Below are positions 1-64,000 of a stretch of DNA of 64,000 nt, one piece after another. Position numbers and translations under genes: made by a program. Under the pieces are notes generated by a model. That model was not told the origin of the DNA and searched no databases. It worked only from the letters and a program-made list of their open reading frames with translations. How positions within the stretch are numbered: position 1 is the first letter of the stretch; each line of letters opens with the position of its first letter. The stretch comes from an uncultured Lachnospiraceae bacterium (GTDB taxonomy: Bacteria; Bacillota; Clostridia; Lachnospirales; Lachnospiraceae): the NCBI GenBank assembly GCA_910578715.1, contig CAJTRL010000014.1, positions 3,876-67,875 of the forward strand, given 5' to 3'.

Positions 1-165
1 GGGAAATGCGAAAAATCAGGGAGTTTTTTTATTCATAAGAAATCTTTGGTTACGAGTTTCTGAGACCGCAGTTACCGGCAGTCAAGGACACAGTTACCGG
101 CAGTTTTACGGGCCGGGGCACGAATCGTCAGACAAGCAGAAAGTATCACAGACCAAGAGGAGGGC

Positions 166-636
166 ATGGTTATGAATATGAAATATATACCGGCGGCAAT
201 GGACATGGCGGATGCAATCCACAATGTTTTACATACTTCCATCAAAACTGTTTATCCCAAGTATTATCCGAAAGAAGTGGTAGATTTCTTCTGTCATCAT
301 CATAGCAGAGAGCATATTTTGGAAGGCATTGCTTCAGGTAACATGGGCGTACTGACGGACGGCGTCGAGATTGTCGGAACAGGCTGCTTTGACGGTAACC
401 ATATTACGGGCGTCTATGTTTTGCCCCGTTACCAGAAAAAAGGCTGCGGTACGCAGATTATGAATTTTCTGGAAGCGGAAATCGGAAAAAAACACGGTAA
501 GTCCGTGTTAGACGCTTCTCTTCCGGCGGCGGCTTTATATGAGCACAGGGGCTATCGGACGGTGGGACATGGTATTTATGAGCTGGAAAATGATGTGAAA
601 CTGGTGTATGAGGTAATGGAGAAAAAACTGCATTAA
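166..636 (+). CDS. GNAT family N-acetyltransferase
   Basis: 156-aa ORF with a GNAT-type acetyl-CoA pocket motif (YVLPRYQKKGCGTQIM). SD GAGGAGGG upstream. In-frame ATGs at 166/172/178, so the exact start is uncertain. Confidence 0.8.
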   Translation: MVMNMKYIPAAMDMADAIHNVLHTSIKTVYPKYYPKEVVDFFCHHHSREHILEGIASGNMGVLTDGVEIVGTGCFDGNHITGVYVLPRYQKKGCGTQIMNFLEAEIGKKHGKSVLDASLPAAALYEHRGYRTVGHGIYELENDVKLVYEVMEKKLH

Positions 637-714
637 AGAGAATGCCTGTACCAATGCGCTTTGGGAGTTGCGCTTTCAGCGTCAGGCTCAAAGCTCGCAG
701 GCTATGGGAAAGGA

Positions 715-1248
715 ATGGTTATTCGTATGATAATAGAAAAAGCCAAATCCGCCGATATCGATGAGGTGGAAACGCTGTACAATGACGTATGCGATTATCT
801 GGCGGATAAGGAATATAATCCGGGCTGGCGCAAAGGATATTTTCCGGCCAGAGAAAATGCACAATTTTTTCTGGATGACAATGCCCTCTATGTGGCAAGA
901 AAGGACGGGAAAATCGTCGGCTCGCTGGCTTTGAGCCATTCGCCGGACAGTGAACCCGGCGAAGAGACGGAAACTGTCAGGATTGAATATGACGACATCT
1001 TGTATCTGCATCTTGTGATGGTTCATCCGGCCTGTCTGCGGCAGGGAATCGGCCTGGAGATGTTCCGGTTTGCGGAACAGACTGGAAAACAGGAGGGCGT
1101 CCGGTGTCTGCGTCTTTATGTCTATGAAAAGAATAATGTGGCGATAAAAGCATATGAAAAGGGCGGATTCCGATACATTGGAAAAGAAGATATCGGCCTG
1201 AGAGAATACGGATTAGAGTGGTTTTATTTATATGAAAAAGAAATATGA
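715..1248 (+). CDS. GNAT family N-acetyltransferase
   Basis: The ORF-track ORF starts at TTG 661. ATG 715 follows GGGAAAGGA. Motif LVMVHPACLRQGIG is typical of the GNAT core. Confidence 0.8.
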   Translation: MVIRMIIEKAKSADIDEVETLYNDVCDYLADKEYNPGWRKGYFPARENAQFFLDDNALYVARKDGKIVGSLALSHSPDSEPGEETETVRIEYDDILYLHLVMVHPACLRQGIGLEMFRFAEQTGKQEGVRCLRLYVYEKNNVAIKAYEKGGFRYIGKEDIGLREYGLEWFYLYEKEI

Positions 1249-1255
1249 AGTGTTG

Positions 1256-1280
1256 AATAAATTCAACATTTGAATTTATT
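1256..1280 (+). terminator. AT-rich perfect hairpin after the GNAT gene
   Basis: AATAAATTCAA-cat-TTGAATTTATT, an 11-bp perfect stem 8 nt after stop 1248. Confidence 0.5.
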
Positions 1281-1315
1281 TGAGTGTCTGCAAAAGCAGA
1301 CAGATGGGAGTAAAA

Positions 1316-2017
1316 ATGAAAATAGAAACAATTCGCTGCGGTCAGTCGAATGTCTATCTGTTGAATGGCGAAAATGGTAAGGCCGTGCTCATTGATACGG
1401 GAACGTCGGGCTGGCGGGACAAAGTTCTGGAATGCTGCCAGGAAGCGGATGTCGGTCTGATAATACTGACACATGGCCATTTCGACCATTGCCAGAGCGC
1501 GGCATATCTTGCAGAGAAGCTGAATTGTCCCGTGGGAATTGCGGAGGAGGACGTACCTTTGCTGGAAGCGCATCAGAAAAGGAAGGTCTTTGGAAAAGGA
1601 ATCTGGGGGCGTTTTTATGCCTGGGCCTCCAACCGCAATATCCGTACTAATGAAATCGAAGCCGTGGCGCCGGGCGTCATTCTGAAGGAAGGCATGTCCC
1701 TGTCGGAATATGGCATTGACGGAAATATCGTAAAACTTGCCGGACATACCAAAGGCTCGATAGGCGTAAGGTTATCCACCGGAGAGCTTTTTGTAGGGGA
1801 TGCAATGCAGAATATTTTATTTCCGGCGGTTACATGGTGTTATGAGGATGAGGAGCAGGCCGGAATCAGTGCCCGGAGGATTCAAAATATGGATGTCACG
1901 AAATTATTTTTCGGACACGGCTGGCCTAAGAACGGATATTTACCACGACATCCGTCTGTATGGGAGCGAATTATCCAAAATGACAGGAAAGGAGATAAGA
2001 CAAAATGTTGCGATTAA
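1316..2017 (+). CDS. MBL-fold metallo-hydrolase
   Basis: THGHFDH metal-binding motif. ATG 1316 follows GGGAG. The ORF-track start at 1280 lies inside a palindrome. Confidence 0.8.
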   Translation: MKIETIRCGQSNVYLLNGENGKAVLIDTGTSGWRDKVLECCQEADVGLIILTHGHFDHCQSAAYLAEKLNCPVGIAEEDVPLLEAHQKRKVFGKGIWGRFYAWASNRNIRTNEIEAVAPGVILKEGMSLSEYGIDGNIVKLAGHTKGSIGVRLSTGELFVGDAMQNILFPAVTWCYEDEEQAGISARRIQNMDVTKLFFGHGWPKNGYLPRHPSVWERIIQNDRKGDKTKCCD

Positions 2018-2520
2018 GACCCTATAAACCATGCGATGCGGAGGCGATTACTTCCTGGATAAAGGATGAAACGACATTTTACAGGTGGAGCGCGGGAAAA
2101 TACGAAAAATATCCGGTTACGGCGGAGGATATGAACGCATTTTACGATGCGAATGCTTTTTCGGACAGTTTTTTTGAAATGACAGCCTTTGATGGGGATG
2201 GAGTGGCCGGGCATCTGATTATGCGGTTTCCGGACGAGAATAAGAAAATGGTTCGTTTCGGTTTCATCATTGTGGACGACGGCAGACGAGGAAAGGGCTA
2301 TGGAAGGCAGATGCTGCAGCTTGCCATAAAATATGCGTTTGAAATTCTGATGGCGGACAGGATTACGCTCGGCGTGTTTGAAGATAACATTCCCGCGTAT
2401 CGCTGTTATCAATCTGTGGGATTTCAGGAAACGGGACGGATAGAACGCTATCGGATTGCGGGGGAAGAATGGAAGTGCAAAGAACTGGAACTGCTGAGGC
2501 CGGACAGATGCGGGGAATAG
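2005..2520 (+). CDS. GNAT family N-acetyltransferase
   Basis: 171 aa with RRGKGYGRQML motif. SD AAAGGAG upstream. Overlaps the previous stop. Confidence 0.8.
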   Translation: MLRLRPYKPCDAEAITSWIKDETTFYRWSAGKYEKYPVTAEDMNAFYDANAFSDSFFEMTAFDGDGVAGHLIMRFPDENKKMVRFGFIIVDDGRRGKGYGRQMLQLAIKYAFEILMADRITLGVFEDNIPAYRCYQSVGFQETGRIERYRIAGEEWKCKELELLRPDRCGE

Positions 2521-3056
2521 ACCGGATTATTGTCTGCGGAGGAAACGGGGCCGGAAAAAGTACATTGGGAAGAAAATTGGCCGAAGTGTCAGGATATCAA
2601 TTTAGAGACATTGAAGAATACTATTTTCCCGAAGTGGATTCGCTCTATCCTTATGCGGCGGCGCGGACAAAGGAAGAGGTGGGGAGACTGCTTTTGGAGG
2701 ATATGCGGAAATATCCGCGGTTTATTCTTGCGTCGGTCAAAGGGGATTACGGAAAAGAAGTGGAGTCACTTTTTACCCGTGCTGTGCTTATCAGCGTACC
2801 AGGAGACATTCGGATGGAGCGTGTGAGGAACAGGTCTTTTCAGAAATTTGGCAGCCGGATGCTTCCCGGCGGCGCTCTATACGATAAGGAAGAGGCGTTT
2901 TTTTCGATGGTGGAGAAACGTCCCGCAACGATTGCGGAGGACTGGCTGGCAGCCGTTTCCATACCGGTCATTCGGGTGGATGGAACGGAAACGGTTTCTA
3001 AAAATGTGGATAAAATAATGGAGGCGCTTCATGTACAAAATCCTGATTGTGGATGA
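2508..3056 (+). CDS. P-loop NTPase, nucleoside/nucleotide-kinase-like
   Basis: Walker A CGGNGAGKST near the N-terminus when started at ATG 2508 (GAGG 8 nt upstream). Specific function not recognisable. Confidence 0.6.
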   Translation: MRGIDRIIVCGGNGAGKSTLGRKLAEVSGYQFRDIEEYYFPEVDSLYPYAAARTKEEVGRLLLEDMRKYPRFILASVKGDYGKEVESLFTRAVLISVPGDIRMERVRNRSFQKFGSRMLPGGALYDKEEAFFSMVEKRPATIAEDWLAAVSIPVIRVDGTETVSKNVDKIMEALHVQNPDCG

Positions 3057-3702
3057 TGAAGAGGGAGTTGTCAGTTTATTAAAAGATTACCTTGAACTGA
3101 ACCAATATGAAACGATGTGCGCTTATAATGGTCTGGAGGCGGTGGGAAAGTCGAAAGAAAATCCCGATTTGATTCTGCTGGATATTAATATGCCGGGGAT
3201 GGACGGCCTTTTCGTATGCAGACAGATACGGGATTATGTGGACTGCCCGATTATCTTTCTCACGGCGCGCATAGAAGATGCGGATAAAATCAAAGGCTTT
3301 GCCGCTGGTGGCGACGATTATATGGTAAAGCCTTTTTCCATAGACGAACTGGGCGCGCGGGTGGCCGCGCATATCAGACGGGAGCATCGGAACACGAGAC
3401 AGGCTAACGTACGTTACTTTGGGAATCTTGCGATAGACTATACAGCCAAAACGGTGTCGGCAAACGGAAATGGGATGGATTTTCCGAAGAAGGAGTTTGA
3501 AATTCTGGAACTGCTTTCTATGAACGCCGGACAGGTCTTTGATAAAGAACGAATTTACGAACTGCTCTGGGGCTATGACGCACAGGGGGACAGCGGCGTG
3601 GTAGCCGAGCATATCCGCCGCATCCGGGTAAGACTGCGGGCGGCAGGGGAAGAACATCACCTTGAGACAGTATGGGGGCTTGGGTACAAATGGGTCGGAT
3701 AA
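3031..3702 (+). CDS. OmpR-family response regulator
   Basis: Receiver domain (ILIVDDE ... DLILLDINMPGMDG) plus winged-helix C-terminus (VWGLGYKW). Confidence 0.9.
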   Translation: MYKILIVDDEEGVVSLLKDYLELNQYETMCAYNGLEAVGKSKENPDLILLDINMPGMDGLFVCRQIRDYVDCPIIFLTARIEDADKIKGFAAGGDDYMVKPFSIDELGARVAAHIRREHRNTRQANVRYFGNLAIDYTAKTVSANGNGMDFPKKEFEILELLSMNAGQVFDKERIYELLWGYDAQGDSGVVAEHIRRIRVRLRAAGEEHHLETVWGLGYKWVG

Positions 3703-5057
3703 AAAAACTGATTTTTCAGAGAACTTCCCGAAATGCTTCTCAGGGCACTGTTCAGGGTTTTTCCCGGACAATTCAACCGCGCAATTCTTTGAAATGGCGG
3801 ATTCTGCTCTATATGCCGATACCGATTCTGCTGGCGCTTTTCGGCGTTTACCAAATCGGTTATGCGGTAAACGATTTGCAGACATGGTATATGGAAACTG
3901 TTTTTACAGGAAGCGGACTGGACGTTTCGGAGAAGGAAGCGGATGATTCCATGATTGCATATGAAGGCGGTAATTATACGGTATATAAAACGGAGGATGG
4001 CGTTTCTCATTATATATTTCACAACGTCAAAAGCGCGGGAACGAAAGGAGAGGCTTTTGGCTACTGGCTGATTTCTTTTGGACAGGTAGCGCTGATGACT
4101 TTATGGGTTGCGGCCTGTATTTTTGCGGGCGGATATTTATATTATAAAAGAGAGATGGAAAAGGCCATTCGGCAGCTTTTGTACTCGGCGGAACAAATTG
4201 CAGATAACCGCCTTGATTTTAAAATGGAAAAGACGAGGGCGAATGAACTCGGCATGGTATGCGATGCTTTTGAAAAGATGCGTGCCTCTTTGTATGAGAC
4301 AAGTCAGGAGAATTTCCGGATTCTGGAGGAACGGAAACGGCTGAATGCTGCTTTTGCCCATGATATGCGCAATCCGGTTACGGTACTGAAAGGCTATGCG
4401 GATTTACTGGAGCGTTATGTTCCCGGGCAACAAATCAGCCCGGAAAAAGAACTGGAAATCATCCGTATGGTGCGCGGCCAGACAAAGCGGCTGGAGAACT
4501 ATGTTCGGAAGATGAGCGAAGTGCAGAAGCTGGAAGATATTACGCCCTCATATGAAGAGACGGATTATGGGGAGCTGATTTTCCTGTGTACGGAAACCGC
4601 CAGACAACTGGACGAACGGATAATCGTCCGGGAAGGCAGCGCGTTGGAAACGGAAATGACATTGGAGCCGGAAACGAAAGCAAAGGCCGCATCGGCAAGG
4701 TCATACCCGGATAAAATCTGCATCGACAGAGAACTGGCGCTTGAAGTGCTGGAAAATCTTTTATCTAATGCTTCCACATATGCGAAAACCAGAATCCTTC
4801 TGTCCATCACAAAAGGAACACATGAGCTGGTATTTCGCGTCGAAGACGATGGCAATGGCTTTTCCGCGGAAGCGCTGCGGATGGCGGCCAGTCCTTTTTA
4901 CCGGGAAGAAGGAGCTGAGGACAGGCTGCATTTCGGTCTTGGACTGTATATTTGCAAGCTGATTTGTGAAAAATGCGGCGGCAGACTGACGTTTGCGAAC
5001 GGCCCGGAAGGGACCGGCGGTGTAGTGTGTGCGGTATTTGCGCTGGGCGGGAAATGA
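3690..5057 (+). CDS. Sensor histidine kinase
   Basis: Two TM segments, H-box FAHDMRNP, HATPase motifs (DDGNGF, GLGLYI). Start at 3690 or 3672, overlapping the RR stop. Confidence 0.85.
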   Translation: MGRIKKLIFQRTSRNASQGTVQGFSRTIQPRNSLKWRILLYMPIPILLALFGVYQIGYAVNDLQTWYMETVFTGSGLDVSEKEADDSMIAYEGGNYTVYKTEDGVSHYIFHNVKSAGTKGEAFGYWLISFGQVALMTLWVAACIFAGGYLYYKREMEKAIRQLLYSAEQIADNRLDFKMEKTRANELGMVCDAFEKMRASLYETSQENFRILEERKRLNAAFAHDMRNPVTVLKGYADLLERYVPGQQISPEKELEIIRMVRGQTKRLENYVRKMSEVQKLEDITPSYEETDYGELIFLCTETARQLDERIIVREGSALETEMTLEPETKAKAASARSYPDKICIDRELALEVLENLLSNASTYAKTRILLSITKGTHELVFRVEDDGNGFSAEALRMAASPFYREEGAEDRLHFGLGLYICKLICEKCGGRLTFANGPEGTGGVVCAVFALGGK

Positions 5058-5256
5058 GGACAGTGACGGAGCAGTTTAAAAGTCGTCTGCAGTATGGCGA
5101 ACGCTGCAAGCTATAAAGGCAGATTTTGGAAAAAGAATTTCACAAAAGTAGATAAAAAATTGAAAATTGTATCTTACGATAATGGTGCATGGAAACGTGC
5201 ATCATTTTTTGTGCGAGCAATGAGCCGGGCGGGATGAGCAGGAATGGAGGATTCAT

Positions 5257-6264
5257 ATGGAAAATCAAATCATCATGGAACACGTCAATAAGTATTACGG
5301 AAAAAAGCAGGCTCTGAAGGACATCAATCTGACAATCGGCCAGGGAATGTTCGGGTTACTGGGGAGAAACGGCGCGGGAAAAAGCACGCTCATGAAAATT
5401 CTGGCGACGCTGCATGGAAAGCAGAGCGGCAGCATTACCGTATGCGGAGTGCCGATTGAAAATGACAAAGAAATCAGGAGCATAACAGGCTATCTGCCAC
5501 AGGATTTTTCCATGTACCCTTTTATGACAGTGGGAGAGGCGCTGGATTATCTTGGTATGTTATCGGAAATCCCGAAAAAGGAACGGAGACAGAGAATCGA
5601 CGATTTATTGGAAAAAGTGCATTTGTCCGGGGAACGGCATAAAAAAATACGAAGTCTTTCAGGCGGTATGAAGCGGCGGCTTGGCATCGCCCAGGCTTTG
5701 CTGCATGACCCGCGCGTGCTGATTGTGGACGAGCCGACGGCGGGGCTTGACCCGGAAGAACGCATCCGTTTCCGGAATCTGCTGTGCGAGGTAGCGGAAG
5801 AGCGGATTGTGATTCTTTCCACGCATATTGTGGGGGATATTGAAGCCGCCTGTGAAAATCTGGCGGTTTTAAATGAGGGAGAAATTCTCTGGAAGGGGAC
5901 GCTGGATGAAATTCTGTCAGACGCTTCGGGCAAAGTTTACCGGGCGGAAATAAACAGCAGAGAGCTGGCGCGGATAAAAAAGAATTACCCTGTGACAGGT
6001 ATGCTGAAACAGGGAGACCATATTCTGGTCCGTTTTCTTTCCGGGACGGCGCCGGATGTGCCGGGCGCACTCCCCGAAGAAGCGAACTGCGAAGACGCGT
6101 ATTTGTACTGCCTTGCGCAGCACGGATGCGAAGTGATGGGCGGGAAATCGACGGATTGCAGAACGACTGGCGAAGACGAGATGATTTGTGGAACAATGGA
6201 GAAAGAAGCATCAGACCGGAAGAAAGCAGACCGCAGAACAGGAGGTGGGAAGACATGTTTCTGA
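5257..6264 (+). CDS. ABC transporter ATP-binding protein
   Basis: Walker A GRNGAGKST, signature LSGGMKRR, Walker B LIVDEP. Confidence 0.9.
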   Translation: MENQIIMEHVNKYYGKKQALKDINLTIGQGMFGLLGRNGAGKSTLMKILATLHGKQSGSITVCGVPIENDKEIRSITGYLPQDFSMYPFMTVGEALDYLGMLSEIPKKERRQRIDDLLEKVHLSGERHKKIRSLSGGMKRRLGIAQALLHDPRVLIVDEPTAGLDPEERIRFRNLLCEVAEERIVILSTHIVGDIEAACENLAVLNEGEILWKGTLDEILSDASGKVYRAEINSRELARIKKNYPVTGMLKQGDHILVRFLSGTAPDVPGALPEEANCEDAYLYCLAQHGCEVMGGKSTDCRTTGEDEMICGTMEKEASDRKKADRRTGGGKTCF

Positions 6265-7457
6265 CAGAATGTGCCAAACTATGCCGCTCCTTTGTATTCT
6301 GGATTTTTGCGGCGGCAATCTTTCTGGTATATCTGACACAGTTTGCGCCGGAGCTGGAAGCAAAGATGGCGGAGCCAACGGAGGAAAATGCTTCTTACGG
6401 AAGCGTCCTGACGAAAGACCCGGATGTGATAATGCCTGCGGCGGTAAAAAATCTTGTGGAGGAATACCTGGAAGGGTCTTATACGGCTTATCCGCTGATG
6501 TTCTATAAGAAAGTGTTTTTAAAGGAAGAAGAAACGGCCCGCATGGCGGCAATTCTGGAAGAGCTGACGGGACTGACAAAGGAGGAGCTTAATTCTTTTA
6601 CTGCATATGAACCGGCCGGATATTATTATGAAAGTACGGACGGCGGCCGGCCGGCGGAATGGCACGAAGCTGTTTTGCCGGATTATACGTTGACAGGGGT
6701 AAGCTATGAGCGCTTTCTGGAGCTGATGAAACAGGCCGATGATTTAATCGGAGGCGGTTCCAGCTATGCGGAGAAAAAACTGATAACGGAGTTTTCCACG
6801 GTTCCGATGGATTATAGAACGGCGTTAGAGGAATATCATACCATTGTGACCGGGGAGGAGATAGGAGCGGCTTATGTCAGATTATACTGCGACTACATGG
6901 GACTTTTTCTGGCAGTCATGCCGGTTTTTGCGGCCGCTGCTTTCTGGGATATGGACAGAAGGAGCCGGACCGGGGCGGTGGTTTACAGCAGAAAAGCGTC
7001 TTCCGTCAAAATAGTGGGAATGCGGTATGCCGCACTGGTATTTTGTATGCTGCTTCCTTTATTGCTGACGCTGCTTCATGCGGTAGTCTGCCTGAACGGA
7101 CTTTACCCAGAACTGGATATTGCGTGGGGGAGAGGATTTGGGCTGGCCGTTGTCTGGCTGCTGCCGGAACTGATGACCGTTACTGCAGCTGGCGTGGCGG
7201 CGACGGAACTTCTTTCGCCTCTGGCCGCGGTTTTCTTACAGGGTGTCTGGTGGTATCTGGCGGTCGGGCAAAATGAGCTGACCGGAACGATGACGAAGTG
7301 GGGGCTTGTACTGCGGCACAATAGTCTGACGGGGCTCCGGATTTTTCAGGAAGAATACCGGACCTTTGTATGGAACAGGTGCTTTTATCTGGCTGTGGCT
7401 TTTGTGCTCGTAATGGTAGAAATATTTTTATTCCATAGAAAAAGACGGGGTCATTGA
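6255..7457 (+). CDS. ABC-2-type transporter membrane protein (putative)
   Basis: ATG 6255 follows GGAGGTGGG and overlaps the ATPase stop. Multi-TM protein with a large extracytoplasmic loop. Call rests on context with the ATPase. Confidence 0.6.
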   Translation: MFLTECAKLCRSFVFWIFAAAIFLVYLTQFAPELEAKMAEPTEENASYGSVLTKDPDVIMPAAVKNLVEEYLEGSYTAYPLMFYKKVFLKEEETARMAAILEELTGLTKEELNSFTAYEPAGYYYESTDGGRPAEWHEAVLPDYTLTGVSYERFLELMKQADDLIGGGSSYAEKKLITEFSTVPMDYRTALEEYHTIVTGEEIGAAYVRLYCDYMGLFLAVMPVFAAAAFWDMDRRSRTGAVVYSRKASSVKIVGMRYAALVFCMLLPLLLTLLHAVVCLNGLYPELDIAWGRGFGLAVVWLLPELMTVTAAGVAATELLSPLAAVFLQGVWWYLAVGQNELTGTMTKWGLVLRHNSLTGLRIFQEEYRTFVWNRCFYLAVAFVLVMVEIFLFHRKRRGH

Positions 7458-7458
7458 T

Positions 7459-8085
7459 ATGAAGATAAAGTTTGAAATCTTAACCTCGAATCTGCGCCAT
7501 CATTTCCTGATGCCGTTTCTGTCGGCTGTGGCGGTTCTGGCGCTGACGGCAGTTTTCTTTCCGGTTACGGCGCTGAAAGGAAATGATGTGAGCAAGCCGT
7601 TGGAATATTTTCTGCCCTTTGCGGGGGCGGCTCTGCTGACGCCGATATTTTTACCTGAGCAGGACAGCAGCATCGGGGATGTTGTCGAAGCTAAGAAAAT
7701 AAACGGGTTCGTTACATATAAATTACGACTGTTATGTTCCGCCGCCGCACTGTGTATGCTAATTGTTCTATTTATTTTCATTATGTACTTGAACGAATGC
7801 GAAGTACGGTGGTATCATGTCTATGCCAGTATTTCTTCCGCGCTTTTTATGGGAGGCATCGGGTTTCTGGTTTCCGGCGTAAGTGAAAATGTGATTGCCG
7901 GATATATGGCGGCTTTTCTATATTATATCGCATGTTATGGAATGAAAAACCAGCTCGGTTTTTTCTGGCTTTTTCGGATGAGTGTGGGACTCCGGCCTGA
8001 AAAAACATGGCTTTTGTGCGGCGGTATTGTTCTGATTGTGCTGACTTTTGAAATCAGGAAAATGCGGCGGAAGCGGCGGGGATAA
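7459..8085 (+). CDS. Integral membrane protein (probable second transporter subunit)
   Basis: 208 aa with about 6 hydrophobic segments. Start is 2 nt after the previous stop. Confidence 0.5.
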   Translation: MKIKFEILTSNLRHHFLMPFLSAVAVLALTAVFFPVTALKGNDVSKPLEYFLPFAGAALLTPIFLPEQDSSIGDVVEAKKINGFVTYKLRLLCSAAALCMLIVLFIFIMYLNECEVRWYHVYASISSALFMGGIGFLVSGVSENVIAGYMAAFLYYIACYGMKNQLGFFWLFRMSVGLRPEKTWLLCGGIVLIVLTFEIRKMRRKRRG

Positions 8086-8144
8086 AAGGGGATAAAAATA
8101 GTGTTAAAACAAGATTTAACATAAAAAGAAAGGCAATTGATACG

Positions 8145-8234
8145 ATGAAATTATGTATTGCAGCAGCTCCATGCAAAGTTTGACAGGGCAGAATTGCATG
8201 GAGCAAAAATAGGAGAACTGCCCGCAGACTTTGC
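8145..8234 (+). promoter_or_regulatory. Candidate leader peptide (MKLCIAAAPCKV) plus two mutually exclusive hairpins
   Basis: 12-codon ORF 8145-8183 after AGAAAGG. Hairpin 1: CTCCATGCAA 8167-8176 / TTGCATGGAG 8194-8203. Hairpin 2: 8173-8191 / 8218-8234. Lies upstream of the MFS gene. Confidence 0.35.
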
Positions 8235-8286
8235 AAAATTTCAAAAGTTAAAAGTAGATTTAGCAATTTGAAAAGGAGCAAAGTCC

Positions 8287-9621
8287 ATGAAAATAATAAA
8301 AAATGATAGAAATATCTTCGCAAGAAAGAATACCTTTCGGGAAATGAAAATGTTTCTGCTTCTCTGGAGCACCCAGTCCCTGTCCGGGCTTGGGAGTGCG
8401 ATGACGGCTTATGCGCTCGTCATCTGGTCTTACACGCAGAAAGGCTCGGCGCTGATGACGGCGCTTCTAATGGTAAGTTCTTATGCGCCTTATGTGCTTT
8501 TTAGCATTTTTGCGGGAGCGCTCAGCGACAAGTGGAACAAAAAGGCGACCATGCTGGTCTGCGATACGGCGGCAGCATTAACAACGGTTGTTATGCTAAT
8601 TTTACTGCGGAATGATGCGCTTCAAATATGGCATTTGTATTTGCTCAACGCGGTTAATGGCCTGATGAATACCGTACAGCAGCCGGCGTCGGAAGTGGCG
8701 GTCACAAGGATACTTCCGAAAAAATATTATCAGCGGGTGGGCGGTCTGCGATATCTTTCCAGTTCCCTGACCTCGATTATGACGCCGGTCATCGCAACGG
8801 CGGTGATGGGAATGGCGGGAATGGAAGCGGTCGTGGCAGTCGATTTGTGTTCCTTCGGGATTGCTTTTCTGGTGCTGTTGTTTGTCATCAGGATTCCGGA
8901 AAAGGAAGCGGATGCGGCAGAAAGGGAGAAACTGTTTCTCTCTGTCCGGAAGGGAATCGGATATCTGGTGAAGGAGCGGGGAATCTTAGGACTGATTCTG
9001 TTCCTGGCGGCGATTAATCTGGTTGCTTCCGTTTATAATGCGGCGTTTCCGGCGATGATGCTTTCGCGGAACGGCGGAAGCGAAAAAGCGTTGGGAATGG
9101 TCAATATGGTTATCGGCATTGCAACGCTGACGGGAAGCATTCTGGCATCTTTGCTGAAAGCGCCCAGGAGCCGGGTGCGGGTTATCTGCAACAGTCTGCT
9201 CTTTGCCATGAGTACGGAAAATTTTCTGCTGGCTTTCGGGAGAACGCCGTTATTTTGGTGCATCGGAGGTTTTCTTGGCTGGATTGCCATACCGGTTATG
9301 AATGCAAATCTGGACGCGGTTATGCGGCTGCATACGCCGGAAGAAATGCAGGGACGCATTTATGCTGTCAGAAATTCCTTTCAGTTTTTTACAATTCCGG
9401 TGGGGTATCTGCTCGGCGGATTTCTGGTGGATTCGGTATTCGAGCCGGTGATGGCGCGCCAGAAGAACGGAAGTGTTCTTTTTTGGATGTTCGGAAGTGG
9501 AAAAGGTTCCGGCGCGGCATTTCTTTTTTTCATTCTCGCTTTTGTGGGAATCGGCGTCTGCCTCTGGTTCCGGCACGATAAACATATCTGGGAGCTGGAA
9601 AGAGAAGACGGCGGCTTATAA
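8287..9621 (+). CDS. MFS transporter (drug/macrolide-efflux-like subfamily)
   Basis: 444 aa with about 12 TM segments. SD AAAGGAG upstream. Confidence 0.85.
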   Translation: MKIIKNDRNIFARKNTFREMKMFLLLWSTQSLSGLGSAMTAYALVIWSYTQKGSALMTALLMVSSYAPYVLFSIFAGALSDKWNKKATMLVCDTAAALTTVVMLILLRNDALQIWHLYLLNAVNGLMNTVQQPASEVAVTRILPKKYYQRVGGLRYLSSSLTSIMTPVIATAVMGMAGMEAVVAVDLCSFGIAFLVLLFVIRIPEKEADAAEREKLFLSVRKGIGYLVKERGILGLILFLAAINLVASVYNAAFPAMMLSRNGGSEKALGMVNMVIGIATLTGSILASLLKAPRSRVRVICNSLLFAMSTENFLLAFGRTPLFWCIGGFLGWIAIPVMNANLDAVMRLHTPEEMQGRIYAVRNSFQFFTIPVGYLLGGFLVDSVFEPVMARQKNGSVLFWMFGSGKGSGAAFLFFILAFVGIGVCLWFRHDKHIWELEREDGGL

Positions 9622-9672
9622 AAACGAACGACAAAACAGGGACGGTGTATCATACACCGCCCCTGTCTTTGT

Positions 9673-12108
9673 TTAACCCATCGTTACCACAACATCATAA
9701 GTATTTTTTCCCTTCACATAAGGAATGACGCGGCCTTCAACCGTCTGTCCGTCAACGGTAACGGATTTGATGCCTTTTTCCACATTGTCGGGATTTACAA
9801 CTTTAATATGGTATGTTCCTTCCCGGAATTTCCTCGTGAGCTCGAAATCGCCGAAGCCCGCGGGCACGCATGGGTTAATGCGCAGTCCCGCGTGCGTAGG
9901 GTATACGCCCAGAATATACTGGGAAATATTGACGAAAGTCCATGCCGCCGTTCCGGTCAGCCAGCTGTTCTTGGCTTCGCCGTGGAATTTGGCGTCCGCA
10001 CCGGCTACCATCTGGGAATATACATAAGGCTCTGTCCGGTGGATTTCACTGATTTCTTCCACATAAGCCGGACAGGTCTTCTGGTAGATTTCAAAAGCGC
10101 GGCTGCCGCGGCCGATAACCGTTTCCGCGATAGAAACCCAGGGATTGTTATGGCAGAAGATACCCGCGTTTTCCTTATACCCTGGCGGATAGGAAGAAAC
10201 TTCGCCAAGCTCTAAGTGATATTTGGTGTAAGCGGGCTGTAAAATCATGACGCCGTATTTTGTGTCCAGTTTTTCTTTGACGGAATCCAGCGCTTTTTTC
10301 GCGAGTCCTTCTTCCACGCCGACGCCGGCGAGAACGCAGAAGCCCTGGGGCTCGATATAAATCTGACCTTCTTCACATTCTTTGGAACCGATTTTGTGGC
10401 TGTACGCGTCGTAGGCGCGGACAAACCATTCGCCGTCCCAGCCGTCTTTCAGAATTGCATCGTACATCACTCTGACTTCGGCCCTTGCCCGTTCCGCCTC
10501 CGCATTGTCATTCATCAGCTCGCATAACTGCGCGTATTCTTCTCCGTATTTTACGAACATTCCGGCGATGAATACGGATTCCGCAACGGGACCTTCGGAG
10601 GGGCCGAACGTCTGGAAGGATTCGCCCGGATGCTCGGAGAAGCAGTTCAGATTCAGGCAGTCGTTCCAGTCAGCGCGGCCAATCAGCGGAAGGCCGTGGG
10701 GCCCTTTGTGGTTTACCGTGTAATCAAAAGAGCGTTTCAGGTGGTTCATCAGCGGCGCCGCCACCGACATATCGTTATCAAAAGGAACCATTTCCGTCAG
10801 GATGGAAGTGTCGCCGCTTTCCCGGACGTAAGCCGAGGTTCCGGCAATCAGCCACAGCGGGTCGTCATTGAAACCGCTGCCAATATCGGAGTTTCCTTTT
10901 TTTGTCAGAGGCTGGTACTGGTGGTACGCGCTGCCGTCCTGGAACTGGGTGGATGCGATGTCGATGATGCGCTGTCTCGCCCGGTCGGGAATCAGGTGCA
11001 CGAAGCCCAGAAGGTCCTGACAGGAATCACGGAAGCCCATGCCGCGGCCGATGCCCGATTCGTAATAGGAAGCGGAACGGGACATGTTGAAGGTTACCAT
11101 ACACTGATACTGGTTCCAGATATTGACCATGCGGTCCACTTTATCGTTAGAGGACTTCACGCTGTATTTGGATAAAAGTTCTTTCCAGTAATCGTTCAGC
11201 GCGGCAAACGCCCGGTCAACGTCGGCATCCGTCCGGTATTTTGCAAGCATCCGCTCCGCCGGTTTTTTATTGATGATACCGGGAGATTCCCATTTTTCGT
11301 CTTCGGGATTTTCGATATAGCCCAGTACGAAAACAAAAGATTTCGTTTCGCCGGGCGCAATGCTCATATTGAGCTGGTGGGAAGCAATCGGCGACCAGCC
11401 GCTTGCCATGGAGTTCGTGCACTTGCCGTTTTCCACCGCTTCCGGGTTCATAACGCCGCGGTATGCGCCGAGGAAAGCATCCCGGCTCGTATCGAACCCA
11501 TCCGCCGGAGCGTTGACCGAATAAATGGCATAGTGGTTCCGGCGCTCCCGGTATTCTGTCTTATGGAAAATGGTGGAACCGACAACTTCCACTTCTCCTG
11601 TGCTCAGATTCCGCTGAAAGTTTCTGGAATCGTCGTCCGCATTCCACAGACACCATTCCACATAGGAAAAAAGAGAAATATTTTTCGTTTCGGAAGATTT
11701 ATTCGTCAGCCGGACCTGGCTGATTTCACAGTTATCGTCCATCGGAACAAAAGTCAGCACGGACGCTTCCAGTTCCTTTTTGGAGCCGGTAAAGCGGCTG
11801 TAACCGATGCCGTGGCGGCATTCATAGCTGTCCAGTTCGGTCTGCGTCGGCTTCCAGCCCGGATTCCATACGCAGCTGCCGTCTTTGATATAGAAATATT
11901 TGCCGTTGATATCGGATGGTACGTCGTTGTAGCGGTATCTGGTCAGGCGCAGCAGCTTTGCATCCTTATAAAAAGTATAACCGCCGCAGGTGTTGGAAAT
12001 CAGTGTAAAAAATTCATTGCAGCCCAGATAATTAATCCAGGGCAGCGGCGTTTTGGGAGTGGTGATGACATACTCGCGGCTGGCATCATCGAAATAACCA
12101 TATTTCAT
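9673..12108 (-). CDS. Cellobiose/cellodextrin phosphorylase (GH94)
   Basis: 811 aa. The N-terminus [25 protein letters not shown] and the length match GH94 cellobiose phosphorylases. Confidence 0.9.
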
Positions 12109-12260
12109 AGTAAGTTCTCCTTCTTTTGGCTGAACAGTTTGTTTGTTCAGGTGAATAAATAATGATTGTTATAAAAAAAGTGGAAATGTTGAAAAGCTGA
12201 AAACGAAAACATGCCAGGCCGTATCAGTATCAATTGATATGATATCTGGCGATAACAACA

Positions 12261-12276
12261 GAAAACGATTAAGTGA
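12261..12276. promoter_or_regulatory. Candidate operator, copy 1 of GAAAACGATTAAGTGA
   Basis: Exact 16-mer also present at 12630-12645. The core GATTAAGTGA occurs a third time at 12287-12296. Located in the divergent cbp/lacI intergenic region. Confidence 0.4.
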
Positions 12277-12629
12277 ATGATTTTTGATTAAGTGATACTA
12301 GAAAGTATACAGAAAAAAAACGGAAAGCGCAATAAAAATTATAACAATTTATCAAAAATTTGTCAGGAGGCTTATGCCGGCCTCCCTTTCTTTTATAAGA
12401 ATTTCGAAAAAAATCCCTTTTTTGCGTCCAAAAGACGAAAAACAACGAAAACGATTGATATTTTTCAAAATAAATATGTACAAACTGTAAACAGGGTGTT
12501 AATAAACTATGCAAAAGTACAGAAAAGCAAATGCTAAATCTGTGAAAAATAGACAAACATATCTATTTTTGACAAAAAAAGAAAAAAATGTATTGCAAAA
12601 TTATTCAAAGTGATATAGACTGAAAATAC

Positions 12630-12645
12630 GAAAACGATTAAGTGA
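12630..12645. promoter_or_regulatory. Candidate operator, copy 2 of GAAAACGATTAAGTGA
   Basis: Identical 16-mer about 70 nt upstream of the LacI-family gene start. Confidence 0.4.
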
Positions 12646-12714
12646 TTTGGGCTGGTTCCTATCAGAACGGTACAGCAGGAGATGGCCTGACGTTTACAGG
12701 ATAGGGGCGGTCAA

Positions 12715-13740
12715 ATGGTATCAATGAAGGATATTTCAGCGGCATGCGGCGTATCCGTCGCAACCGTAAGCAAAGCGCTCAATGACCACAAGGACATTGG
12801 CGCGGAGACAAAAGCGCATGTCAGGCAGATAGCGAAGGAAATGGGATATTTCCCCAACTCCGCAGCAAAAGTGCTCAAGACGAAACGCAGCTATAACATT
12901 GGCGTCCTCTTCTCGGTTGATGACCACAGCGGTCTGACGCATGAGTATTTTGCACAGGTGCTGGACAGTCTGAAGTGTACGGCGGAAGCCAGAGGATATG
13001 ACATTACCTTTATTAATGGAAGCAGCGTAAGGCCTAATAAGATGTCTTATCTGGAGCATTGCAGATACAGAGGGTTTGACGGTGTCGTCATCGCAAATAC
13101 CAAGTTTGAACACCCGGAAGTATTCGAGCTGGTGCGGAGCGATATTCCAAGTGTCACGATAGACCATATTTTTAATAATGTCAGCGTGGTCATATCGGAT
13201 AATGTAAAAGGGATGAGCGATTTGCTCCATTATATATATGGAAAAGGACACCGCAAAATCGCGTATATCCACGGGGAGGATTCTTCGGTAACGCGGAGCC
13301 GTCTGGCATCTTTTTACAAAACGACGGCGGAGCTGGGAATCGAAGTTCCCGACGAATACATAGGGATAGCCGCATATCGTGATACGAAAGCAACCCATAT
13401 CGAGACGGAACGGCTGCTCGATTTGAAAAACCGGCCGACCTGCATTCTTTACCCGGATGATTTCGCCTGCTTCGGCGGCATCAATGCGATTCACGAAAGA
13501 GGGTTGAAAATTCCGGATGACATTTCCATCGCGGGGTATGACGGAATCCGAATCGGAAGGCATTTCGAGCCGCAGCTTACGACGGTGAACCAGGATACGA
13601 AAAGACTGGGGCAGTTAGCGGCGGAGAAGCTGATTAGCCTGATTGAACATCCGAAAATGACGATAGTTGAGCAGATTGTCGTGGAAGGAGAAGTTTATCC
13701 TGGCAGTTCCGTTGGAAATCTGATTTCGCAGCAACAGTAG
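12715..13740 (+). CDS. LacI-family transcriptional regulator
   Basis: N-terminal HTH (MKDISAACGVSVATVSKALN) plus a periplasmic-binding-fold sugar-sensor domain. Confidence 0.9.
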   Translation: MVSMKDISAACGVSVATVSKALNDHKDIGAETKAHVRQIAKEMGYFPNSAAKVLKTKRSYNIGVLFSVDDHSGLTHEYFAQVLDSLKCTAEARGYDITFINGSSVRPNKMSYLEHCRYRGFDGVVIANTKFEHPEVFELVRSDIPSVTIDHIFNNVSVVISDNVKGMSDLLHYIYGKGHRKIAYIHGEDSSVTRSRLASFYKTTAELGIEVPDEYIGIAAYRDTKATHIETERLLDLKNRPTCILYPDDFACFGGINAIHERGLKIPDDISIAGYDGIRIGRHFEPQLTTVNQDTKRLGQLAAEKLISLIEHPKMTIVEQIVVEGEVYPGSSVGNLISQQQ

Positions 13741-13859
13741 TCTGAAAATGAAACGGGCATTTATATCAGGAAACCCCTGATAATTTTAATAAATGCAAAT
13801 AGCTGGTGGAAAACACTGTAAACAGTGACACCAAGAATCCAAAGGGAGGAAAAAATTCT

Positions 13860-15305
13860 ATGAAGAAAAAGTTACTTAGCGCTCTTCTTTCAACAGCAAT
13901 GGTAGCAAGTCTGCTCGTTGGCTGTGGCGGAAACGGCGGCGCGGCAACAGACAACAATGCGGCAGCTGACAATACGGCAGCGGCGGACAACACAGCGGCA
14001 GCTGATAATACAGCAGCAGCGGACAACACAGCGGCGGCGGACAATACGGCAGCAGCAGATACCGCAACAGACACAGCGGCTTCCGGAGATAAGTTCTACA
14101 TCTACTCCTGGAACACAGAGCTGGGCGAGAGACTTGAGTATGTATATAAAGCATACCCTGAAATCAAAGACAGAGTTGAGTATGTAAACGTAGGTGACTC
14201 TGCTGTATATCAGGAGAAAATCGACCAGTTATTACAGACACCCGACGCAGAAGACTACCCGGATATGATTGCTTTCGAGGCTGGTTATATCATGAAGTAC
14301 ACCAACAGCGATTACACGATTCCGGTAACGGACTGCGGTATCACGGATGCAGACCTTGCAGAAATGTATCCTTATACGATTACCATTGCAACTGACCAGA
14401 GAGACGGTTCTCTGAAAGGACTTTCCTGGCAGGCATGTCCTGGTTCCTTTATTTACAGAGCTGACCTTGCAGAGAGCATTCTCGGCGTAAAGAGCCCGGA
14501 AGAAATGCAGGCGAAGATTAATTCCTGGGATGCTTTCCTTGACACGGCAAGAGAGATTAAAGAAAAATCAGGCGACGCGACAAGAATCCTTTCTTCCAAC
14601 GGTGACGTTGTAAACACATTTATGTCCAACAAGACACAGCCCTGGGTAACTTCCGACAGCGTATTCCATATGGACAGCGCAATGGAAGAGTACATGGATG
14701 TTGTTAAAGTACTTGAATCCGAAGACTTAACACAGAAGACAACACAGTGGTCTGATGAATGGAACGCTGGTCCTTCTACCGATGCAGTATTTGGTTACTT
14801 TGGATGTACATGGTTCTTACACTGGACAATCAAAGCAAACTGCGGCGGCGATGCAGTAGGTTCAGGCACATACGGTCTGTGGAATATGTGCCAGGGTCCG
14901 GCTCCTTATTACTGGGGGGGCACATGGCTTGGTGCAACAGCAAACTGCTCCGATACAGCACTCGCTGGACAGATTATGAAGACTCTTTGCTGTGATACAG
15001 CAACTATCCAGACATTGTCCGAAGAAACACTGGACTATGTAAACAACAAGACGGCTATGAAGAACCTGTCAGACGCTGGCAAGGGTGCATATGACTTCTT
15101 AGGCGGCCAGGACTTCATCGCAGTATTCTCTCCTCTGGCTGAAGACGTAGACGTTTCCTGGATGTGCGCATATGACCAGAAGGTTAATGAATTACTGGAT
15201 ACACAGGTAACTGCTTATGCAAAAGGTGATAAAGATAAAGAAACAGCTATCGCTGACTTCAAAGCAGCAGTAGCAGAGGCTTATCCGGCACTGACAGTAG
15301 AATAA
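13860..15305 (+). CDS. Sugar ABC transporter substrate-binding lipoprotein
   Basis: ATG 13860 follows AAGGGAGGA. Signal peptide with lipobox LLVGC, followed by a repeat linker. Sits upstream of two permease genes. Confidence 0.85.
   Translation: MKKKLLSALLSTAMVASLLVGCGGNGGAATDNNAAADNTAAADNTAAADNTAAADNTAAADNTAAADTATDTAASGDKFYIYSWNTELGERLEYVYKAYPEIKDRVEYVNVGDSAVYQEKIDQLLQTPDAEDYPDMIAFEAGYIMKYTNSDYTIPVTDCGITDADLAEMYPYTITIATDQRDGSLKGLSWQACPGSFIYRADLAESILGVKSPEEMQAKINSWDAFLDTAREIKEKSGDATRILSSNGDVVNTFMSNKTQPWVTSDSVFHMDSAMEEYMDVVKVLESEDLTQKTTQWSDEWNAGPSTDAVFGYFGCTWFLHWTIKANCGGDAVGSGTYGLWNMCQGPAPYYWGGTWLGATANCSDTALAGQIMKTLCCDTATIQTLSEETLDYVNNKTAMKNLSDAGKGAYDFLGGQDFIAVFSPLAEDVDVSWMCAYDQKVNELLDTQVTAYAKGDKDKETAIADFKAAVAEAYPALTVE
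13959..14060 (+). repeat. In-frame tandem repeat, 18-nt unit x about 5.7 (AAADNT)n
   Basis: Read directly: GCN GCN GCN GAY AAY ACN units immediately after the lipobox cysteine. Confidence 0.9.
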
Positions 15306-15358
15306 GACGCGCCCAAACTTGCGGACTGAAAAACTGAGAAAAAAGTAAGATGTATCAT

Positions 15359-15387
15359 CAGAAGGTACGGCGCAGCCGTACCTTCTG
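15359..15387 (+). terminator. Intra-operon hairpin after the binding-protein gene
   Basis: CAGAAGGTACGGC-gca-GCCGTACCTTCTG, a 13-bp perfect stem with no U-tract. Likely a partial terminator or mRNA stabiliser. Confidence 0.5.
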
Positions 15388-15530
15388 TAACAAAAGAAAC
15401 GGGAATTGCTTGTGTGTAAGGGGCGCGGCACAGATGTTTGAGAGGGTTCCGGGTCCGGAAAAATGTCAAATGCCTGTGACGCGGCTCAGGCAGAGCAAAT
15501 AAGAAAAATTTATGAGAAGGATGTGGAGAT

Positions 15531-16541
15531 ATGGCAAAGAACAGCAGTAACAAGCGTAAAACCGTAGAATACGGCCGTTACGGATATTTCTTTATCGCTC
15601 CGTTTTTTATTGTTTTCGCAATTTTCCAGTTGTGGCCCCTTGTTTACACGATGGGTCTTGCATTTTGTGAGAACTATACGGATACGATGTTCAACGTGGA
15701 AGTAGGCCCGACTTTTAACGGACTGGCAAACTTCGGAACGATTTTTGTTGGAAAAGACGGTGCATTATTTGATACCTATACATTTCGCGCACTGGGAAAT
15801 ACCATTATCATGTGGATGATGAATTTCCTGCCGCAGATTCTTCTGGCGCTGCTTCTGGCGGTGTGGTTTACCGATACGAGAGTCAAAATGAAAGCACAGG
15901 GCGCATACAAAATTCTGACTTTTATGCCGAATATTATCACGGCGGCGACGATTTCCGTATTGTTCTACAAACTGTTCGATTTCCCGAACGGACCGATTAA
16001 CCAGTTTTTGGTGAACAGCGGAATCTGGTCGGAACCATTCCGTTTTCTGGACACGAAATGGTCAACGCGGGGAATTATTTCTTTTATTAACTTCTGGATG
16101 TGGTATGGAAATACGATGATTGTACTGACAGCGGGCGTTCTCGGCATCAGTCCTTCTTTGTTCGAGGCGGCGAGAGTGGATGGCGCATCGAGCTGGCAGA
16201 TTTTTAAGAGCGTAACCTTACCGCTTCTGCGTCCGATTATGCTGTTCACGCTTGTAAACTCCGCTATCGGCGGTCTGCAGATGTACGATATTCCGAAGCT
16301 GTTGACGACAAGCGGTTACGGCGACCCGGATTACACGACCAGAACGATTACGATGTATATCCGTGAACTCGCCTTTACCGGTTCAAGACAGATGGGTAAG
16401 GCATCGGCAGCATCTCTTGTTCTGTTTGTTGTGACATTGTTCTTCAGTCTGGTTCTCTTCTATATTATGAGGGATAAGGACGCGATTAAAGAAAAGAAGG
16501 CAATCAAAGCAGCACAGAAAGCAAGAAAGGAGGCAAAATAA
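15531..16541 (+). CDS. Sugar ABC transporter permease (MalF-type)
   Basis: 336 aa, 6 TM, EAA-like loop (FEAARVDGASSWQIFKSVTLPLL). Confidence 0.9.
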   Translation: MAKNSSNKRKTVEYGRYGYFFIAPFFIVFAIFQLWPLVYTMGLAFCENYTDTMFNVEVGPTFNGLANFGTIFVGKDGALFDTYTFRALGNTIIMWMMNFLPQILLALLLAVWFTDTRVKMKAQGAYKILTFMPNIITAATISVLFYKLFDFPNGPINQFLVNSGIWSEPFRFLDTKWSTRGIISFINFWMWYGNTMIVLTAGVLGISPSLFEAARVDGASSWQIFKSVTLPLLRPIMLFTLVNSAIGGLQMYDIPKLLTTSGYGDPDYTTRTITMYIRELAFTGSRQMGKASAASLVLFVVTLFFSLVLFYIMRDKDAIKEKKAIKAAQKARKEAK

Positions 16542-16543
16542 TC

Positions 16544-17416
16544 ATGGCAAAGAATAATGGTCAGGAGGGCGGATTACATGCAAGAATCCTCGGCGCCCAG
16601 ATATTTCGAAATGCTATTTGTATTTTCCTCTGTTTCTTAAGTCTGATTCCTTTCTGGATTATGATTGTGAATGCGACAAGAACCAGCGTGGATATTCAGT
16701 CAAGTTTTTCTCTCATTCCGTCCCATTATTTTATGGAAAACTGGGAGAAACTGCTGTATCAGTGTAATGAGAACGTTCCGTTGTGGAAATATATGGTCAA
16801 CAGCTGTATCATCGCTTTCGGCTCCACATTGCTGACGGTGTACTTCTCGACGATGACGGCATATGGCGTAACCGTATATAAATTCAAAGGATGTCAGTTC
16901 GCATGGGCGTTCATCATGGCGATTATGATGATTCCCGTACAGGTATCTTCCATTGGTTTCTTCCGTTTTGTATTCGGACTGGGACTCGGAAACAGCTATA
17001 TACCGCTGATTATTCCCGCGATAGCGGCGCCTTCTACGGTGTTCTTTATGAGACAGTATATGCAGAGCGCACTGCCGCTGGAAATCGTGGACGCGGCGAG
17101 AATAGACGGTTCCAGAGAGTTCAACACCTTTAATACGATTGCTATGCCGTTAATGAGACCGGCGATTGCGACACAGTGTATCTTCGCTTTTATCGCATCA
17201 TGGAATAACTTCTATACGCCTTCCATGCTGCTGACGTCCCAGAAGAAATATACGCTGCCGATGTTCGTACAGCTGATGAGAGGTGAAAGATTCCGTTCCG
17301 ACCACGGTATTATCTATGTGGGTCTGGTTATTACGATATTACCGATTTTCATCGTATACTTCATTCTCTCCAAACATATCATCGCGGGTGTTGCGCTCGG
17401 TGGTGTAAAAGAATAA
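16544..17416 (+). CDS. Sugar ABC transporter permease (MalG-type)
   Basis: 290 aa, EAA-like loop (VDAARIDGSREFNTFNTIAMPLM). Confidence 0.9.
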   Translation: MAKNNGQEGGLHARILGAQIFRNAICIFLCFLSLIPFWIMIVNATRTSVDIQSSFSLIPSHYFMENWEKLLYQCNENVPLWKYMVNSCIIAFGSTLLTVYFSTMTAYGVTVYKFKGCQFAWAFIMAIMMIPVQVSSIGFFRFVFGLGLGNSYIPLIIPAIAAPSTVFFMRQYMQSALPLEIVDAARIDGSREFNTFNTIAMPLMRPAIATQCIFAFIASWNNFYTPSMLLTSQKKYTLPMFVQLMRGERFRSDHGIIYVGLVITILPIFIVYFILSKHIIAGVALGGVKE

Positions 17417-17442
17417 AATAGCATATGTTATAAAAATGAAAA

Positions 17443-17470
17443 GGCACATCGCGCTGCGATGTGTCTTTTT
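17443..17470 (+). terminator. Rho-independent terminator of the ABC operon
   Basis: GGCACATCGC-gct-GCGATGTGTC followed by TTTTT. Confidence 0.6.
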
Positions 17471-17588
17471 GACTTAATGAAAATTTAAGAATGACAACAT
17501 AGTAAAATGCAGTATAGTATGCTAAACTGTAAAAGAACGTATTTTTATGCGGTAAGGGCCCGAAAATGAGCGGACGGATGGGAGTAAA

Positions 17589-17972
17589 ATGTCTATTATA
17601 CTGGGTACGGAGAAGCTGAAAGCATACCGCGGTCTTTCCATGCTTTGTGAATATGCGGGAAAGAGTGCGGAATGGTGCGATGAATTATGGCTTGCGCTTC
17701 TGACCGATTATGAATTGTACGAAGAGTTTCTGTACTATCTGGAGCATCACTGTTTTGCGGACCGCATGAAAGCGGCGGGATATTCGCTGACAGACCTTTA
17801 TGTGTGGCGGATGGGACAGGATAATCTGCGGCGTGATACCGGAAAGAATACGGAAAATTGTAATAAGGAAGAAATGGTCTTACAGGCGTTTTGGGCGATG
17901 GCCGAAATGCGAAAAGACCCTTCGCGCTACGAACGAAAGCTGGCTGACGGGCCGGGGACAGACAGGGAATGA
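17589..17972 (+). CDS. Hypothetical protein
   Basis: 127-aa ORF, stop overlaps the next start. No family recognised. Confidence 0.5.
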   Translation: MSIILGTEKLKAYRGLSMLCEYAGKSAEWCDELWLALLTDYELYEEFLYYLEHHCFADRMKAAGYSLTDLYVWRMGQDNLRRDTGKNTENCNKEEMVLQAFWAMAEMRKDPSRYERKLADGPGTDRE

Positions 17973-18433
17973 AGATGGATAAACAGGAATTTATCGAAAA
18001 ATTACAGCGCACGCTGGCCGGCGGATTAAGCAGCGACAAGGTGGCGGATAATGTGCGGTATTATCAGGACTATATCGAGTCGGAAATACAGAAGGGAAAC
18101 ACCGAAGCGGAGGTGCTTTCGCAGCTTGGGGACCCCAGATTATTAGCCAAAAGCATTATCGAGGCCAATAAGCGCGCCGGGGCAAGTTTCGGTTCCAACC
18201 GGGAATACGATGAAGAGTTTGTGGAAGACGGCGGGACGGAGCAGAATGTTTCCCAAAAGAAATATGGCGGAGGGATTATGCTGCCGGGCTGGCTGATAAT
18301 GGTTATTATGACCGTCGTGGTCGTTGTTATCATCGGTCTTGTGACATCGCTGCTTTATGCTTTTGCGCCGGTCATTATCGCCGGACTCATTGTACTGCTG
18401 GTTGTGAAGTTTCTGCAGGGCAGAAAACCATAA
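17969..18433 (+). CDS. DUF1700-like membrane protein
   Basis: N-terminus (KQEFIEKLQRTLAG ... VRYYQDYIE ... LGDPRLLAKSI) resembles DUF1700 proteins. C-terminal TM helices. Confidence 0.55.
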   Translation: MKMDKQEFIEKLQRTLAGGLSSDKVADNVRYYQDYIESEIQKGNTEAEVLSQLGDPRLLAKSIIEANKRAGASFGSNREYDEEFVEDGGTEQNVSQKKYGGGIMLPGWLIMVIMTVVVVVIIGLVTSLLYAFAPVIIAGLIVLLVVKFLQGRKP

Positions 18434-18712
18434 CAAAATAGCCCATTATCTCTAATGGGCTATTAAGGGGAGTATAAATAATTAAAATATAAGGGTTTGT
18501 AAATAGAAAATTGAAGGGGTGTTTCTATCTACAATTATTATTATATACACTTTTCGAAAAAATGCAATCAAAAATAGTACCAAAGTACTACCAAGTATTT
18601 TGGTACTTTTTCATAAAAAAATAGTACTAAAGACCTATAAAGGCGTTGAATACTTTTTTGGATATTTTGCAATACTATTTTTGTAATATAAATCAATCAG
18701 GAGGTATGCAAA

Positions 18713-18877
18713 ATGTCTAAGAATGATTATAGCCAGAACGCGCAGAACAACGAGAAACAGCAGGATAAGGCAAACAACTGCAACAGCCAGAATTCTTCTT
18801 CTCAGAACAACCAGAAGAACAATTCTAAGAACAGCTCCGGCAGCAATGCGCAGAACAGCCAGAAGAACAACTACTAA
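18713..18877 (+). CDS. 54-aa Asn/Gln/Ser/Lys-rich small protein (SASP-like composition)
   Basis: Not in the ORF track (<60 aa). AGGAGG 18699-18704 lies 8 nt before the ATG. Translation: MSKNDYSQNAQNNEKQQDKANNCNSQNSSSQNNQKNNSKNSSGSNAQNSQKNNY. Strong terminator at 18905-18940. Confidence 0.55.
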   Translation: MSKNDYSQNAQNNEKQQDKANNCNSQNSSSQNNQKNNSKNSSGSNAQNSQKNNY

Positions 18878-18973
18878 ATCTCAGTTCCCGCGGCTTGCGG
18901 GAGTAAAAGCGGTACAGCAAAAATTGCTGTGCCGCTTTTTAGTTCGGGCGGGCAAAATTTTCCACTGTTCGAT

Positions 18974-20236
18974 TCATTTGTCCCTGCCGGCGTTCCGGAC
19001 ATCCTCCGGGGTACATTTCATATTCGAATAGCGCGCCTTTTCATATAGAAGGGAAAGGTTTTCTTCCTGGAACAGACTGCCGCATTCTCTGGCGGTATAG
19101 CTTTCAAAGGGCCGGGTATTTCCCTGATTTTGTTTTGGCAGTCCGCTCTTTTTGATGCCAATTCTCTGCCTGTAAATCCGCCGGATTTTGTCATTCGGGC
19201 TTAAAAATGCCCAAAATCTGGCCGGCCTGGTTTTCTTTTCCGAGTGCTTCGCTTCATACCGTTCCCGGATGTCCTGTCCGGCATTTCCCCAGGCATCGTT
19301 TACAAATGTTTTTTTCTGACGGAAACGTTCCCGGACCATTCGCACAAAACGGTACAGGGCGGCCAGGAGCATGCCCAGAAGAAAGAGCGGTACGAGAAGT
19401 TCAAAAATCTTTTCCAGTATCTGCCAGAAAAGTCCGGCTTCTCCCGCTTCCAGATACATGCCAGCCGGAGCCGCCGGGCTTTTGTTCTGTATCGGTTCGG
19501 TAAAATGTTCTTCCATTCCGGCAAAAAGCGATGCGAGGAAGGCAAAAAAGCCGTGTTCCCGGAGCCAGATGATTCCCTCTTTGAGCGTTGCCAAAAAACG
19601 GGCAAGCCAGTCCAGATTGGAAAGCAGCAAAACGGCGGCCATGCCAGACAGGGTAAAAAGAAACGACAGGCACGTTCCGGCAAGGAAAATCTCCCGGCGC
19701 GGGATATACCCGGCGCTTCCGCTGTTGACGGCTATAAAATAAAGATAATGATTAAGATAACATCTGATATGATAACAGATAAAATAAAAGGCGGCCATGC
19801 AGATAAAATAAAAATCGGTTTCCTGATATCCCCGAAAGTGCAGCAGAAAGAGTGAAAGAGCGATGATGCCGACGGCGACCACGGGCGCGATGATTCCGTC
19901 CAGGCGTTCTTCCGTCCGGATGCGCAGAGAAAAGGAATAAACGGCGAGTCCGGCTCCATAAAAATACAGGAGAAGTTTCAGGGCAAGACCGGAGACAGGC
20001 ACGGAAAATAAACATGCGAGGCACAAAAGATGGCTGACGGCAAGAAGCAGAAAGCCGTTGGTATATCTTCTGATAAAAAAGAACAGAACGGGAAGAAGGC
20101 CGCAGACTGCCCATAGCGCAAGCGGCGGCTTTCGCCCGGACAGGACGGCCGCGGCCGCGATGACTGCAAAAAGCGTCCAGTGATTCATTTGTATGGCCAG
20201 TATATCGGCGGCGGCAATGATTTTTTCCTGTTTCAT
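18974..20236 (-). CDS. DUF4129-type polytopic membrane protein
   Basis: 420 aa, multiple TM segments, C-terminal motif LLYEKARYS typical of DUF4129. Last gene of the MoxR operon. Confidence 0.65.
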   Translation of the reverse strand: MKQEKIIAAADILAIQMNHWTLFAVIAAAAVLSGRKPPLALWAVCGLLPVLFFFIRRYTNGFLLLAVSHLLCLACLFSVPVSGLALKLLLYFYGAGLAVYSFSLRIRTEERLDGIIAPVVAVGIIALSLFLLHFRGYQETDFYFICMAAFYFICYHIRCYLNHYLYFIAVNSGSAGYIPRREIFLAGTCLSFLFTLSGMAAVLLLSNLDWLARFLATLKEGIIWLREHGFFAFLASLFAGMEEHFTEPIQNKSPAAPAGMYLEAGEAGLFWQILEKIFELLVPLFLLGMLLAALYRFVRMVRERFRQKKTFVNDAWGNAGQDIRERYEAKHSEKKTRPARFWAFLSPNDKIRRIYRQRIGIKKSGLPKQNQGNTRPFESYTARECGSLFQEENLSLLYEKARYSNMKCTPEDVRNAGRDK

Positions 20237-20275
20237 CGTGTTAGTGGTGTCATCCTTTCAGAAGTTTGTAACGTA

Positions 20276-21406
20276 TTAAGAACGCTCAATGGGTAATATA
20301 ATAACATTTGTTTTCCATTCGTCGGACAGTTCCGGCGGCTTATCCGTTTTGGATAACGGATAGAACCAAAGGAAATCCGGGTCTGTTCTACGGTAACGTT
20401 CAAGCAGCGCCGTGAAACTGTCATAAGCGTTGGGAGATACGAAGATGGTAGCTGCGCCGGGAGGCATATTCATCAGCTCCTGTTCAAAGCATGCCGAAAA
20501 ATCGGCCGTTTCCTGTTTCGTATCGACCCGTGCAAGCGCCCGGTATATTTGCTGTAACTGTCCGGCGCCGGCCCCTGCGTTAAGCAGTACTGGGGCCCTG
20601 TCCAGAATATCCCGGCCGTTGCCGTAACAGGCTGCCCGGCTGCCCTGATGGAGAAAAAAGGCAGCGAGTCCGGCGGTAATCTGGAGAGCAGCCTCTACTG
20701 CGTCGTCTTTTTTCAGAATGCCGCTGTCCTCTATGTTGAAAAAGATGCGGACGGTATTCAGGGAGGTGCAGCTTTTTTGGTTCACCTTCAGCTCACCGGT
20801 TCTGGCGGAAGCCTTCCAGTTGATACTGCGCATATCGTCATAGGGCTGATATTCCCGGATGCCCCGGTATTCGAAAGGGTCTTCCGGGAAATATTTTCTG
20901 GTCAGAAGCTCCCCGCTCAGCTGTTGAAGGGATTTCCGAAATATTTCGGAGACAAAGGGGGCGGGATAGACATAAAAATACTGCTCTGTCTGTCTGCTTT
21001 CCACCATTTCCGTAGAAAGGAACAGGTCCGCGGCAACAAGGTCGATGTTATGAATCCGGTAATAGCCTCTTTTGGCGGCGGTAAATTCCAGTTTTCTTGT
21101 GATGCGCTCCCGTCCTTTTACCTGAAAAATATCGTTGCGGTAATACAGGTCGGTGACGCGGGAACCTCCGGCGTCCGTAAAATGCAGATTCCGGTCGGTC
21201 TGAAATTTCACTTTGAGCATGGGGAGCGGCAGGCGTTTGCCGTTTTCGATGATTTCAAGCAATTCGCCCTTTTCCCCTTCAAACAGGCTCTTTTTGGTAA
21301 ATTCCAGGCGGATATCCAGATTCTTTGCCCACCATTTTCCGTATAGTTTCCGTTGGAGCCATATAAGCCCCAGGGCCAGCAGCCCGATTCCGATTATTTT
21401 CATCAT
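20276..21406 (-). CDS. DUF58 domain protein
   Basis: True start is MMKIIGIG at 21406, in an ATGA overlap with the MoxR stop. The longer 570-aa ORF-track version runs through moxR out of frame. Confidence 0.8.
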   Translation of the reverse strand: MMKIIGIGLLALGLIWLQRKLYGKWWAKNLDIRLEFTKKSLFEGEKGELLEIIENGKRLPLPMLKVKFQTDRNLHFTDAGGSRVTDLYYRNDIFQVKGRERITRKLEFTAAKRGYYRIHNIDLVAADLFLSTEMVESRQTEQYFYVYPAPFVSEIFRKSLQQLSGELLTRKYFPEDPFEYRGIREYQPYDDMRSINWKASARTGELKVNQKSCTSLNTVRIFFNIEDSGILKKDDAVEAALQITAGLAAFFLHQGSRAACYGNGRDILDRAPVLLNAGAGAGQLQQIYRALARVDTKQETADFSACFEQELMNMPPGAATIFVSPNAYDSFTALLERYRRTDPDFLWFYPLSKTDKPPELSDEWKTNVIILPIERS

Positions 21407-22353
21407 GCCCGAAAATCCTCTGTGGGTACTTTGACCTGTTCCAGTACTTTGCGGACAAAATCGACGCTCTCCTGACTGCCGCTTTTGCCAAAATCCATCA
21501 GGAGACGGTGTGCGAGCACCGGAATTGCTACGGCCTTTATATCGTCCGGGATGACAAAATTCCGCCCCTCCAGAAAGGCATAGGCTTTGGCACAGCGAAG
21601 AAAGGCGAGACTGCCTCTGGGACTTACGCCCATGAGAATTGTTTCCTTCTTGCGGGTGGCGGAAACGATATCTATCATATATTCCTGTACCGTCCGGTGG
21701 ACAAAGACTTTTACGACTTCCTGTTTTGCCAGCCGCAGTTCTTCCAGCGTCAGTACGCCGGAAAGTTCCGAAAGCGGTTCTTTTTCCATATACCGGGAGA
21801 GCATTTCGAGCTCTTCTTCTCTGGTGGGAAGTCCCAGAGACAGACGCATCATGAAACGGTCCATCTGCGCTTCCGGCAGTGGAAATGTGCCCGCCGTTTC
21901 CACAGGGTTCTGCGTTGCGATGACAAAAAAGGGCTCGCCCGGCACATAGCTTGTCCCGTCGATGGTTACCTGTTTTTCCTCCATACATTCCAGCAGACCG
22001 GCCTGGGTCCTCGGCGTGGCGCGGTTGATTTCGTCGGCCAGCAGAATATTCGTAAATACCGGGCCTTTTCTCAAAACAAAAGCGTTACTTTGCCTGTCGA
22101 AAACCGTAAGCCCCGTAATATCGGCGGGCAGTAAGTCCGGCGTAAACTGGATTCTGGAAAAGTCCGCATACAGCGATTTGGCAAGCGTTTTCGCCAGTTT
22201 GGTCTTGCCCGTTCCGGGAATGTCTTCAAGCAGCACATGTCCTTCCGCCAGAAGTGCGGTCAGAAGCAGACGGATGGATTCGTCTTTTCCGATAATAACC
22301 TTGTGAATGTTTTCCAATATTTTCCGGGCAAATTCGTTTCCCTGTATTTCCAT
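21403..22353 (-). CDS. MoxR-family AAA+ ATPase
   Basis: Walker A EDIPGTGKT, Walker B LLADEINR, about 316 aa. Confidence 0.9.
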   Translation of the reverse strand: MEIQGNEFARKILENIHKVIIGKDESIRLLLTALLAEGHVLLEDIPGTGKTKLAKTLAKSLYADFSRIQFTPDLLPADITGLTVFDRQSNAFVLRKGPVFTNILLADEINRATPRTQAGLLECMEEKQVTIDGTSYVPGEPFFVIATQNPVETAGTFPLPEAQMDRFMMRLSLGLPTREEELEMLSRYMEKEPLSELSGVLTLEELRLAKQEVVKVFVHRTVQEYMIDIVSATRKKETILMGVSPRGSLAFLRCAKAYAFLEGRNFVIPDDIKAVAIPVLAHRLLMDFGKSGSQESVDFVRKVLEQVKVPTEDFRA

Positions 22354-22597
22354 GATAATACCAATACCTTTCTCTCAATTTTTTTAATGGCGTATCCGGT
22401 ATGCCTTGCACAGGAAGCCTTTTTTCTTGGCATTTCCAGTGTACTCTGCACAGGAAACCTCAGCATATCTTAAGTTTATCTTCATTGGCTGGAATTGTAA
22501 ATCAAATTTTAGCCGGAATGATTGACAGAAAAAGGGCGACACCTTACAATAATTGATAGGGTCCGGGCGTCGTCCGGGCGCATGGATTGAGAAAGGC

Positions 22598-23764
22598 ATG
22601 GATATCGTTATGGAGTTTATTGCGCCCTGTCATTTCGGGCTGGAAGCAGTACTGAAAAAAGAAATTCTGGATTTGGGATATGAAATCTCTTCGGTGGAGG
22701 ACGGCCGCGTTACTTTTTCGGGAGACGGAAACGCCCTTAGCCGCGCCAATGTCTTTCTGCGCACGGCGGAAAGAGTGCTTATCAAGGCCGGCAGCTTCCG
22801 TGCGGAAACGTTTGAAGAGCTTTTTCAGGGAACGAGAAACATTGCGTGGGAAGAGTATATCCCGGAAGACGGAAAATTTTGGGTGGCAAAGGCCGCCAGC
22901 ATCAAGAGCAGGCTTTTCAGTCCCTCCGATATTCAGTCCATCATGAAAAAAGCGATGGTGGAACGGCTGAAAACGGTTTATCATAAGGAATGGTTTGCGG
23001 AAAGCGGGGCTTCTTTTCCGGTACGGGTCTTCTTGCTGAAGGATGAGGTCGTCGTCGGACTGGACACGACGGGAGAATCTCTCCACAAAAGAGGGTACCG
23101 GAAACTGACGGCAAAGGCGCCCATCGCGGAAAATCTGGCGGCAGGGCTGATAATGCTGACGCCCTGGCATAAAGACAGGATTCTGGTGGACCCGTTTTGC
23201 GGAAGCGGCACTTTTCCCATCGAAGCGGCCATGATGGCGGCCAATATGGCGCCGGGAGCAAACCGCAGTTTTCTGGCGGAAGACTGGACGCATATTGTGC
23301 CGCGCAAAGACTGGTACCGGGCGATGGATGAGGCGGAATCCATGATTGACAGGACTGTAAAACCGGATATCCAGGGGTATGACATCGACGATAAAATGGT
23401 GGCGGTTTCCAGGGAGAATGCCCGGCTTGCGGGTGTGGAAGATATGATTCATTTTCAGCGCAGAAGCGTGGAACAGCTGAGCCACCCTAAAAAGTATGGA
23501 TTCCTGATTACCAATCCCCCTTATGGAGAGCGGCTTGAAGATAAAAAGGCGCTGCCCGAATTGTACCGGGTACTGGGCGGGCGGTATCAGGCGCTGGACA
23601 GCTGGTCCATGTATGTGATTTCCGCTTATGAACAGGCGGAACAATATATAGGAAGAAAAGCGGATAAAAACCGCAAAATTTACAACGGCATGATGAGAAC
23701 ATATTACTATCAGTTTATGGGGCCGAAGCCGCCGAAGCGGAAGACGGATAAACCCATCGGCTGA
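22598..23764 (+). CDS. THUMP-domain class I SAM-dependent RNA methyltransferase
   Basis: THUMP-like N-terminal half and NPPYGERL catalytic motif. Start at 22598 or 22610. Confidence 0.85.
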   Translation: MDIVMEFIAPCHFGLEAVLKKEILDLGYEISSVEDGRVTFSGDGNALSRANVFLRTAERVLIKAGSFRAETFEELFQGTRNIAWEEYIPEDGKFWVAKAASIKSRLFSPSDIQSIMKKAMVERLKTVYHKEWFAESGASFPVRVFLLKDEVVVGLDTTGESLHKRGYRKLTAKAPIAENLAAGLIMLTPWHKDRILVDPFCGSGTFPIEAAMMAANMAPGANRSFLAEDWTHIVPRKDWYRAMDEAESMIDRTVKPDIQGYDIDDKMVAVSRENARLAGVEDMIHFQRRSVEQLSHPKKYGFLITNPPYGERLEDKKALPELYRVLGGRYQALDSWSMYVISAYEQAEQYIGRKADKNRKIYNGMMRTYYYQFMGPKPPKRKTDKPIG

Positions 23765-23792
23765 TAACCGGGAACTGCATGTAGAGAAAGGC

Positions 23793-24959
23793 ATGGTTAT
23801 TGGAATGCAGCAGAATCAACTTATGAAAAGAACGGCAGTTTATACGGTGCTGTTTGCCTGTTTTGCATTGACGGCGATTTTTTACTATTCCGCTCATAAG
23901 ATTGTTGTTGTCGCGGATGTGGCACAGGATGAGGTCGCCCAGGTGCAGACGGGCGGGGAATGGACGGCGCAGAATGGGAGCGGCGCGGGCGCAGCGGGAA
24001 ACGGTGCAGGCGTACAGGGAAGCGGTACTGGTGCAGAAAACGCCCCGGACGGCGCTTCTTTGCAGAACGATATTTTGTTTGGGCAGAACGGACAGGAAAT
24101 GAATTATTTCTGTATTCCGCTGCATACGAATGTAAAGGCCGAAGATGTGACGATAGAAAATCACTATATGGATAAGGAGCTCTGGGTCAGCATCAGACAG
24201 GGGGCGGAAAATGCGGGTTATGAAGAGTTTTACCGGACACAGGGCGTTTACGGCAACCGGAGCGCGGTTATCGATGGCCGCTTTGAAAGCGGGGCTGAGA
24301 CCTTCTGGCTGAAATTCAGACTGACTGACGTTTACGAGTATCATAGCATTTTTGAAGACAATAAACTCTATATTGAATTTATGACGCCGAGAGAGGCATA
24401 TGATAAAATTGTGGTTATCGACCCGGCTTACGGCGGAGAGATAACGGGAGCGATTTCGGAAGAGCTGGCGGGAAAGGATATCACGCTGGAGATTGCCCGT
24501 GCGCTGAAGAAAAAACTGGACGGAACGGATATTAAGGTTTATTATACCCGGATGGATGACAGTGCCCTGTCCGACGAAGAGAGGGTCGGGCTGGCCAATG
24601 CCGCCAAAGCCGATATGCTGATACGCATTGAGGTCAACGAAAATGAAGATTCCAAAATATACGGGACGGAAGCGGTATATAACAGCCGATTTTTTATTCC
24701 GGGATTCGGAAGCGTGGAACTGGCTGATTTACTGGAGAGAGAAGTCGTTACGGCAATCAGCGGGAAGGCCAACGGCCTGACGGATTCGACAGAGGAAGAC
24801 GTTGTCATCAATGACGCCACCGTTCCGGCTGCGGCAATCCGCGTCGGATATCTGAGCAATGGCCAGGAAGAGATTCTGCTGGGAAGGGAAGACTATATCC
24901 AGAAGATTGCGGAAGGCATTTACCAGGCCATTATGAAAGTGTATTCTGGTGACTCATGA
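23793..24959 (+). CDS. N-acetylmuramoyl-L-alanine amidase (Amidase_3)
   Basis: N-terminal TM anchor and a C-terminal amidase_3-like domain (VVIDPAYGG ... LIRIEVN). Confidence 0.8.
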   Translation: MVIGMQQNQLMKRTAVYTVLFACFALTAIFYYSAHKIVVVADVAQDEVAQVQTGGEWTAQNGSGAGAAGNGAGVQGSGTGAENAPDGASLQNDILFGQNGQEMNYFCIPLHTNVKAEDVTIENHYMDKELWVSIRQGAENAGYEEFYRTQGVYGNRSAVIDGRFESGAETFWLKFRLTDVYEYHSIFEDNKLYIEFMTPREAYDKIVVIDPAYGGEITGAISEELAGKDITLEIARALKKKLDGTDIKVYYTRMDDSALSDEERVGLANAAKADMLIRIEVNENEDSKIYGTEAVYNSRFFIPGFGSVELADLLEREVVTAISGKANGLTDSTEEDVVINDATVPAAAIRVGYLSNGQEEILLGREDYIQKIAEGIYQAIMKVYSGDS

Positions 24960-25023
24960 ATGGCATGGCTGAACTGTTACGATGAGGAGTAAGACGGAAA
25001 ATGCGGTCTTATGGAGGATTAGG

Positions 25024-25626
25024 ATGAAACAGACAATCATTTTTGCGACGGGGAACGCGGGAAAAATGCGGGAAATCCGCCAGATTATGGAAGGCGCCGA
25101 TGTGGAACTGCTTTCCATGAAGGAAGCCGGAATTGAGGCCGATATCGTAGAGGATGGAAAGAGCTTTGAAGAAAATGCCGTTATCAAAGCAAAAGCGGTG
25201 GCGCAAAAGACGAACCATATCGTCCTCGCTGACGACTCCGGGCTGGAAATCGATTATCTGAATAAAGAACCGGGCATTTATTCGGCCCGTTACCTGGGAG
25301 AAGATACTCCCTATGATGTTAAAAATGCAAATTTACTGGAACGGCTGAAAGGCGTGCCGGAGGAAAAACGCACGGCACGGTTTGTCTGTGCGATTGCGGC
25401 GGCAATGCCAGATGGAGAAATTTTTACAACAACAGGTTTTATAGAAGGGAGAATCGGCCATGAAATAAAAGGCGAAAACGGATTTGGCTATGACCCGATT
25501 TTTTATCTCCCGGAATATCAGTGCACCTCCGCACAGCTGAGCGAGGAGGAAAAAAACGCCATCAGCCACAGAGGCAGAGCGCTTACGGCAATGCGGGAAG
25601 AACTCGGGAAAAGGATAGAGCTATGA
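25024..25626 (+). CDS. rdgB: Non-canonical purine NTP pyrophosphatase (RdgB/HAM1)
   Basis: IIFATGNAGK ... FGYDPIF ... ISHRGRA motifs. GGAGG upstream of ATG 25024. Confidence 0.9.
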   Translation: MKQTIIFATGNAGKMREIRQIMEGADVELLSMKEAGIEADIVEDGKSFEENAVIKAKAVAQKTNHIVLADDSGLEIDYLNKEPGIYSARYLGEDTPYDVKNANLLERLKGVPEEKRTARFVCAIAAAMPDGEIFTTTGFIEGRIGHEIKGENGFGYDPIFYLPEYQCTSAQLSEEEKNAISHRGRALTAMREELGKRIEL

Positions 25627-26102
25627 AGATACTGATTGTAAGCGATACCCACCGCCGAAATGAAAATTTTTTTCGGACGCTGGATAAAGTTGCTCCGGTG
25701 GACCTGGTAGTGCATTGCGGCGACGTTGAAGGCAGCGAACGCCTGATTGAGGAAGCGGCCGGCTGCCCGGTGCAGATGGTGCGCGGAAATAACGATTTCA
25801 TTTCCCCGATGCCGCGGGAAGTGGAATTTATGATAGGAAAATACAAAGTCTTTCTGACACATGGACATAATTACTGCGTCTATATGAATTATGAAACCAT
25901 TAAACAGGAAGCCAGAGACCGGGAAGCGGATATCGTTATGTGCGGGCACACGCACAAGCCGGTCATAGATATCGAAAAAAACCTGACACTGCTTAATCCC
26001 GGCAGCATGAGCTACCCGCGGCAGGAAGGAAGACGGCCCTCGTACATACTGATGGAGCTGGACAAGGACGGAGAAGCGCATTATACGATAAACTATCTGT
26101 AA
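25623..26102 (+). CDS. YfcE/MJ0936-family metallophosphoesterase
   Basis: MKILIVSDTH ... GD ... GNND ... HGH ... GHTH motif series. ATGA overlap with the rdgB stop. Confidence 0.85.
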   Translation: MKILIVSDTHRRNENFFRTLDKVAPVDLVVHCGDVEGSERLIEEAAGCPVQMVRGNNDFISPMPREVEFMIGKYKVFLTHGHNYCVYMNYETIKQEARDREADIVMCGHTHKPVIDIEKNLTLLNPGSMSYPRQEGRRPSYILMELDKDGEAHYTINYL

Positions 26103-26187
26103 AATGAGGCGGTAAGAGACGGAACTGCTGCGGTGAATTGCAACAATAAAATTACATTCTCGAAAATATTGTGAAATCTGCACAATA

Positions 26188-26237
26188 AAACAGACTGTTT
26201 TCCTCCGGATGCGGTGATTAAACAGTCTGTTTTTTTG
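26188..26237 (+). terminator. Rho-independent terminator of the rdgB-yfcE operon
   Basis: AAACAGACTGTTT / AAACAGTCTGTTT 13-bp stem followed by a T-run. Confidence 0.55.
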
Positions 26238-26432
26238 TGCGTTTTTACTGACAGCTTATTTTGGGGCATGGAAAAGAAAGGTACTTTCTGTACCATTCCT
26301 AACCCCCACCGGAGAGTACTAAACTCGAAAATACCTCATTAAGTACTCTATGCGGCGCCCCCTTCCCCGACTCCAGGGGGACTGCAAGACGCGGCCGGGG
26401 AAACTTATATCATAACACTGTTTCCGCGTAAC

Positions 26433-27467
26433 CTATACCGGAAGCGCAAGGCTTTCCCTGTATGCCTTACTGCTGATACCACCGAGTATCTTACGCGGGT
26501 AACTGTTTATCCATGTTTCCACCATTTCCACCTGTTTCACTGACACATCATCGAATACCGTCCCCTTCGGGAAGAAACGCCTTATCAGGCGGTTGATGTT
26601 TTCATTTGTCCCGCGCTCCCATGAACTGTATGGATGGCAGTAGTAAACTGTCGTTCTGTTCCCTTCTGTGTATCTGCTTTTCTCGATTCCCTTACAGTCC
26701 AGAAACTCACAGCCATTGTCACAGGTGATGGTTTTAAACTTTTCCCGGAACTTTCTGCTGCCGTACTTTCTTTCAAGCATATTCAGGGCATGGACTACCG
26801 AAGATGACGTCCTGGCTTTCATCTTCTCAATGATTTCCTCCCGTGTCATTCTTTCAGAGAGGACAAGCAGACAGCCTTTTCCCTTCCCCTGTGCGCTGAC
26901 AACCGTATCCATTTCCCAATGCCCGTATTGTTTCCGGCCAAGGACAGCCGGGTCCCGTTCCTCTATGGAACGGCCCCTGCGGTTATTCAGGGAGACGGCG
27001 GAAGATTCTTTTTTCTTCTTACACTTTTTCTTTTTTACCGGGAGGTCTTTATTAGAAACATCGGCAAACAGTTCCATATCAAGATAATTGTAGACAGTTT
27101 TACAGCATAAAGTAGTTGAAAACTGAATCCCCTCATTTTTCATATATAAAATAAGGGCTTCAGGAGAATATTTCATATCTTTTATCATATATGCAATGAA
27201 TGCGGCAAATTCATAATCGGAGCCTATTTTCAGGTTGCGGCCGCGGTTAGATACGGATTTCTCATAGACCAGCTGGGCATAATCTGCCTTATATACATAA
27301 TGCTCTGCAAGAAGCGAATCCAGCTGCTTCACAGTGCCGCGTTCTATCTCTTTCCGAAGTGTATGGTATTTTATATCAAGCCGTTCCGCGATATAAGAGC
27401 GGCTCTTTTTTTCCTCCAAAAGTATTTCTATTTTGTAACGTTCTCTTTCTGTAATATATTTTCCCAT
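26433..27467 (-). mobile_element. IS30-family transposase gene (IS ends not resolved)
   Basis: 344 aa from MGKYITERERYKIE. N-terminal HTH and C-terminal DDE region (HWEMDTV ... TCDNGCEF ... YCHPYSSWERGTNEN) typical of IS30. GAGGAGG sits before ATG 27467. Confidence 0.85.
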
Positions 27468-28002
27468 AAAGACATACCTCCTCTTTTTTCCGAGTCTGTC
27501 ATAAAAATAACAGCTTATAAAGGGTATATGAACGCTGGCGCGCCCTTTACAAGCCGTTATTTTTATGCGGCTGAAAATCCGCGTTATCTCCGGTTCCCGG
27601 ACCGTGAAAAAGTTTCCTGGCTGAATCATGACGGAAAAACCTGTACGCTGCCGAAGCCGTCCGTTTTTGAAACTGCCCCTTTTTCATCCCTTCCTGTTCT
27701 TCCTTCTGTCTCCGCATACCGCTTTCATCAGATTTGCTTAAAGCATCTTAAATGATACGGCTGAAAAAATCAAGCACCGTAAAAATTTTTAAAAGACAAA
27801 AATTTTTATCTATTTTCCTGAAGGAAAATTACTTGATTTTTCCATCCGCATCATTTAAAAGCAGATGCACGCAAACCCGACGAAAGCGATACACGAAGCC
27901 AGAAGAAAGAAAAGGAGATGATAAGAAAAGGAGCATTTTCAAAAACTGTATAAGACGCACCCCTCAGAAGAGCTCATCCAAAGCCAGAAAGGGAAAAATG
28001 AA

Positions 28003-28035
28003 AAACGATGGCCTAACGGCGGAACGGGGAGAAAG
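28003..28035 (+). repeat. 33-bp perfect direct repeat, copy A (leader of ORF 28045)
   Basis: AAACGATGGCCTAACGGCGGAACGGGGAGAAAG, identical to 28247-28279. Ends about 10 nt before the start codon. Confidence 0.9.
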
Positions 28036-28044
28036 GAAAAGAAC

Positions 28045-28239
28045 ATGAACAAAAAAGAAAGAAAACAGTTGGAAGAAATGGCAGTCATGAAGATGGGAAC
28101 AACACCATATTCACTGGTAAATGATTCTACCGCATACAGAGCCGGATATATCAGGGCATTACAGGATTTACAGATAATAGACGGACTATCAGCGGCAAGG
28201 ATGATGATAGAAATAGAAAAAATGGACTGGAAAAATTAA
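28045..28239 (+). CDS. Hypothetical phage protein
   Basis: 64-aa ORF preceded by repeat A, which includes the SD GGGGAGAAAGG. Confidence 0.5.
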   Translation: MNKKERKQLEEMAVMKMGTTPYSLVNDSTAYRAGYIRALQDLQIIDGLSAARMMIEIEKMDWKN

Positions 28240-28246
28240 AGATTAG

Positions 28247-28279
28247 AAACGATGGCCTAACGGCGGAACGGGGAGAAAG
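28247..28279 (+). repeat. 33-bp perfect direct repeat, copy B (leader of ORF 28289)
   Basis: Identical to copy A, offset by 244 bp. Confidence 0.9.
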
Positions 28280-28288
28280 AAGAACGAT

Positions 28289-28582
28289 ATGACGATGGAA
28301 GAATTATTAAAAAGAATGAGACTGACAGAAAAGGCACGGTGTTGTCAGAATGAAGAATACAACGGAATATACGGGATTCTGGAATCATGGCATACAAACA
28401 TGCAGACACAAAAACATGATATAGACTACTACAAATATCATCTTGAAGGCGCTGTTTTTGGATTATGTGCGGCACATTTCATCACTTTCAAAGAATTTGA
28501 ACAGCTGACAAAAGAAATAAACGAAACTTACAGAACATGTCTAAGAAAACTATTTGACACAGAGAAAGGAAAAAGCCTATAA
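28289..28582 (+). CDS. Hypothetical phage protein
   Basis: 97-aa ORF preceded by repeat B. Confidence 0.5.
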   Translation: MTMEELLKRMRLTEKARCCQNEEYNGIYGILESWHTNMQTQKHDIDYYKYHLEGAVFGLCAAHFITFKEFEQLTKEINETYRTCLRKLFDTEKGKSL

Positions 28583-28607
28583 TATCCCCAAGAAGGGGGC
28601 GGGCAGA

Positions 28608-28772
28608 ATGGAAAAGATGGGAATGACTGACAACCAGTACAAAGATTTTATAGAAGGCATTAAAGAAGATTTAGAGGAGCTGAACGAGTATAAGGAAGCC
28701 GGGGACAGCATGAGGTATGAAAAGAAATACAACAGGCTTATGGACAGACTGGAAAAAGCCCTGAAACGGTAA
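28608..28772 (+). CDS. Hypothetical phage protein
   Basis: 54 aa from MEKMGMTDNQYK. AAGGGGGCGGG lies upstream. Predicted helical and charged. Confidence 0.45.
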   Translation: MEKMGMTDNQYKDFIEGIKEDLEELNEYKEAGDSMRYEKKYNRLMDRLEKALKR

Positions 28773-28782
28773 CAGAAAAACA

Positions 28783-28807
28783 AAAGAGTAGGCGCGGCCT
28801 ACTCTTT
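28783..28807. terminator. Bidirectional hairpin between convergent genes
   Basis: AAAGAGTAGGC-gcg-GCCTACTCTTT, an 11-bp perfect stem between stop 28772 (+) and stop 28815 (-). Confidence 0.6.
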
Positions 28808-28814
28808 ATCTTTA

Positions 28815-29804
28815 TTATTCAAAAGGAATATCCGGGTAATCTTCCGGAGAATGGAACCCGTAGAAAAAATCATGTACCGATTCATACCGGAGAAGACCAT
28901 TTTCTCCGAAGGTCTTGACAACCCTGATGCGTCTTAAAAACGCATTCCATGTTTCCTCATATTCACGCTGGATGCTGACATACTGGTCTTTTAAGGACAT
29001 ATTGCTTGTAATATATACTTTTGTGTAACAAGCAACTTTATTGTTGTAACGGCATGGGAGGTCAAGCGGGTAGCCGTCAAGAAAATTCAGCATGTCCTGT
29101 ATTTTAATGTTTGAATGAAATTCCTCAAAAATCAGCACATCCTGTCCTTTATAATTATCAAAGGGGTGTTTGTAGTCCGTAACACGGTATACGTTTTCAT
29201 ATCCGTAGTGTTCCATGATGGTCCTTGTCTTTCCGGTGGCGGTTTTCCCGAACCAGTATTCGACTTCCAGCTCCCGGAACCTGTTTTTAAACTCTTCCCC
29301 CCGGACAACCTGGCGGCAGTTTTCTATCTTTTCAAGCTGCAGCATATAGGCCGGGTTACTTTCGAGAATCTCGTAATTGCTAAGTCCGTCCTTAATCATG
29401 GTGTAGAGCGCATTCAGGTCGTTGCGCTTTCCCTGTTGTTCCACAGGGCATTCGCCAAACTCTTCAAAGGTGTTGTAAAGGTTCGTTTCTTCCTTGTCGG
29501 TGTCTTTGTATTTTCCCTCTTTGCGTATGTAATCGCGGTTTTCCTGTGTGGTACCCCGGCAGTAGTCAATGTGGGCAGTCGGAAACTTCTTTTTTATCTG
29601 CTGGAAAGTAAACGGAGATTTACGGAAAAGAAAAAGATGCGTGTGGTATGTACCTTCTTTTCCGACTTCATCGCACATACACCAGTAATCAATCCCCTTT
29701 ATCGTGGAGAGGGCGGCTTTTATGTTATCATGAGAAAACCCGAATTTCTCCGGATTGTTGAAAGTAAGAAGCCACTTTCTGGACTGTACTTTGTCATTCA
29801 TCAT
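28815..29804 (-). CDS. Rolling-circle replication initiator, CRESS-type (HUH endonuclease + SF3 helicase)
   Basis: Motif I WLLTFNNP, motif II YHTHLFLF, motif III DYIRKEGK (YxxK), Walker A GKTATGKT, Walker B VLIFEEF, motif C YITSN. 329 aa. Confidence 0.85.
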   Translation of the reverse strand: MMNDKVQSRKWLLTFNNPEKFGFSHDNIKAALSTIKGIDYWCMCDEVGKEGTYHTHLFLFRKSPFTFQQIKKKFPTAHIDYCRGTTQENRDYIRKEGKYKDTDKEETNLYNTFEEFGECPVEQQGKRNDLNALYTMIKDGLSNYEILESNPAYMLQLEKIENCRQVVRGEEFKNRFRELEVEYWFGKTATGKTRTIMEHYGYENVYRVTDYKHPFDNYKGQDVLIFEEFHSNIKIQDMLNFLDGYPLDLPCRYNNKVACYTKVYITSNMSLKDQYVSIQREYEETWNAFLRRIRVVKTFGENGLLRYESVHDFFYGFHSPEDYPDIPFE

Positions 29805-29813
29805 TTATCCCCC

Positions 29814-29919
29814 AAAAAATACAGAAGTTGTAAAAATACAGAAGTAAATACAAAAAAAATACAAATGAAAATGCCGTATTTTCAACAAAAACTGCAAAAA
29901 AATACAAAATACAGAAGTT
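29814..29919 (-). repeat. Iteron cluster between ori stem-loop and rep
   Basis: AAAATACAGAAGT x3 (29814-29829, 29832-29845, 29907-29919). The shorter AATACARAW occurs 6 times. The last copy abuts or overlaps the stem. Confidence 0.65.
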
Positions 29920-29950
29920 CACAGGGGTAATACTGGACCCTGTGAACTTC
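29914..29950 (-). other. Putative rolling-circle origin stem-loop with nonanucleotide
   Basis: GAAGTTCACAGGG / CCCTGTGAACTTC is a perfect 13-bp stem. The 11-nt loop reads TCCAGTATTAC on the rep strand (compare circovirus NAGTATTAC). It lies about 110 nt upstream of rep. Confidence 0.65.
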
Positions 29951-30081
29951 CGCGCCCTTGACAGCAGGGACCCGCGCACTGACCCTGAAAACCTGACGGC
30001 GGTGTACCACCGCCGCCAGTCAAGGTTAAACCGTGCGCCCCTACTGTAAAGGGTACGCTTGCGCCGCTTCACGCCGTCCGT

Positions 30082-30132
30082 CTGACACAGCCCGGCGGGG
30101 CGGCAAGAGCCTTACCCGCCGCACTGTGTCAG
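30082..30132 (-). other. GC-rich long hairpin directly after the Zot-like gene (terminator / packaging signal / complementary-strand origin candidate)
   Basis: CTGACACAG 30082-30090 pairs with CTGTGTCAG 30124-30132. Inner pair GGCGGG/CCCGCC. A further hairpin GGCGGTG..CACCGCC lies near 30000. Confidence 0.45.
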
Positions 30133-30818
30133 CCGAACAGCTTATAGCTGTCGTAAAAGGCATAATACTTTTTACCACGGAAGAACTGCGTGCCTTCCTT
30201 TGCGTCCTTTTTCCGTCTGCTCCCTTTTAACGTGTAATCCCGGAATATCCGTATAAAAAGTTTGCCGCCGCAGAAAAAGCCCATGAGACGGCCGATAAAC
30301 TTCATGGACGAGATACAGCGGCATTCAATTTCTTTCTGTAACAGTTCCCGTATCTGCTTGTCAATGTCGCTGTCATCCTGTGCAATCAGATAAACCGTAT
30401 ACCCCAGCTTCCGGTGCTGGCGGAAAAAAGTGCACCAGGAAAGACGGTCACGCACGTTATAGGTGCGGGAATTGAAGAGGTCGGCGCATTCATCCAGCAC
30501 CAGAAGGGTCCGGCCCTTGCTAAGACGCTTTTTATCTGCCATGTCATGAAAGTTAAAGGCAAACCCGTAAAGACCGTCGATATAGGAAAATTCCCTTTTT
30601 TTCGGGTCGATGCCCTTATAGGCATTGGACAGCCATTCGGAATTGGGAACGTAAAGAAATTTTCCCAGTTTTTCCGGGTGGCGGCACCTGGAAAAATAGT
30701 CCGTGTTTATTTCAAAGTTTGCAATGACATTTTTTCCGCGTTTCAACGCTTTGTAGACATATTCGGCAGTCGTAAGGGATTTCCCGCTTCCGGGTCTTCC
30801 GTTAATGAAATATATCAT
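30129..30818 (-). CDS. Zot/pI-like inovirus assembly ATPase
   Basis: MIYFINGRPGSGKS (Walker A at the extreme N-terminus), LLVLDE Walker B, and a C-terminal hydrophobic segment. 229 aa. Confidence 0.85.
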   Translation of the reverse strand: MIYFINGRPGSGKSLTTAEYVYKALKRGKNVIANFEINTDYFSRCRHPEKLGKFLYVPNSEWLSNAYKGIDPKKREFSYIDGLYGFAFNFHDMADKKRLSKGRTLLVLDECADLFNSRTYNVRDRLSWCTFFRQHRKLGYTVYLIAQDDSDIDKQIRELLQKEIECRCISSMKFIGRLMGFFCGGKLFIRIFRDYTLKGSRRKKDAKEGTQFFRGKKYYAFYDSYKLFG

Positions 30819-30836
30819 AACAATACCCCCATTCTG

Positions 30837-31130
30837 TCAGCCGCCAAGAGCCCCGGCTCCGGCGGCGATGGTAAGTCCGGCAGATACGACTTTCTGGAGG
30901 ACAAAATCAACGACAATCTTTTTCGTGAGAACAAAGGCATAATAAACAAGCACACAGTCAAGCCATGCGAGCATCATGACGGAACAGGTGTCAAAAGGAA
31001 GAAACCAGTTAAGATATGGAAGAAAATCAAAGTCTGTCATGAGCTGGTCAAACATGACCTGAAAAGGACTCGTGGGAAGCAGTTCAAAAATGGCAATAAA
31101 AATGATTTTAAGGATATTAATCATAATCAT
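30837..31130 (-). CDS. Small polytopic membrane protein (pVI-position minor coat candidate)
   Basis: 97 aa with 3 hydrophobic segments. Sits between the pIII-position gene and the Zot gene. ATGA overlap with the upstream stop. Call is by position only. Confidence 0.45.
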   Translation of the reverse strand: MIMINILKIIFIAIFELLPTSPFQVMFDQLMTDFDFLPYLNWFLPFDTCSVMMLAWLDCVLVYYAFVLTKKIVVDFVLQKVVSAGLTIAAGAGALGG

Positions 31131-32842
31131 TCCTCCTTTCTCATGGCGACAACCTTAAAAGTCAGGTTCATCAGATACATGCCGAAGAGCATGGAAAAAA
31201 GGGCGCGGGAGAGATTGCTCAGCACCTGGAACATGGCCATGTCAACGATGATGCGCTCGTCGATGCCGAAACGTTTTATGACTAACGGGAGTTCAAAGCG
31301 GGGAGCCTTCGGGGTGTCGGCCAGCACCTGGAAAACATGGCGGACATCCCAGGGGATGGAAAAGGGGAACTTATATTTCAGTGACCCGGCGACGTCTCCG
31401 AGGGAATCGTCTATGGTGGGGACAAGGTCGTTGGCCGGGAGCTCAAGTTCCCATGTTTTATCCTTATCGCTTGCTATTGGGTCATCTTTATCACCAGTAG
31501 TTGGCCTGTCTATTGCCGGGTCATTTAACGGATTGTCAATTACATCATCCCAAGTCCTGTCAACGGCATCTATCCACGCATCACCATAAGTATAATCAGG
31601 AATATCCAGCGGCAAATCAAAGGTGCCATCCAAAATACCCGCAATCGTTTTGTCATAAACATCCTGAACACTGTCTATAAGGTCCTGTAAATCACCAAGC
31701 CCGACCCACGGAATATCATCGGCCCAGTCATTAACGCCAGCACTGACACCGGAACCATATGCACCAATACCGTGGTCAGAAGCATTCGCTATCCGCTCCC
31801 ATAATTCACCGGAAAAGTTCCCGATAGTGGGCAAATCATTATTGTCTATAATCGTATCTGTAATATCGGTAGAATAATTCAGGGCTCCGGTTACGGCACC
31901 AGTGCCTTTTAAATAGGCTTCAGCATCAATTTGACTGGAAAATACCGGACAGTTTACAGAATAAGAATGTGATATATTACCAAATACACTAGAACCAGTA
32001 ATTCCAAAGGTGTCACCGGAAAATATCCGGTTTTCATGTATTTCATGCTGGACTAATTTACCATTATCATAAACAGACAGCTCGAAAGTACCTTGTACAG
32101 CTGATAATTCTCCATTATATAATTTATACAATGTTAAACCCCAGTAATTATTTAACTCATTATAGCTATATATACCGCAGACAGGCACAGACAAATCAGC
32201 CGTAAAATGTCTATCCATGTTTGTAACATGTCCTTCATTATAACCAGAAAGTTTTTTATAAGAAACATTAAAATCAAATTCATACGGAAACGGCTCCCCC
32301 GACCACTGCTGTGCAACTGCTTCCGCAGTCATCGGGGTCGCAAAGGAGTCAGTAACACCCGCAATCGTAATATTTTTTGCCACAACTTCCGAAACAAAGT
32401 CTTTTGTAATTCCTATCAGTTCCGGACAATACCGGGCATAGATTCCGGTAAGAGAGTCAACCGCCGAATCATGATAATTCTTTAAAGAATCCATAAATTC
32501 ATCCAGAGGAATGGACTGTACAGCTTCCGCCGCAGAATCATAAAGATAAATTGCCTTATCAATTATGTATTCTTTCGTTTCAATCTTTGCATCCAGATAA
32601 TGCATATAACTGTCTATTACGGCATCTTTATTAGCAACAGCTGCTCCGCCAAGTCCGGTTGCCGCCAGAAGTGCGGCTACCAGTTCCCAGGCTGCATCCG
32701 CTGCAGCAGCTCCGGCAATGACTTCCGCTCCGGTAGCATAAACACGGCTGATATCATTTGCTGAAATAAAAGCATCACCAACAGTCAGTGAAAGAAGAAG
32801 AACAGATAAAAATATTGCAAATATTCGCTTAAACCTGTACAT
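31127..32842 (-). CDS. Secreted, C-terminally anchored large protein (pIII-position adsorption protein candidate)
   Basis: ATG 32842 lies 9 nt after AAGGTGG (the ORF track starts at TTG 32851). Signal peptide MYRFKRIFAIFLSVLLLSL and a C-terminal TM. Call is by position only. Confidence 0.5.
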   Translation of the reverse strand: MYRFKRIFAIFLSVLLLSLTVGDAFISANDISRVYATGAEVIAGAAAADAAWELVAALLAATGLGGAAVANKDAVIDSYMHYLDAKIETKEYIIDKAIYLYDSAAEAVQSIPLDEFMDSLKNYHDSAVDSLTGIYARYCPELIGITKDFVSEVVAKNITIAGVTDSFATPMTAEAVAQQWSGEPFPYEFDFNVSYKKLSGYNEGHVTNMDRHFTADLSVPVCGIYSYNELNNYWGLTLYKLYNGELSAVQGTFELSVYDNGKLVQHEIHENRIFSGDTFGITGSSVFGNISHSYSVNCPVFSSQIDAEAYLKGTGAVTGALNYSTDITDTIIDNNDLPTIGNFSGELWERIANASDHGIGAYGSGVSAGVNDWADDIPWVGLGDLQDLIDSVQDVYDKTIAGILDGTFDLPLDIPDYTYGDAWIDAVDRTWDDVIDNPLNDPAIDRPTTGDKDDPIASDKDKTWELELPANDLVPTIDDSLGDVAGSLKYKFPFSIPWDVRHVFQVLADTPKAPRFELPLVIKRFGIDERIIVDMAMFQVLSNLSRALFSMLFGMYLMNLTFKVVAMRKEE

Positions 32843-32909
32843 TTTTGCCAACCACCTTGTAAATTTCAGCAGATAACTTATTATGACTATAAGGAAGGAG
32901 TGTGTACTT

Positions 32910-33080
32910 ATGGAAAATATTATAAGTTATCTCACGGTTTATTTTTCAGATATCTATCATGTGATTTTCTGGCTGCTGGTTCTGATAGTAGTCCTATTTG
33001 AGTATGTAGGGAAAAAAATCAGAAACAGCAGTAGGTTAAAAATATGGATGAAAAAACATAATATCGGTAAAAAATACTGA
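32910..33080 (+). CDS. 56-aa membrane protein on the opposite strand inside the structural module
   Basis: Strong SD AAGGAAGGAG 8 nt before ATG 32910. One TM helix and a basic tail (KKIRNSSRLKIWMKKHNIGKKY). Confidence 0.4.
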   Translation: MENIISYLTVYFSDIYHVIFWLLVLIVVLFEYVGKKIRNSSRLKIWMKKHNIGKKY

Positions 33081-33081
33081 T

Positions 33082-33213
33082 TCACATCCCATTCTCATCC
33101 TCTTCCTGTTGTTCCCGCACAATCTCCGTTACGATGCAGAGCACCGTCAGAAAGCCGAATAACGGGATTGCAAGAAGTGCCGCTATAAAGATGACTGCTT
33201 TCAGGACTGCCAT
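33082..33213 (-). CDS. 43-aa single-TM protein (minor coat candidate)
   Basis: MAVLKAVIFIAALLAIPLFGFLTVLCIVTEIVREQQEEDENGM. GGGGGA upstream. Not in the ORF track. Confidence 0.4.
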   Translation of the reverse strand: MAVLKAVIFIAALLAIPLFGFLTVLCIVTEIVREQQEEDENGM

Positions 33214-33470
33214 GTTTTATCCCCCTATTCTTTATCTATCAAACCTCTGTGGATGAAGGCAAACATTTTGTATGGAACTGCTTCATCCAGTTTGCGTCAG
33301 AACATCCTTTGTCAGGCATATTTTTTTCTTATCTTTTTATCCGGCAGATATGGAAAAAAATAAAAAGAGTACGCCGATTGTTCTGATATTGATATGTTAT
33401 AAAAAATAGATTTTCGATTTTCCCCGAATGACCGGAAACGCTGTGACACGTCCCCGGCCTGTTCCGTTTC

Positions 33471-33632
33471 CTAGTTTGCGATGGAACGGAAGAAATTGAT
33501 TCCCAGACGGATTGCGAGGAATAATCCCATAATCGCAAGACCAATCGGGAGCGCAGTCGTTACCATTGAAACAACGTCTGTCTTGACTGCCGTTAAGGCA
33601 GTCTCAAATGCAGTAGTCATGGCTTCACTCAT
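33471..33632 (-). CDS. Major coat protein candidate (pVIII-like)
   Basis: 53 aa, not in the ORF track: MSEAMTTAFETALTAVKTDVVSMVTTALPIGLAIMGLFLAIRLGINFFRSIAN. Acidic amphipathic N-terminus, hydrophobic core, basic/aromatic C-terminus. GGAAAGG upstream. Confidence 0.6.
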   Translation of the reverse strand: MSEAMTTAFETALTAVKTDVVSMVTTALPIGLAIMGLFLAIRLGINFFRSIAN

Positions 33633-33671
33633 GATAATGTACCTTTCCTTTCCGCATTCCCGGAAGGAATG

Positions 33672-33839
33672 CTATTTTATATTTAAAAGGCTGGCCGCCT
33701 TAAAAATACCGTAGCCTAACAGTTCCAGAATTGCGCCAAGGATAAGGCCCGCCGAAAAGCCGGACCTTGCAAATGCCGTGACATATTCCCCCGCCCGCTG
33801 TAAGATTTCCTGTATATCCAGTAATTCCACTGTACCCAT
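33672..33839 (-). CDS. 55-aa single-TM protein (minor coat candidate)
   Basis: MGTVELLDIQEILQRAGEYVTAFARSGFSAGLILGAILELLGYGIFKAASLLNIK. Starts 4 nt after the upstream stop. Not in the ORF track. Confidence 0.45.
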   Translation of the reverse strand: MGTVELLDIQEILQRAGEYVTAFARSGFSAGLILGAILELLGYGIFKAASLLNIK

Positions 33840-33843
33840 TTCA

Positions 33844-35055
33844 TCAACCCACTTTCATACGCTGGAAGAAACCGTGCGCCACCGTGTAGCCGAGCGTCAG
33901 GATGAGCACGAATCCGACTGCAACATCCGATGCCAGCATCTCTTTCTGCAGAGTCTCATTCTGCTGCTGTATGGCGACGGTTTCCTGTAAGAGTTCCGCG
34001 TTCTGTTCCTGTAAGAGCATCATTTCCGCACGGTATGCCGCATCCGCTCCGGAAATATCCTGTATTCCGGCGTCGATGCTTCCGAGCAGTTCCAGTATTT
34101 CTTCCATTGTTTCATCCGGTATTTCCGGCTCTTCCTGTCCGGTATCAGAATCATAAACCAGAACACCTTCCACGTCCGTCACCGTTGCGATAAAGCAGTA
34201 GTCCAGATTTCCCGCACTGACGGCGCGCTGCATCTCTTTGTAGTCAATGCTGAACATCTCCGGGCCGGAAAAGGTCTTTGTAACAAAGGTCTCTTTTCCC
34301 AAATCCGGGGGAAAGATGCGGTATTTTACAGTGACTGGGTAGCTGTATGTTTCGTAACCGTTAAGGGAAAGGCCGGGAAGGCTGTATTCCTCCGAATCAT
34401 AAACACATTCCCCTTCCGCATCATAAACGTAGCGCACATAACAGTAGCTTAAACTCCCGGCCTGTACATCAGCCTGTAAGTCCCGGTAGGCCCCGTTAAA
34501 TTCTTCCGGGTCCGTATAAGTGCCGGAAAGACCCGTTTCACTTCCGAGTGCCGGGGGAAAAATACGGTAAACAACACTTACGGGATAGTCATAGTCTTCA
34601 TAACCGCTTATGGGAAGGCCGGAAGGTTCCGGGACGTAAGACTGTGCGGCCACACTCTCCGAAAGTTCCCGGACTGCGGCAAGCAGTTCATCAAAATTCT
34701 GTGTATTTTCCAGGAGTTCCGCTATGGGCGGCCGGATATCCGCCGGAAGTTCCCCGGCACTGTCTGTTTCCGGCGGTGTTACCGGAACAGGAGGCTGTAC
34801 AGAAGGTATATCATTCGCACTGACGGTGGGAAGCACTGCATTATCCGGTAAAGGCTCCGGCACAGGTTCCATACTTTCCGTACCGCTTTCTTCCAGTCCT
34901 GTATTATCTGTTTCAGGTGTTCCGGTATCCGTTTCAGTTTCCGGAAATTCCCCGGTACCTGTTTCAGGTCCGGCAGATTCTTCCATATCCGTTTCAGGAA
35001 GCTCTTCCACGGAAGTGCCGGCAGATTCCTGTTCATTCTCAAGTTCTTCACTCAT
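33844..35055 (-). CDS. Acidic 403-aa protein with an internal tandem domain duplication and a C-terminal TM anchor
   Basis: E/T/P-rich N-terminus, two copies of about 76 aa (aa 146-222 and 228-303), a coiled-coil-like Q/E stretch, then VAVGFVLILTLGYTVAHGFF. Confidence 0.6.
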   Translation of the reverse strand: MSEELENEQESAGTSVEELPETDMEESAGPETGTGEFPETETDTGTPETDNTGLEESGTESMEPVPEPLPDNAVLPTVSANDIPSVQPPVPVTPPETDSAGELPADIRPPIAELLENTQNFDELLAAVRELSESVAAQSYVPEPSGLPISGYEDYDYPVSVVYRIFPPALGSETGLSGTYTDPEEFNGAYRDLQADVQAGSLSYCYVRYVYDAEGECVYDSEEYSLPGLSLNGYETYSYPVTVKYRIFPPDLGKETFVTKTFSGPEMFSIDYKEMQRAVSAGNLDYCFIATVTDVEGVLVYDSDTGQEEPEIPDETMEEILELLGSIDAGIQDISGADAAYRAEMMLLQEQNAELLQETVAIQQQNETLQKEMLASDVAVGFVLILTLGYTVAHGFFQRMKVG

Positions 35056-35088
35056 TCCCAGACCTCTTTTCCTTTTCCGTACAGTCCC

Positions 35089-35499
35089 TTACAGGATGTA
35101 CGTTGTATAGACCATGATATGTTCATCCGTGATGCGAAGTACCGAAAGTTCCGCCGGAAGAATACTGCGTCTGCGTAAGCCCGACAGCATTTCGCTGATT
35201 TCCGTGCTGACCGTTTCTGCCACGGAAGCAGAATCTTCCGGTATGTCCGTGTGCATGGCGGCGGGGATGATACGGTAGTCAAAATACATTTCCCGGCGTT
35301 CCGGTGCGGGTATATTCCCCGGCGGAGCCGTTATGACAGCCGGGAAAGGGTACGGATATGCTGCGGCCGGTGTAAGGGCCTTTTCATCCGTCTGTTCTTT
35401 TTTCATTCTGCGTGATGCAAGCACCGGCATAAATCTGTGACGGAATATCAGAAAAATAAAAACCATTACAACAGCCATATAGAGTATGGTACGGTCCAT
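35089..35499 (-). CDS. N-terminally anchored hypothetical protein
   Basis: 136 aa with TM ILYMAVVMVFIFLIF. No family recognised. Confidence 0.5.
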   Translation of the reverse strand: MDRTILYMAVVMVFIFLIFRHRFMPVLASRRMKKEQTDEKALTPAAAYPYPFPAVITAPPGNIPAPERREMYFDYRIIPAAMHTDIPEDSASVAETVSTEISEMLSGLRRRSILPAELSVLRITDEHIMVYTTYIL

Positions 35500-35595
35500 C
35501 TGTATACCTTCTTTCCGTGGGAGAACCCACTGTATGATAATAAAAGATATGTCCCGTCAGAATCCATATCCTTCGGAAACACATCTCTTACGGGA

Positions 35596-35883
35596 TTACT
35601 TGCCGTTTTCCTTTGCATCTTTTCCGGCGCCGTCATTCGGTTTCAGTACAACGACGTCCGAAAGCGTCGCTTTTCCCTCGAATCCCGGCTCGTACATGAA
35701 ATCGCACACATCTCCCGGTTTCAGGTTATAATCCTTATATGAAAACTCGCTTCCGACCGTCATTCCCAGACAGTCGCTGTTTTCCCTCTCGTAATCCGTA
35801 AAGGCTTTCTCATAGTAGTACTGGCTGAACTCACGCCCGTTTTTTGTCTTTGCTTTCTTGATTCCGGTAATCGTTACTTTCAT
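35596..35883 (-). CDS. 95-aa protein, ssDNA-binding (pV-position) candidate
   Basis: Size, beta-rich composition and position upstream of the coat genes resemble inovirus gene V. There is no sequence-level recognition. Confidence 0.4.
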   Translation of the reverse strand: MKVTITGIKKAKTKNGREFSQYYYEKAFTDYERENSDCLGMTVGSEFSYKDYNLKPGDVCDFMYEPGFEGKATLSDVVVLKPNDGAGKDAKENGK

Positions 35884-35949
35884 CTCTTTTTCCTCTTTTC
35901 TTTCTTCTCTGCTTTTTTTCTGTTCTTTTTATAATAAATGTGCACTTTA

Positions 35950-36189
35950 TTATCCCTTTTCAAGTTCTTCCTTCGCTATGGCAATAAAATTTTCCAAATC
36001 ATAAATTCTCCGGTTATAATTATCCAGTATTTTTTTAGCCCGTTCATACTGCCAGCTGAGAAATACTCCTTCCTGGCTTTCCTATTTTTTCTTGAGTTCC
36101 TTTTCTGCCCTGTCAATACACTCCCGCAAATCTCCACTATATGTAAAACTTACCTGTCCGTTTTTATGTTTCGCTCTGAATCCTGGCAT
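35950..36189 (-). pseudogene. 79-codon reading frame interrupted by one in-frame TAG (36082-36084)
   Basis: ATG 36189 lies 10 nt after AGAAAGGCGG and gives MPGFRAKHKNGQVSFTYSGDLRECIDRAEKELKKK, then TAG. The frame stays open for 43 more codons with no internal start. Confidence 0.3.
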
Positions 36190-36235
36190 ATTTCAAATTC
36201 CGCCTTTCTGCATGTTTCAGTGACAATGCAAAATT

Positions 36236-36424
36236 TTACCATGCGTCTGCCGCATACAGTTTCCCGGTATTCATATCCGCATACAATTCATATCCGGAAT
36301 AGTTTATGTCGGTCCCTATGTAGGCCAGTTCCGTCCGGAACAGGTCATCCTTCTCTATGTGCTGTATGCACCGTATTTCTCCGTTTACCAGTACCGCTAC
36401 CGGGTAGGTCATTATCCTAATCAT
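36236..36424 (-). CDS. Hypothetical small phage protein
   Basis: 62 aa from MIRIMTYPVAV. ATGA overlap with the upstream stop. Confidence 0.45.
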   Translation of the reverse strand: MIRIMTYPVAVLVNGEIRCIQHIEKDDLFRTELAYIGTDINYSGYELYADMNTGKLYAADAW

Positions 36425-45695: not shown

Positions 45696-47657
45696 ATGAA
45701 AATTCTTCTGACCGCAGTCAACGCAAAATATATCCATTCCAATCCGGCGGTATACAGTCTGTGCGCAAGCGTGGACGAAGTTTTCCGGTCATGTATTGAA
45801 GTTGCGGAATATACGATTAATAATCAAAGCGAAGAGATTCTGGCGGATATTTACCGAAGAAAGCCGGATGTCGTCGCTTTTTCCTGTTATATCTGGAACT
45901 GGACTCTGATAAGCGGTCTGCTGGCGGAACTGCCTAAAGTCCTGCCGGGCGTCCCGGTCTGGCTTGGCGGACCGGAAGTGTCTTATCGTGCGGAGGAAAC
46001 GCTCGAAAAATATCCGTCGGTGACAGGCGTTATGGTCGGAGAAGGGGAAGAGACTTTCCGGGAGCTGGCGGCATATTATTGCGGGGGGATAGAGTGCTGT
46101 GATGGAGAGCAGAAGAGAGTCCGCGCCGAAGAATGTGAGAACAGCCATGCCAAAGAGCGGGAAGAAGTCCGTGACAGAAGCAGAGAGGCCGTTTCCTGCG
46201 GCGGCCTGGATAAGATACGCGGCATCGTATACCGCAGGCGGCAAAATGAAAAAGAGGCTCCGGGAGATTGGGCAAAGAAGCCGGACGGGATGGCATACGG
46301 CGATATCTGCCGTACGCCGGAGCGGGAACTGACGGATATTTCCGCACTGCCTTTTTTATATGAAGATTTGGCGCCGTTTGAAAATAAAATCATCTATTAT
46401 GAGAGCAGCAGAGGGTGCCCTTACCGATGCAGTTATTGCCTTTCTTCCATAGATAAAAAGGTGCGCTTCCGAAATCTTGATATTGTCAAAAGAGAGCTGC
46501 AGTTTTTCCTCGACAAAAGGGTAAAACAAGTGAAATTCGTGGACAGGACATTTAACTGCAATGCCGGGCACGCGGAAGAAATCTGGAAATATCTGGCGGA
46601 GCATGACAATGGCGTAACGAATTTCCATTTTGAAATAGAAGCGGACCGGATAACGGAAGAGGAATTACAGATTCTTGCCGGAATGCGGCCGGGGCTGGTT
46701 CAGATGGAAATCGGCGTGCAGACGGTCAATCCGGAGACTTTGCGGGAAATCCGGCGGATGGCCGATACGGACAGAATCCGGGAGGTCGTCGGGCGCATTG
46801 AAGCGGGACGCAATATTCATGTACACCTGGATTTGATAGCGGGGCTGCCTTACGAAGATTATGAGAGCTTTGTTCACTCTTTTAATGAAGTAATTGCCAT
46901 GCGGCCGCAGCAGCTCCAGCTCGGTTTCCTGAAAGTGCTGAGGGGCTCTTATCTGTATGAAAAGGCGGAGGATTATGGCATCCTGTACACGGAGACGCCG
47001 CCTTATGAGGTGCTTTGTACCAGATGGATTTCGTATGAACAGCTTTTGCTGTTAAAACAGGTGGAGGCGATGGTGGAGCTTTATTATAACAGCGGTCAGT
47101 TTGCCTATACGCTTCCTGTAATACAGGCCAGTTTTTCGGATGCCTATACGATGTATCTGAAACTGTCCGCGTTTTATCTGGAAAAAGGATATTTGTTTTC
47201 AACGCCTTCCCGCAGTTACCGTTATCGTGTATTGCTTGATTTTGCATTGCATGCGGGGCGCTTCATGGAGCCGGGAGCTAAAGAAGAGGAATGGGAAGAA
47301 ATATTGCGCCAGCTCTTGACTTTTGATTTGTATTTGAGAGAGAATATGAAGAGCAGACCGGATTTTGCCAGAGAGCTTTCGCCCTATAAAGCGCTTTTTC
47401 GAAAGTTTTATCAGGAAGAAGAGGAGCGAAGGCAGTATCTGCCCGGTTATGCCGGATATGACAGCCGACAGCTTGCCAAGATGACGCATATGGAAGTATT
47501 CGATTACCCGGTCTGGGAGCCGGATGCTATGAAGCGCACGCAGCGGCTCGATGCGCCGGCTGCGGTACTATTTGATTACAGCGTAAGGGATGCGCTGACC
47601 TATGAAGCGCGGCATGTCGTAATTTTGACGGAGGAAGAAAGGATACCGCACGAATGA
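45696..47657 (+). CDS. B12-binding-domain radical SAM protein (DUF4080-type C-terminus)
   Basis: CPYRCSYC radical SAM cluster motif, an N-terminal B12-binding-like domain and a long C-terminal domain. Confidence 0.85.
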   Translation: MKILLTAVNAKYIHSNPAVYSLCASVDEVFRSCIEVAEYTINNQSEEILADIYRRKPDVVAFSCYIWNWTLISGLLAELPKVLPGVPVWLGGPEVSYRAEETLEKYPSVTGVMVGEGEETFRELAAYYCGGIECCDGEQKRVRAEECENSHAKEREEVRDRSREAVSCGGLDKIRGIVYRRRQNEKEAPGDWAKKPDGMAYGDICRTPERELTDISALPFLYEDLAPFENKIIYYESSRGCPYRCSYCLSSIDKKVRFRNLDIVKRELQFFLDKRVKQVKFVDRTFNCNAGHAEEIWKYLAEHDNGVTNFHFEIEADRITEEELQILAGMRPGLVQMEIGVQTVNPETLREIRRMADTDRIREVVGRIEAGRNIHVHLDLIAGLPYEDYESFVHSFNEVIAMRPQQLQLGFLKVLRGSYLYEKAEDYGILYTETPPYEVLCTRWISYEQLLLLKQVEAMVELYYNSGQFAYTLPVIQASFSDAYTMYLKLSAFYLEKGYLFSTPSRSYRYRVLLDFALHAGRFMEPGAKEEEWEEILRQLLTFDLYLRENMKSRPDFARELSPYKALFRKFYQEEEERRQYLPGYAGYDSRQLAKMTHMEVFDYPVWEPDAMKRTQRLDAPAAVLFDYSVRDALTYEARHVVILTEEERIPHE

Positions 47658-48298
47658 CCAAAAATACAAAAGCAATTCTGGATTTGCTGGATGCCCATTA
47701 CGGAACGGAGTATGTCTGTTACCTGCATCATGAAAATGCGTGGCAGCTTTTAATCGCGACGATGCTGAGCGCGCAGTGCACGGATGCCAGAGTCAATATT
47801 GTAACAAAAGACCTTTTTCAGAAATACCGGAGCATCGATGATTTCGCGGAAGCGGATTTGAAGGAACTGGAACAGGATATTCATTCTACCGGGTTTTATC
47901 ATAATAAGGCGAAAAATATCATTGCCTGTTGTAAGGATTTGCGCGACAAGTTCGGCGGCGAAGTGCCAAAGAGCATCGAAGAGCTGACGTCTTTAGCGGG
48001 CGTAGGGCGCAAGACGGCCAATGTCATCCGGGGCAATATTTACCATGAGCCGAGCATCGTCGTAGATACGCATGTCAAACGGATTTCCAAAAAACTGGGC
48101 ATTACGAAAGAGGAAGAGCCTGTTAAGGTGGAAATGGAACTGATGAAGGCGCTGCCCAAAGACCATTGGATTCTCTGGAATATTCAAATCATCACGCTCG
48201 GGCGGCAGATTTGTAAAGCGCCGACGCCCAGGTGCGGGGAGTGTTTTCTCCGGGAGCATTGCGCGGATTATCGAAAGAGGCAGGGCAAAGAGAAATGA
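47654..48298 (+). CDS. nth: Endonuclease III
   Basis: HhH-GPD motif (LAGVGRKTANV) and C-terminal 4Fe-4S cluster CX6CX2CX5C. Confidence 0.9.
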   Translation: MTKNTKAILDLLDAHYGTEYVCYLHHENAWQLLIATMLSAQCTDARVNIVTKDLFQKYRSIDDFAEADLKELEQDIHSTGFYHNKAKNIIACCKDLRDKFGGEVPKSIEELTSLAGVGRKTANVIRGNIYHEPSIVVDTHVKRISKKLGITKEEEPVKVEMELMKALPKDHWILWNIQIITLGRQICKAPTPRCGECFLREHCADYRKRQGKEK

Positions 48299-48996
48299 TT
48301 GATTCCTATGTGGCTCTGGATGTGGAAACAACCGGGCTGAATCCAAAATTAGACAAAATAATCGAAATCGGCATGGTGAGGGTGCGCGCCGGGGAAATCG
48401 CTGCAGAATTTGAAACCTTTGTCAATCCGGGCAGAGCGTTGGAAGAGCGCATTACCGAACTTACCGGGATTCGGGATGAACAGCTGGCGGATGCGCCGGA
48501 TATTTCGGAAGTGATATCGGAGACGCTGCAGTTTATCGGCGGTGATATTCTGGTTGGGCACGGAATTTTGTTTGATTATTCTTTTGTCAAAAGAGCGGCG
48601 GTCAATAAACGATTTGTTTTTGAGAAAGAGGGAATCGATACGCTGAGACTGGCGAAAGCCTTTCTGCCGGAACTGCAAAGCAGAAGTCTTCCGTTTCTGT
48701 GTCATTATTATGAAATTGAGCACAATGCGCACAGGGCTCTCCCGGATGCCAAAGCGGCGTCGGAGCTGTACCGGAAGCTGGCGATGCTTTTTTACCGGGG
48801 AAATGAAACGGCGTTTGAGCCGAACCGCCTTTTATATCAGGCAAAACGGGAAACGCCGATAACGATACCGCAAAAAGAGCAGTTATATAAATTGCTGGAC
48901 AGGCATAAACTAACAGTAGACTATCAGGTGGAAAAGCTCACCCGCAATGAAGCGGGCCGCATTATTGCCCGGCTTCTTGCAGAATACGGAAGATAG
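48295..48996 (+). CDS. DEDD-family 3'-5' exonuclease (DnaQ/epsilon-like)
   Basis: Exo I motif ALDVETTGL when started at MIDSY (48295). ATGA overlap with the nth stop. H-x4-D motif (HNAHRALPDA). Confidence 0.8.
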   Translation: MIDSYVALDVETTGLNPKLDKIIEIGMVRVRAGEIAAEFETFVNPGRALEERITELTGIRDEQLADAPDISEVISETLQFIGGDILVGHGILFDYSFVKRAAVNKRFVFEKEGIDTLRLAKAFLPELQSRSLPFLCHYYEIEHNAHRALPDAKAASELYRKLAMLFYRGNETAFEPNRLLYQAKRETPITIPQKEQLYKLLDRHKLTVDYQVEKLTRNEAGRIIARLLAEYGR

Positions 48997-49570
48997 CGTT
49001 TTTCATAGCGGAGTTTAAGGTTTCGACCGTCGGATAGAGTTCTTTTATCTTTTCCGGCGTCTTTTCTTCCCGATAGATTTCACAGAGAAGTTTGTAGGAG
49101 CCGCTGATATCCGTTCCGGTTGAGACCGCAAATTCCAGGACTTCGCGGGCTTCTCTTATATATCCGTTCCGATGCAGACAGGCTGCCCACTGGTTCAGTG
49201 TCCTGGCAAGAATGGTATAGTTCTGGTCATATCTGGATAACAGGTCGATGTTCGGCGCACCGTATTTCAATTTCAGGTCCGTGTTGGTGATACCCGTAAA
49301 GTTTACAATCTGGGAATCGCTCAGCGTGCGGAGCGTTTCTTTGTATTCGGCGGCCTGTTCGTCGTCCGGCAGAAGCTGGAGGGAGAGGCGTTCCAGGGGA
49401 ACGGTAATATAGGAAAGGTCGTCGAGCGGCTGTCTTCTTGTATTGTTGGCTTTATGCTCTTTTGCCCAGAAGGAGCGGGTGCTTTCCGCATCCAGTTTGT
49501 TGTGTTTGGAGATTTCATAGGTGAGCCATACAATAAATACGAGGAAACTTGCAAAAAAGGGAAATTTCAT
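48962..49570 (-). CDS. N-terminally anchored hypothetical protein (helical repeats)
   Basis: 202 aa with TM FFASFLVFIVWLTY. No family recognised. Confidence 0.5.
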   Translation of the reverse strand: MKFPFFASFLVFIVWLTYEISKHNKLDAESTRSFWAKEHKANNTRRQPLDDLSYITVPLERLSLQLLPDDEQAAEYKETLRTLSDSQIVNFTGITNTDLKLKYGAPNIDLLSRYDQNYTILARTLNQWAACLHRNGYIREAREVLEFAVSTGTDISGSYKLLCEIYREEKTPEKIKELYPTVETLNSAMKNAIFRILQEAGQ

Positions 49571-49608
49571 ATATAATATCCTTTCAGGGAATATAGGAGG
49601 TCTGCGTT

Positions 49609-49716
49609 ATGTTTTCATTTCATAATAAAAAATCGAGGCAGAGAATATCGGCAGTCATTATTGTCATACTGGTTCTTGCGATGGTGCTGCCTCTGATATT
49701 AAGCGTTGCGGGGTAG
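49609..49716 (+). CDS. 35-aa single-TM peptide
   Basis: AGGAGG lies 8 nt before the ATG. MFSFHNKKSRQRISAVIIVILVLAMVLPLILSVAG. Not in the ORF track. Confidence 0.35.
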   Translation: MFSFHNKKSRQRISAVIIVILVLAMVLPLILSVAG

Positions 49717-49770
49717 TATCAGTTTAACATATTTTTTTAAGGGAAGCAATGTAACGGGAAAGGAAAGGTT

Positions 49771-51330
49771 ATGGTTATGTGCAGAAGAAGGGGAATGCTG
49801 ACAGTCATAACGGCATTGTTGGTCGGCTTTTTATCGGCGGGAGTAACGGTAAATGCTGAAGAAAAAATTGAAACGGGCATTTATGTGGAGGATGTTAATG
49901 TTTCCGGGATGACGGTTTCCGAGGCGAGAAGCGCGGTGCAGGACTATGTGGATTCGTTTGGGGAAGCGCAGATTACGCTGCATGCGATAGATGACCAGGC
50001 AATTGTCATGACGGCGTCGGAAGCGGGTTTAAAATGGGCAAATCCGGAAATCATTGACGAGGCGGCCGCGCTGGGTAAGGACGGCAATATCGTGCAGTGC
50101 TATAAAATGCTGAAGGATTTGGAACGCAACAATAAAGTATACGAAATAAAATTTGAATTTGATAAAGAAAAAATTAAAACGCTGATTTCGGAACAGGGCG
50201 CACAGTACAACCAGGAAGCGGTTGATGCGGTGCTGACGAGAACGGACGGCGCATTTCAGATTACGGAGGGGCAGGCAGGCGTCGCTATCGATGTGGATGC
50301 CTCTGCGGATATTGTTTATAATTATCTGACCGGCGAATGGGAAGGCGGGAACGGCTATGTGGATTTGGCGGTAGCAGTTCAGGAACCCCGTGGGAGTGCG
50401 GAAGAATTGTCCCAGATAACGGATGTGCTCGGAACCTTTACGACCAGTTATTCGACATCCAATTCTTCCAGAAGCGCGAATGTGGCAAACGGCTGCAGAC
50501 TGATAGACGGCAGCCTTTTATATCCGGGAGATGAATTTTCGGCATATGAGGCGGTTTCTCCTTTTACACAGGATAACGGATATTATATGGCGGCTTCTTA
50601 TCTGAACGGTCAGGTAGTGGACAGCCTGGGCGGCGGTATCTGCCAGGTTTCCACGACTTTGTATAATGCCGTTCTGCGGGCGGAACTGGAAGTGACGGAG
50701 CGCTATAATCATTCCATGATTGTCACCTATGTGGACCCGTCGGCGGACGCCGCGATTGCGGAGTCTTCCGGGAAAGATTTTAAATTTGTAAACAATACGG
50801 AATATCCGGTGTATATCGAAGGCATTACGACGCCTGATAAACATATTACGTTTACCATATATGGTGTGGAAACGAGAGACAGTAACAGGGAAGTCATCTA
50901 TGAAAGCGTCGTGCTGGAAAGGAACGTGCCGGAAGAAGAGGTCATTTATGCCAATGAATCTTTACCGCTCGGTTATTGTTCCGTGCAGTCGGCTCATGTC
51001 GGCTACAAGGCACAGTTGTGGAAAGTCGTTAAAGTGGATGGCGTGGAAGTCAGCAGAGAGCAGGTAAACAGCAGTTCTTATAATAAGTCGCCGAGGAATG
51101 CGACGGTCGGAACGGCCACCGCGGACCCGGAGGCATATAATGCGATTATGGCGGCGATTGCGACCAACAGTATCGACCAGGTCAAGGCAGTGGCGGGAGC
51201 TTATCAGGCACAGGCCGACGCCGCGGCGGCACAGGCGGCTGCAGCAGCGGCACAACAGCCGCCGGCGGAGCAGCCTCCGGCAGAACAGACACCTCCTCCG
51301 GCTCCGCCAGAACCGGCGCCGGAAGGCTAA
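49771..51330 (+). CDS. VanW-family protein with a G5-like domain and Ala/Pro-rich tail
   Basis: VanW core (GGGICQVSTTLYNA ... ERYNHS), an N-terminal signal/anchor and a C-terminal low-complexity AAQA/PPAE region. Confidence 0.8.
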   Translation: MVMCRRRGMLTVITALLVGFLSAGVTVNAEEKIETGIYVEDVNVSGMTVSEARSAVQDYVDSFGEAQITLHAIDDQAIVMTASEAGLKWANPEIIDEAAALGKDGNIVQCYKMLKDLERNNKVYEIKFEFDKEKIKTLISEQGAQYNQEAVDAVLTRTDGAFQITEGQAGVAIDVDASADIVYNYLTGEWEGGNGYVDLAVAVQEPRGSAEELSQITDVLGTFTTSYSTSNSSRSANVANGCRLIDGSLLYPGDEFSAYEAVSPFTQDNGYYMAASYLNGQVVDSLGGGICQVSTTLYNAVLRAELEVTERYNHSMIVTYVDPSADAAIAESSGKDFKFVNNTEYPVYIEGITTPDKHITFTIYGVETRDSNREVIYESVVLERNVPEEEVIYANESLPLGYCSVQSAHVGYKAQLWKVVKVDGVEVSREQVNSSSYNKSPRNATVGTATADPEAYNAIMAAIATNSIDQVKAVAGAYQAQADAAAAQAAAAAAQQPPAEQPPAEQTPPPAPPEPAPEG

Positions 51331-51369
51331 ACGGATGATTGTAAGAAAGGCAGCGGGAAGCTGATTGTT

Positions 51370-52359
51370 ATGAGAAGCGGGAAAGTTTCGGAGAGCGTTC
51401 TCATGCGCTCTGTTTTGCGAAAGATAAAAACCGAACGGGAAGAAATAGTATGCGGCGCAGGAATAGGGGCAGACTGCGCCGTTTTTTCATGTGAGAAAGA
51501 CGGAGAGAGTGTTTTTTCCACCAATTCTGTCAGCGCGCCCGCGGACATGGTATGCGCTTACGGTGTGCACAGGGCGCTGAACAATGTGGCAGCCGCCTGT
51601 GCGGAGCCGGTCGGTATCTTGCTTTCCGCAATGCTTTCGGAAAACCTGGAAGAAAAGGAATTACAGGATATGATGGCACAGGCGGAGGAAATCTGCGGGC
51701 GGCATCATGTGCAGATAGCCGGAGGGCATACGGAAGTGACGGGCGCGGTAAAACGGCCTGTGCTGACCGTAACGGGTATTGGAAAGCGGACAAAAGCCGA
51801 TGGCCGGAAACGCATAAAGCCCGGTCAGGATGTGGTAGTCAGTAAATGGATTGGACTGGAAGGCACGGTGCGGATTGCCAGAGAGCACAGGGAAGCGCTG
51901 CTTACCAGATATCCGGCGAGGATGATAGATGAAGCGGCGGAATTTGAACAGTTCTTTTCCGTGATACCGGAGGCCGCTACCGCCCGTAAGTCCGGCGTCT
52001 GCGGAATCCATGATGCTTCACAGGGCGGTATTTTTGGTGCGCTGTGGGAGATGGCTGATGGAGCCGGCGTTGGACTGGAAATTGATTTGAAAAAACTGCC
52101 TGTCAGACAGGAAACGATAGAAGTATGTGAATTTTTCGATTTGAATCCGTATGAATTATCTTCGACAGGATGCCTTCTGATGACGTCGGAAGACGGAAAT
52201 GCGCTTGTCGCCGCCCTGAAGCGGGAAGGCATTCCGGCTGTGGCGGTTGGGAAGACGACGGACGGAAACGACAGGCTGCTTCTGAACGGAGAAGAGCGGC
52301 GCTTTCTGGAACCGCCTAAGACGGATGAATTATATAAAATAGACAAATTCGCGCACTAA
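51370..52359 (+). CDS. AIR-synthase-related (PurM/HypE/ThiL-fold) protein
   Basis: GADCAV ... GGHTE ... DASQGG pattern of the PurM-like superfamily. Confidence 0.75.
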   Translation: MRSGKVSESVLMRSVLRKIKTEREEIVCGAGIGADCAVFSCEKDGESVFSTNSVSAPADMVCAYGVHRALNNVAAACAEPVGILLSAMLSENLEEKELQDMMAQAEEICGRHHVQIAGGHTEVTGAVKRPVLTVTGIGKRTKADGRKRIKPGQDVVVSKWIGLEGTVRIAREHREALLTRYPARMIDEAAEFEQFFSVIPEAATARKSGVCGIHDASQGGIFGALWEMADGAGVGLEIDLKKLPVRQETIEVCEFFDLNPYELSSTGCLLMTSEDGNALVAALKREGIPAVAVGKTTDGNDRLLLNGEERRFLEPPKTDELYKIDKFAH

Positions 52360-52379
52360 GAAAGGAGCATGGCTTAAAA

Positions 52380-52862
52380 ATGAGAGAAAAATTATTATCG
52401 GTAATCGAGAAAAACAGCCGCATTGATGTGAAAGAGCTTGCCGTTATTATGGGGGCGGAAGAAATTGATATTGTCAACGAGCTTGCGGCGATGGAAAGTG
52501 AGGGCGTTATCTGCGGTTATCACACATTGATTGACTGGGAGAAGACGTCGATTGAGAAAGTCAGCGCGTTAATCGAGGTCAGAGTAACGCCCCAGAGGGG
52601 ACAGGGATTCGATAAGATTGCTGAGCGCATCTACAAATACCCGGAAGTCAATTCGGTTTACCTGATTTCAGGAGGCTATGATTTGCTTGTGTCGCTGGAA
52701 GGAAAGTCTTTGAAAGAGATTTCCGCTTTTGTGTCGGATAAACTGTCCACATTGGAAACGGTGCTCAGCACGGCGACCCATTTTATCCTGAAAAAATACA
52801 AAGACCACGGGACGATTCTGGCAAAGAAACATGAAGATACAAGAGAGAAGGTGACACCGTGA
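52380..52862 (+). CDS. Lrp/AsnC-family transcriptional regulator
   Basis: 160 aa with an N-terminal HTH and a C-terminal RAM-like domain. Confidence 0.85.
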   Translation: MREKLLSVIEKNSRIDVKELAVIMGAEEIDIVNELAAMESEGVICGYHTLIDWEKTSIEKVSALIEVRVTPQRGQGFDKIAERIYKYPEVNSVYLISGGYDLLVSLEGKSLKEISAFVSDKLSTLETVLSTATHFILKKYKDHGTILAKKHEDTREKVTP

Positions 52863-54025
52863 GAAATCCGTTATCAGAAAAGGTAGTCGATATTAAACCG
52901 TCCGGCATCCGGAAATTTTTTGATATTGTCAATGAAATGGACGATGTTATTTCACTGAGCGTCGGCGAGCCGGATTTTGATACGCCCTGGCATATCCGGG
53001 ACGAGGGCATTTACTCTCTGGAAAAAGGGAGAACCTTTTATACTTCCAATGCCGGACTGAAAGAATTAAAGGAAGAAATTTGTAAGTATCTGAAAAGAAA
53101 ACAGGGCGTGGAGTATGACCCGGACCATGAAGTGTTTTTGACAGTAGGCGGTTCGGAGGGAATCGACGCGGCAATGCGCGCAATGCTCAATCCCGGTGAG
53201 GAAGTGCTGATTCCGCAGCCGAGCTTCGTATCTTATGAACCCTGTGCGATACTGGCGGGCGGCGTTCCGGTTATTATCGAGTTAAAGGCGGAGAATGAGT
53301 TTCGTCTGACCGCAGAGGAGCTGGAAGCGGCAATCACGGAGAAAACAAAGCTGCTGGTGCTTCCGTTCCCGAATAATCCGACGGGTGCAATCCTTGAGAA
53401 AAAAGATTTGGAGGAGCTTGCGGAGGTCATTATAAAACATGATATTTTTGTGATGTCCGATGAAATTTACGCGGAACTGACCTATAAGGAGAAGCATACT
53501 TCAATCGTGGAAATACCGGGGATGAAAGAGCGTACCATCCTGATTAACGGCTTTTCCAAAGCCTATGCGATGACGGGCTGGCGGCTCGGCTATGCGTGCG
53601 GTCCGAAGGAAATTATCGCGCAAATGCTCAAGATTCATCAGTTTGCAATCATGTGTGCGCCGACGACCAGCCAGTATGCGGCGGTGGAAGCGCTTCGCAA
53701 CGGCGATGACGACGTGGCGGAAATGAGAGAAGCGTATAATCAGCGGAGAAGATATCTGATGCACGCTTTCAAGGAGATGAACCTTCCCTGTTTTGAACCT
53801 TTCGGCGCGTTTTATGTATTCCCCTGTATCAAGGAATTTGGGATGACAAGCGATGAGTTTGCGACACGTTTCCTGAAAGAAGAAAAAGTGGCGGTTGTAC
53901 CGGGGACGGCATTCGGAGACTGCGGAGAAGGATTTTTGAGAATTTCCTATGCGTATTCGCTGGATAACCTGAAAATTGCGATGCAGAAGCTGGCGGACTT
54001 TTTGGAGAGACTGCGGAGCGCATAA
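52859..54025 (+). CDS. Class I/II PLP-dependent aminotransferase
   Basis: PNNPTG and SKAYAMTGWRLGY (PLP-lysine) motifs. Overlaps the Lrp stop. Confidence 0.9.
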   Translation: MRNPLSEKVVDIKPSGIRKFFDIVNEMDDVISLSVGEPDFDTPWHIRDEGIYSLEKGRTFYTSNAGLKELKEEICKYLKRKQGVEYDPDHEVFLTVGGSEGIDAAMRAMLNPGEEVLIPQPSFVSYEPCAILAGGVPVIIELKAENEFRLTAEELEAAITEKTKLLVLPFPNNPTGAILEKKDLEELAEVIIKHDIFVMSDEIYAELTYKEKHTSIVEIPGMKERTILINGFSKAYAMTGWRLGYACGPKEIIAQMLKIHQFAIMCAPTTSQYAAVEALRNGDDDVAEMREAYNQRRRYLMHAFKEMNLPCFEPFGAFYVFPCIKEFGMTSDEFATRFLKEEKVAVVPGTAFGDCGEGFLRISYAYSLDNLKIAMQKLADFLERLRSA

Positions 54026-54104
54026 CGAATCGGCAAGACGGTTTAAGGAAAATGTTTTATTTATGCGATAAGAATGCCGTAGGCGCGGCGGAACGGAGAA
54101 AAAG

Positions 54105-54596
54105 ATGCACATTGTTCTGCACCAGCCGGAGATACCGGCGAATACGGGAAATATCGGAAGAACCTGTGTGGCAACAGGAACGAGTCTGCATTTAATTGAA
54201 CCGCTCGGATTTCATCTTGATGAGCGCTCGATTAAGCGGGCCGGAATGGATTACTGGGAACAGCTGGATGTGACGAGATACATAAATTACCGGGAGTTTC
54301 TGGAACAGCATCCAGGCGCAAAGATATGGATGGCGACGACGAAAGCCCGGAAAGTCTATACGGAAGCGGCTTTTGGCATGGATGATTTTATCATGTTCGG
54401 CAAAGAAAGCGGCGGCATCCCAGAGGAAATTCTGGTCGGGAATGAGGAAAACTGTATCAGGATTCCCATGCTCGAGCAGATTCGTTCCCTGAATTTGTCC
54501 AATTCCGTTGCCATCGTGCTGTATGAAGCGCTGCGGCAGAACGGTTTTGAAGGGATGCAGAAGGAAGGGGAACTGCACAGACTGCGTTGGCAGTAA
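54105..54596 (+). CDS. trmL: tRNA (cytidine/uridine-34-2'-O)-methyltransferase (SpoU/TrmL)
   Basis: 163 aa with IVLHQPEIPANTGNIGRTC N-terminus and LNLSNSVAIVLYE knot motif. Confidence 0.85.
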   Translation: MHIVLHQPEIPANTGNIGRTCVATGTSLHLIEPLGFHLDERSIKRAGMDYWEQLDVTRYINYREFLEQHPGAKIWMATTKARKVYTEAAFGMDDFIMFGKESGGIPEEILVGNEENCIRIPMLEQIRSLNLSNSVAIVLYEALRQNGFEGMQKEGELHRLRWQ

Positions 54597-54647
54597 TGGA
54601 AACCGGAACTTCAGGATTTCTGTTTCATCGGGATAGGCGTGTCCGAT

Positions 54648-56072
54648 TTAATACTCATCTTCGATATCCGCTTCCGGCAGAGAAAAGATAAATTCCGAGC
54701 CGGCGCCTTCCGTGCTGATTACGTTAATATGTTCACCGTGGGACTGGATGATTTCTTTCGTAATGGAGAGACCGAGGCCAGTCCCTTTTTTGTCCTTTCC
54801 ACGGGAGATGTCCGATTTGTAGAAACGGTCCCAAATCAGTTTCAGGTTGTCTTTTGGAATGCCGATGCCGGAGTCTTTGACGCTGACGAAAACTTTATTG
54901 TGCTTTTCGGTCGTTTCCAGTTTGATAATGGAGTTGTGATGGCTGAATTTAATCGCATTGTCTAACAGATTATAGAGTACCTGCTGGATTTTTCCCATGT
55001 CCGCGGTAACGTACATTTCTTCCCCGGTCAGCACGAGTTCGATAGCAATCTTTTTTTCCCGGCATGTGCCTTCGAAAGAGGCGGCCACGTTCCGGATGGC
55101 CTGATTGATGTCGAAGTCTGTTTTTTCCAGCATGATGCCTTTCGTATTCAGGTTATTCAGAGTCAGCAGACTGTTGGTTAGTTTTGTCAGCCGTTCCGTT
55201 TCATTTAAAACGATGGTAAGATATTTTTCGTGGAGTTCCGGCGGTATCGTGCCGTCAAGCATAGCTTCCAGATAGCCTTTGATGGAAGTTAAGGGCGAGC
55301 GGAAGTCGTGGGAAACATTGGCGACGAATTTTTTCTGGTCGTCTTCGGAGCGGGCGATTTCTCCGGCCATATAGGAAAGGGCGGCCGCGAGATAGCCCAT
55401 CTCGTCTTCGCTTTCCACGGTAAATTCATAGTGCATGTTGCCGCTGGCATATTGTTCCGTCGCTTCCGTAATTTTACGAAGAGGAATATATACCATTTCC
55501 GTGAAGAATATCAGAATAATCAGCGATAAGAGAAACAAAATCACCAGCATAATATAGGAAATATTTAACAGGCTGTTGGTAGATGCCTGGATTTTACTCA
55601 TGGGACAGTGGATGACAACATAGCCTTTTACTTTGAAATCGGCGGTAATCGGCGCAAAAACGCTCAGCGTCTCTTCCGTAAAGGAGCCAAAAAAATTGCC
55701 CGTCGTATAATAAGACCCTTCGGTAATGGTGGAGTCAAAATTTTCGATAACCACTTCGTTTTCCACGTCAATCGGTGAAGAAGAATCGAGAACCATACGA
55801 CCCGAAGGATTGATAATCCAGATAATCGCGTCCATATAAGTATCAAGAGCATCCAGCTGCGTTTTTACCGCGTCCAGCGTCGTTTCGCTATTGTACAGGT
55901 CGGAGGCATAAGTATTGGCAATCAGCGTTGCTTCCCGGTAAAGGGAATCGGCTTTGTCTTTTTTTAAATGGTCTAACGTCATATTGGAAACGAAGGTCGC
56001 TACGACGATAAAGCCAAAAAAGCCGAAGATAAAATAAGCGAGTATGAATTTTAAATACAGCGTTTTTCTCAT
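54648..56072 (-). CDS. Sensor histidine kinase
   Basis: Two TM segments plus extracytoplasmic domain, HAMP, H-box SHDFRSPLT and HATPase (DSGIGI, GTGLGLSI). Confidence 0.85.
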   Translation of the reverse strand: MRKTLYLKFILAYFIFGFFGFIVVATFVSNMTLDHLKKDKADSLYREATLIANTYASDLYNSETTLDAVKTQLDALDTYMDAIIWIINPSGRMVLDSSSPIDVENEVVIENFDSTITEGSYYTTGNFFGSFTEETLSVFAPITADFKVKGYVVIHCPMSKIQASTNSLLNISYIMLVILFLLSLIILIFFTEMVYIPLRKITEATEQYASGNMHYEFTVESEDEMGYLAAALSYMAGEIARSEDDQKKFVANVSHDFRSPLTSIKGYLEAMLDGTIPPELHEKYLTIVLNETERLTKLTNSLLTLNNLNTKGIMLEKTDFDINQAIRNVAASFEGTCREKKIAIELVLTGEEMYVTADMGKIQQVLYNLLDNAIKFSHHNSIIKLETTEKHNKVFVSVKDSGIGIPKDNLKLIWDRFYKSDISRGKDKKGTGLGLSITKEIIQSHGEHINVISTEGAGSEFIFSLPEADIEDEY

Positions 56073-56075
56073 TGT

Positions 56076-56777
56076 TCAGCCTCTTGTTTCAAATTTATAG
56101 CCAACGCCCCAGATGGTTGCAATGCGCCATTTTTCATGGTCCTTTATCTTTTCCCGGAGCCGCTTGATATGCACATCGACGGTACGGGTATCGCCGACAT
56201 ATTCATATCCCCATATCTGGTCAAGAAGCTGCTCTCTCGTAAAAACCTGATTGGGAGAAGCCGCGAGATAATAAAGCAGTTCCAGCTCTTTGGGAGGCAT
56301 TTCTACCGTTTGGCCCCTGTAAATGACGGAATAATTGGTCTGATTAACGACAAGGTCCGTATATTCCACGCATTTGGTATCGGAAGCGCCCGGCGCGGCA
56401 ACAGACGGCTTGTAGCGGCGAAGAACCGCCTTGACTCTTGCCACGAGCTCTTTGGAATCAAAAGGCTTTTCCATATAATCATCGGCCCCAAGTTCCAGTC
56501 CCAGCACTTTGTCAAACACTTCTCCTTTGGCGGAGAGCATAATGATGGGCAGAGACGATTTGGTACGGATTTCCCGGCAGACCTGATATCCGTCGATGCC
56601 GGGGAGCATCAGGTCGAGAAGCATCAGGTTTGGCTCGAAACTTTTGACCGCCGCCAGCGCGGATTCTCCGTCGTTGACAATCATCGTTTCAAAACACTCT
56701 TTTGTCAGATAAAGTGAAATCAGTTCGGCGATATTGTTGTCGTCGTCTACAATTAAGATTTTTTGCTTGTTTACCAT
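56076..56777 (-). CDS. OmpR-family response regulator
   Basis: Start at MVNKQKILIVDDD (56777). Winged-helix C-terminus (IWGVGYKF). Confidence 0.9.
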   Translation of the reverse strand: MVNKQKILIVDDDNNIAELISLYLTKECFETMIVNDGESALAAVKSFEPNLMLLDLMLPGIDGYQVCREIRTKSSLPIIMLSAKGEVFDKVLGLELGADDYMEKPFDSKELVARVKAVLRRYKPSVAAPGASDTKCVEYTDLVVNQTNYSVIYRGQTVEMPPKELELLYYLAASPNQVFTREQLLDQIWGYEYVGDTRTVDVHIKRLREKIKDHEKWRIATIWGVGYKFETRG

Positions 56778-56805
56778 TGCTGTGACGGTTCTCCTTTCCT
56801 GTCTG

Positions 56806-57010
56806 GGCAATTGCGAAACGCATTCTTCCAAGATGTAGTTGTACAGAATAGACAAATCACAAGTAGGGTGCTTTGGCGCCGCCGGTGCTTAGACGCCGTA
56901 TTCTGGCGTCTTATGCACCGCTGCGAGCGACAGTGCAGCGAAAGCGTGCCCTACGGTGATTGTCTATTTTGTGCAACGGGAGCATTCGAAAACATAGTTT
57001 CGCAATTGCC
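56806..57010. repeat. 205-bp structured inverted-repeat element
   Basis: Perfect 14-bp termini GGCAATTGCGAAAC / GTTTCGCAATTGCC. Imperfect arms of about 60 bp flank a GC-rich core with several hairpins, including a GCGAAAGC tetraloop hairpin. Confidence 0.55.
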
Positions 57011-57014
57011 TGCC

Positions 57015-59390
57015 TCATTTAAATTCCGCGATGGTGACGCCCGCATCCCCTTCTCCGTATTCTCCGAGGCGGTAGCTTTTTACATATTTACAGCGGCGGA
57101 GGTAATCCTGTACGGCCTTCCGAAGCGCTCCGGTTCCTTTTCCGTGGACAATGCGGACGCTTGGCAGATGCGCAAGATAGGCGTCATCCAGATATTTGTC
57201 GAGCGCGGAAAGCGCTTCGTCCACGGTCTTGCCGAGCAGATTGATTTCCGTCGAAATGGAATAGGATTTCGACATTTTCAGCTTACCTGAACTGCTCCGC
57301 TGCATGGGTGCGGCGGTAGTGACCGTTTCTTCCTCCAGTAAAATCAAATCGTTCAGATTCACCTGGGAGCGGATAATGCCGCATTGCACGAACAGCTTTC
57401 CATGCTTGTCGGGGCGGGTGCTGACGATGCCTGTAAGTCCCATGGAAACGACTTTTACGCGGTCGCCCGGATTAATCTGATTTGGCTTTAACTGTTTATG
57501 GGCCGGGTTTTCCGAAGGTTTCAGGGACAATTTCGCATTTTTCTCAGATATTTTATCCCGTACTTTCTGCCGGGACTGCTCCAAATCTTTCATGGTGGAA
57601 GTTCCGGCTTTCTGGAACGTGCGAATCGTTTCGTCGGCCACATCTTTGGCTTCCTGTAATATCTGCCGTGCCTCTTCGTGGGCCTCCCGCAGAATACGCT
57701 CTTTGGACTGGTCTAATTTTTCCTGTTTGGATTCCAGCCGTTTTCGCAGCGATTTGATTTCTTCTTTATGGGAAGCGATTTCCAGCCGCTCCTTTTCGAT
57801 GATGACGCGGCTGTTTTCCAAATCGGATAACAGGTCTTCAAAACTTTCTTTATCTTCGGTAATGTGCTTCCTGGCGCTTTCGATAATCTCATCGGAGAGC
57901 CCCAGTTTGGAAGAGATGGCAAAGGCGTTGCTTTTGCCGGGAATCCCGATTAATAACCGATAAGTCGGCCGCAGTGTTTCTACATTAAATTCACAACAGG
58001 CGTTTTCCACAAACGGCGTGGAAAGCGCGTAGACTTTCAGCTCGCTGTAATGAGTGGTCGCCATCGTGCGGATGCCCCGCGCGTGCAGATAATCCAGAAT
58101 AGCGGTGGCGAGGGCCGCGCCCTCCGTCGGGTCGGTGCCCGCGCCGAGCTCGTCGAAAAGACAGAGAGAGTCGGCGTCCGCATGCTCCAGAATCGAAACG
58201 ATAGAGGTCATATGGGAAGAAAAGGTGGAAAGATTCTGCTCGATGCTCTGCTCGTCGCCGATATCCGCATAAACTTCCGTAAAAATCGAGAGTTCGGAAC
58301 GGTCGAGCGCCGGAATATGCAGTCCGGCCTGGCCCATCAGCGTCAGGAGCCCCACCGTTTTCAGGGAAACGGTCTTGCCGCCGGTATTCGGCCCGGTGAT
58401 GACCAGCAAATCAAAATCCGTGCCGAGCTCGATATCGATTGGCACGACCTTCTTTTTGTCCAGAAGCGGATGACGCCCTTTGCGGAGTTTTAAATGATGT
58501 TCCGTATTAAACAAAGGCATACTTCCGTTTTGCTCCATAGCGAGGGAGGCTTTGGCGAAAATAAAATCGAGCGTCGTCATTAACTTCTGATTCTGTGTAA
58601 GCGCTTCCGTATGTTCTCCGGCCTGGGCGCTTAAATCCGCAAGGATTCTTTCGATTTCTTCCTGTTCTTTGATATCCAGTTCTTTCAATTCGTTGTTCAG
58701 CGTTACGACGGCGGCCGGCTCAATAAAAAAGGTAGAGCCGGTGGAAGACTGGTCGTGCACCATGCCCGGAACCTGTCCTTTATATTCCGATTTGACCGGA
58801 ATGCAATAGCGGTCGTTCCGCATCGTGATGACGGCATCCTGTAAATAAGTCCGGTAAGAGCCGTTTACCATAGAGGTAAGCTGCGAGTGGATTTTATCGT
58901 TGGTAAGAAGTTTTTTCCGGCGTATCTGTTTCAGGGCCGGACTGGCATCGTCAGCCATTTCCTCCTCCGACAGAATACATCTTCGGATTTCGTTTGCCAG
59001 ATTTGTCAGGGGCTCCAGACCGTTGAAGTACTCGTCAAGCGTATCGGCGGGCGCATCATCCCTGTCGTTTCTCCCGTATGTCTTAATTCTGTTTACATTT
59101 TCCAGCATTGCGGCGATTAGAAGAAGCTCGTGGGAAGAAAGAGCGCTTCCTACCTCCAGTGATTTGACACATCTCCCCAGGTCTTTATTGCCGCCAAAGG
59201 AAGTGGAACCCTTTTTAAAAAGACGGCTCAACGCATCGGCTGTTTCCCTCTGCGCATGCTCGATTTCCTCCTGAACCGTCATCGGCAGCAGCTCCCGGCA
59301 GAGCTTCCGCCCCGGTTCGGAAGTCGCCTTTTCTATCAGGCGCTCAATGATTTTGTTATATTCTAAAACTTGTAATGCTTTGCTGTTCAT
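57015..59390 (-). CDS. mutS2: Endonuclease MutS2
   Basis: 791 aa with Walker A GPNTGGKT, a long coiled-coil and a C-terminal Smr domain (RIVHGKGTGALR). Confidence 0.9.
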   Translation of the reverse strand: MNSKALQVLEYNKIIERLIEKATSEPGRKLCRELLPMTVQEEIEHAQRETADALSRLFKKGSTSFGGNKDLGRCVKSLEVGSALSSHELLLIAAMLENVNRIKTYGRNDRDDAPADTLDEYFNGLEPLTNLANEIRRCILSEEEMADDASPALKQIRRKKLLTNDKIHSQLTSMVNGSYRTYLQDAVITMRNDRYCIPVKSEYKGQVPGMVHDQSSTGSTFFIEPAAVVTLNNELKELDIKEQEEIERILADLSAQAGEHTEALTQNQKLMTTLDFIFAKASLAMEQNGSMPLFNTEHHLKLRKGRHPLLDKKKVVPIDIELGTDFDLLVITGPNTGGKTVSLKTVGLLTLMGQAGLHIPALDRSELSIFTEVYADIGDEQSIEQNLSTFSSHMTSIVSILEHADADSLCLFDELGAGTDPTEGAALATAILDYLHARGIRTMATTHYSELKVYALSTPFVENACCEFNVETLRPTYRLLIGIPGKSNAFAISSKLGLSDEIIESARKHITEDKESFEDLLSDLENSRVIIEKERLEIASHKEEIKSLRKRLESKQEKLDQSKERILREAHEEARQILQEAKDVADETIRTFQKAGTSTMKDLEQSRQKVRDKISEKNAKLSLKPSENPAHKQLKPNQINPGDRVKVVSMGLTGIVSTRPDKHGKLFVQCGIIRSQVNLNDLILLEEETVTTAAPMQRSSSGKLKMSKSYSISTEINLLGKTVDEALSALDKYLDDAYLAHLPSVRIVHGKGTGALRKAVQDYLRRCKYVKSYRLGEYGEGDAGVTIAEFK

Positions 59391-59456
59391 ATAGGACCTC
59401 TTATTTTTATTATAAAGTTATGATTGCTGTTTTATATGATTGTCTGGCGAAACGCG

Positions 59457-59591
59457 GGATGGGGCAGCATGGTTTCCAACGTCACCGCGCTTTCGCTCCG
59501 CTTCGGGTGTAACGGTACTAAGCTCAAAAATACTTCGCTAAGTACCGACACCCTCGAAGGGGTTCCTTTTGGAAACCATGCTGCCCCATCC
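59457..59591. repeat. 135-bp long-hairpin element with 23-bp perfect terminal inverted repeats
   Basis: GGATGGGGCAGCATGGTTTCCAA (59457-59479) pairs with TTGGAAACCATGCTGCCCCATCC (59569-59591). Inner stems are GGGTGT/ACACCC and CGGTACT/AGTACCG. Confidence 0.6.
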
Positions 59592-59706
59592 TTTTATCAG
59601 CCGCGGACGATTCCATTATCATACTCTTCCAGAAATATCATACCATAAAGGTTGTAAATTTACTATGAAAAAGATATACTTAGACATGGTAAGCTGAAAG
59701 AAAGGC

Positions 59707-61101
59707 ATGGACATTGATATGGAAGAGGATGATAAAAAGAAAGCGGAGTCCGGGAATGCGGAAAACATAAAAGAACAGGCGGAATATACGCCTTCGGTGC
59801 AGTCGGATTTTTTGCGGGAAAAGATGAAGCAAAGGCCGGTTAATAAAAAGAAGCTGTTGCGCCGCACGATTGTGACGGCGCTGCTAGCGGTTGTTTTCGG
59901 AATCGTGGCCTGTCTGACGTTTCTGATTCTGGAACCGGTTATCAATAACTGGCTCTACCCGCCGGAGGAGGCAAAAGAGGTACAGTTTCCGGAAGAGACG
60001 ATTATGGAAGAAATGAATCCGGAAGATATGCTGACAGAAGAAGAGCCGGAGGAAAAAGAACCGGTTGAGCTGGAGCTGGAACTGGTGGACGAGAAAATCG
60101 AGGAACTGCTTTCACAGGTAACCTTTGGCCTTGAAGAATACGGCGCGGTATATGATGAACTTTCGGCGCTGGCCAAGAGTGTCAGCCGTTCCCTTGTAAC
60201 CGTGACCGGCGTGACCTCCGATGTAGACTGGTTTAATAATATTTATGAAAGCGAGGCGGTCGCATCGGGCGTGATTGTCGCCAATAACGGACGGGCGATG
60301 CTGGTTCTTGTCAATATGAATAATATTAAAAACGCAGAAAAAATTGTGGTTACTTTTTGCGACCAGACACAGGCAGATGCAAAACTGGTGCAAAAAGATG
60401 ATGCAACAGGATTTGCGATACTGTCGGTGTCCCTGATGGCGATAGGCGAAGAGACGATGGACGTTATTAACATTGCGACGCTCGGAAGCTCAAACACAGG
60501 AAATATGACGGGAATGCCTGTCATGGCGCTCGGGAGTCCGGCAGGGACGAGCGGCTCCGTCTGCTATGGAATTATCACTTCTTCCGGGACGGTAATCGAC
60601 CAGGTGGATTCTGCGTATAAACTGATATATACGGATATGTACGGAAGTAAAAACGCAACGGGCGTGCTCGTTGATTTAAGAGGTATGGTAATCGGAATCA
60701 TCGACAATTCTTATAATGGCAGCGACAGGGGCAATCTGATTTCTGCCTACGGAATTACAGAATTAAAGAGGACGATTACCAAAATGTCGAATAACCAGTA
60801 CCGCGCATATCTGGGCATTCACGGCGCCGACGTACCGCTGGAGGCAATTCTGGAATCCGGCGTGCCCCGCGGCGCGTATATCAAAGAAATAGAAATGGAT
60901 TCTCCGGCTATGATAGCGGGGATTCAGAGCGGAGACGTTATTGTACAGATAGACGATAAGGAAATTGCAACATACAGTGAACTTCTGAATGAATTATATA
61001 ATTCCTCGCCGGAAGATATTATTACCATAACGCTGATGCGGCAGGGAATCGATTCTTTTCAGGAAATGACGGTAACGGTTACCTTATCGAGACGGACATA
61101 A
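59707..61101 (+). CDS. Membrane-anchored trypsin-like serine protease with a PDZ domain (S1C/HtrA-like)
   Basis: TM anchor, acidic linker, protease domain and C-terminal PDZ (GAYIKEIEMDSPAMIAGIQSGDVIV). Start at 59707 or 59719. Confidence 0.8.
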   Translation: MDIDMEEDDKKKAESGNAENIKEQAEYTPSVQSDFLREKMKQRPVNKKKLLRRTIVTALLAVVFGIVACLTFLILEPVINNWLYPPEEAKEVQFPEETIMEEMNPEDMLTEEEPEEKEPVELELELVDEKIEELLSQVTFGLEEYGAVYDELSALAKSVSRSLVTVTGVTSDVDWFNNIYESEAVASGVIVANNGRAMLVLVNMNNIKNAEKIVVTFCDQTQADAKLVQKDDATGFAILSVSLMAIGEETMDVINIATLGSSNTGNMTGMPVMALGSPAGTSGSVCYGIITSSGTVIDQVDSAYKLIYTDMYGSKNATGVLVDLRGMVIGIIDNSYNGSDRGNLISAYGITELKRTITKMSNNQYRAYLGIHGADVPLEAILESGVPRGAYIKEIEMDSPAMIAGIQSGDVIVQIDDKEIATYSELLNELYNSSPEDIITITLMRQGIDSFQEMTVTVTLSRRT

Positions 61102-61138
61102 TGGGTCCTGAGCGCTGGGAAAGGAGCATGGTTTAAAG

Positions 61139-62083
61139 ATGAAATATATCAAAGATTATAAAGAAGGCGACCGGATTTCGGATATTTACCTTTGCAAACA
61201 TAAGCAGTCTGCGGTGACAAAAAATGGGAAGCCTTATGATAACGTTATTTTACAGGACAAAACGGGAACTCTCGATGCGAAAATATGGGACCCCCATAAC
61301 GCGGGAATTGAAGAATTTGACAAACTGGATTACATAGAAGTATATGGTGACGTAAACAGCTTTCAGGGAGCTTTACAGGTTAATGTAAAAAGAATCCGGC
61401 GCTGCCATGAAGGAGAATATAATCCGGCCGATTATCTTCCGGTCAGTAGTAAAAATATAGATGAAATGAAAGAAGAACTGCTGCAATTTATCGACAGTAT
61501 TGAAAATCAATATTTAAAAACCCTTCTACAGGAACTTTTTGTAAAAGATGAAAAATTTGTCAAAGCCTTTACACAGTCCTCGGCGGCCAAGACCGTACAT
61601 CACGGATTTGTAGGCGGACTGCTGGAACATACGTTAAGCGTAACAAAACTGTGTGACTTTTACTGTACGCAATATCCTCTTTTGAACAGAGACTTGCTGC
61701 TCAGCGCCGCAATCTGCCATGATATCGGTAAGACAAGGGAGCTTTCTCTTTTTCCGCAAAATGATTATACCGATGACGGACAGTTTCTTGGGCACATTGT
61801 CATCGGCGTAGAAATGGTGGGAGAAAAAATCCGAAACATCAAAGGCTTCCCGGAAATTCTGGCAAGCGAACTGAAACACTGCATTTTATCCCATCATGGG
61901 GAGTACGAATTTGGTTCCCCGAAAAAACCAGCGATAATGGAAGCGGTTGCATTGAATTTTGCGGATAATACGGACGCTAAGATGCAGACATTTGCGGAGC
62001 TGTTAAATGGCACAACCGAAACGGGATGGCTCGGATTTAACCGGCTGTTTGAATCCAATGTTATGAAAACCAGACTGGAATAA
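61139..62083 (+). CDS. yhaM: 3'-5' exoribonuclease YhaM (OB-fold + HD domain)
   Basis: 314 aa with an N-terminal OB fold and an HD motif (HDIGK ... LSHHG). Confidence 0.85.
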   Translation: MKYIKDYKEGDRISDIYLCKHKQSAVTKNGKPYDNVILQDKTGTLDAKIWDPHNAGIEEFDKLDYIEVYGDVNSFQGALQVNVKRIRRCHEGEYNPADYLPVSSKNIDEMKEELLQFIDSIENQYLKTLLQELFVKDEKFVKAFTQSSAAKTVHHGFVGGLLEHTLSVTKLCDFYCTQYPLLNRDLLLSAAICHDIGKTRELSLFPQNDYTDDGQFLGHIVIGVEMVGEKIRNIKGFPEILASELKHCILSHHGEYEFGSPKKPAIMEAVALNFADNTDAKMQTFAELLNGTTETGWLGFNRLFESNVMKTRLE

Positions 62084-62167
62084 TGTTAATGCGCATTAAT
62101 ACAGGCGTGGAATTTACAGGTGAAAAAGATTTATACTGCCGGAAACAGTATGGAGGATATGCGATAA

Positions 62168-63691
62168 ATGGAATACCGGAAAAATGAAATGGTGACGGTA
62201 CGGATAGACGATATCGGCAATGACGGGGAAGGAATCGGGAAAATAGACGGCTTTACGCTGTTTGTGAAAGATGCAGTTATCGGAGACGTCGTAGAAGCGA
62301 AAATTACAAAAATAAAAAAGAATTACGGATATGCGCGAATGGAAAAAATTATTGCTCCGTCACCTTTCCGTGTGGAGCCCGAATGCGTTTTTCACAGACA
62401 ATGCGGCGGCTGCCAGATTCAGGCAATGGCTTATGAAAGACAGCTTTTGTTCAAACAGGAAAAAATCCGCAATAACCTGATTCGCATCGGCGGTTTTGAC
62501 GCGGGCCTGATTGATAAAATCATGGAGCCGGTTGTTGGGATGGAGCATCCCTGGCATTATCGGAATAAGGCGCAGTTTCCCGTTGGATATGATAAAAACG
62601 GAAATCTCATTACCGGGTTTTATGCGGGCCGCACACATGATATCATTCCGAATACAGATTGCTTACTGGGCACCGTTGAAAATAAAAAGATATTGGAGAC
62701 GGTGCTTTCTTATATGCGGGAAAATAAGGTTTCCGCTTACCGGGAACAGACAGGAGAAGGGCTGGTGCGCCATATCCTGATTCGTACAGGCTTTGCTTCC
62801 GGCGAAATTATGGTATGCCTTGTCATTAACGGGACAACCCTTCCGAAAGAAAAAGAGCTGGTGAAAAAGCTGACGGCGCTTTCGCTGGCTGAGAATGTTT
62901 CTGCAGTTGATAAGGACGGTCGTCCGGGAAATGCGGAAGAAAATAGGAAATGTGATGAGAAGACAGCTGACAGAAAGAAAATTGTGAGCATTTCCGTCAG
63001 CACGAATACGGAGAGAACCAACGTTATTATGGGAAAAGAAATCCGGGTTCTCTGGGGACGCGGATATATTGAGGACAGCATCCGGATTCTTGGAGCGCCG
63101 GAAGAGACCCGCGTAAACTTCAGAATCTCGCCCCTTTCCTTTTACCAGGTTAATCCCGGACAGACAGAAAAGCTGTACAGTCTTGCGCTTGCTTGCGCAG
63201 GGCTGACGGGAAAAGAAACGGTATGGGATTTGTATTGCGGCATTGGGACAATTTCCCTTTTTCTTGCAAGGTATGCCAGAAAAGTATACGGTGTGGAAGT
63301 CGTTCCACAGGCCATAGAGGACGCCAGAGAAAATGCCCGTATCAACGGAATTGACAATGCGGAGTTTTATGTCGGGAAGGCGGAAGAAGTTTTGCCGGAG
63401 CAGTTTGAAAAGGAAGGAATCCGGGCGGATGTGATTGTAGTAGACCCACCGCGGAAAGGCTGTGACGATAAGTGTCTGGAAACGATGCTGGCGATGAAGC
63501 CGGAGAGGATTGTATATGTGAGCTGTGATTCCGCTACGCTGGCACGGGATTTGAAGGTGCTGTGCGGGGGAGGGTATGAGTTAAGGAAGGTGCAGGGGGT
63601 GGATTTGTTTGGGGGGACGGTGCATGTTGAGGTAATAATAATGATGCAGTATAATTCCCAACAAGTTGGGATGGGAAAAGAGAAGAATTAA
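62168..63691 (+). CDS. 23S rRNA (uracil-5-)-methyltransferase, RumA/RlmCD family
   Basis: TRAM domain, Cys cluster (C..CGGCQ), SAM fold (DLYCGIGT) and catalytic VYVSCD. Confidence 0.85.
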   Translation: MEYRKNEMVTVRIDDIGNDGEGIGKIDGFTLFVKDAVIGDVVEAKITKIKKNYGYARMEKIIAPSPFRVEPECVFHRQCGGCQIQAMAYERQLLFKQEKIRNNLIRIGGFDAGLIDKIMEPVVGMEHPWHYRNKAQFPVGYDKNGNLITGFYAGRTHDIIPNTDCLLGTVENKKILETVLSYMRENKVSAYREQTGEGLVRHILIRTGFASGEIMVCLVINGTTLPKEKELVKKLTALSLAENVSAVDKDGRPGNAEENRKCDEKTADRKKIVSISVSTNTERTNVIMGKEIRVLWGRGYIEDSIRILGAPEETRVNFRISPLSFYQVNPGQTEKLYSLALACAGLTGKETVWDLYCGIGTISLFLARYARKVYGVEVVPQAIEDARENARINGIDNAEFYVGKAEEVLPEQFEKEGIRADVIVVDPPRKGCDDKCLETMLAMKPERIVYVSCDSATLARDLKVLCGGGYELRKVQGVDLFGGTVHVEVIIMMQYNSQQVGMGKEKN

Positions 63692-63945
63692 GGGGTTTAA
63701 ACCACAAGATGTTGTGGTTAAAGGCAGACTTGTCTGCCTTGGGCAAAAATTGGAGCGAAAATCGACCAGTTTTTGCCCTATTTTTTTGCCCGTTTTTATA
63801 GATGTATAGTGCTTGCCCAAAGGCTGACCCGTGCAAAGTATACCGCAAAAAGCGCAATCTGTACCATTTCAGTAGAAAAAAAAAGTGATTTTCCTTTATA
63901 ATCAAATAACTGTCCGTACACAGCACTGACGAGGAGGTATACTTA

Positions 63946-64000
63946 TGGATGAACAACGTGCATGGTTGAGAGCAAGAAGGAAAAGGCGCCTGCGCATATT
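63946..64000 (+). CDS. 5' end of an ORF running off the window (MDEQRAWLRARRKRRLRI...)
   Basis: GAGGAGG lies 7 nt upstream of ATG 63946. Only 18 codons are visible. Confidence 0.3.

Follow-up and report, generated by a model that had tools for sequence, protein, structure and literature searches.

A pCRESS2-type Rep, a nonanucleotide-bearing hairpin and iterons as the probable replication module of an integrated filamentous phage

Limits and gene content of the integrated element

The window, as we call the whole 64,000-nt stretch of DNA analysed here, derives from the chromosome of a gut member of the Clostridia, probably of the family Lachnospiraceae. It contains an integrated inovirus-like element of about 11.0 kb on the minus strand (26134-37171), which on the rep strand runs 5'-TGCGGGTTGTAAAATT ... 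TTGTTGCAATTCA-3'. The transposase-side end was set by nine insertions whose flanks diverge past TTGTTGCAATTCA, and the terminus there (26134-26156) reads TGAATTGCAACAATAAAATTACA on the plus strand. The far end, which is uncertain by about 6 nt (37165-37171), was set by an imperfect terminal inverted repeat, by the junction of the circular genome L024 and by 16-17-bp direct repeats at five sites. The far terminus (37147-37171) consists of TGTAATTTTAATTTTACAA plus CCCGCA and repeats the opposite terminus imperfectly in inverted orientation (16/19). It is followed by one copy of a 17-bp target duplication, GTGTACAAAAAAAATGG (37172-37188). The second copy is absent from the window, which lacks 20 nt at the transposase-side junction; both copies are present in eight other contigs of that locus, and the copy in the window could be slightly damaged at this one junction.

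An IS30-family DDE transposase is encoded next to this end (26433-27467, minus strand; 344 aa as called, with the ORF reaching 27629). It matched NCBIfam transpos_IS30 with 224.8 bits against a cut-off of 80, Pfam rve and HTH_38, and PHROG 4646 (E 7e-108). A transposase is found at the same position in L024, L001, L003, L005, L010 and L025-27.

Genes of a filamentous-phage type were found on the minus strand, and no capsid-like (jelly-roll) gene is present in the element. There is a pI/Zot-type morphogenesis ATPase (30129-30818), which matched Pfam Zot (E 3.5e-17, 62.9 bits against a cut-off of 20.3) and PHROG 1675, "protein I of M13" (E 1e-24), whereas Pfam did not report FtsK_SpoIIIE for it. 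A 97-aa hydrophobic protein (30837-31130), pVI-like by position, matches no profile and is conserved beside Zot in L002-L005, L010 and L024. A 574-aa protein with hydrophobic N- and C-terminal segments (31127-32851) also matches no profile; it has syntenic homologs in the relatives and may be pIII-like, judging from its position. The 53-aa major-coat-like protein (33471-33632) has an acidic N-terminus, one hydrophobic helix and a basic C-terminus, the layout of an inovirus major coat protein, which is alpha-helical, small (30-90 aa) and has a single hydrophobic segment. It gave a weak match to PHROG 1646, "major coat protein" (E 1.1e-5), and a match to Pfam Phage_coatGP8 below the cut-off (E 2.8e-4, 21.4 bits against 24.6). 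Homologs 57-58% identical to it occur in the relatives. A 403-aa acidic protein (33844-35055), which is internally duplicated and has a hydrophobic segment at its C-terminus, has no family match in the Pfam, PHROG and NCBIfam profiles and is possibly a minor coat or receptor-binding protein. Finally, a 95-aa protein (35596-35883) is kept in the relatives. Sequence comparison with the PDB gave nothing useful for it. Its AF2 model (pLDDT 85.5) is a five-stranded barrel, and its top Foldseek matches, all weak (E 0.03-0.1, TM 0.4-0.58), are ssDNA-binding OB folds, including the Ff gene V protein. From this model a possible role as an OB-fold ssDNA-binding protein, like that of gene V, may be put forward. 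Profile searches found no replication gene in the element besides rep. A secretin gene is absent too, as expected for a monoderm host.

The Rep protein, the origin hairpin and the iterons

The rep gene (28815-29804, minus strand) encodes a 329-aa HUH endonuclease plus SF3 helicase. The ORF was confirmed, and so was the CRESS motif series that the first-pass annotation had read in it, with all six motifs in the claimed order. The HUH endonuclease domain (29505-29783, minus strand, about aa 8-100) carries motif I LLTFNN (aa 12-17), motif II HTHLFL (aa 54-59) and motif III YIRK (aa 92-95) with the catalytic Tyr92. The SF3 helicase domain (28905-29342, minus strand, about aa 155-300) carries Walker A GKTATGKT (aa 186-193), Walker B LIFEEF (aa 224-229) and motif C ITSN (aa 265-268). 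Residues T14, N16, N17, H54, H56, Y92, K95, G186, K192, E227 and N268 are invariant in 20 Rep homologs with 62-88% identity. R291 and R292, in FLRRI, are also invariant among homologs and by analogy are the probable Arg finger.

Rep is a two-domain CRESS-type HUH + SF3 protein according to profiles, sequence matches to solved structures and predicted fold. Pfam Viral_Rep matched it above the cut-off (E 1.3e-11, 45 bits against 26), whereas the Pfam RNA_helicase match of 20 bits fell 1.5 bits short of the cut-off of 21.5. No matching family was found in PHROGs or NCBIfam by profile search. Among solved structures, the PCV2 Rep (7lar) matched the sequence full-length (E 2.1e-14 across residues 8-278). 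In Foldseek, the HUH domain model superposes on the FBNYV M-Rep nuclease (TM 0.83, rmsd 2.4 A) and on the PCV2 and duck circovirus nuclease-ssDNA complexes (TM 0.76-0.78), and the SF3 domain model on the PCV2 Rep ATPase domain 8xms (TM 0.74, rmsd 2.7 A). Identity to these solved viral Reps is below 30% in the structure comparison. The protein is under strong purifying selection, with pN of 0.13-0.31 against a pS of about 0.8; only pN and pS are given, since saturation of the synonymous sites precludes dN/dS.

The first-pass annotation had called this a Rep of the eukaryotic CRESS-virus type. The architecture and motifs bear this out, but the family placement does not: Rep is a member of the bacterial pCRESS2 group and not of a eukaryotic CRESS-virus family. 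By BLASTP it is 46-56% identical over its full length to pCRESS2 references (E down to 1e-137), against 30-32% for pCRESS3 and 26% for pCRESS1 references, and it falls inside the pCRESS2 clade in a neighbour-joining distance tree that carries no support values. It also fits the pCRESS2 signatures, with EE in Walker B, N in motif C and a motif II that is HUH and not HUQ.

Upstream of rep lies a hairpin (29914-29950, minus strand) that is the predicted plus-strand origin. As had been claimed, it has a perfect 13-bp stem (arms 29938-29950 and 29914-29926) and an 11-nt loop, TCCAGTATTAC, containing the nonanucleotide CAGTATTAC (29927-29935, minus strand); the 3' end of the stem is 109 nt from the rep ATG. 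As ssDNA the hairpin folds with -16.4 kcal/mol (z = -6.0), and none of 200 shuffles was equally stable. After circovirus, nanovirus and geminivirus biochemistry, the nick is predicted between T7 (29929) and A8 (29928) of the nonamer, and DNA carrying GGGTCCAGTATTACCCC would be the cleavage substrate of Rep. The nonamer shares its strand with nearly all genes of the element, which fits the strand that an inovirus would package.

The octamer AGTATTAC is not significant by itself in the window, with 2 matches against 0.73 expected; it counts as evidence through its place in the loop and its conservation in relatives. The first-pass annotation had named the lack of a conserved stem-loop or nonamer upstream of rep in homologous elements as a refuting condition, and comparison of such elements shows both to be conserved. 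Of 23 related genome loci, 19 have the octamer unchanged, and it is the same in every aligned relative, while L019, L020 and L022 lack a AGTATTAC hairpin. Homologous hairpins with the octamer are also present in the circular phage genome L024 and in most related IMG/VR contigs. The full nonamer is CAGTATTAC here and TAGTATTAC in most relatives; the latter is the consensus of the nanovirus/circovirus type. The stems differ in sequence among relatives yet remain complementary, with 97.8% of cells paired and compensatory change in 8 of 9 stem pairs, and none of 500 shuffles was as good. The hairpin, with its invariant loop and covarying stems, is kept in relatives down to 38% Rep identity. For pair counting an ungapped arm-loop-arm alignment was used, as plain MAFFT misplaced gaps; it leans slightly to structure because the loop offset was chosen by best pairing, but slid controls show that the effect is far larger than this. 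The nonamer is absent from p4M (pCRESS3), so that not every pCRESS group has the motif.

Direct repeats lie between the hairpin and rep. The first-pass annotation had noted three copies of the 13-mer ACTTCTGTATTTT, one of them overlapping a stem arm, and these are present on the minus strand at 29816-29828, 29833-29845 and 29906-29918, the last overlapping the arm of the origin hairpin. The chance expectation is 0.13 matches, and at least three copies occurred in none of 100 shuffles. The 13-mer is not the iteron unit, however: the repeated unit is the 7-8-mer TGTATTT(T), in full TGTATTTT, with six copies between 29816 and 29913, and ACTTC is a flank that is conserved separately. A proximal pair, TGTATTT-TGTATTTT (29899-29913, minus strand), adjoins the 3' arm of the stem past the conserved ACTTC; the PCV hexamers, too, are short direct repeats adjoining the 3' arm of a stem. 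The distal cluster (29816-29863, minus strand) has four copies of TGTATTT(T), at 29856-29863, 29846-29852, 29833-29840 and 29816-29823, and ends 4 nt short of the ribosome-binding site of rep. In every relative a tandem pair stands at this place, built from an 8-mer peculiar to the lineage: the variants at these fixed positions are TGTATTTT in the element studied, TGTAACAT in L001, and TGAAACAT, TGTAGCAA, TGTACCAT and TGTCGAA in others. Sequence comparison thus supports the view that the repeats behave like iterons, each lineage having its own 8-mer in unchanged positions. The circovirus-like order of stem-loop, iterons and rep that had been proposed is borne out.

Other possible control sequences surround rep. 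A promoter-like site (29856-29885, minus strand) has TTGAAA, an 18-nt spacer and TATTTT, scoring 9/12 in a consensus scan that found 4 sites against 2.2 expected and is thus weak evidence; its -10 hexamer sits within an iteron. Right after the rep stop there is a bidirectional terminator-like hairpin (28783-28807) with an 11-bp stem and a T-run on both strands. Immediately 5' of the origin hairpin lies a second long hairpin (29953-30055, minus strand), whose base CCCTTTACAGTAGG...CCTGCTGTCAAGGG is kept in 7 loci. RNAalifold gave 31 pairs for it, 13 of them with compensatory change, and fold z-scores of -5.8 and -10.7 were obtained for the 150 nt upstream of the stem and the whole intergenic region, respectively. 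This hairpin may serve as an origin for the complementary strand or as a signal for packaging.

Relatives, mobility and a proposed replication cycle

The Rep family is large: one search returned 2,962 relatives, and 513 clusters were counted at 50% identity with E <= 1e-30. L002-L005, L010 and L025-27 keep the gene order SSB-like, coat, pIII-like, pVI-like, Zot, ori, Rep, transposase. This order is also that of the complete circular genome of bajarodino virus 13 (9,273 nt, 60% Rep identity), which comes from a faecal virome and was submitted as Inoviridae. The equal order, together with the Zot/pI ATPase and the coat-like protein, supports the proposed fusion of a Rep module with an inovirus morphogenesis module. 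A Zot-like ATPase was found in 45 of the 58 IMG/VR viral contigs encoding Rep relatives; these 58 loci come from an alignment-based scan, single-protein peptide patterns having given none. A drift of the iterated Zot profile to generic P-loop ATPases was considered: Pfam confirms Zot in five of the ten divergent matches tested and leaves the other five unconfirmed, and none of these ten had an FtsK_SpoIIIE match. Identities of 94% and 87% link two pCRESS2 reference Reps to Reps encoded by Zot-bearing viral contigs. The combination of an inovirus with a CRESS-type Rep is real and widespread. We consider it highly probable that this region serves an integrated filamentous phage of about 11 kb as its replication module, a complete CRESS-type rolling-circle replicon combined with IS30-type integration.

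Mobility of the element is suggested by several observations. Direct repeats of 16-17 bp with unrelated sequences flank five insertions at different sites, the identical Rep and related elements were found at nine different flanks, and in the circular genome L024 a gap of 14 nt separates the two termini. The element is also present in samples such as ERZ27288481 and SRR10479019. A length of 16-17 bp is atypical, the duplications of classical IS30 being 2-3 bp long; the mycoplasma IS30-family element IS1630 makes long duplications as well. We also considered the transposase as an independent IS within the prophage. This was rejected, as no second terminal repeat is found near the 5' end of the transposase gene and the duplications flank the whole element. 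The copy in the window might nevertheless be a fixed, decaying remnant, with Rep and origin intact by descent and no longer operating. It lacks the 20 nt that include one copy of the target duplication, and no empty site was found, either by an exact pattern over the predicted junction in JGI metagenomes or among the 24 contigs read that carry the neighbouring host protein, all of which have the prophage or end there. We regard this as unlikely: all ORFs, the termini and the origin are intact, and assemblies break at the end of the element, which is expected for a multi-copy or variable element. Furthermore, L031 carries the same Rep, with identical DNA, at another insertion site, which points to recent movement.

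A different reading is that there is no virus, and that the element is a capsid-less, plasmid- or transposon-like unit whose Zot-like ATPase serves a role outside virions. The pCRESS2 elements have been classed as plasmids that encode FtsK-like ATPases but lack genes for viral structural proteins (Kazlauskas 2019, PMC6668415), and the element does move as a transposon. Its coat matches are weak, with Pfam under the cut-off, and most structural assignments are positional. On the other hand, the ATPase belongs specifically to the pI/Zot family, with no FtsK_SpoIIIE match reported, and the 53-aa protein joins an inovirus coat layout to a match in the PHROG coat family. The gene set and order are those of inoviruses of Gram-positive hosts, and the relatives include complete circles from faecal viromes deposited as Inoviridae and many entries of IMG/VR, which makes a non-viral element very unlikely. 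Most improbable of all is a separate small pCRESS2 integrated plasmid nested in or beside an unrelated inovirus prophage that does not use it: such a module does exist alone in distant relatives (L012, L015, L016 and L019, 45-53% Rep identity), small elements that lack Zot and encode a tyrosine integrase together with an HTH repressor, and rep here forms a transcription unit of its own, having both a promoter-like site and a terminator. Yet Zot, ori, Rep and transposase are contiguous and keep one order across many independent loci and a complete circular 9.3-kb genome, no integrase or att-like repeats bracket rep, no other replication initiator is present, and the target duplications enclose the whole 9-11-kb unit.

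For the phage replication module we infer a cycle in which nick site, iteron binding, autoregulation and virion formation would be as follows. The replicon would comprise the Rep of the pCRESS2 lineage, the hairpin with CAGTATTAC, the TGTATTTT iterons at its 3' arm and the second cluster over the rep promoter and leader. By homology, the double-stranded replicative form would extrude the hairpin with Rep bound at its iterons. Tyr92 would then cut the loop between T7 and A8 on the coding-sense strand, with Rep remaining joined to the 5' end. A host polymerase would extend the 3'-OH, and the Rep hexamer would unwind the DNA with its own helicase. After one round, Rep would cut and reseal the regenerated hairpin, freeing a circular plus strand. 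This strand could be turned back to duplex, perhaps starting at the adjacent long hairpin, or be coated by the OB-fold-like protein and extruded via the pI/Zot ATPase, where the 53-aa protein would form its coat. Rep would repress its own gene through the iterons that overlap the promoter. Integration would be a separate process, in which the IS30-family transposase of the phage inserts the whole circular genome as a transposon, with 16-17-bp duplications at varied sites.

Comparison with known systems

The pCRESS elements were described as having no viral structural proteins and integrating by tyrosine recombinases, and pCRESS2 as marked by its Walker B glutamates and a conserved asparagine in motif C (Kazlauskas, Varsani, Koonin, Krupovic 2019, PMC6668415). 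No nonanucleotide, stem-loop or iterons are mentioned for pCRESS in that paper and its supplements. Published pCRESS2 elements include those that encode SCH60086.1, WP_023977019.1 and KJZ87129.1. The element studied resembles pCRESS2 in Rep lineage, Walker B and motif C signatures and hosts (Lachnospiraceae and other Clostridia), but differs in having Zot/pI, a coat-like protein and an IS30 transposase in place of a tyrosine recombinase.

Inoviruses with a CRESS-type Rep are already on record, and this prophage adds one more. Whether this had been reported was left unjudged by the first-pass annotation; it has, in passing. A figure-legend sentence describes iPF_00203, an inovirus with an RCR endonuclease and a C-terminal SF3 helicase (Roux 2019, PMC6813254). 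One paragraph describes ctbe30 and ctbc27, with a CRESS-type Rep, Zot and inovirus-like capsid genes, and prophage matches of such chimeras in Clostridia-type chromosomes (Tisza 2020, PMC7000223). By these descriptions, all three have the same gene combination as our element. The bajarodino viruses are GenBank records (PQ006184 and others) of inoviruses with such Reps; a literature search found no paper on them, and bajarodino virus 13 has the order Zot, ori, Rep, transposase in common with the element. In the texts read on iPF_00203, ctbe30, ctbc27 and the bajarodino viruses, no origin, iterons or transposase-mediated insertion are described. The conserved nonamer origin and the overlap between pCRESS2 "plasmids" and inoviruses are possibly new, as we found no published description of either.

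In the megataxonomy of viruses, the two-domain Rep is a eukaryotic CRESS hallmark, stated to be unknown from viruses of other realms and found otherwise only in bacterial plasmids (2026 commentary, PMC13595969). This prophage and its many relatives place the two-domain Rep in filamentous phages, with a likeness that reaches to the origin and the co-varying iterons, and so bear on the question of whether plasmids or phages donated the replication module of eukaryotic viruses. A broader claim would make the complete CRESS-type replicon, with its two-domain Rep, (T/C)AGTATTAC hairpin and lineage-specific iterons, the standard replication module of a large and diverse clade of genuine filamentous bacterial viruses of gut Clostridia; this we put forward tentatively and hold to be doubtful. 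If true, part of the catalogued pCRESS2 "integrated plasmids" would be filamentous prophages, and, contrary to the same commentary, the two-domain Rep would not be exclusive to Floreoviria among viruses. A cis-acting origin like that of nano- and circoviruses would already have been present in bacterial elements, so that a bacterial virus, and not a plasmid, could be the ancestor of some eukaryotic CRESS lineages. Independently of this claim, the prophage and its relatives give a bacterial system with culturable hosts in which the genetics of CRESS-type initiation, including iteron recognition, hairpin extrusion, nicking and helicase loading, could be studied. Rep-based screens of faecal viromes will take up such bacteriophages as "CRESS viruses".

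With circoviruses and nanoviruses (PCV2, FBNYV) the element shares the two-domain Rep architecture and fold and the loop nonamer (T/C)AGTATTAC. It differs in its bacterial host, in the lack of a jelly-roll capsid gene and in size, 9-11 kb against 1-2 kb per circle. In the second iteron cluster over the rep promoter it is nearer to the geminiviruses. The element is not a member of Cressdnaviricota/Floreoviria, though its Rep and origin are of like design.

Plectroviridae (Spiroplasma phages) and other IS30/IS3 inoviruses have been described as lacking a Rep and replicating by transposition. Like these, the element is a filamentous phage genome with an IS30-family transposase and varied insertion sites, but it has both this transposase and a dedicated RCR Rep with an origin. 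Its size of 11 kb falls within the range of about 5-15 kb of the circular ssDNA genomes that inoviruses package in filaments. In the Ff phages (M13, f1), the plus strand is nicked in a structured intergenic region, replicated by rolling circle, coated as ssDNA and extruded through pI; the nicking protein gpII has no helicase domain and depends on the host Rep helicase. The origin sequence of these phages is unrelated to that of the element, which likewise lies in a structured intergenic region beside a further hairpin.

The CRESS-type Rep and its published context

The observation at this locus was confirmed, and the results support its interpretation as a CRESS-type replicon in an inovirus-like prophage. 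The rep ORF (28815-29804, - strand) encodes a protein of 329 aa. The first-pass annotation had claimed the CRESS motif series for this protein, and the translation contains all of its motifs in the order given there. Profile searches for the HUH and SF3 domains, proposed as a check, placed Pfam Viral_Rep above its cut-off on residues 9-96 (E 1.3e-11, 45 bits against a cut-off of 26) and RNA_helicase, on residues 184-265, just below. The best match among PDB sequences was full-length PCV2 Rep (7lar, E 2.1e-14, residues 8-278), in which each Rep motif has an aligned counterpart. In an AlphaFold model (mean pLDDT 78), the N-terminal domain superposed on nanovirus and circovirus nucleases with TM 0.76-0.83 and the C-terminal domain on the PCV2 ATPase domain with TM 0.74; the whole-chain structural match was a vientovirus Rep (E 1.7e-12). 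The catalytic residues do not vary across 20 homologues. Divergence in rep is low at nonsynonymous sites (pN 0.13-0.31) beside saturated synonymous sites (pS ~0.8), and selection is therefore strongly purifying. One search gave 2,962 relatives of the Rep, the majority in Lachnospiraceae-type assemblies, and a second gave 513 clusters at 50% identity (E <= 1e-30).

Reference Reps for the pCRESS groups were reconstructed from an alignment in the supplement of Kazlauskas et al. 2019 (PMC6668415). Over its full length the window Rep shares 46-56% of residues with pCRESS2 members, 30-32% with pCRESS3 and 26% with pCRESS1, and its top PLSDB match is plasmid p4M (pCRESS3). It has both pCRESS2 signatures named in that paper, the Walker B glutamates and the motif C asparagine. 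Given these identities and signatures, we assign it on sequence grounds to pCRESS2. Kazlauskas et al. 2019 report that viral structural proteins are encoded by none of the pCRESS elements and that inovirus Reps are without a helicase domain; for pCRESS, the paper mentions neither a nonanucleotide nor a stem-loop nor iterons. A figure legend in Roux et al. 2019 (PMC6813254) gives the inovirus RCR family iPF_00203 an S3H domain as well, described there as typical of eukaryotic ssDNA viruses, and Tisza et al. 2020 (PMC7000223) present two macaque-stool genomes with a CRESS-type Rep and Zot, RstB and inovirus-like capsid genes. Despite these records, a 2026 taxonomy commentary (PMC13595969) holds that the two-domain Rep is unseen in known viruses outside Floreoviria. 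A dedicated study of inoviruses with a CRESS-type Rep was not found by full-text search. An inovirus with a pCRESS2/CRESS-type Rep is a kind already on record. As far as we found, what lies beyond the record is the conservation, across phage and plasmid-like carriers, of an origin built from a nonamer hairpin and lineage-specific iterons, the overlap of pCRESS2 'plasmids' with inoviruses, and transposase-mediated insertion with 16-17-bp duplications.

Origin hairpin and iterons

The loop TCCAGTATTAC is closed by a perfect 13-bp stem (29938-29950 paired to 29914-29926), as had been read from the sequence, and the 3' end of the hairpin lies 109 nt from the rep ATG. Folded as ssDNA it reaches -16.4 kcal/mol (z = -6.0), and none of 200 shuffles was as good. 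The octamer AGTATTAC has two matches in the 64-kb window against 0.73 expected, which is not unusual alone, and its weight rests on context and conservation. By homology and anatomy, the loop would contain the nick site.

A conserved stem-loop and nonamer upstream of rep, proposed as a further check, was sought in 23 related loci from GTDB genomes. A hairpin with a (T/C)AGTATTAC loop was found on the rep strand, 45-450 nt upstream of rep, in 19 of them; one of the other four is truncated and three are without the AGTATTAC motif. The hairpin is also present in the complete circle of bajarodino virus 13 and in most of 58 IMG/VR relatives, down to 38% Rep identity. Stem sequences vary by lineage and complementarity is kept: when 15 distinct sequences were aligned arm-loop-arm, 97.8% of cells paired, and compensatory changes affected 8 of 9 pairs. 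None of 500 shuffles came near the real alignment, and slid registers were nowhere close; the alignment took whichever of a few loop offsets paired better, a bias that is small relative to the effect. The pCRESS3 type plasmid p4M (NC_003527) contains AGTATTAC nowhere, and the nonamer is therefore a trait of the pCRESS2 lineage, not general to pCRESS. In p4M, repA is immediately preceded by an FtsK/SpoIIIE gene. Three loci beside a tyrosine integrase (L019, L020 and L022; Reps 51-53% identical) have no AGTATTAC upstream of rep and share a small hairpin, GTTCTAAT-tcgtaga-ATTAGAAC, ~340-350 nt upstream. In related locus L001 (Rep 77% identical; 334-788), the origin hairpin lies ~450 nt upstream of rep, with an extra stretch bearing an apparent small ORF between iterons and rep.

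The three repeat copies reported between stem and rep were recovered. The 13-mer ACTTCTGTATTTT occurs three times, always in this interval, against 0.13 expected by chance; shuffled sequence never contained as many as three. Immediately 3' of the stem, all loci share a conserved ACTTC, after which an 8-mer stands twice in tandem, and further copies are found near the rep start. The 8-mer is TGTATTTT in the window and L006, TGTAACAT in L001 and L007, TGAAACAT in L002, TGTAGCAA in L003, TGTACCAT in L011 and TGTCGAA in bajarodino virus 13, the pattern that would be expected of specificity-determining iterons co-evolving with Rep. Six iteron copies lie within 29816-29913 of the window, one overlapping the -10 hexamer of a weak promoter-like site, and a terminator-like hairpin was found 3' of rep. 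Homology and anatomy suggest that Rep binds the iterons and that rep is autoregulated.

A second conserved hairpin of ~100 nt (29953-30055, - strand) adjoins the 5' side of the origin hairpin. Its base, CCCTTTACAGTAGG...CCTGCTGTCAAGGG, is kept in seven loci, its GC-rich tip is lineage-variable, and compensatory changes occur at 13 of the 31 pairs predicted. This hairpin may serve as an origin for the complementary strand or as a signal for packaging. Another hairpin lies at 30079-30133, and the entire Zot-rep intergenic region has a fold z of -10.7.

Inovirus genes and pCRESS2 relatives

The inovirus module claimed beside Rep holds up, with Zot and coat-like genes in an order that recurs in relatives. 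The - strand carries a pI/Zot ATPase (30129-30818; Pfam E 3.5e-17; PHROG 'protein I of M13' E 1e-24), a 53-aa coat-like protein (33471-33632; PHROG major coat E 1.1e-5, Pfam under cut-off), several large and small hydrophobic proteins in pIII- and pVI-like positions, a 95-aa protein (35596-35883) confidently modelled as a five-stranded barrel, and an IS30-family transposase (26433-27467; NCBIfam 224.8 bits against a cut-off of 80). Every one of the best structural neighbours of the 95-aa protein is an ssDNA-binding OB fold (Ff gene V protein among them), but the matches are weak. Related loci L002-L005, L010 and L025-L027 keep the order SSB-like, coat, pIII-like, pVI-like, Zot, ori, Rep, transposase, as does the 9,273-nt circle of bajarodino virus 13, deposited as Inoviridae. 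A Zot-like ATPase is on the same contig in 45 of the 58 IMG/VR relatives; among ten divergent ones tested, Pfam confirmed Zot in five and matched FtsK_SpoIIIE in none. From homology and anatomy, the element would form virions.

Several ORFs match no family. A 403-aa protein (33844-35055, - strand) has an acidic N-terminus with PET-rich repeats, a C-terminal hydrophobic segment and an internal duplication of ~80 aa (YPVSVVYRIFPPALG / YPVTVKYRIFPPDLG). Two small Cys-rich ORFs (77 and 141 aa; 36421-37090, - strand) with CxxC-type motifs, at the far end of the element, may be regulators. Two small opposite-strand ORFs (28045-28239 and 28289-28582) sit between rep and the transposase gene; their leader and ribosome-binding site come from a 66-nt direct repeat (27994-28059 and 28238-28303, + strand, 80% identical), of which L031, with the same Rep at another insertion site, has one unit fewer.

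In L012, L015, L016 and L019, a Rep 45-53% identical has a tyrosine integrase and an HTH repressor as neighbours, and Zot is absent; this is the setting that Kazlauskas et al. 2019 (PMC6668415) gave for an 'integrated plasmid'. The TAGTATTAC hairpin is kept in most of these loci. In a neighbour-joining tree from simple distances, without support values, Zot-associated and integrase-associated Reps occupy separate parts of the pCRESS2 clade, and published pCRESS2 references are mixed among the Zot-associated ones. One Zot-bearing viral contig encodes a Rep 94% identical to SCH60086.1, and another encodes one 87% identical to WP_023977019.1. From this interleaving and these identities, part of the catalogued pCRESS2 'plasmids' are probably inovirus prophages. 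Nine small IMG/VR contigs (L081-L089, 2-3 kb; Reps 37-47% identical), placed beside the Mollicutes pCRESS2 reference in the tree, contain neither a Zot-like gene nor AGTATTAC; they might represent either small plasmids or CRESS-like viruses with a capsid.

Insertion of the element

The element spans ~26134-37171 and ends ~100 nt upstream of a tRNA-Pro. The terminus ...TTGTTGCAATTCA is common to nine insertions, whose flanks diverge straight after it, and the opposite terminus, TGCGGG-TTGTAAAATT..., is its imperfect inverted repeat; in the circular genome 14 nt lie between the two. Five independent insertions are flanked by 16-17-bp direct repeats, each of different sequence (CCATTTTTTTTGTACAC at the window's locus; TATGCTGCACATACGT, CCGCCTGATTTTACGCA, AGAACAGACTTATGGC and TTATCCTTTGCGCTTTT at the others). 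It follows that the phage genome inserts in its entirety as a transposon, producing a long target duplication and choosing its targets with little specificity, and that it does not use a fixed att site. IS30 target duplications are usually quoted as 2-3 bp, whereas those of the element are far longer. That the transposase is a separate IS was ruled out because no second terminal repeat was found beside its gene. At the 26133/26134 junction the window copy is missing 20 nt (CCATTTTTTTTGTACACCCG, rep-strand orientation), including one copy of the 17-bp target duplication, which eight other contigs of the same locus (L028-L030 and L091-L095) retain.

The duplications at L025, L026, L010, L005 and the window locus are unrelated in sequence, and 4-6 variable nt separate each from the conserved TTGTAAAATT terminus. 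L003 and L010 are two contigs of one MAG (Lapin-008__bin36), which carries two related-phage copies, 94-96% identical, at different sites. An element with Rep P0018 occupies three chromosomal sites in different samples (L025-L027).
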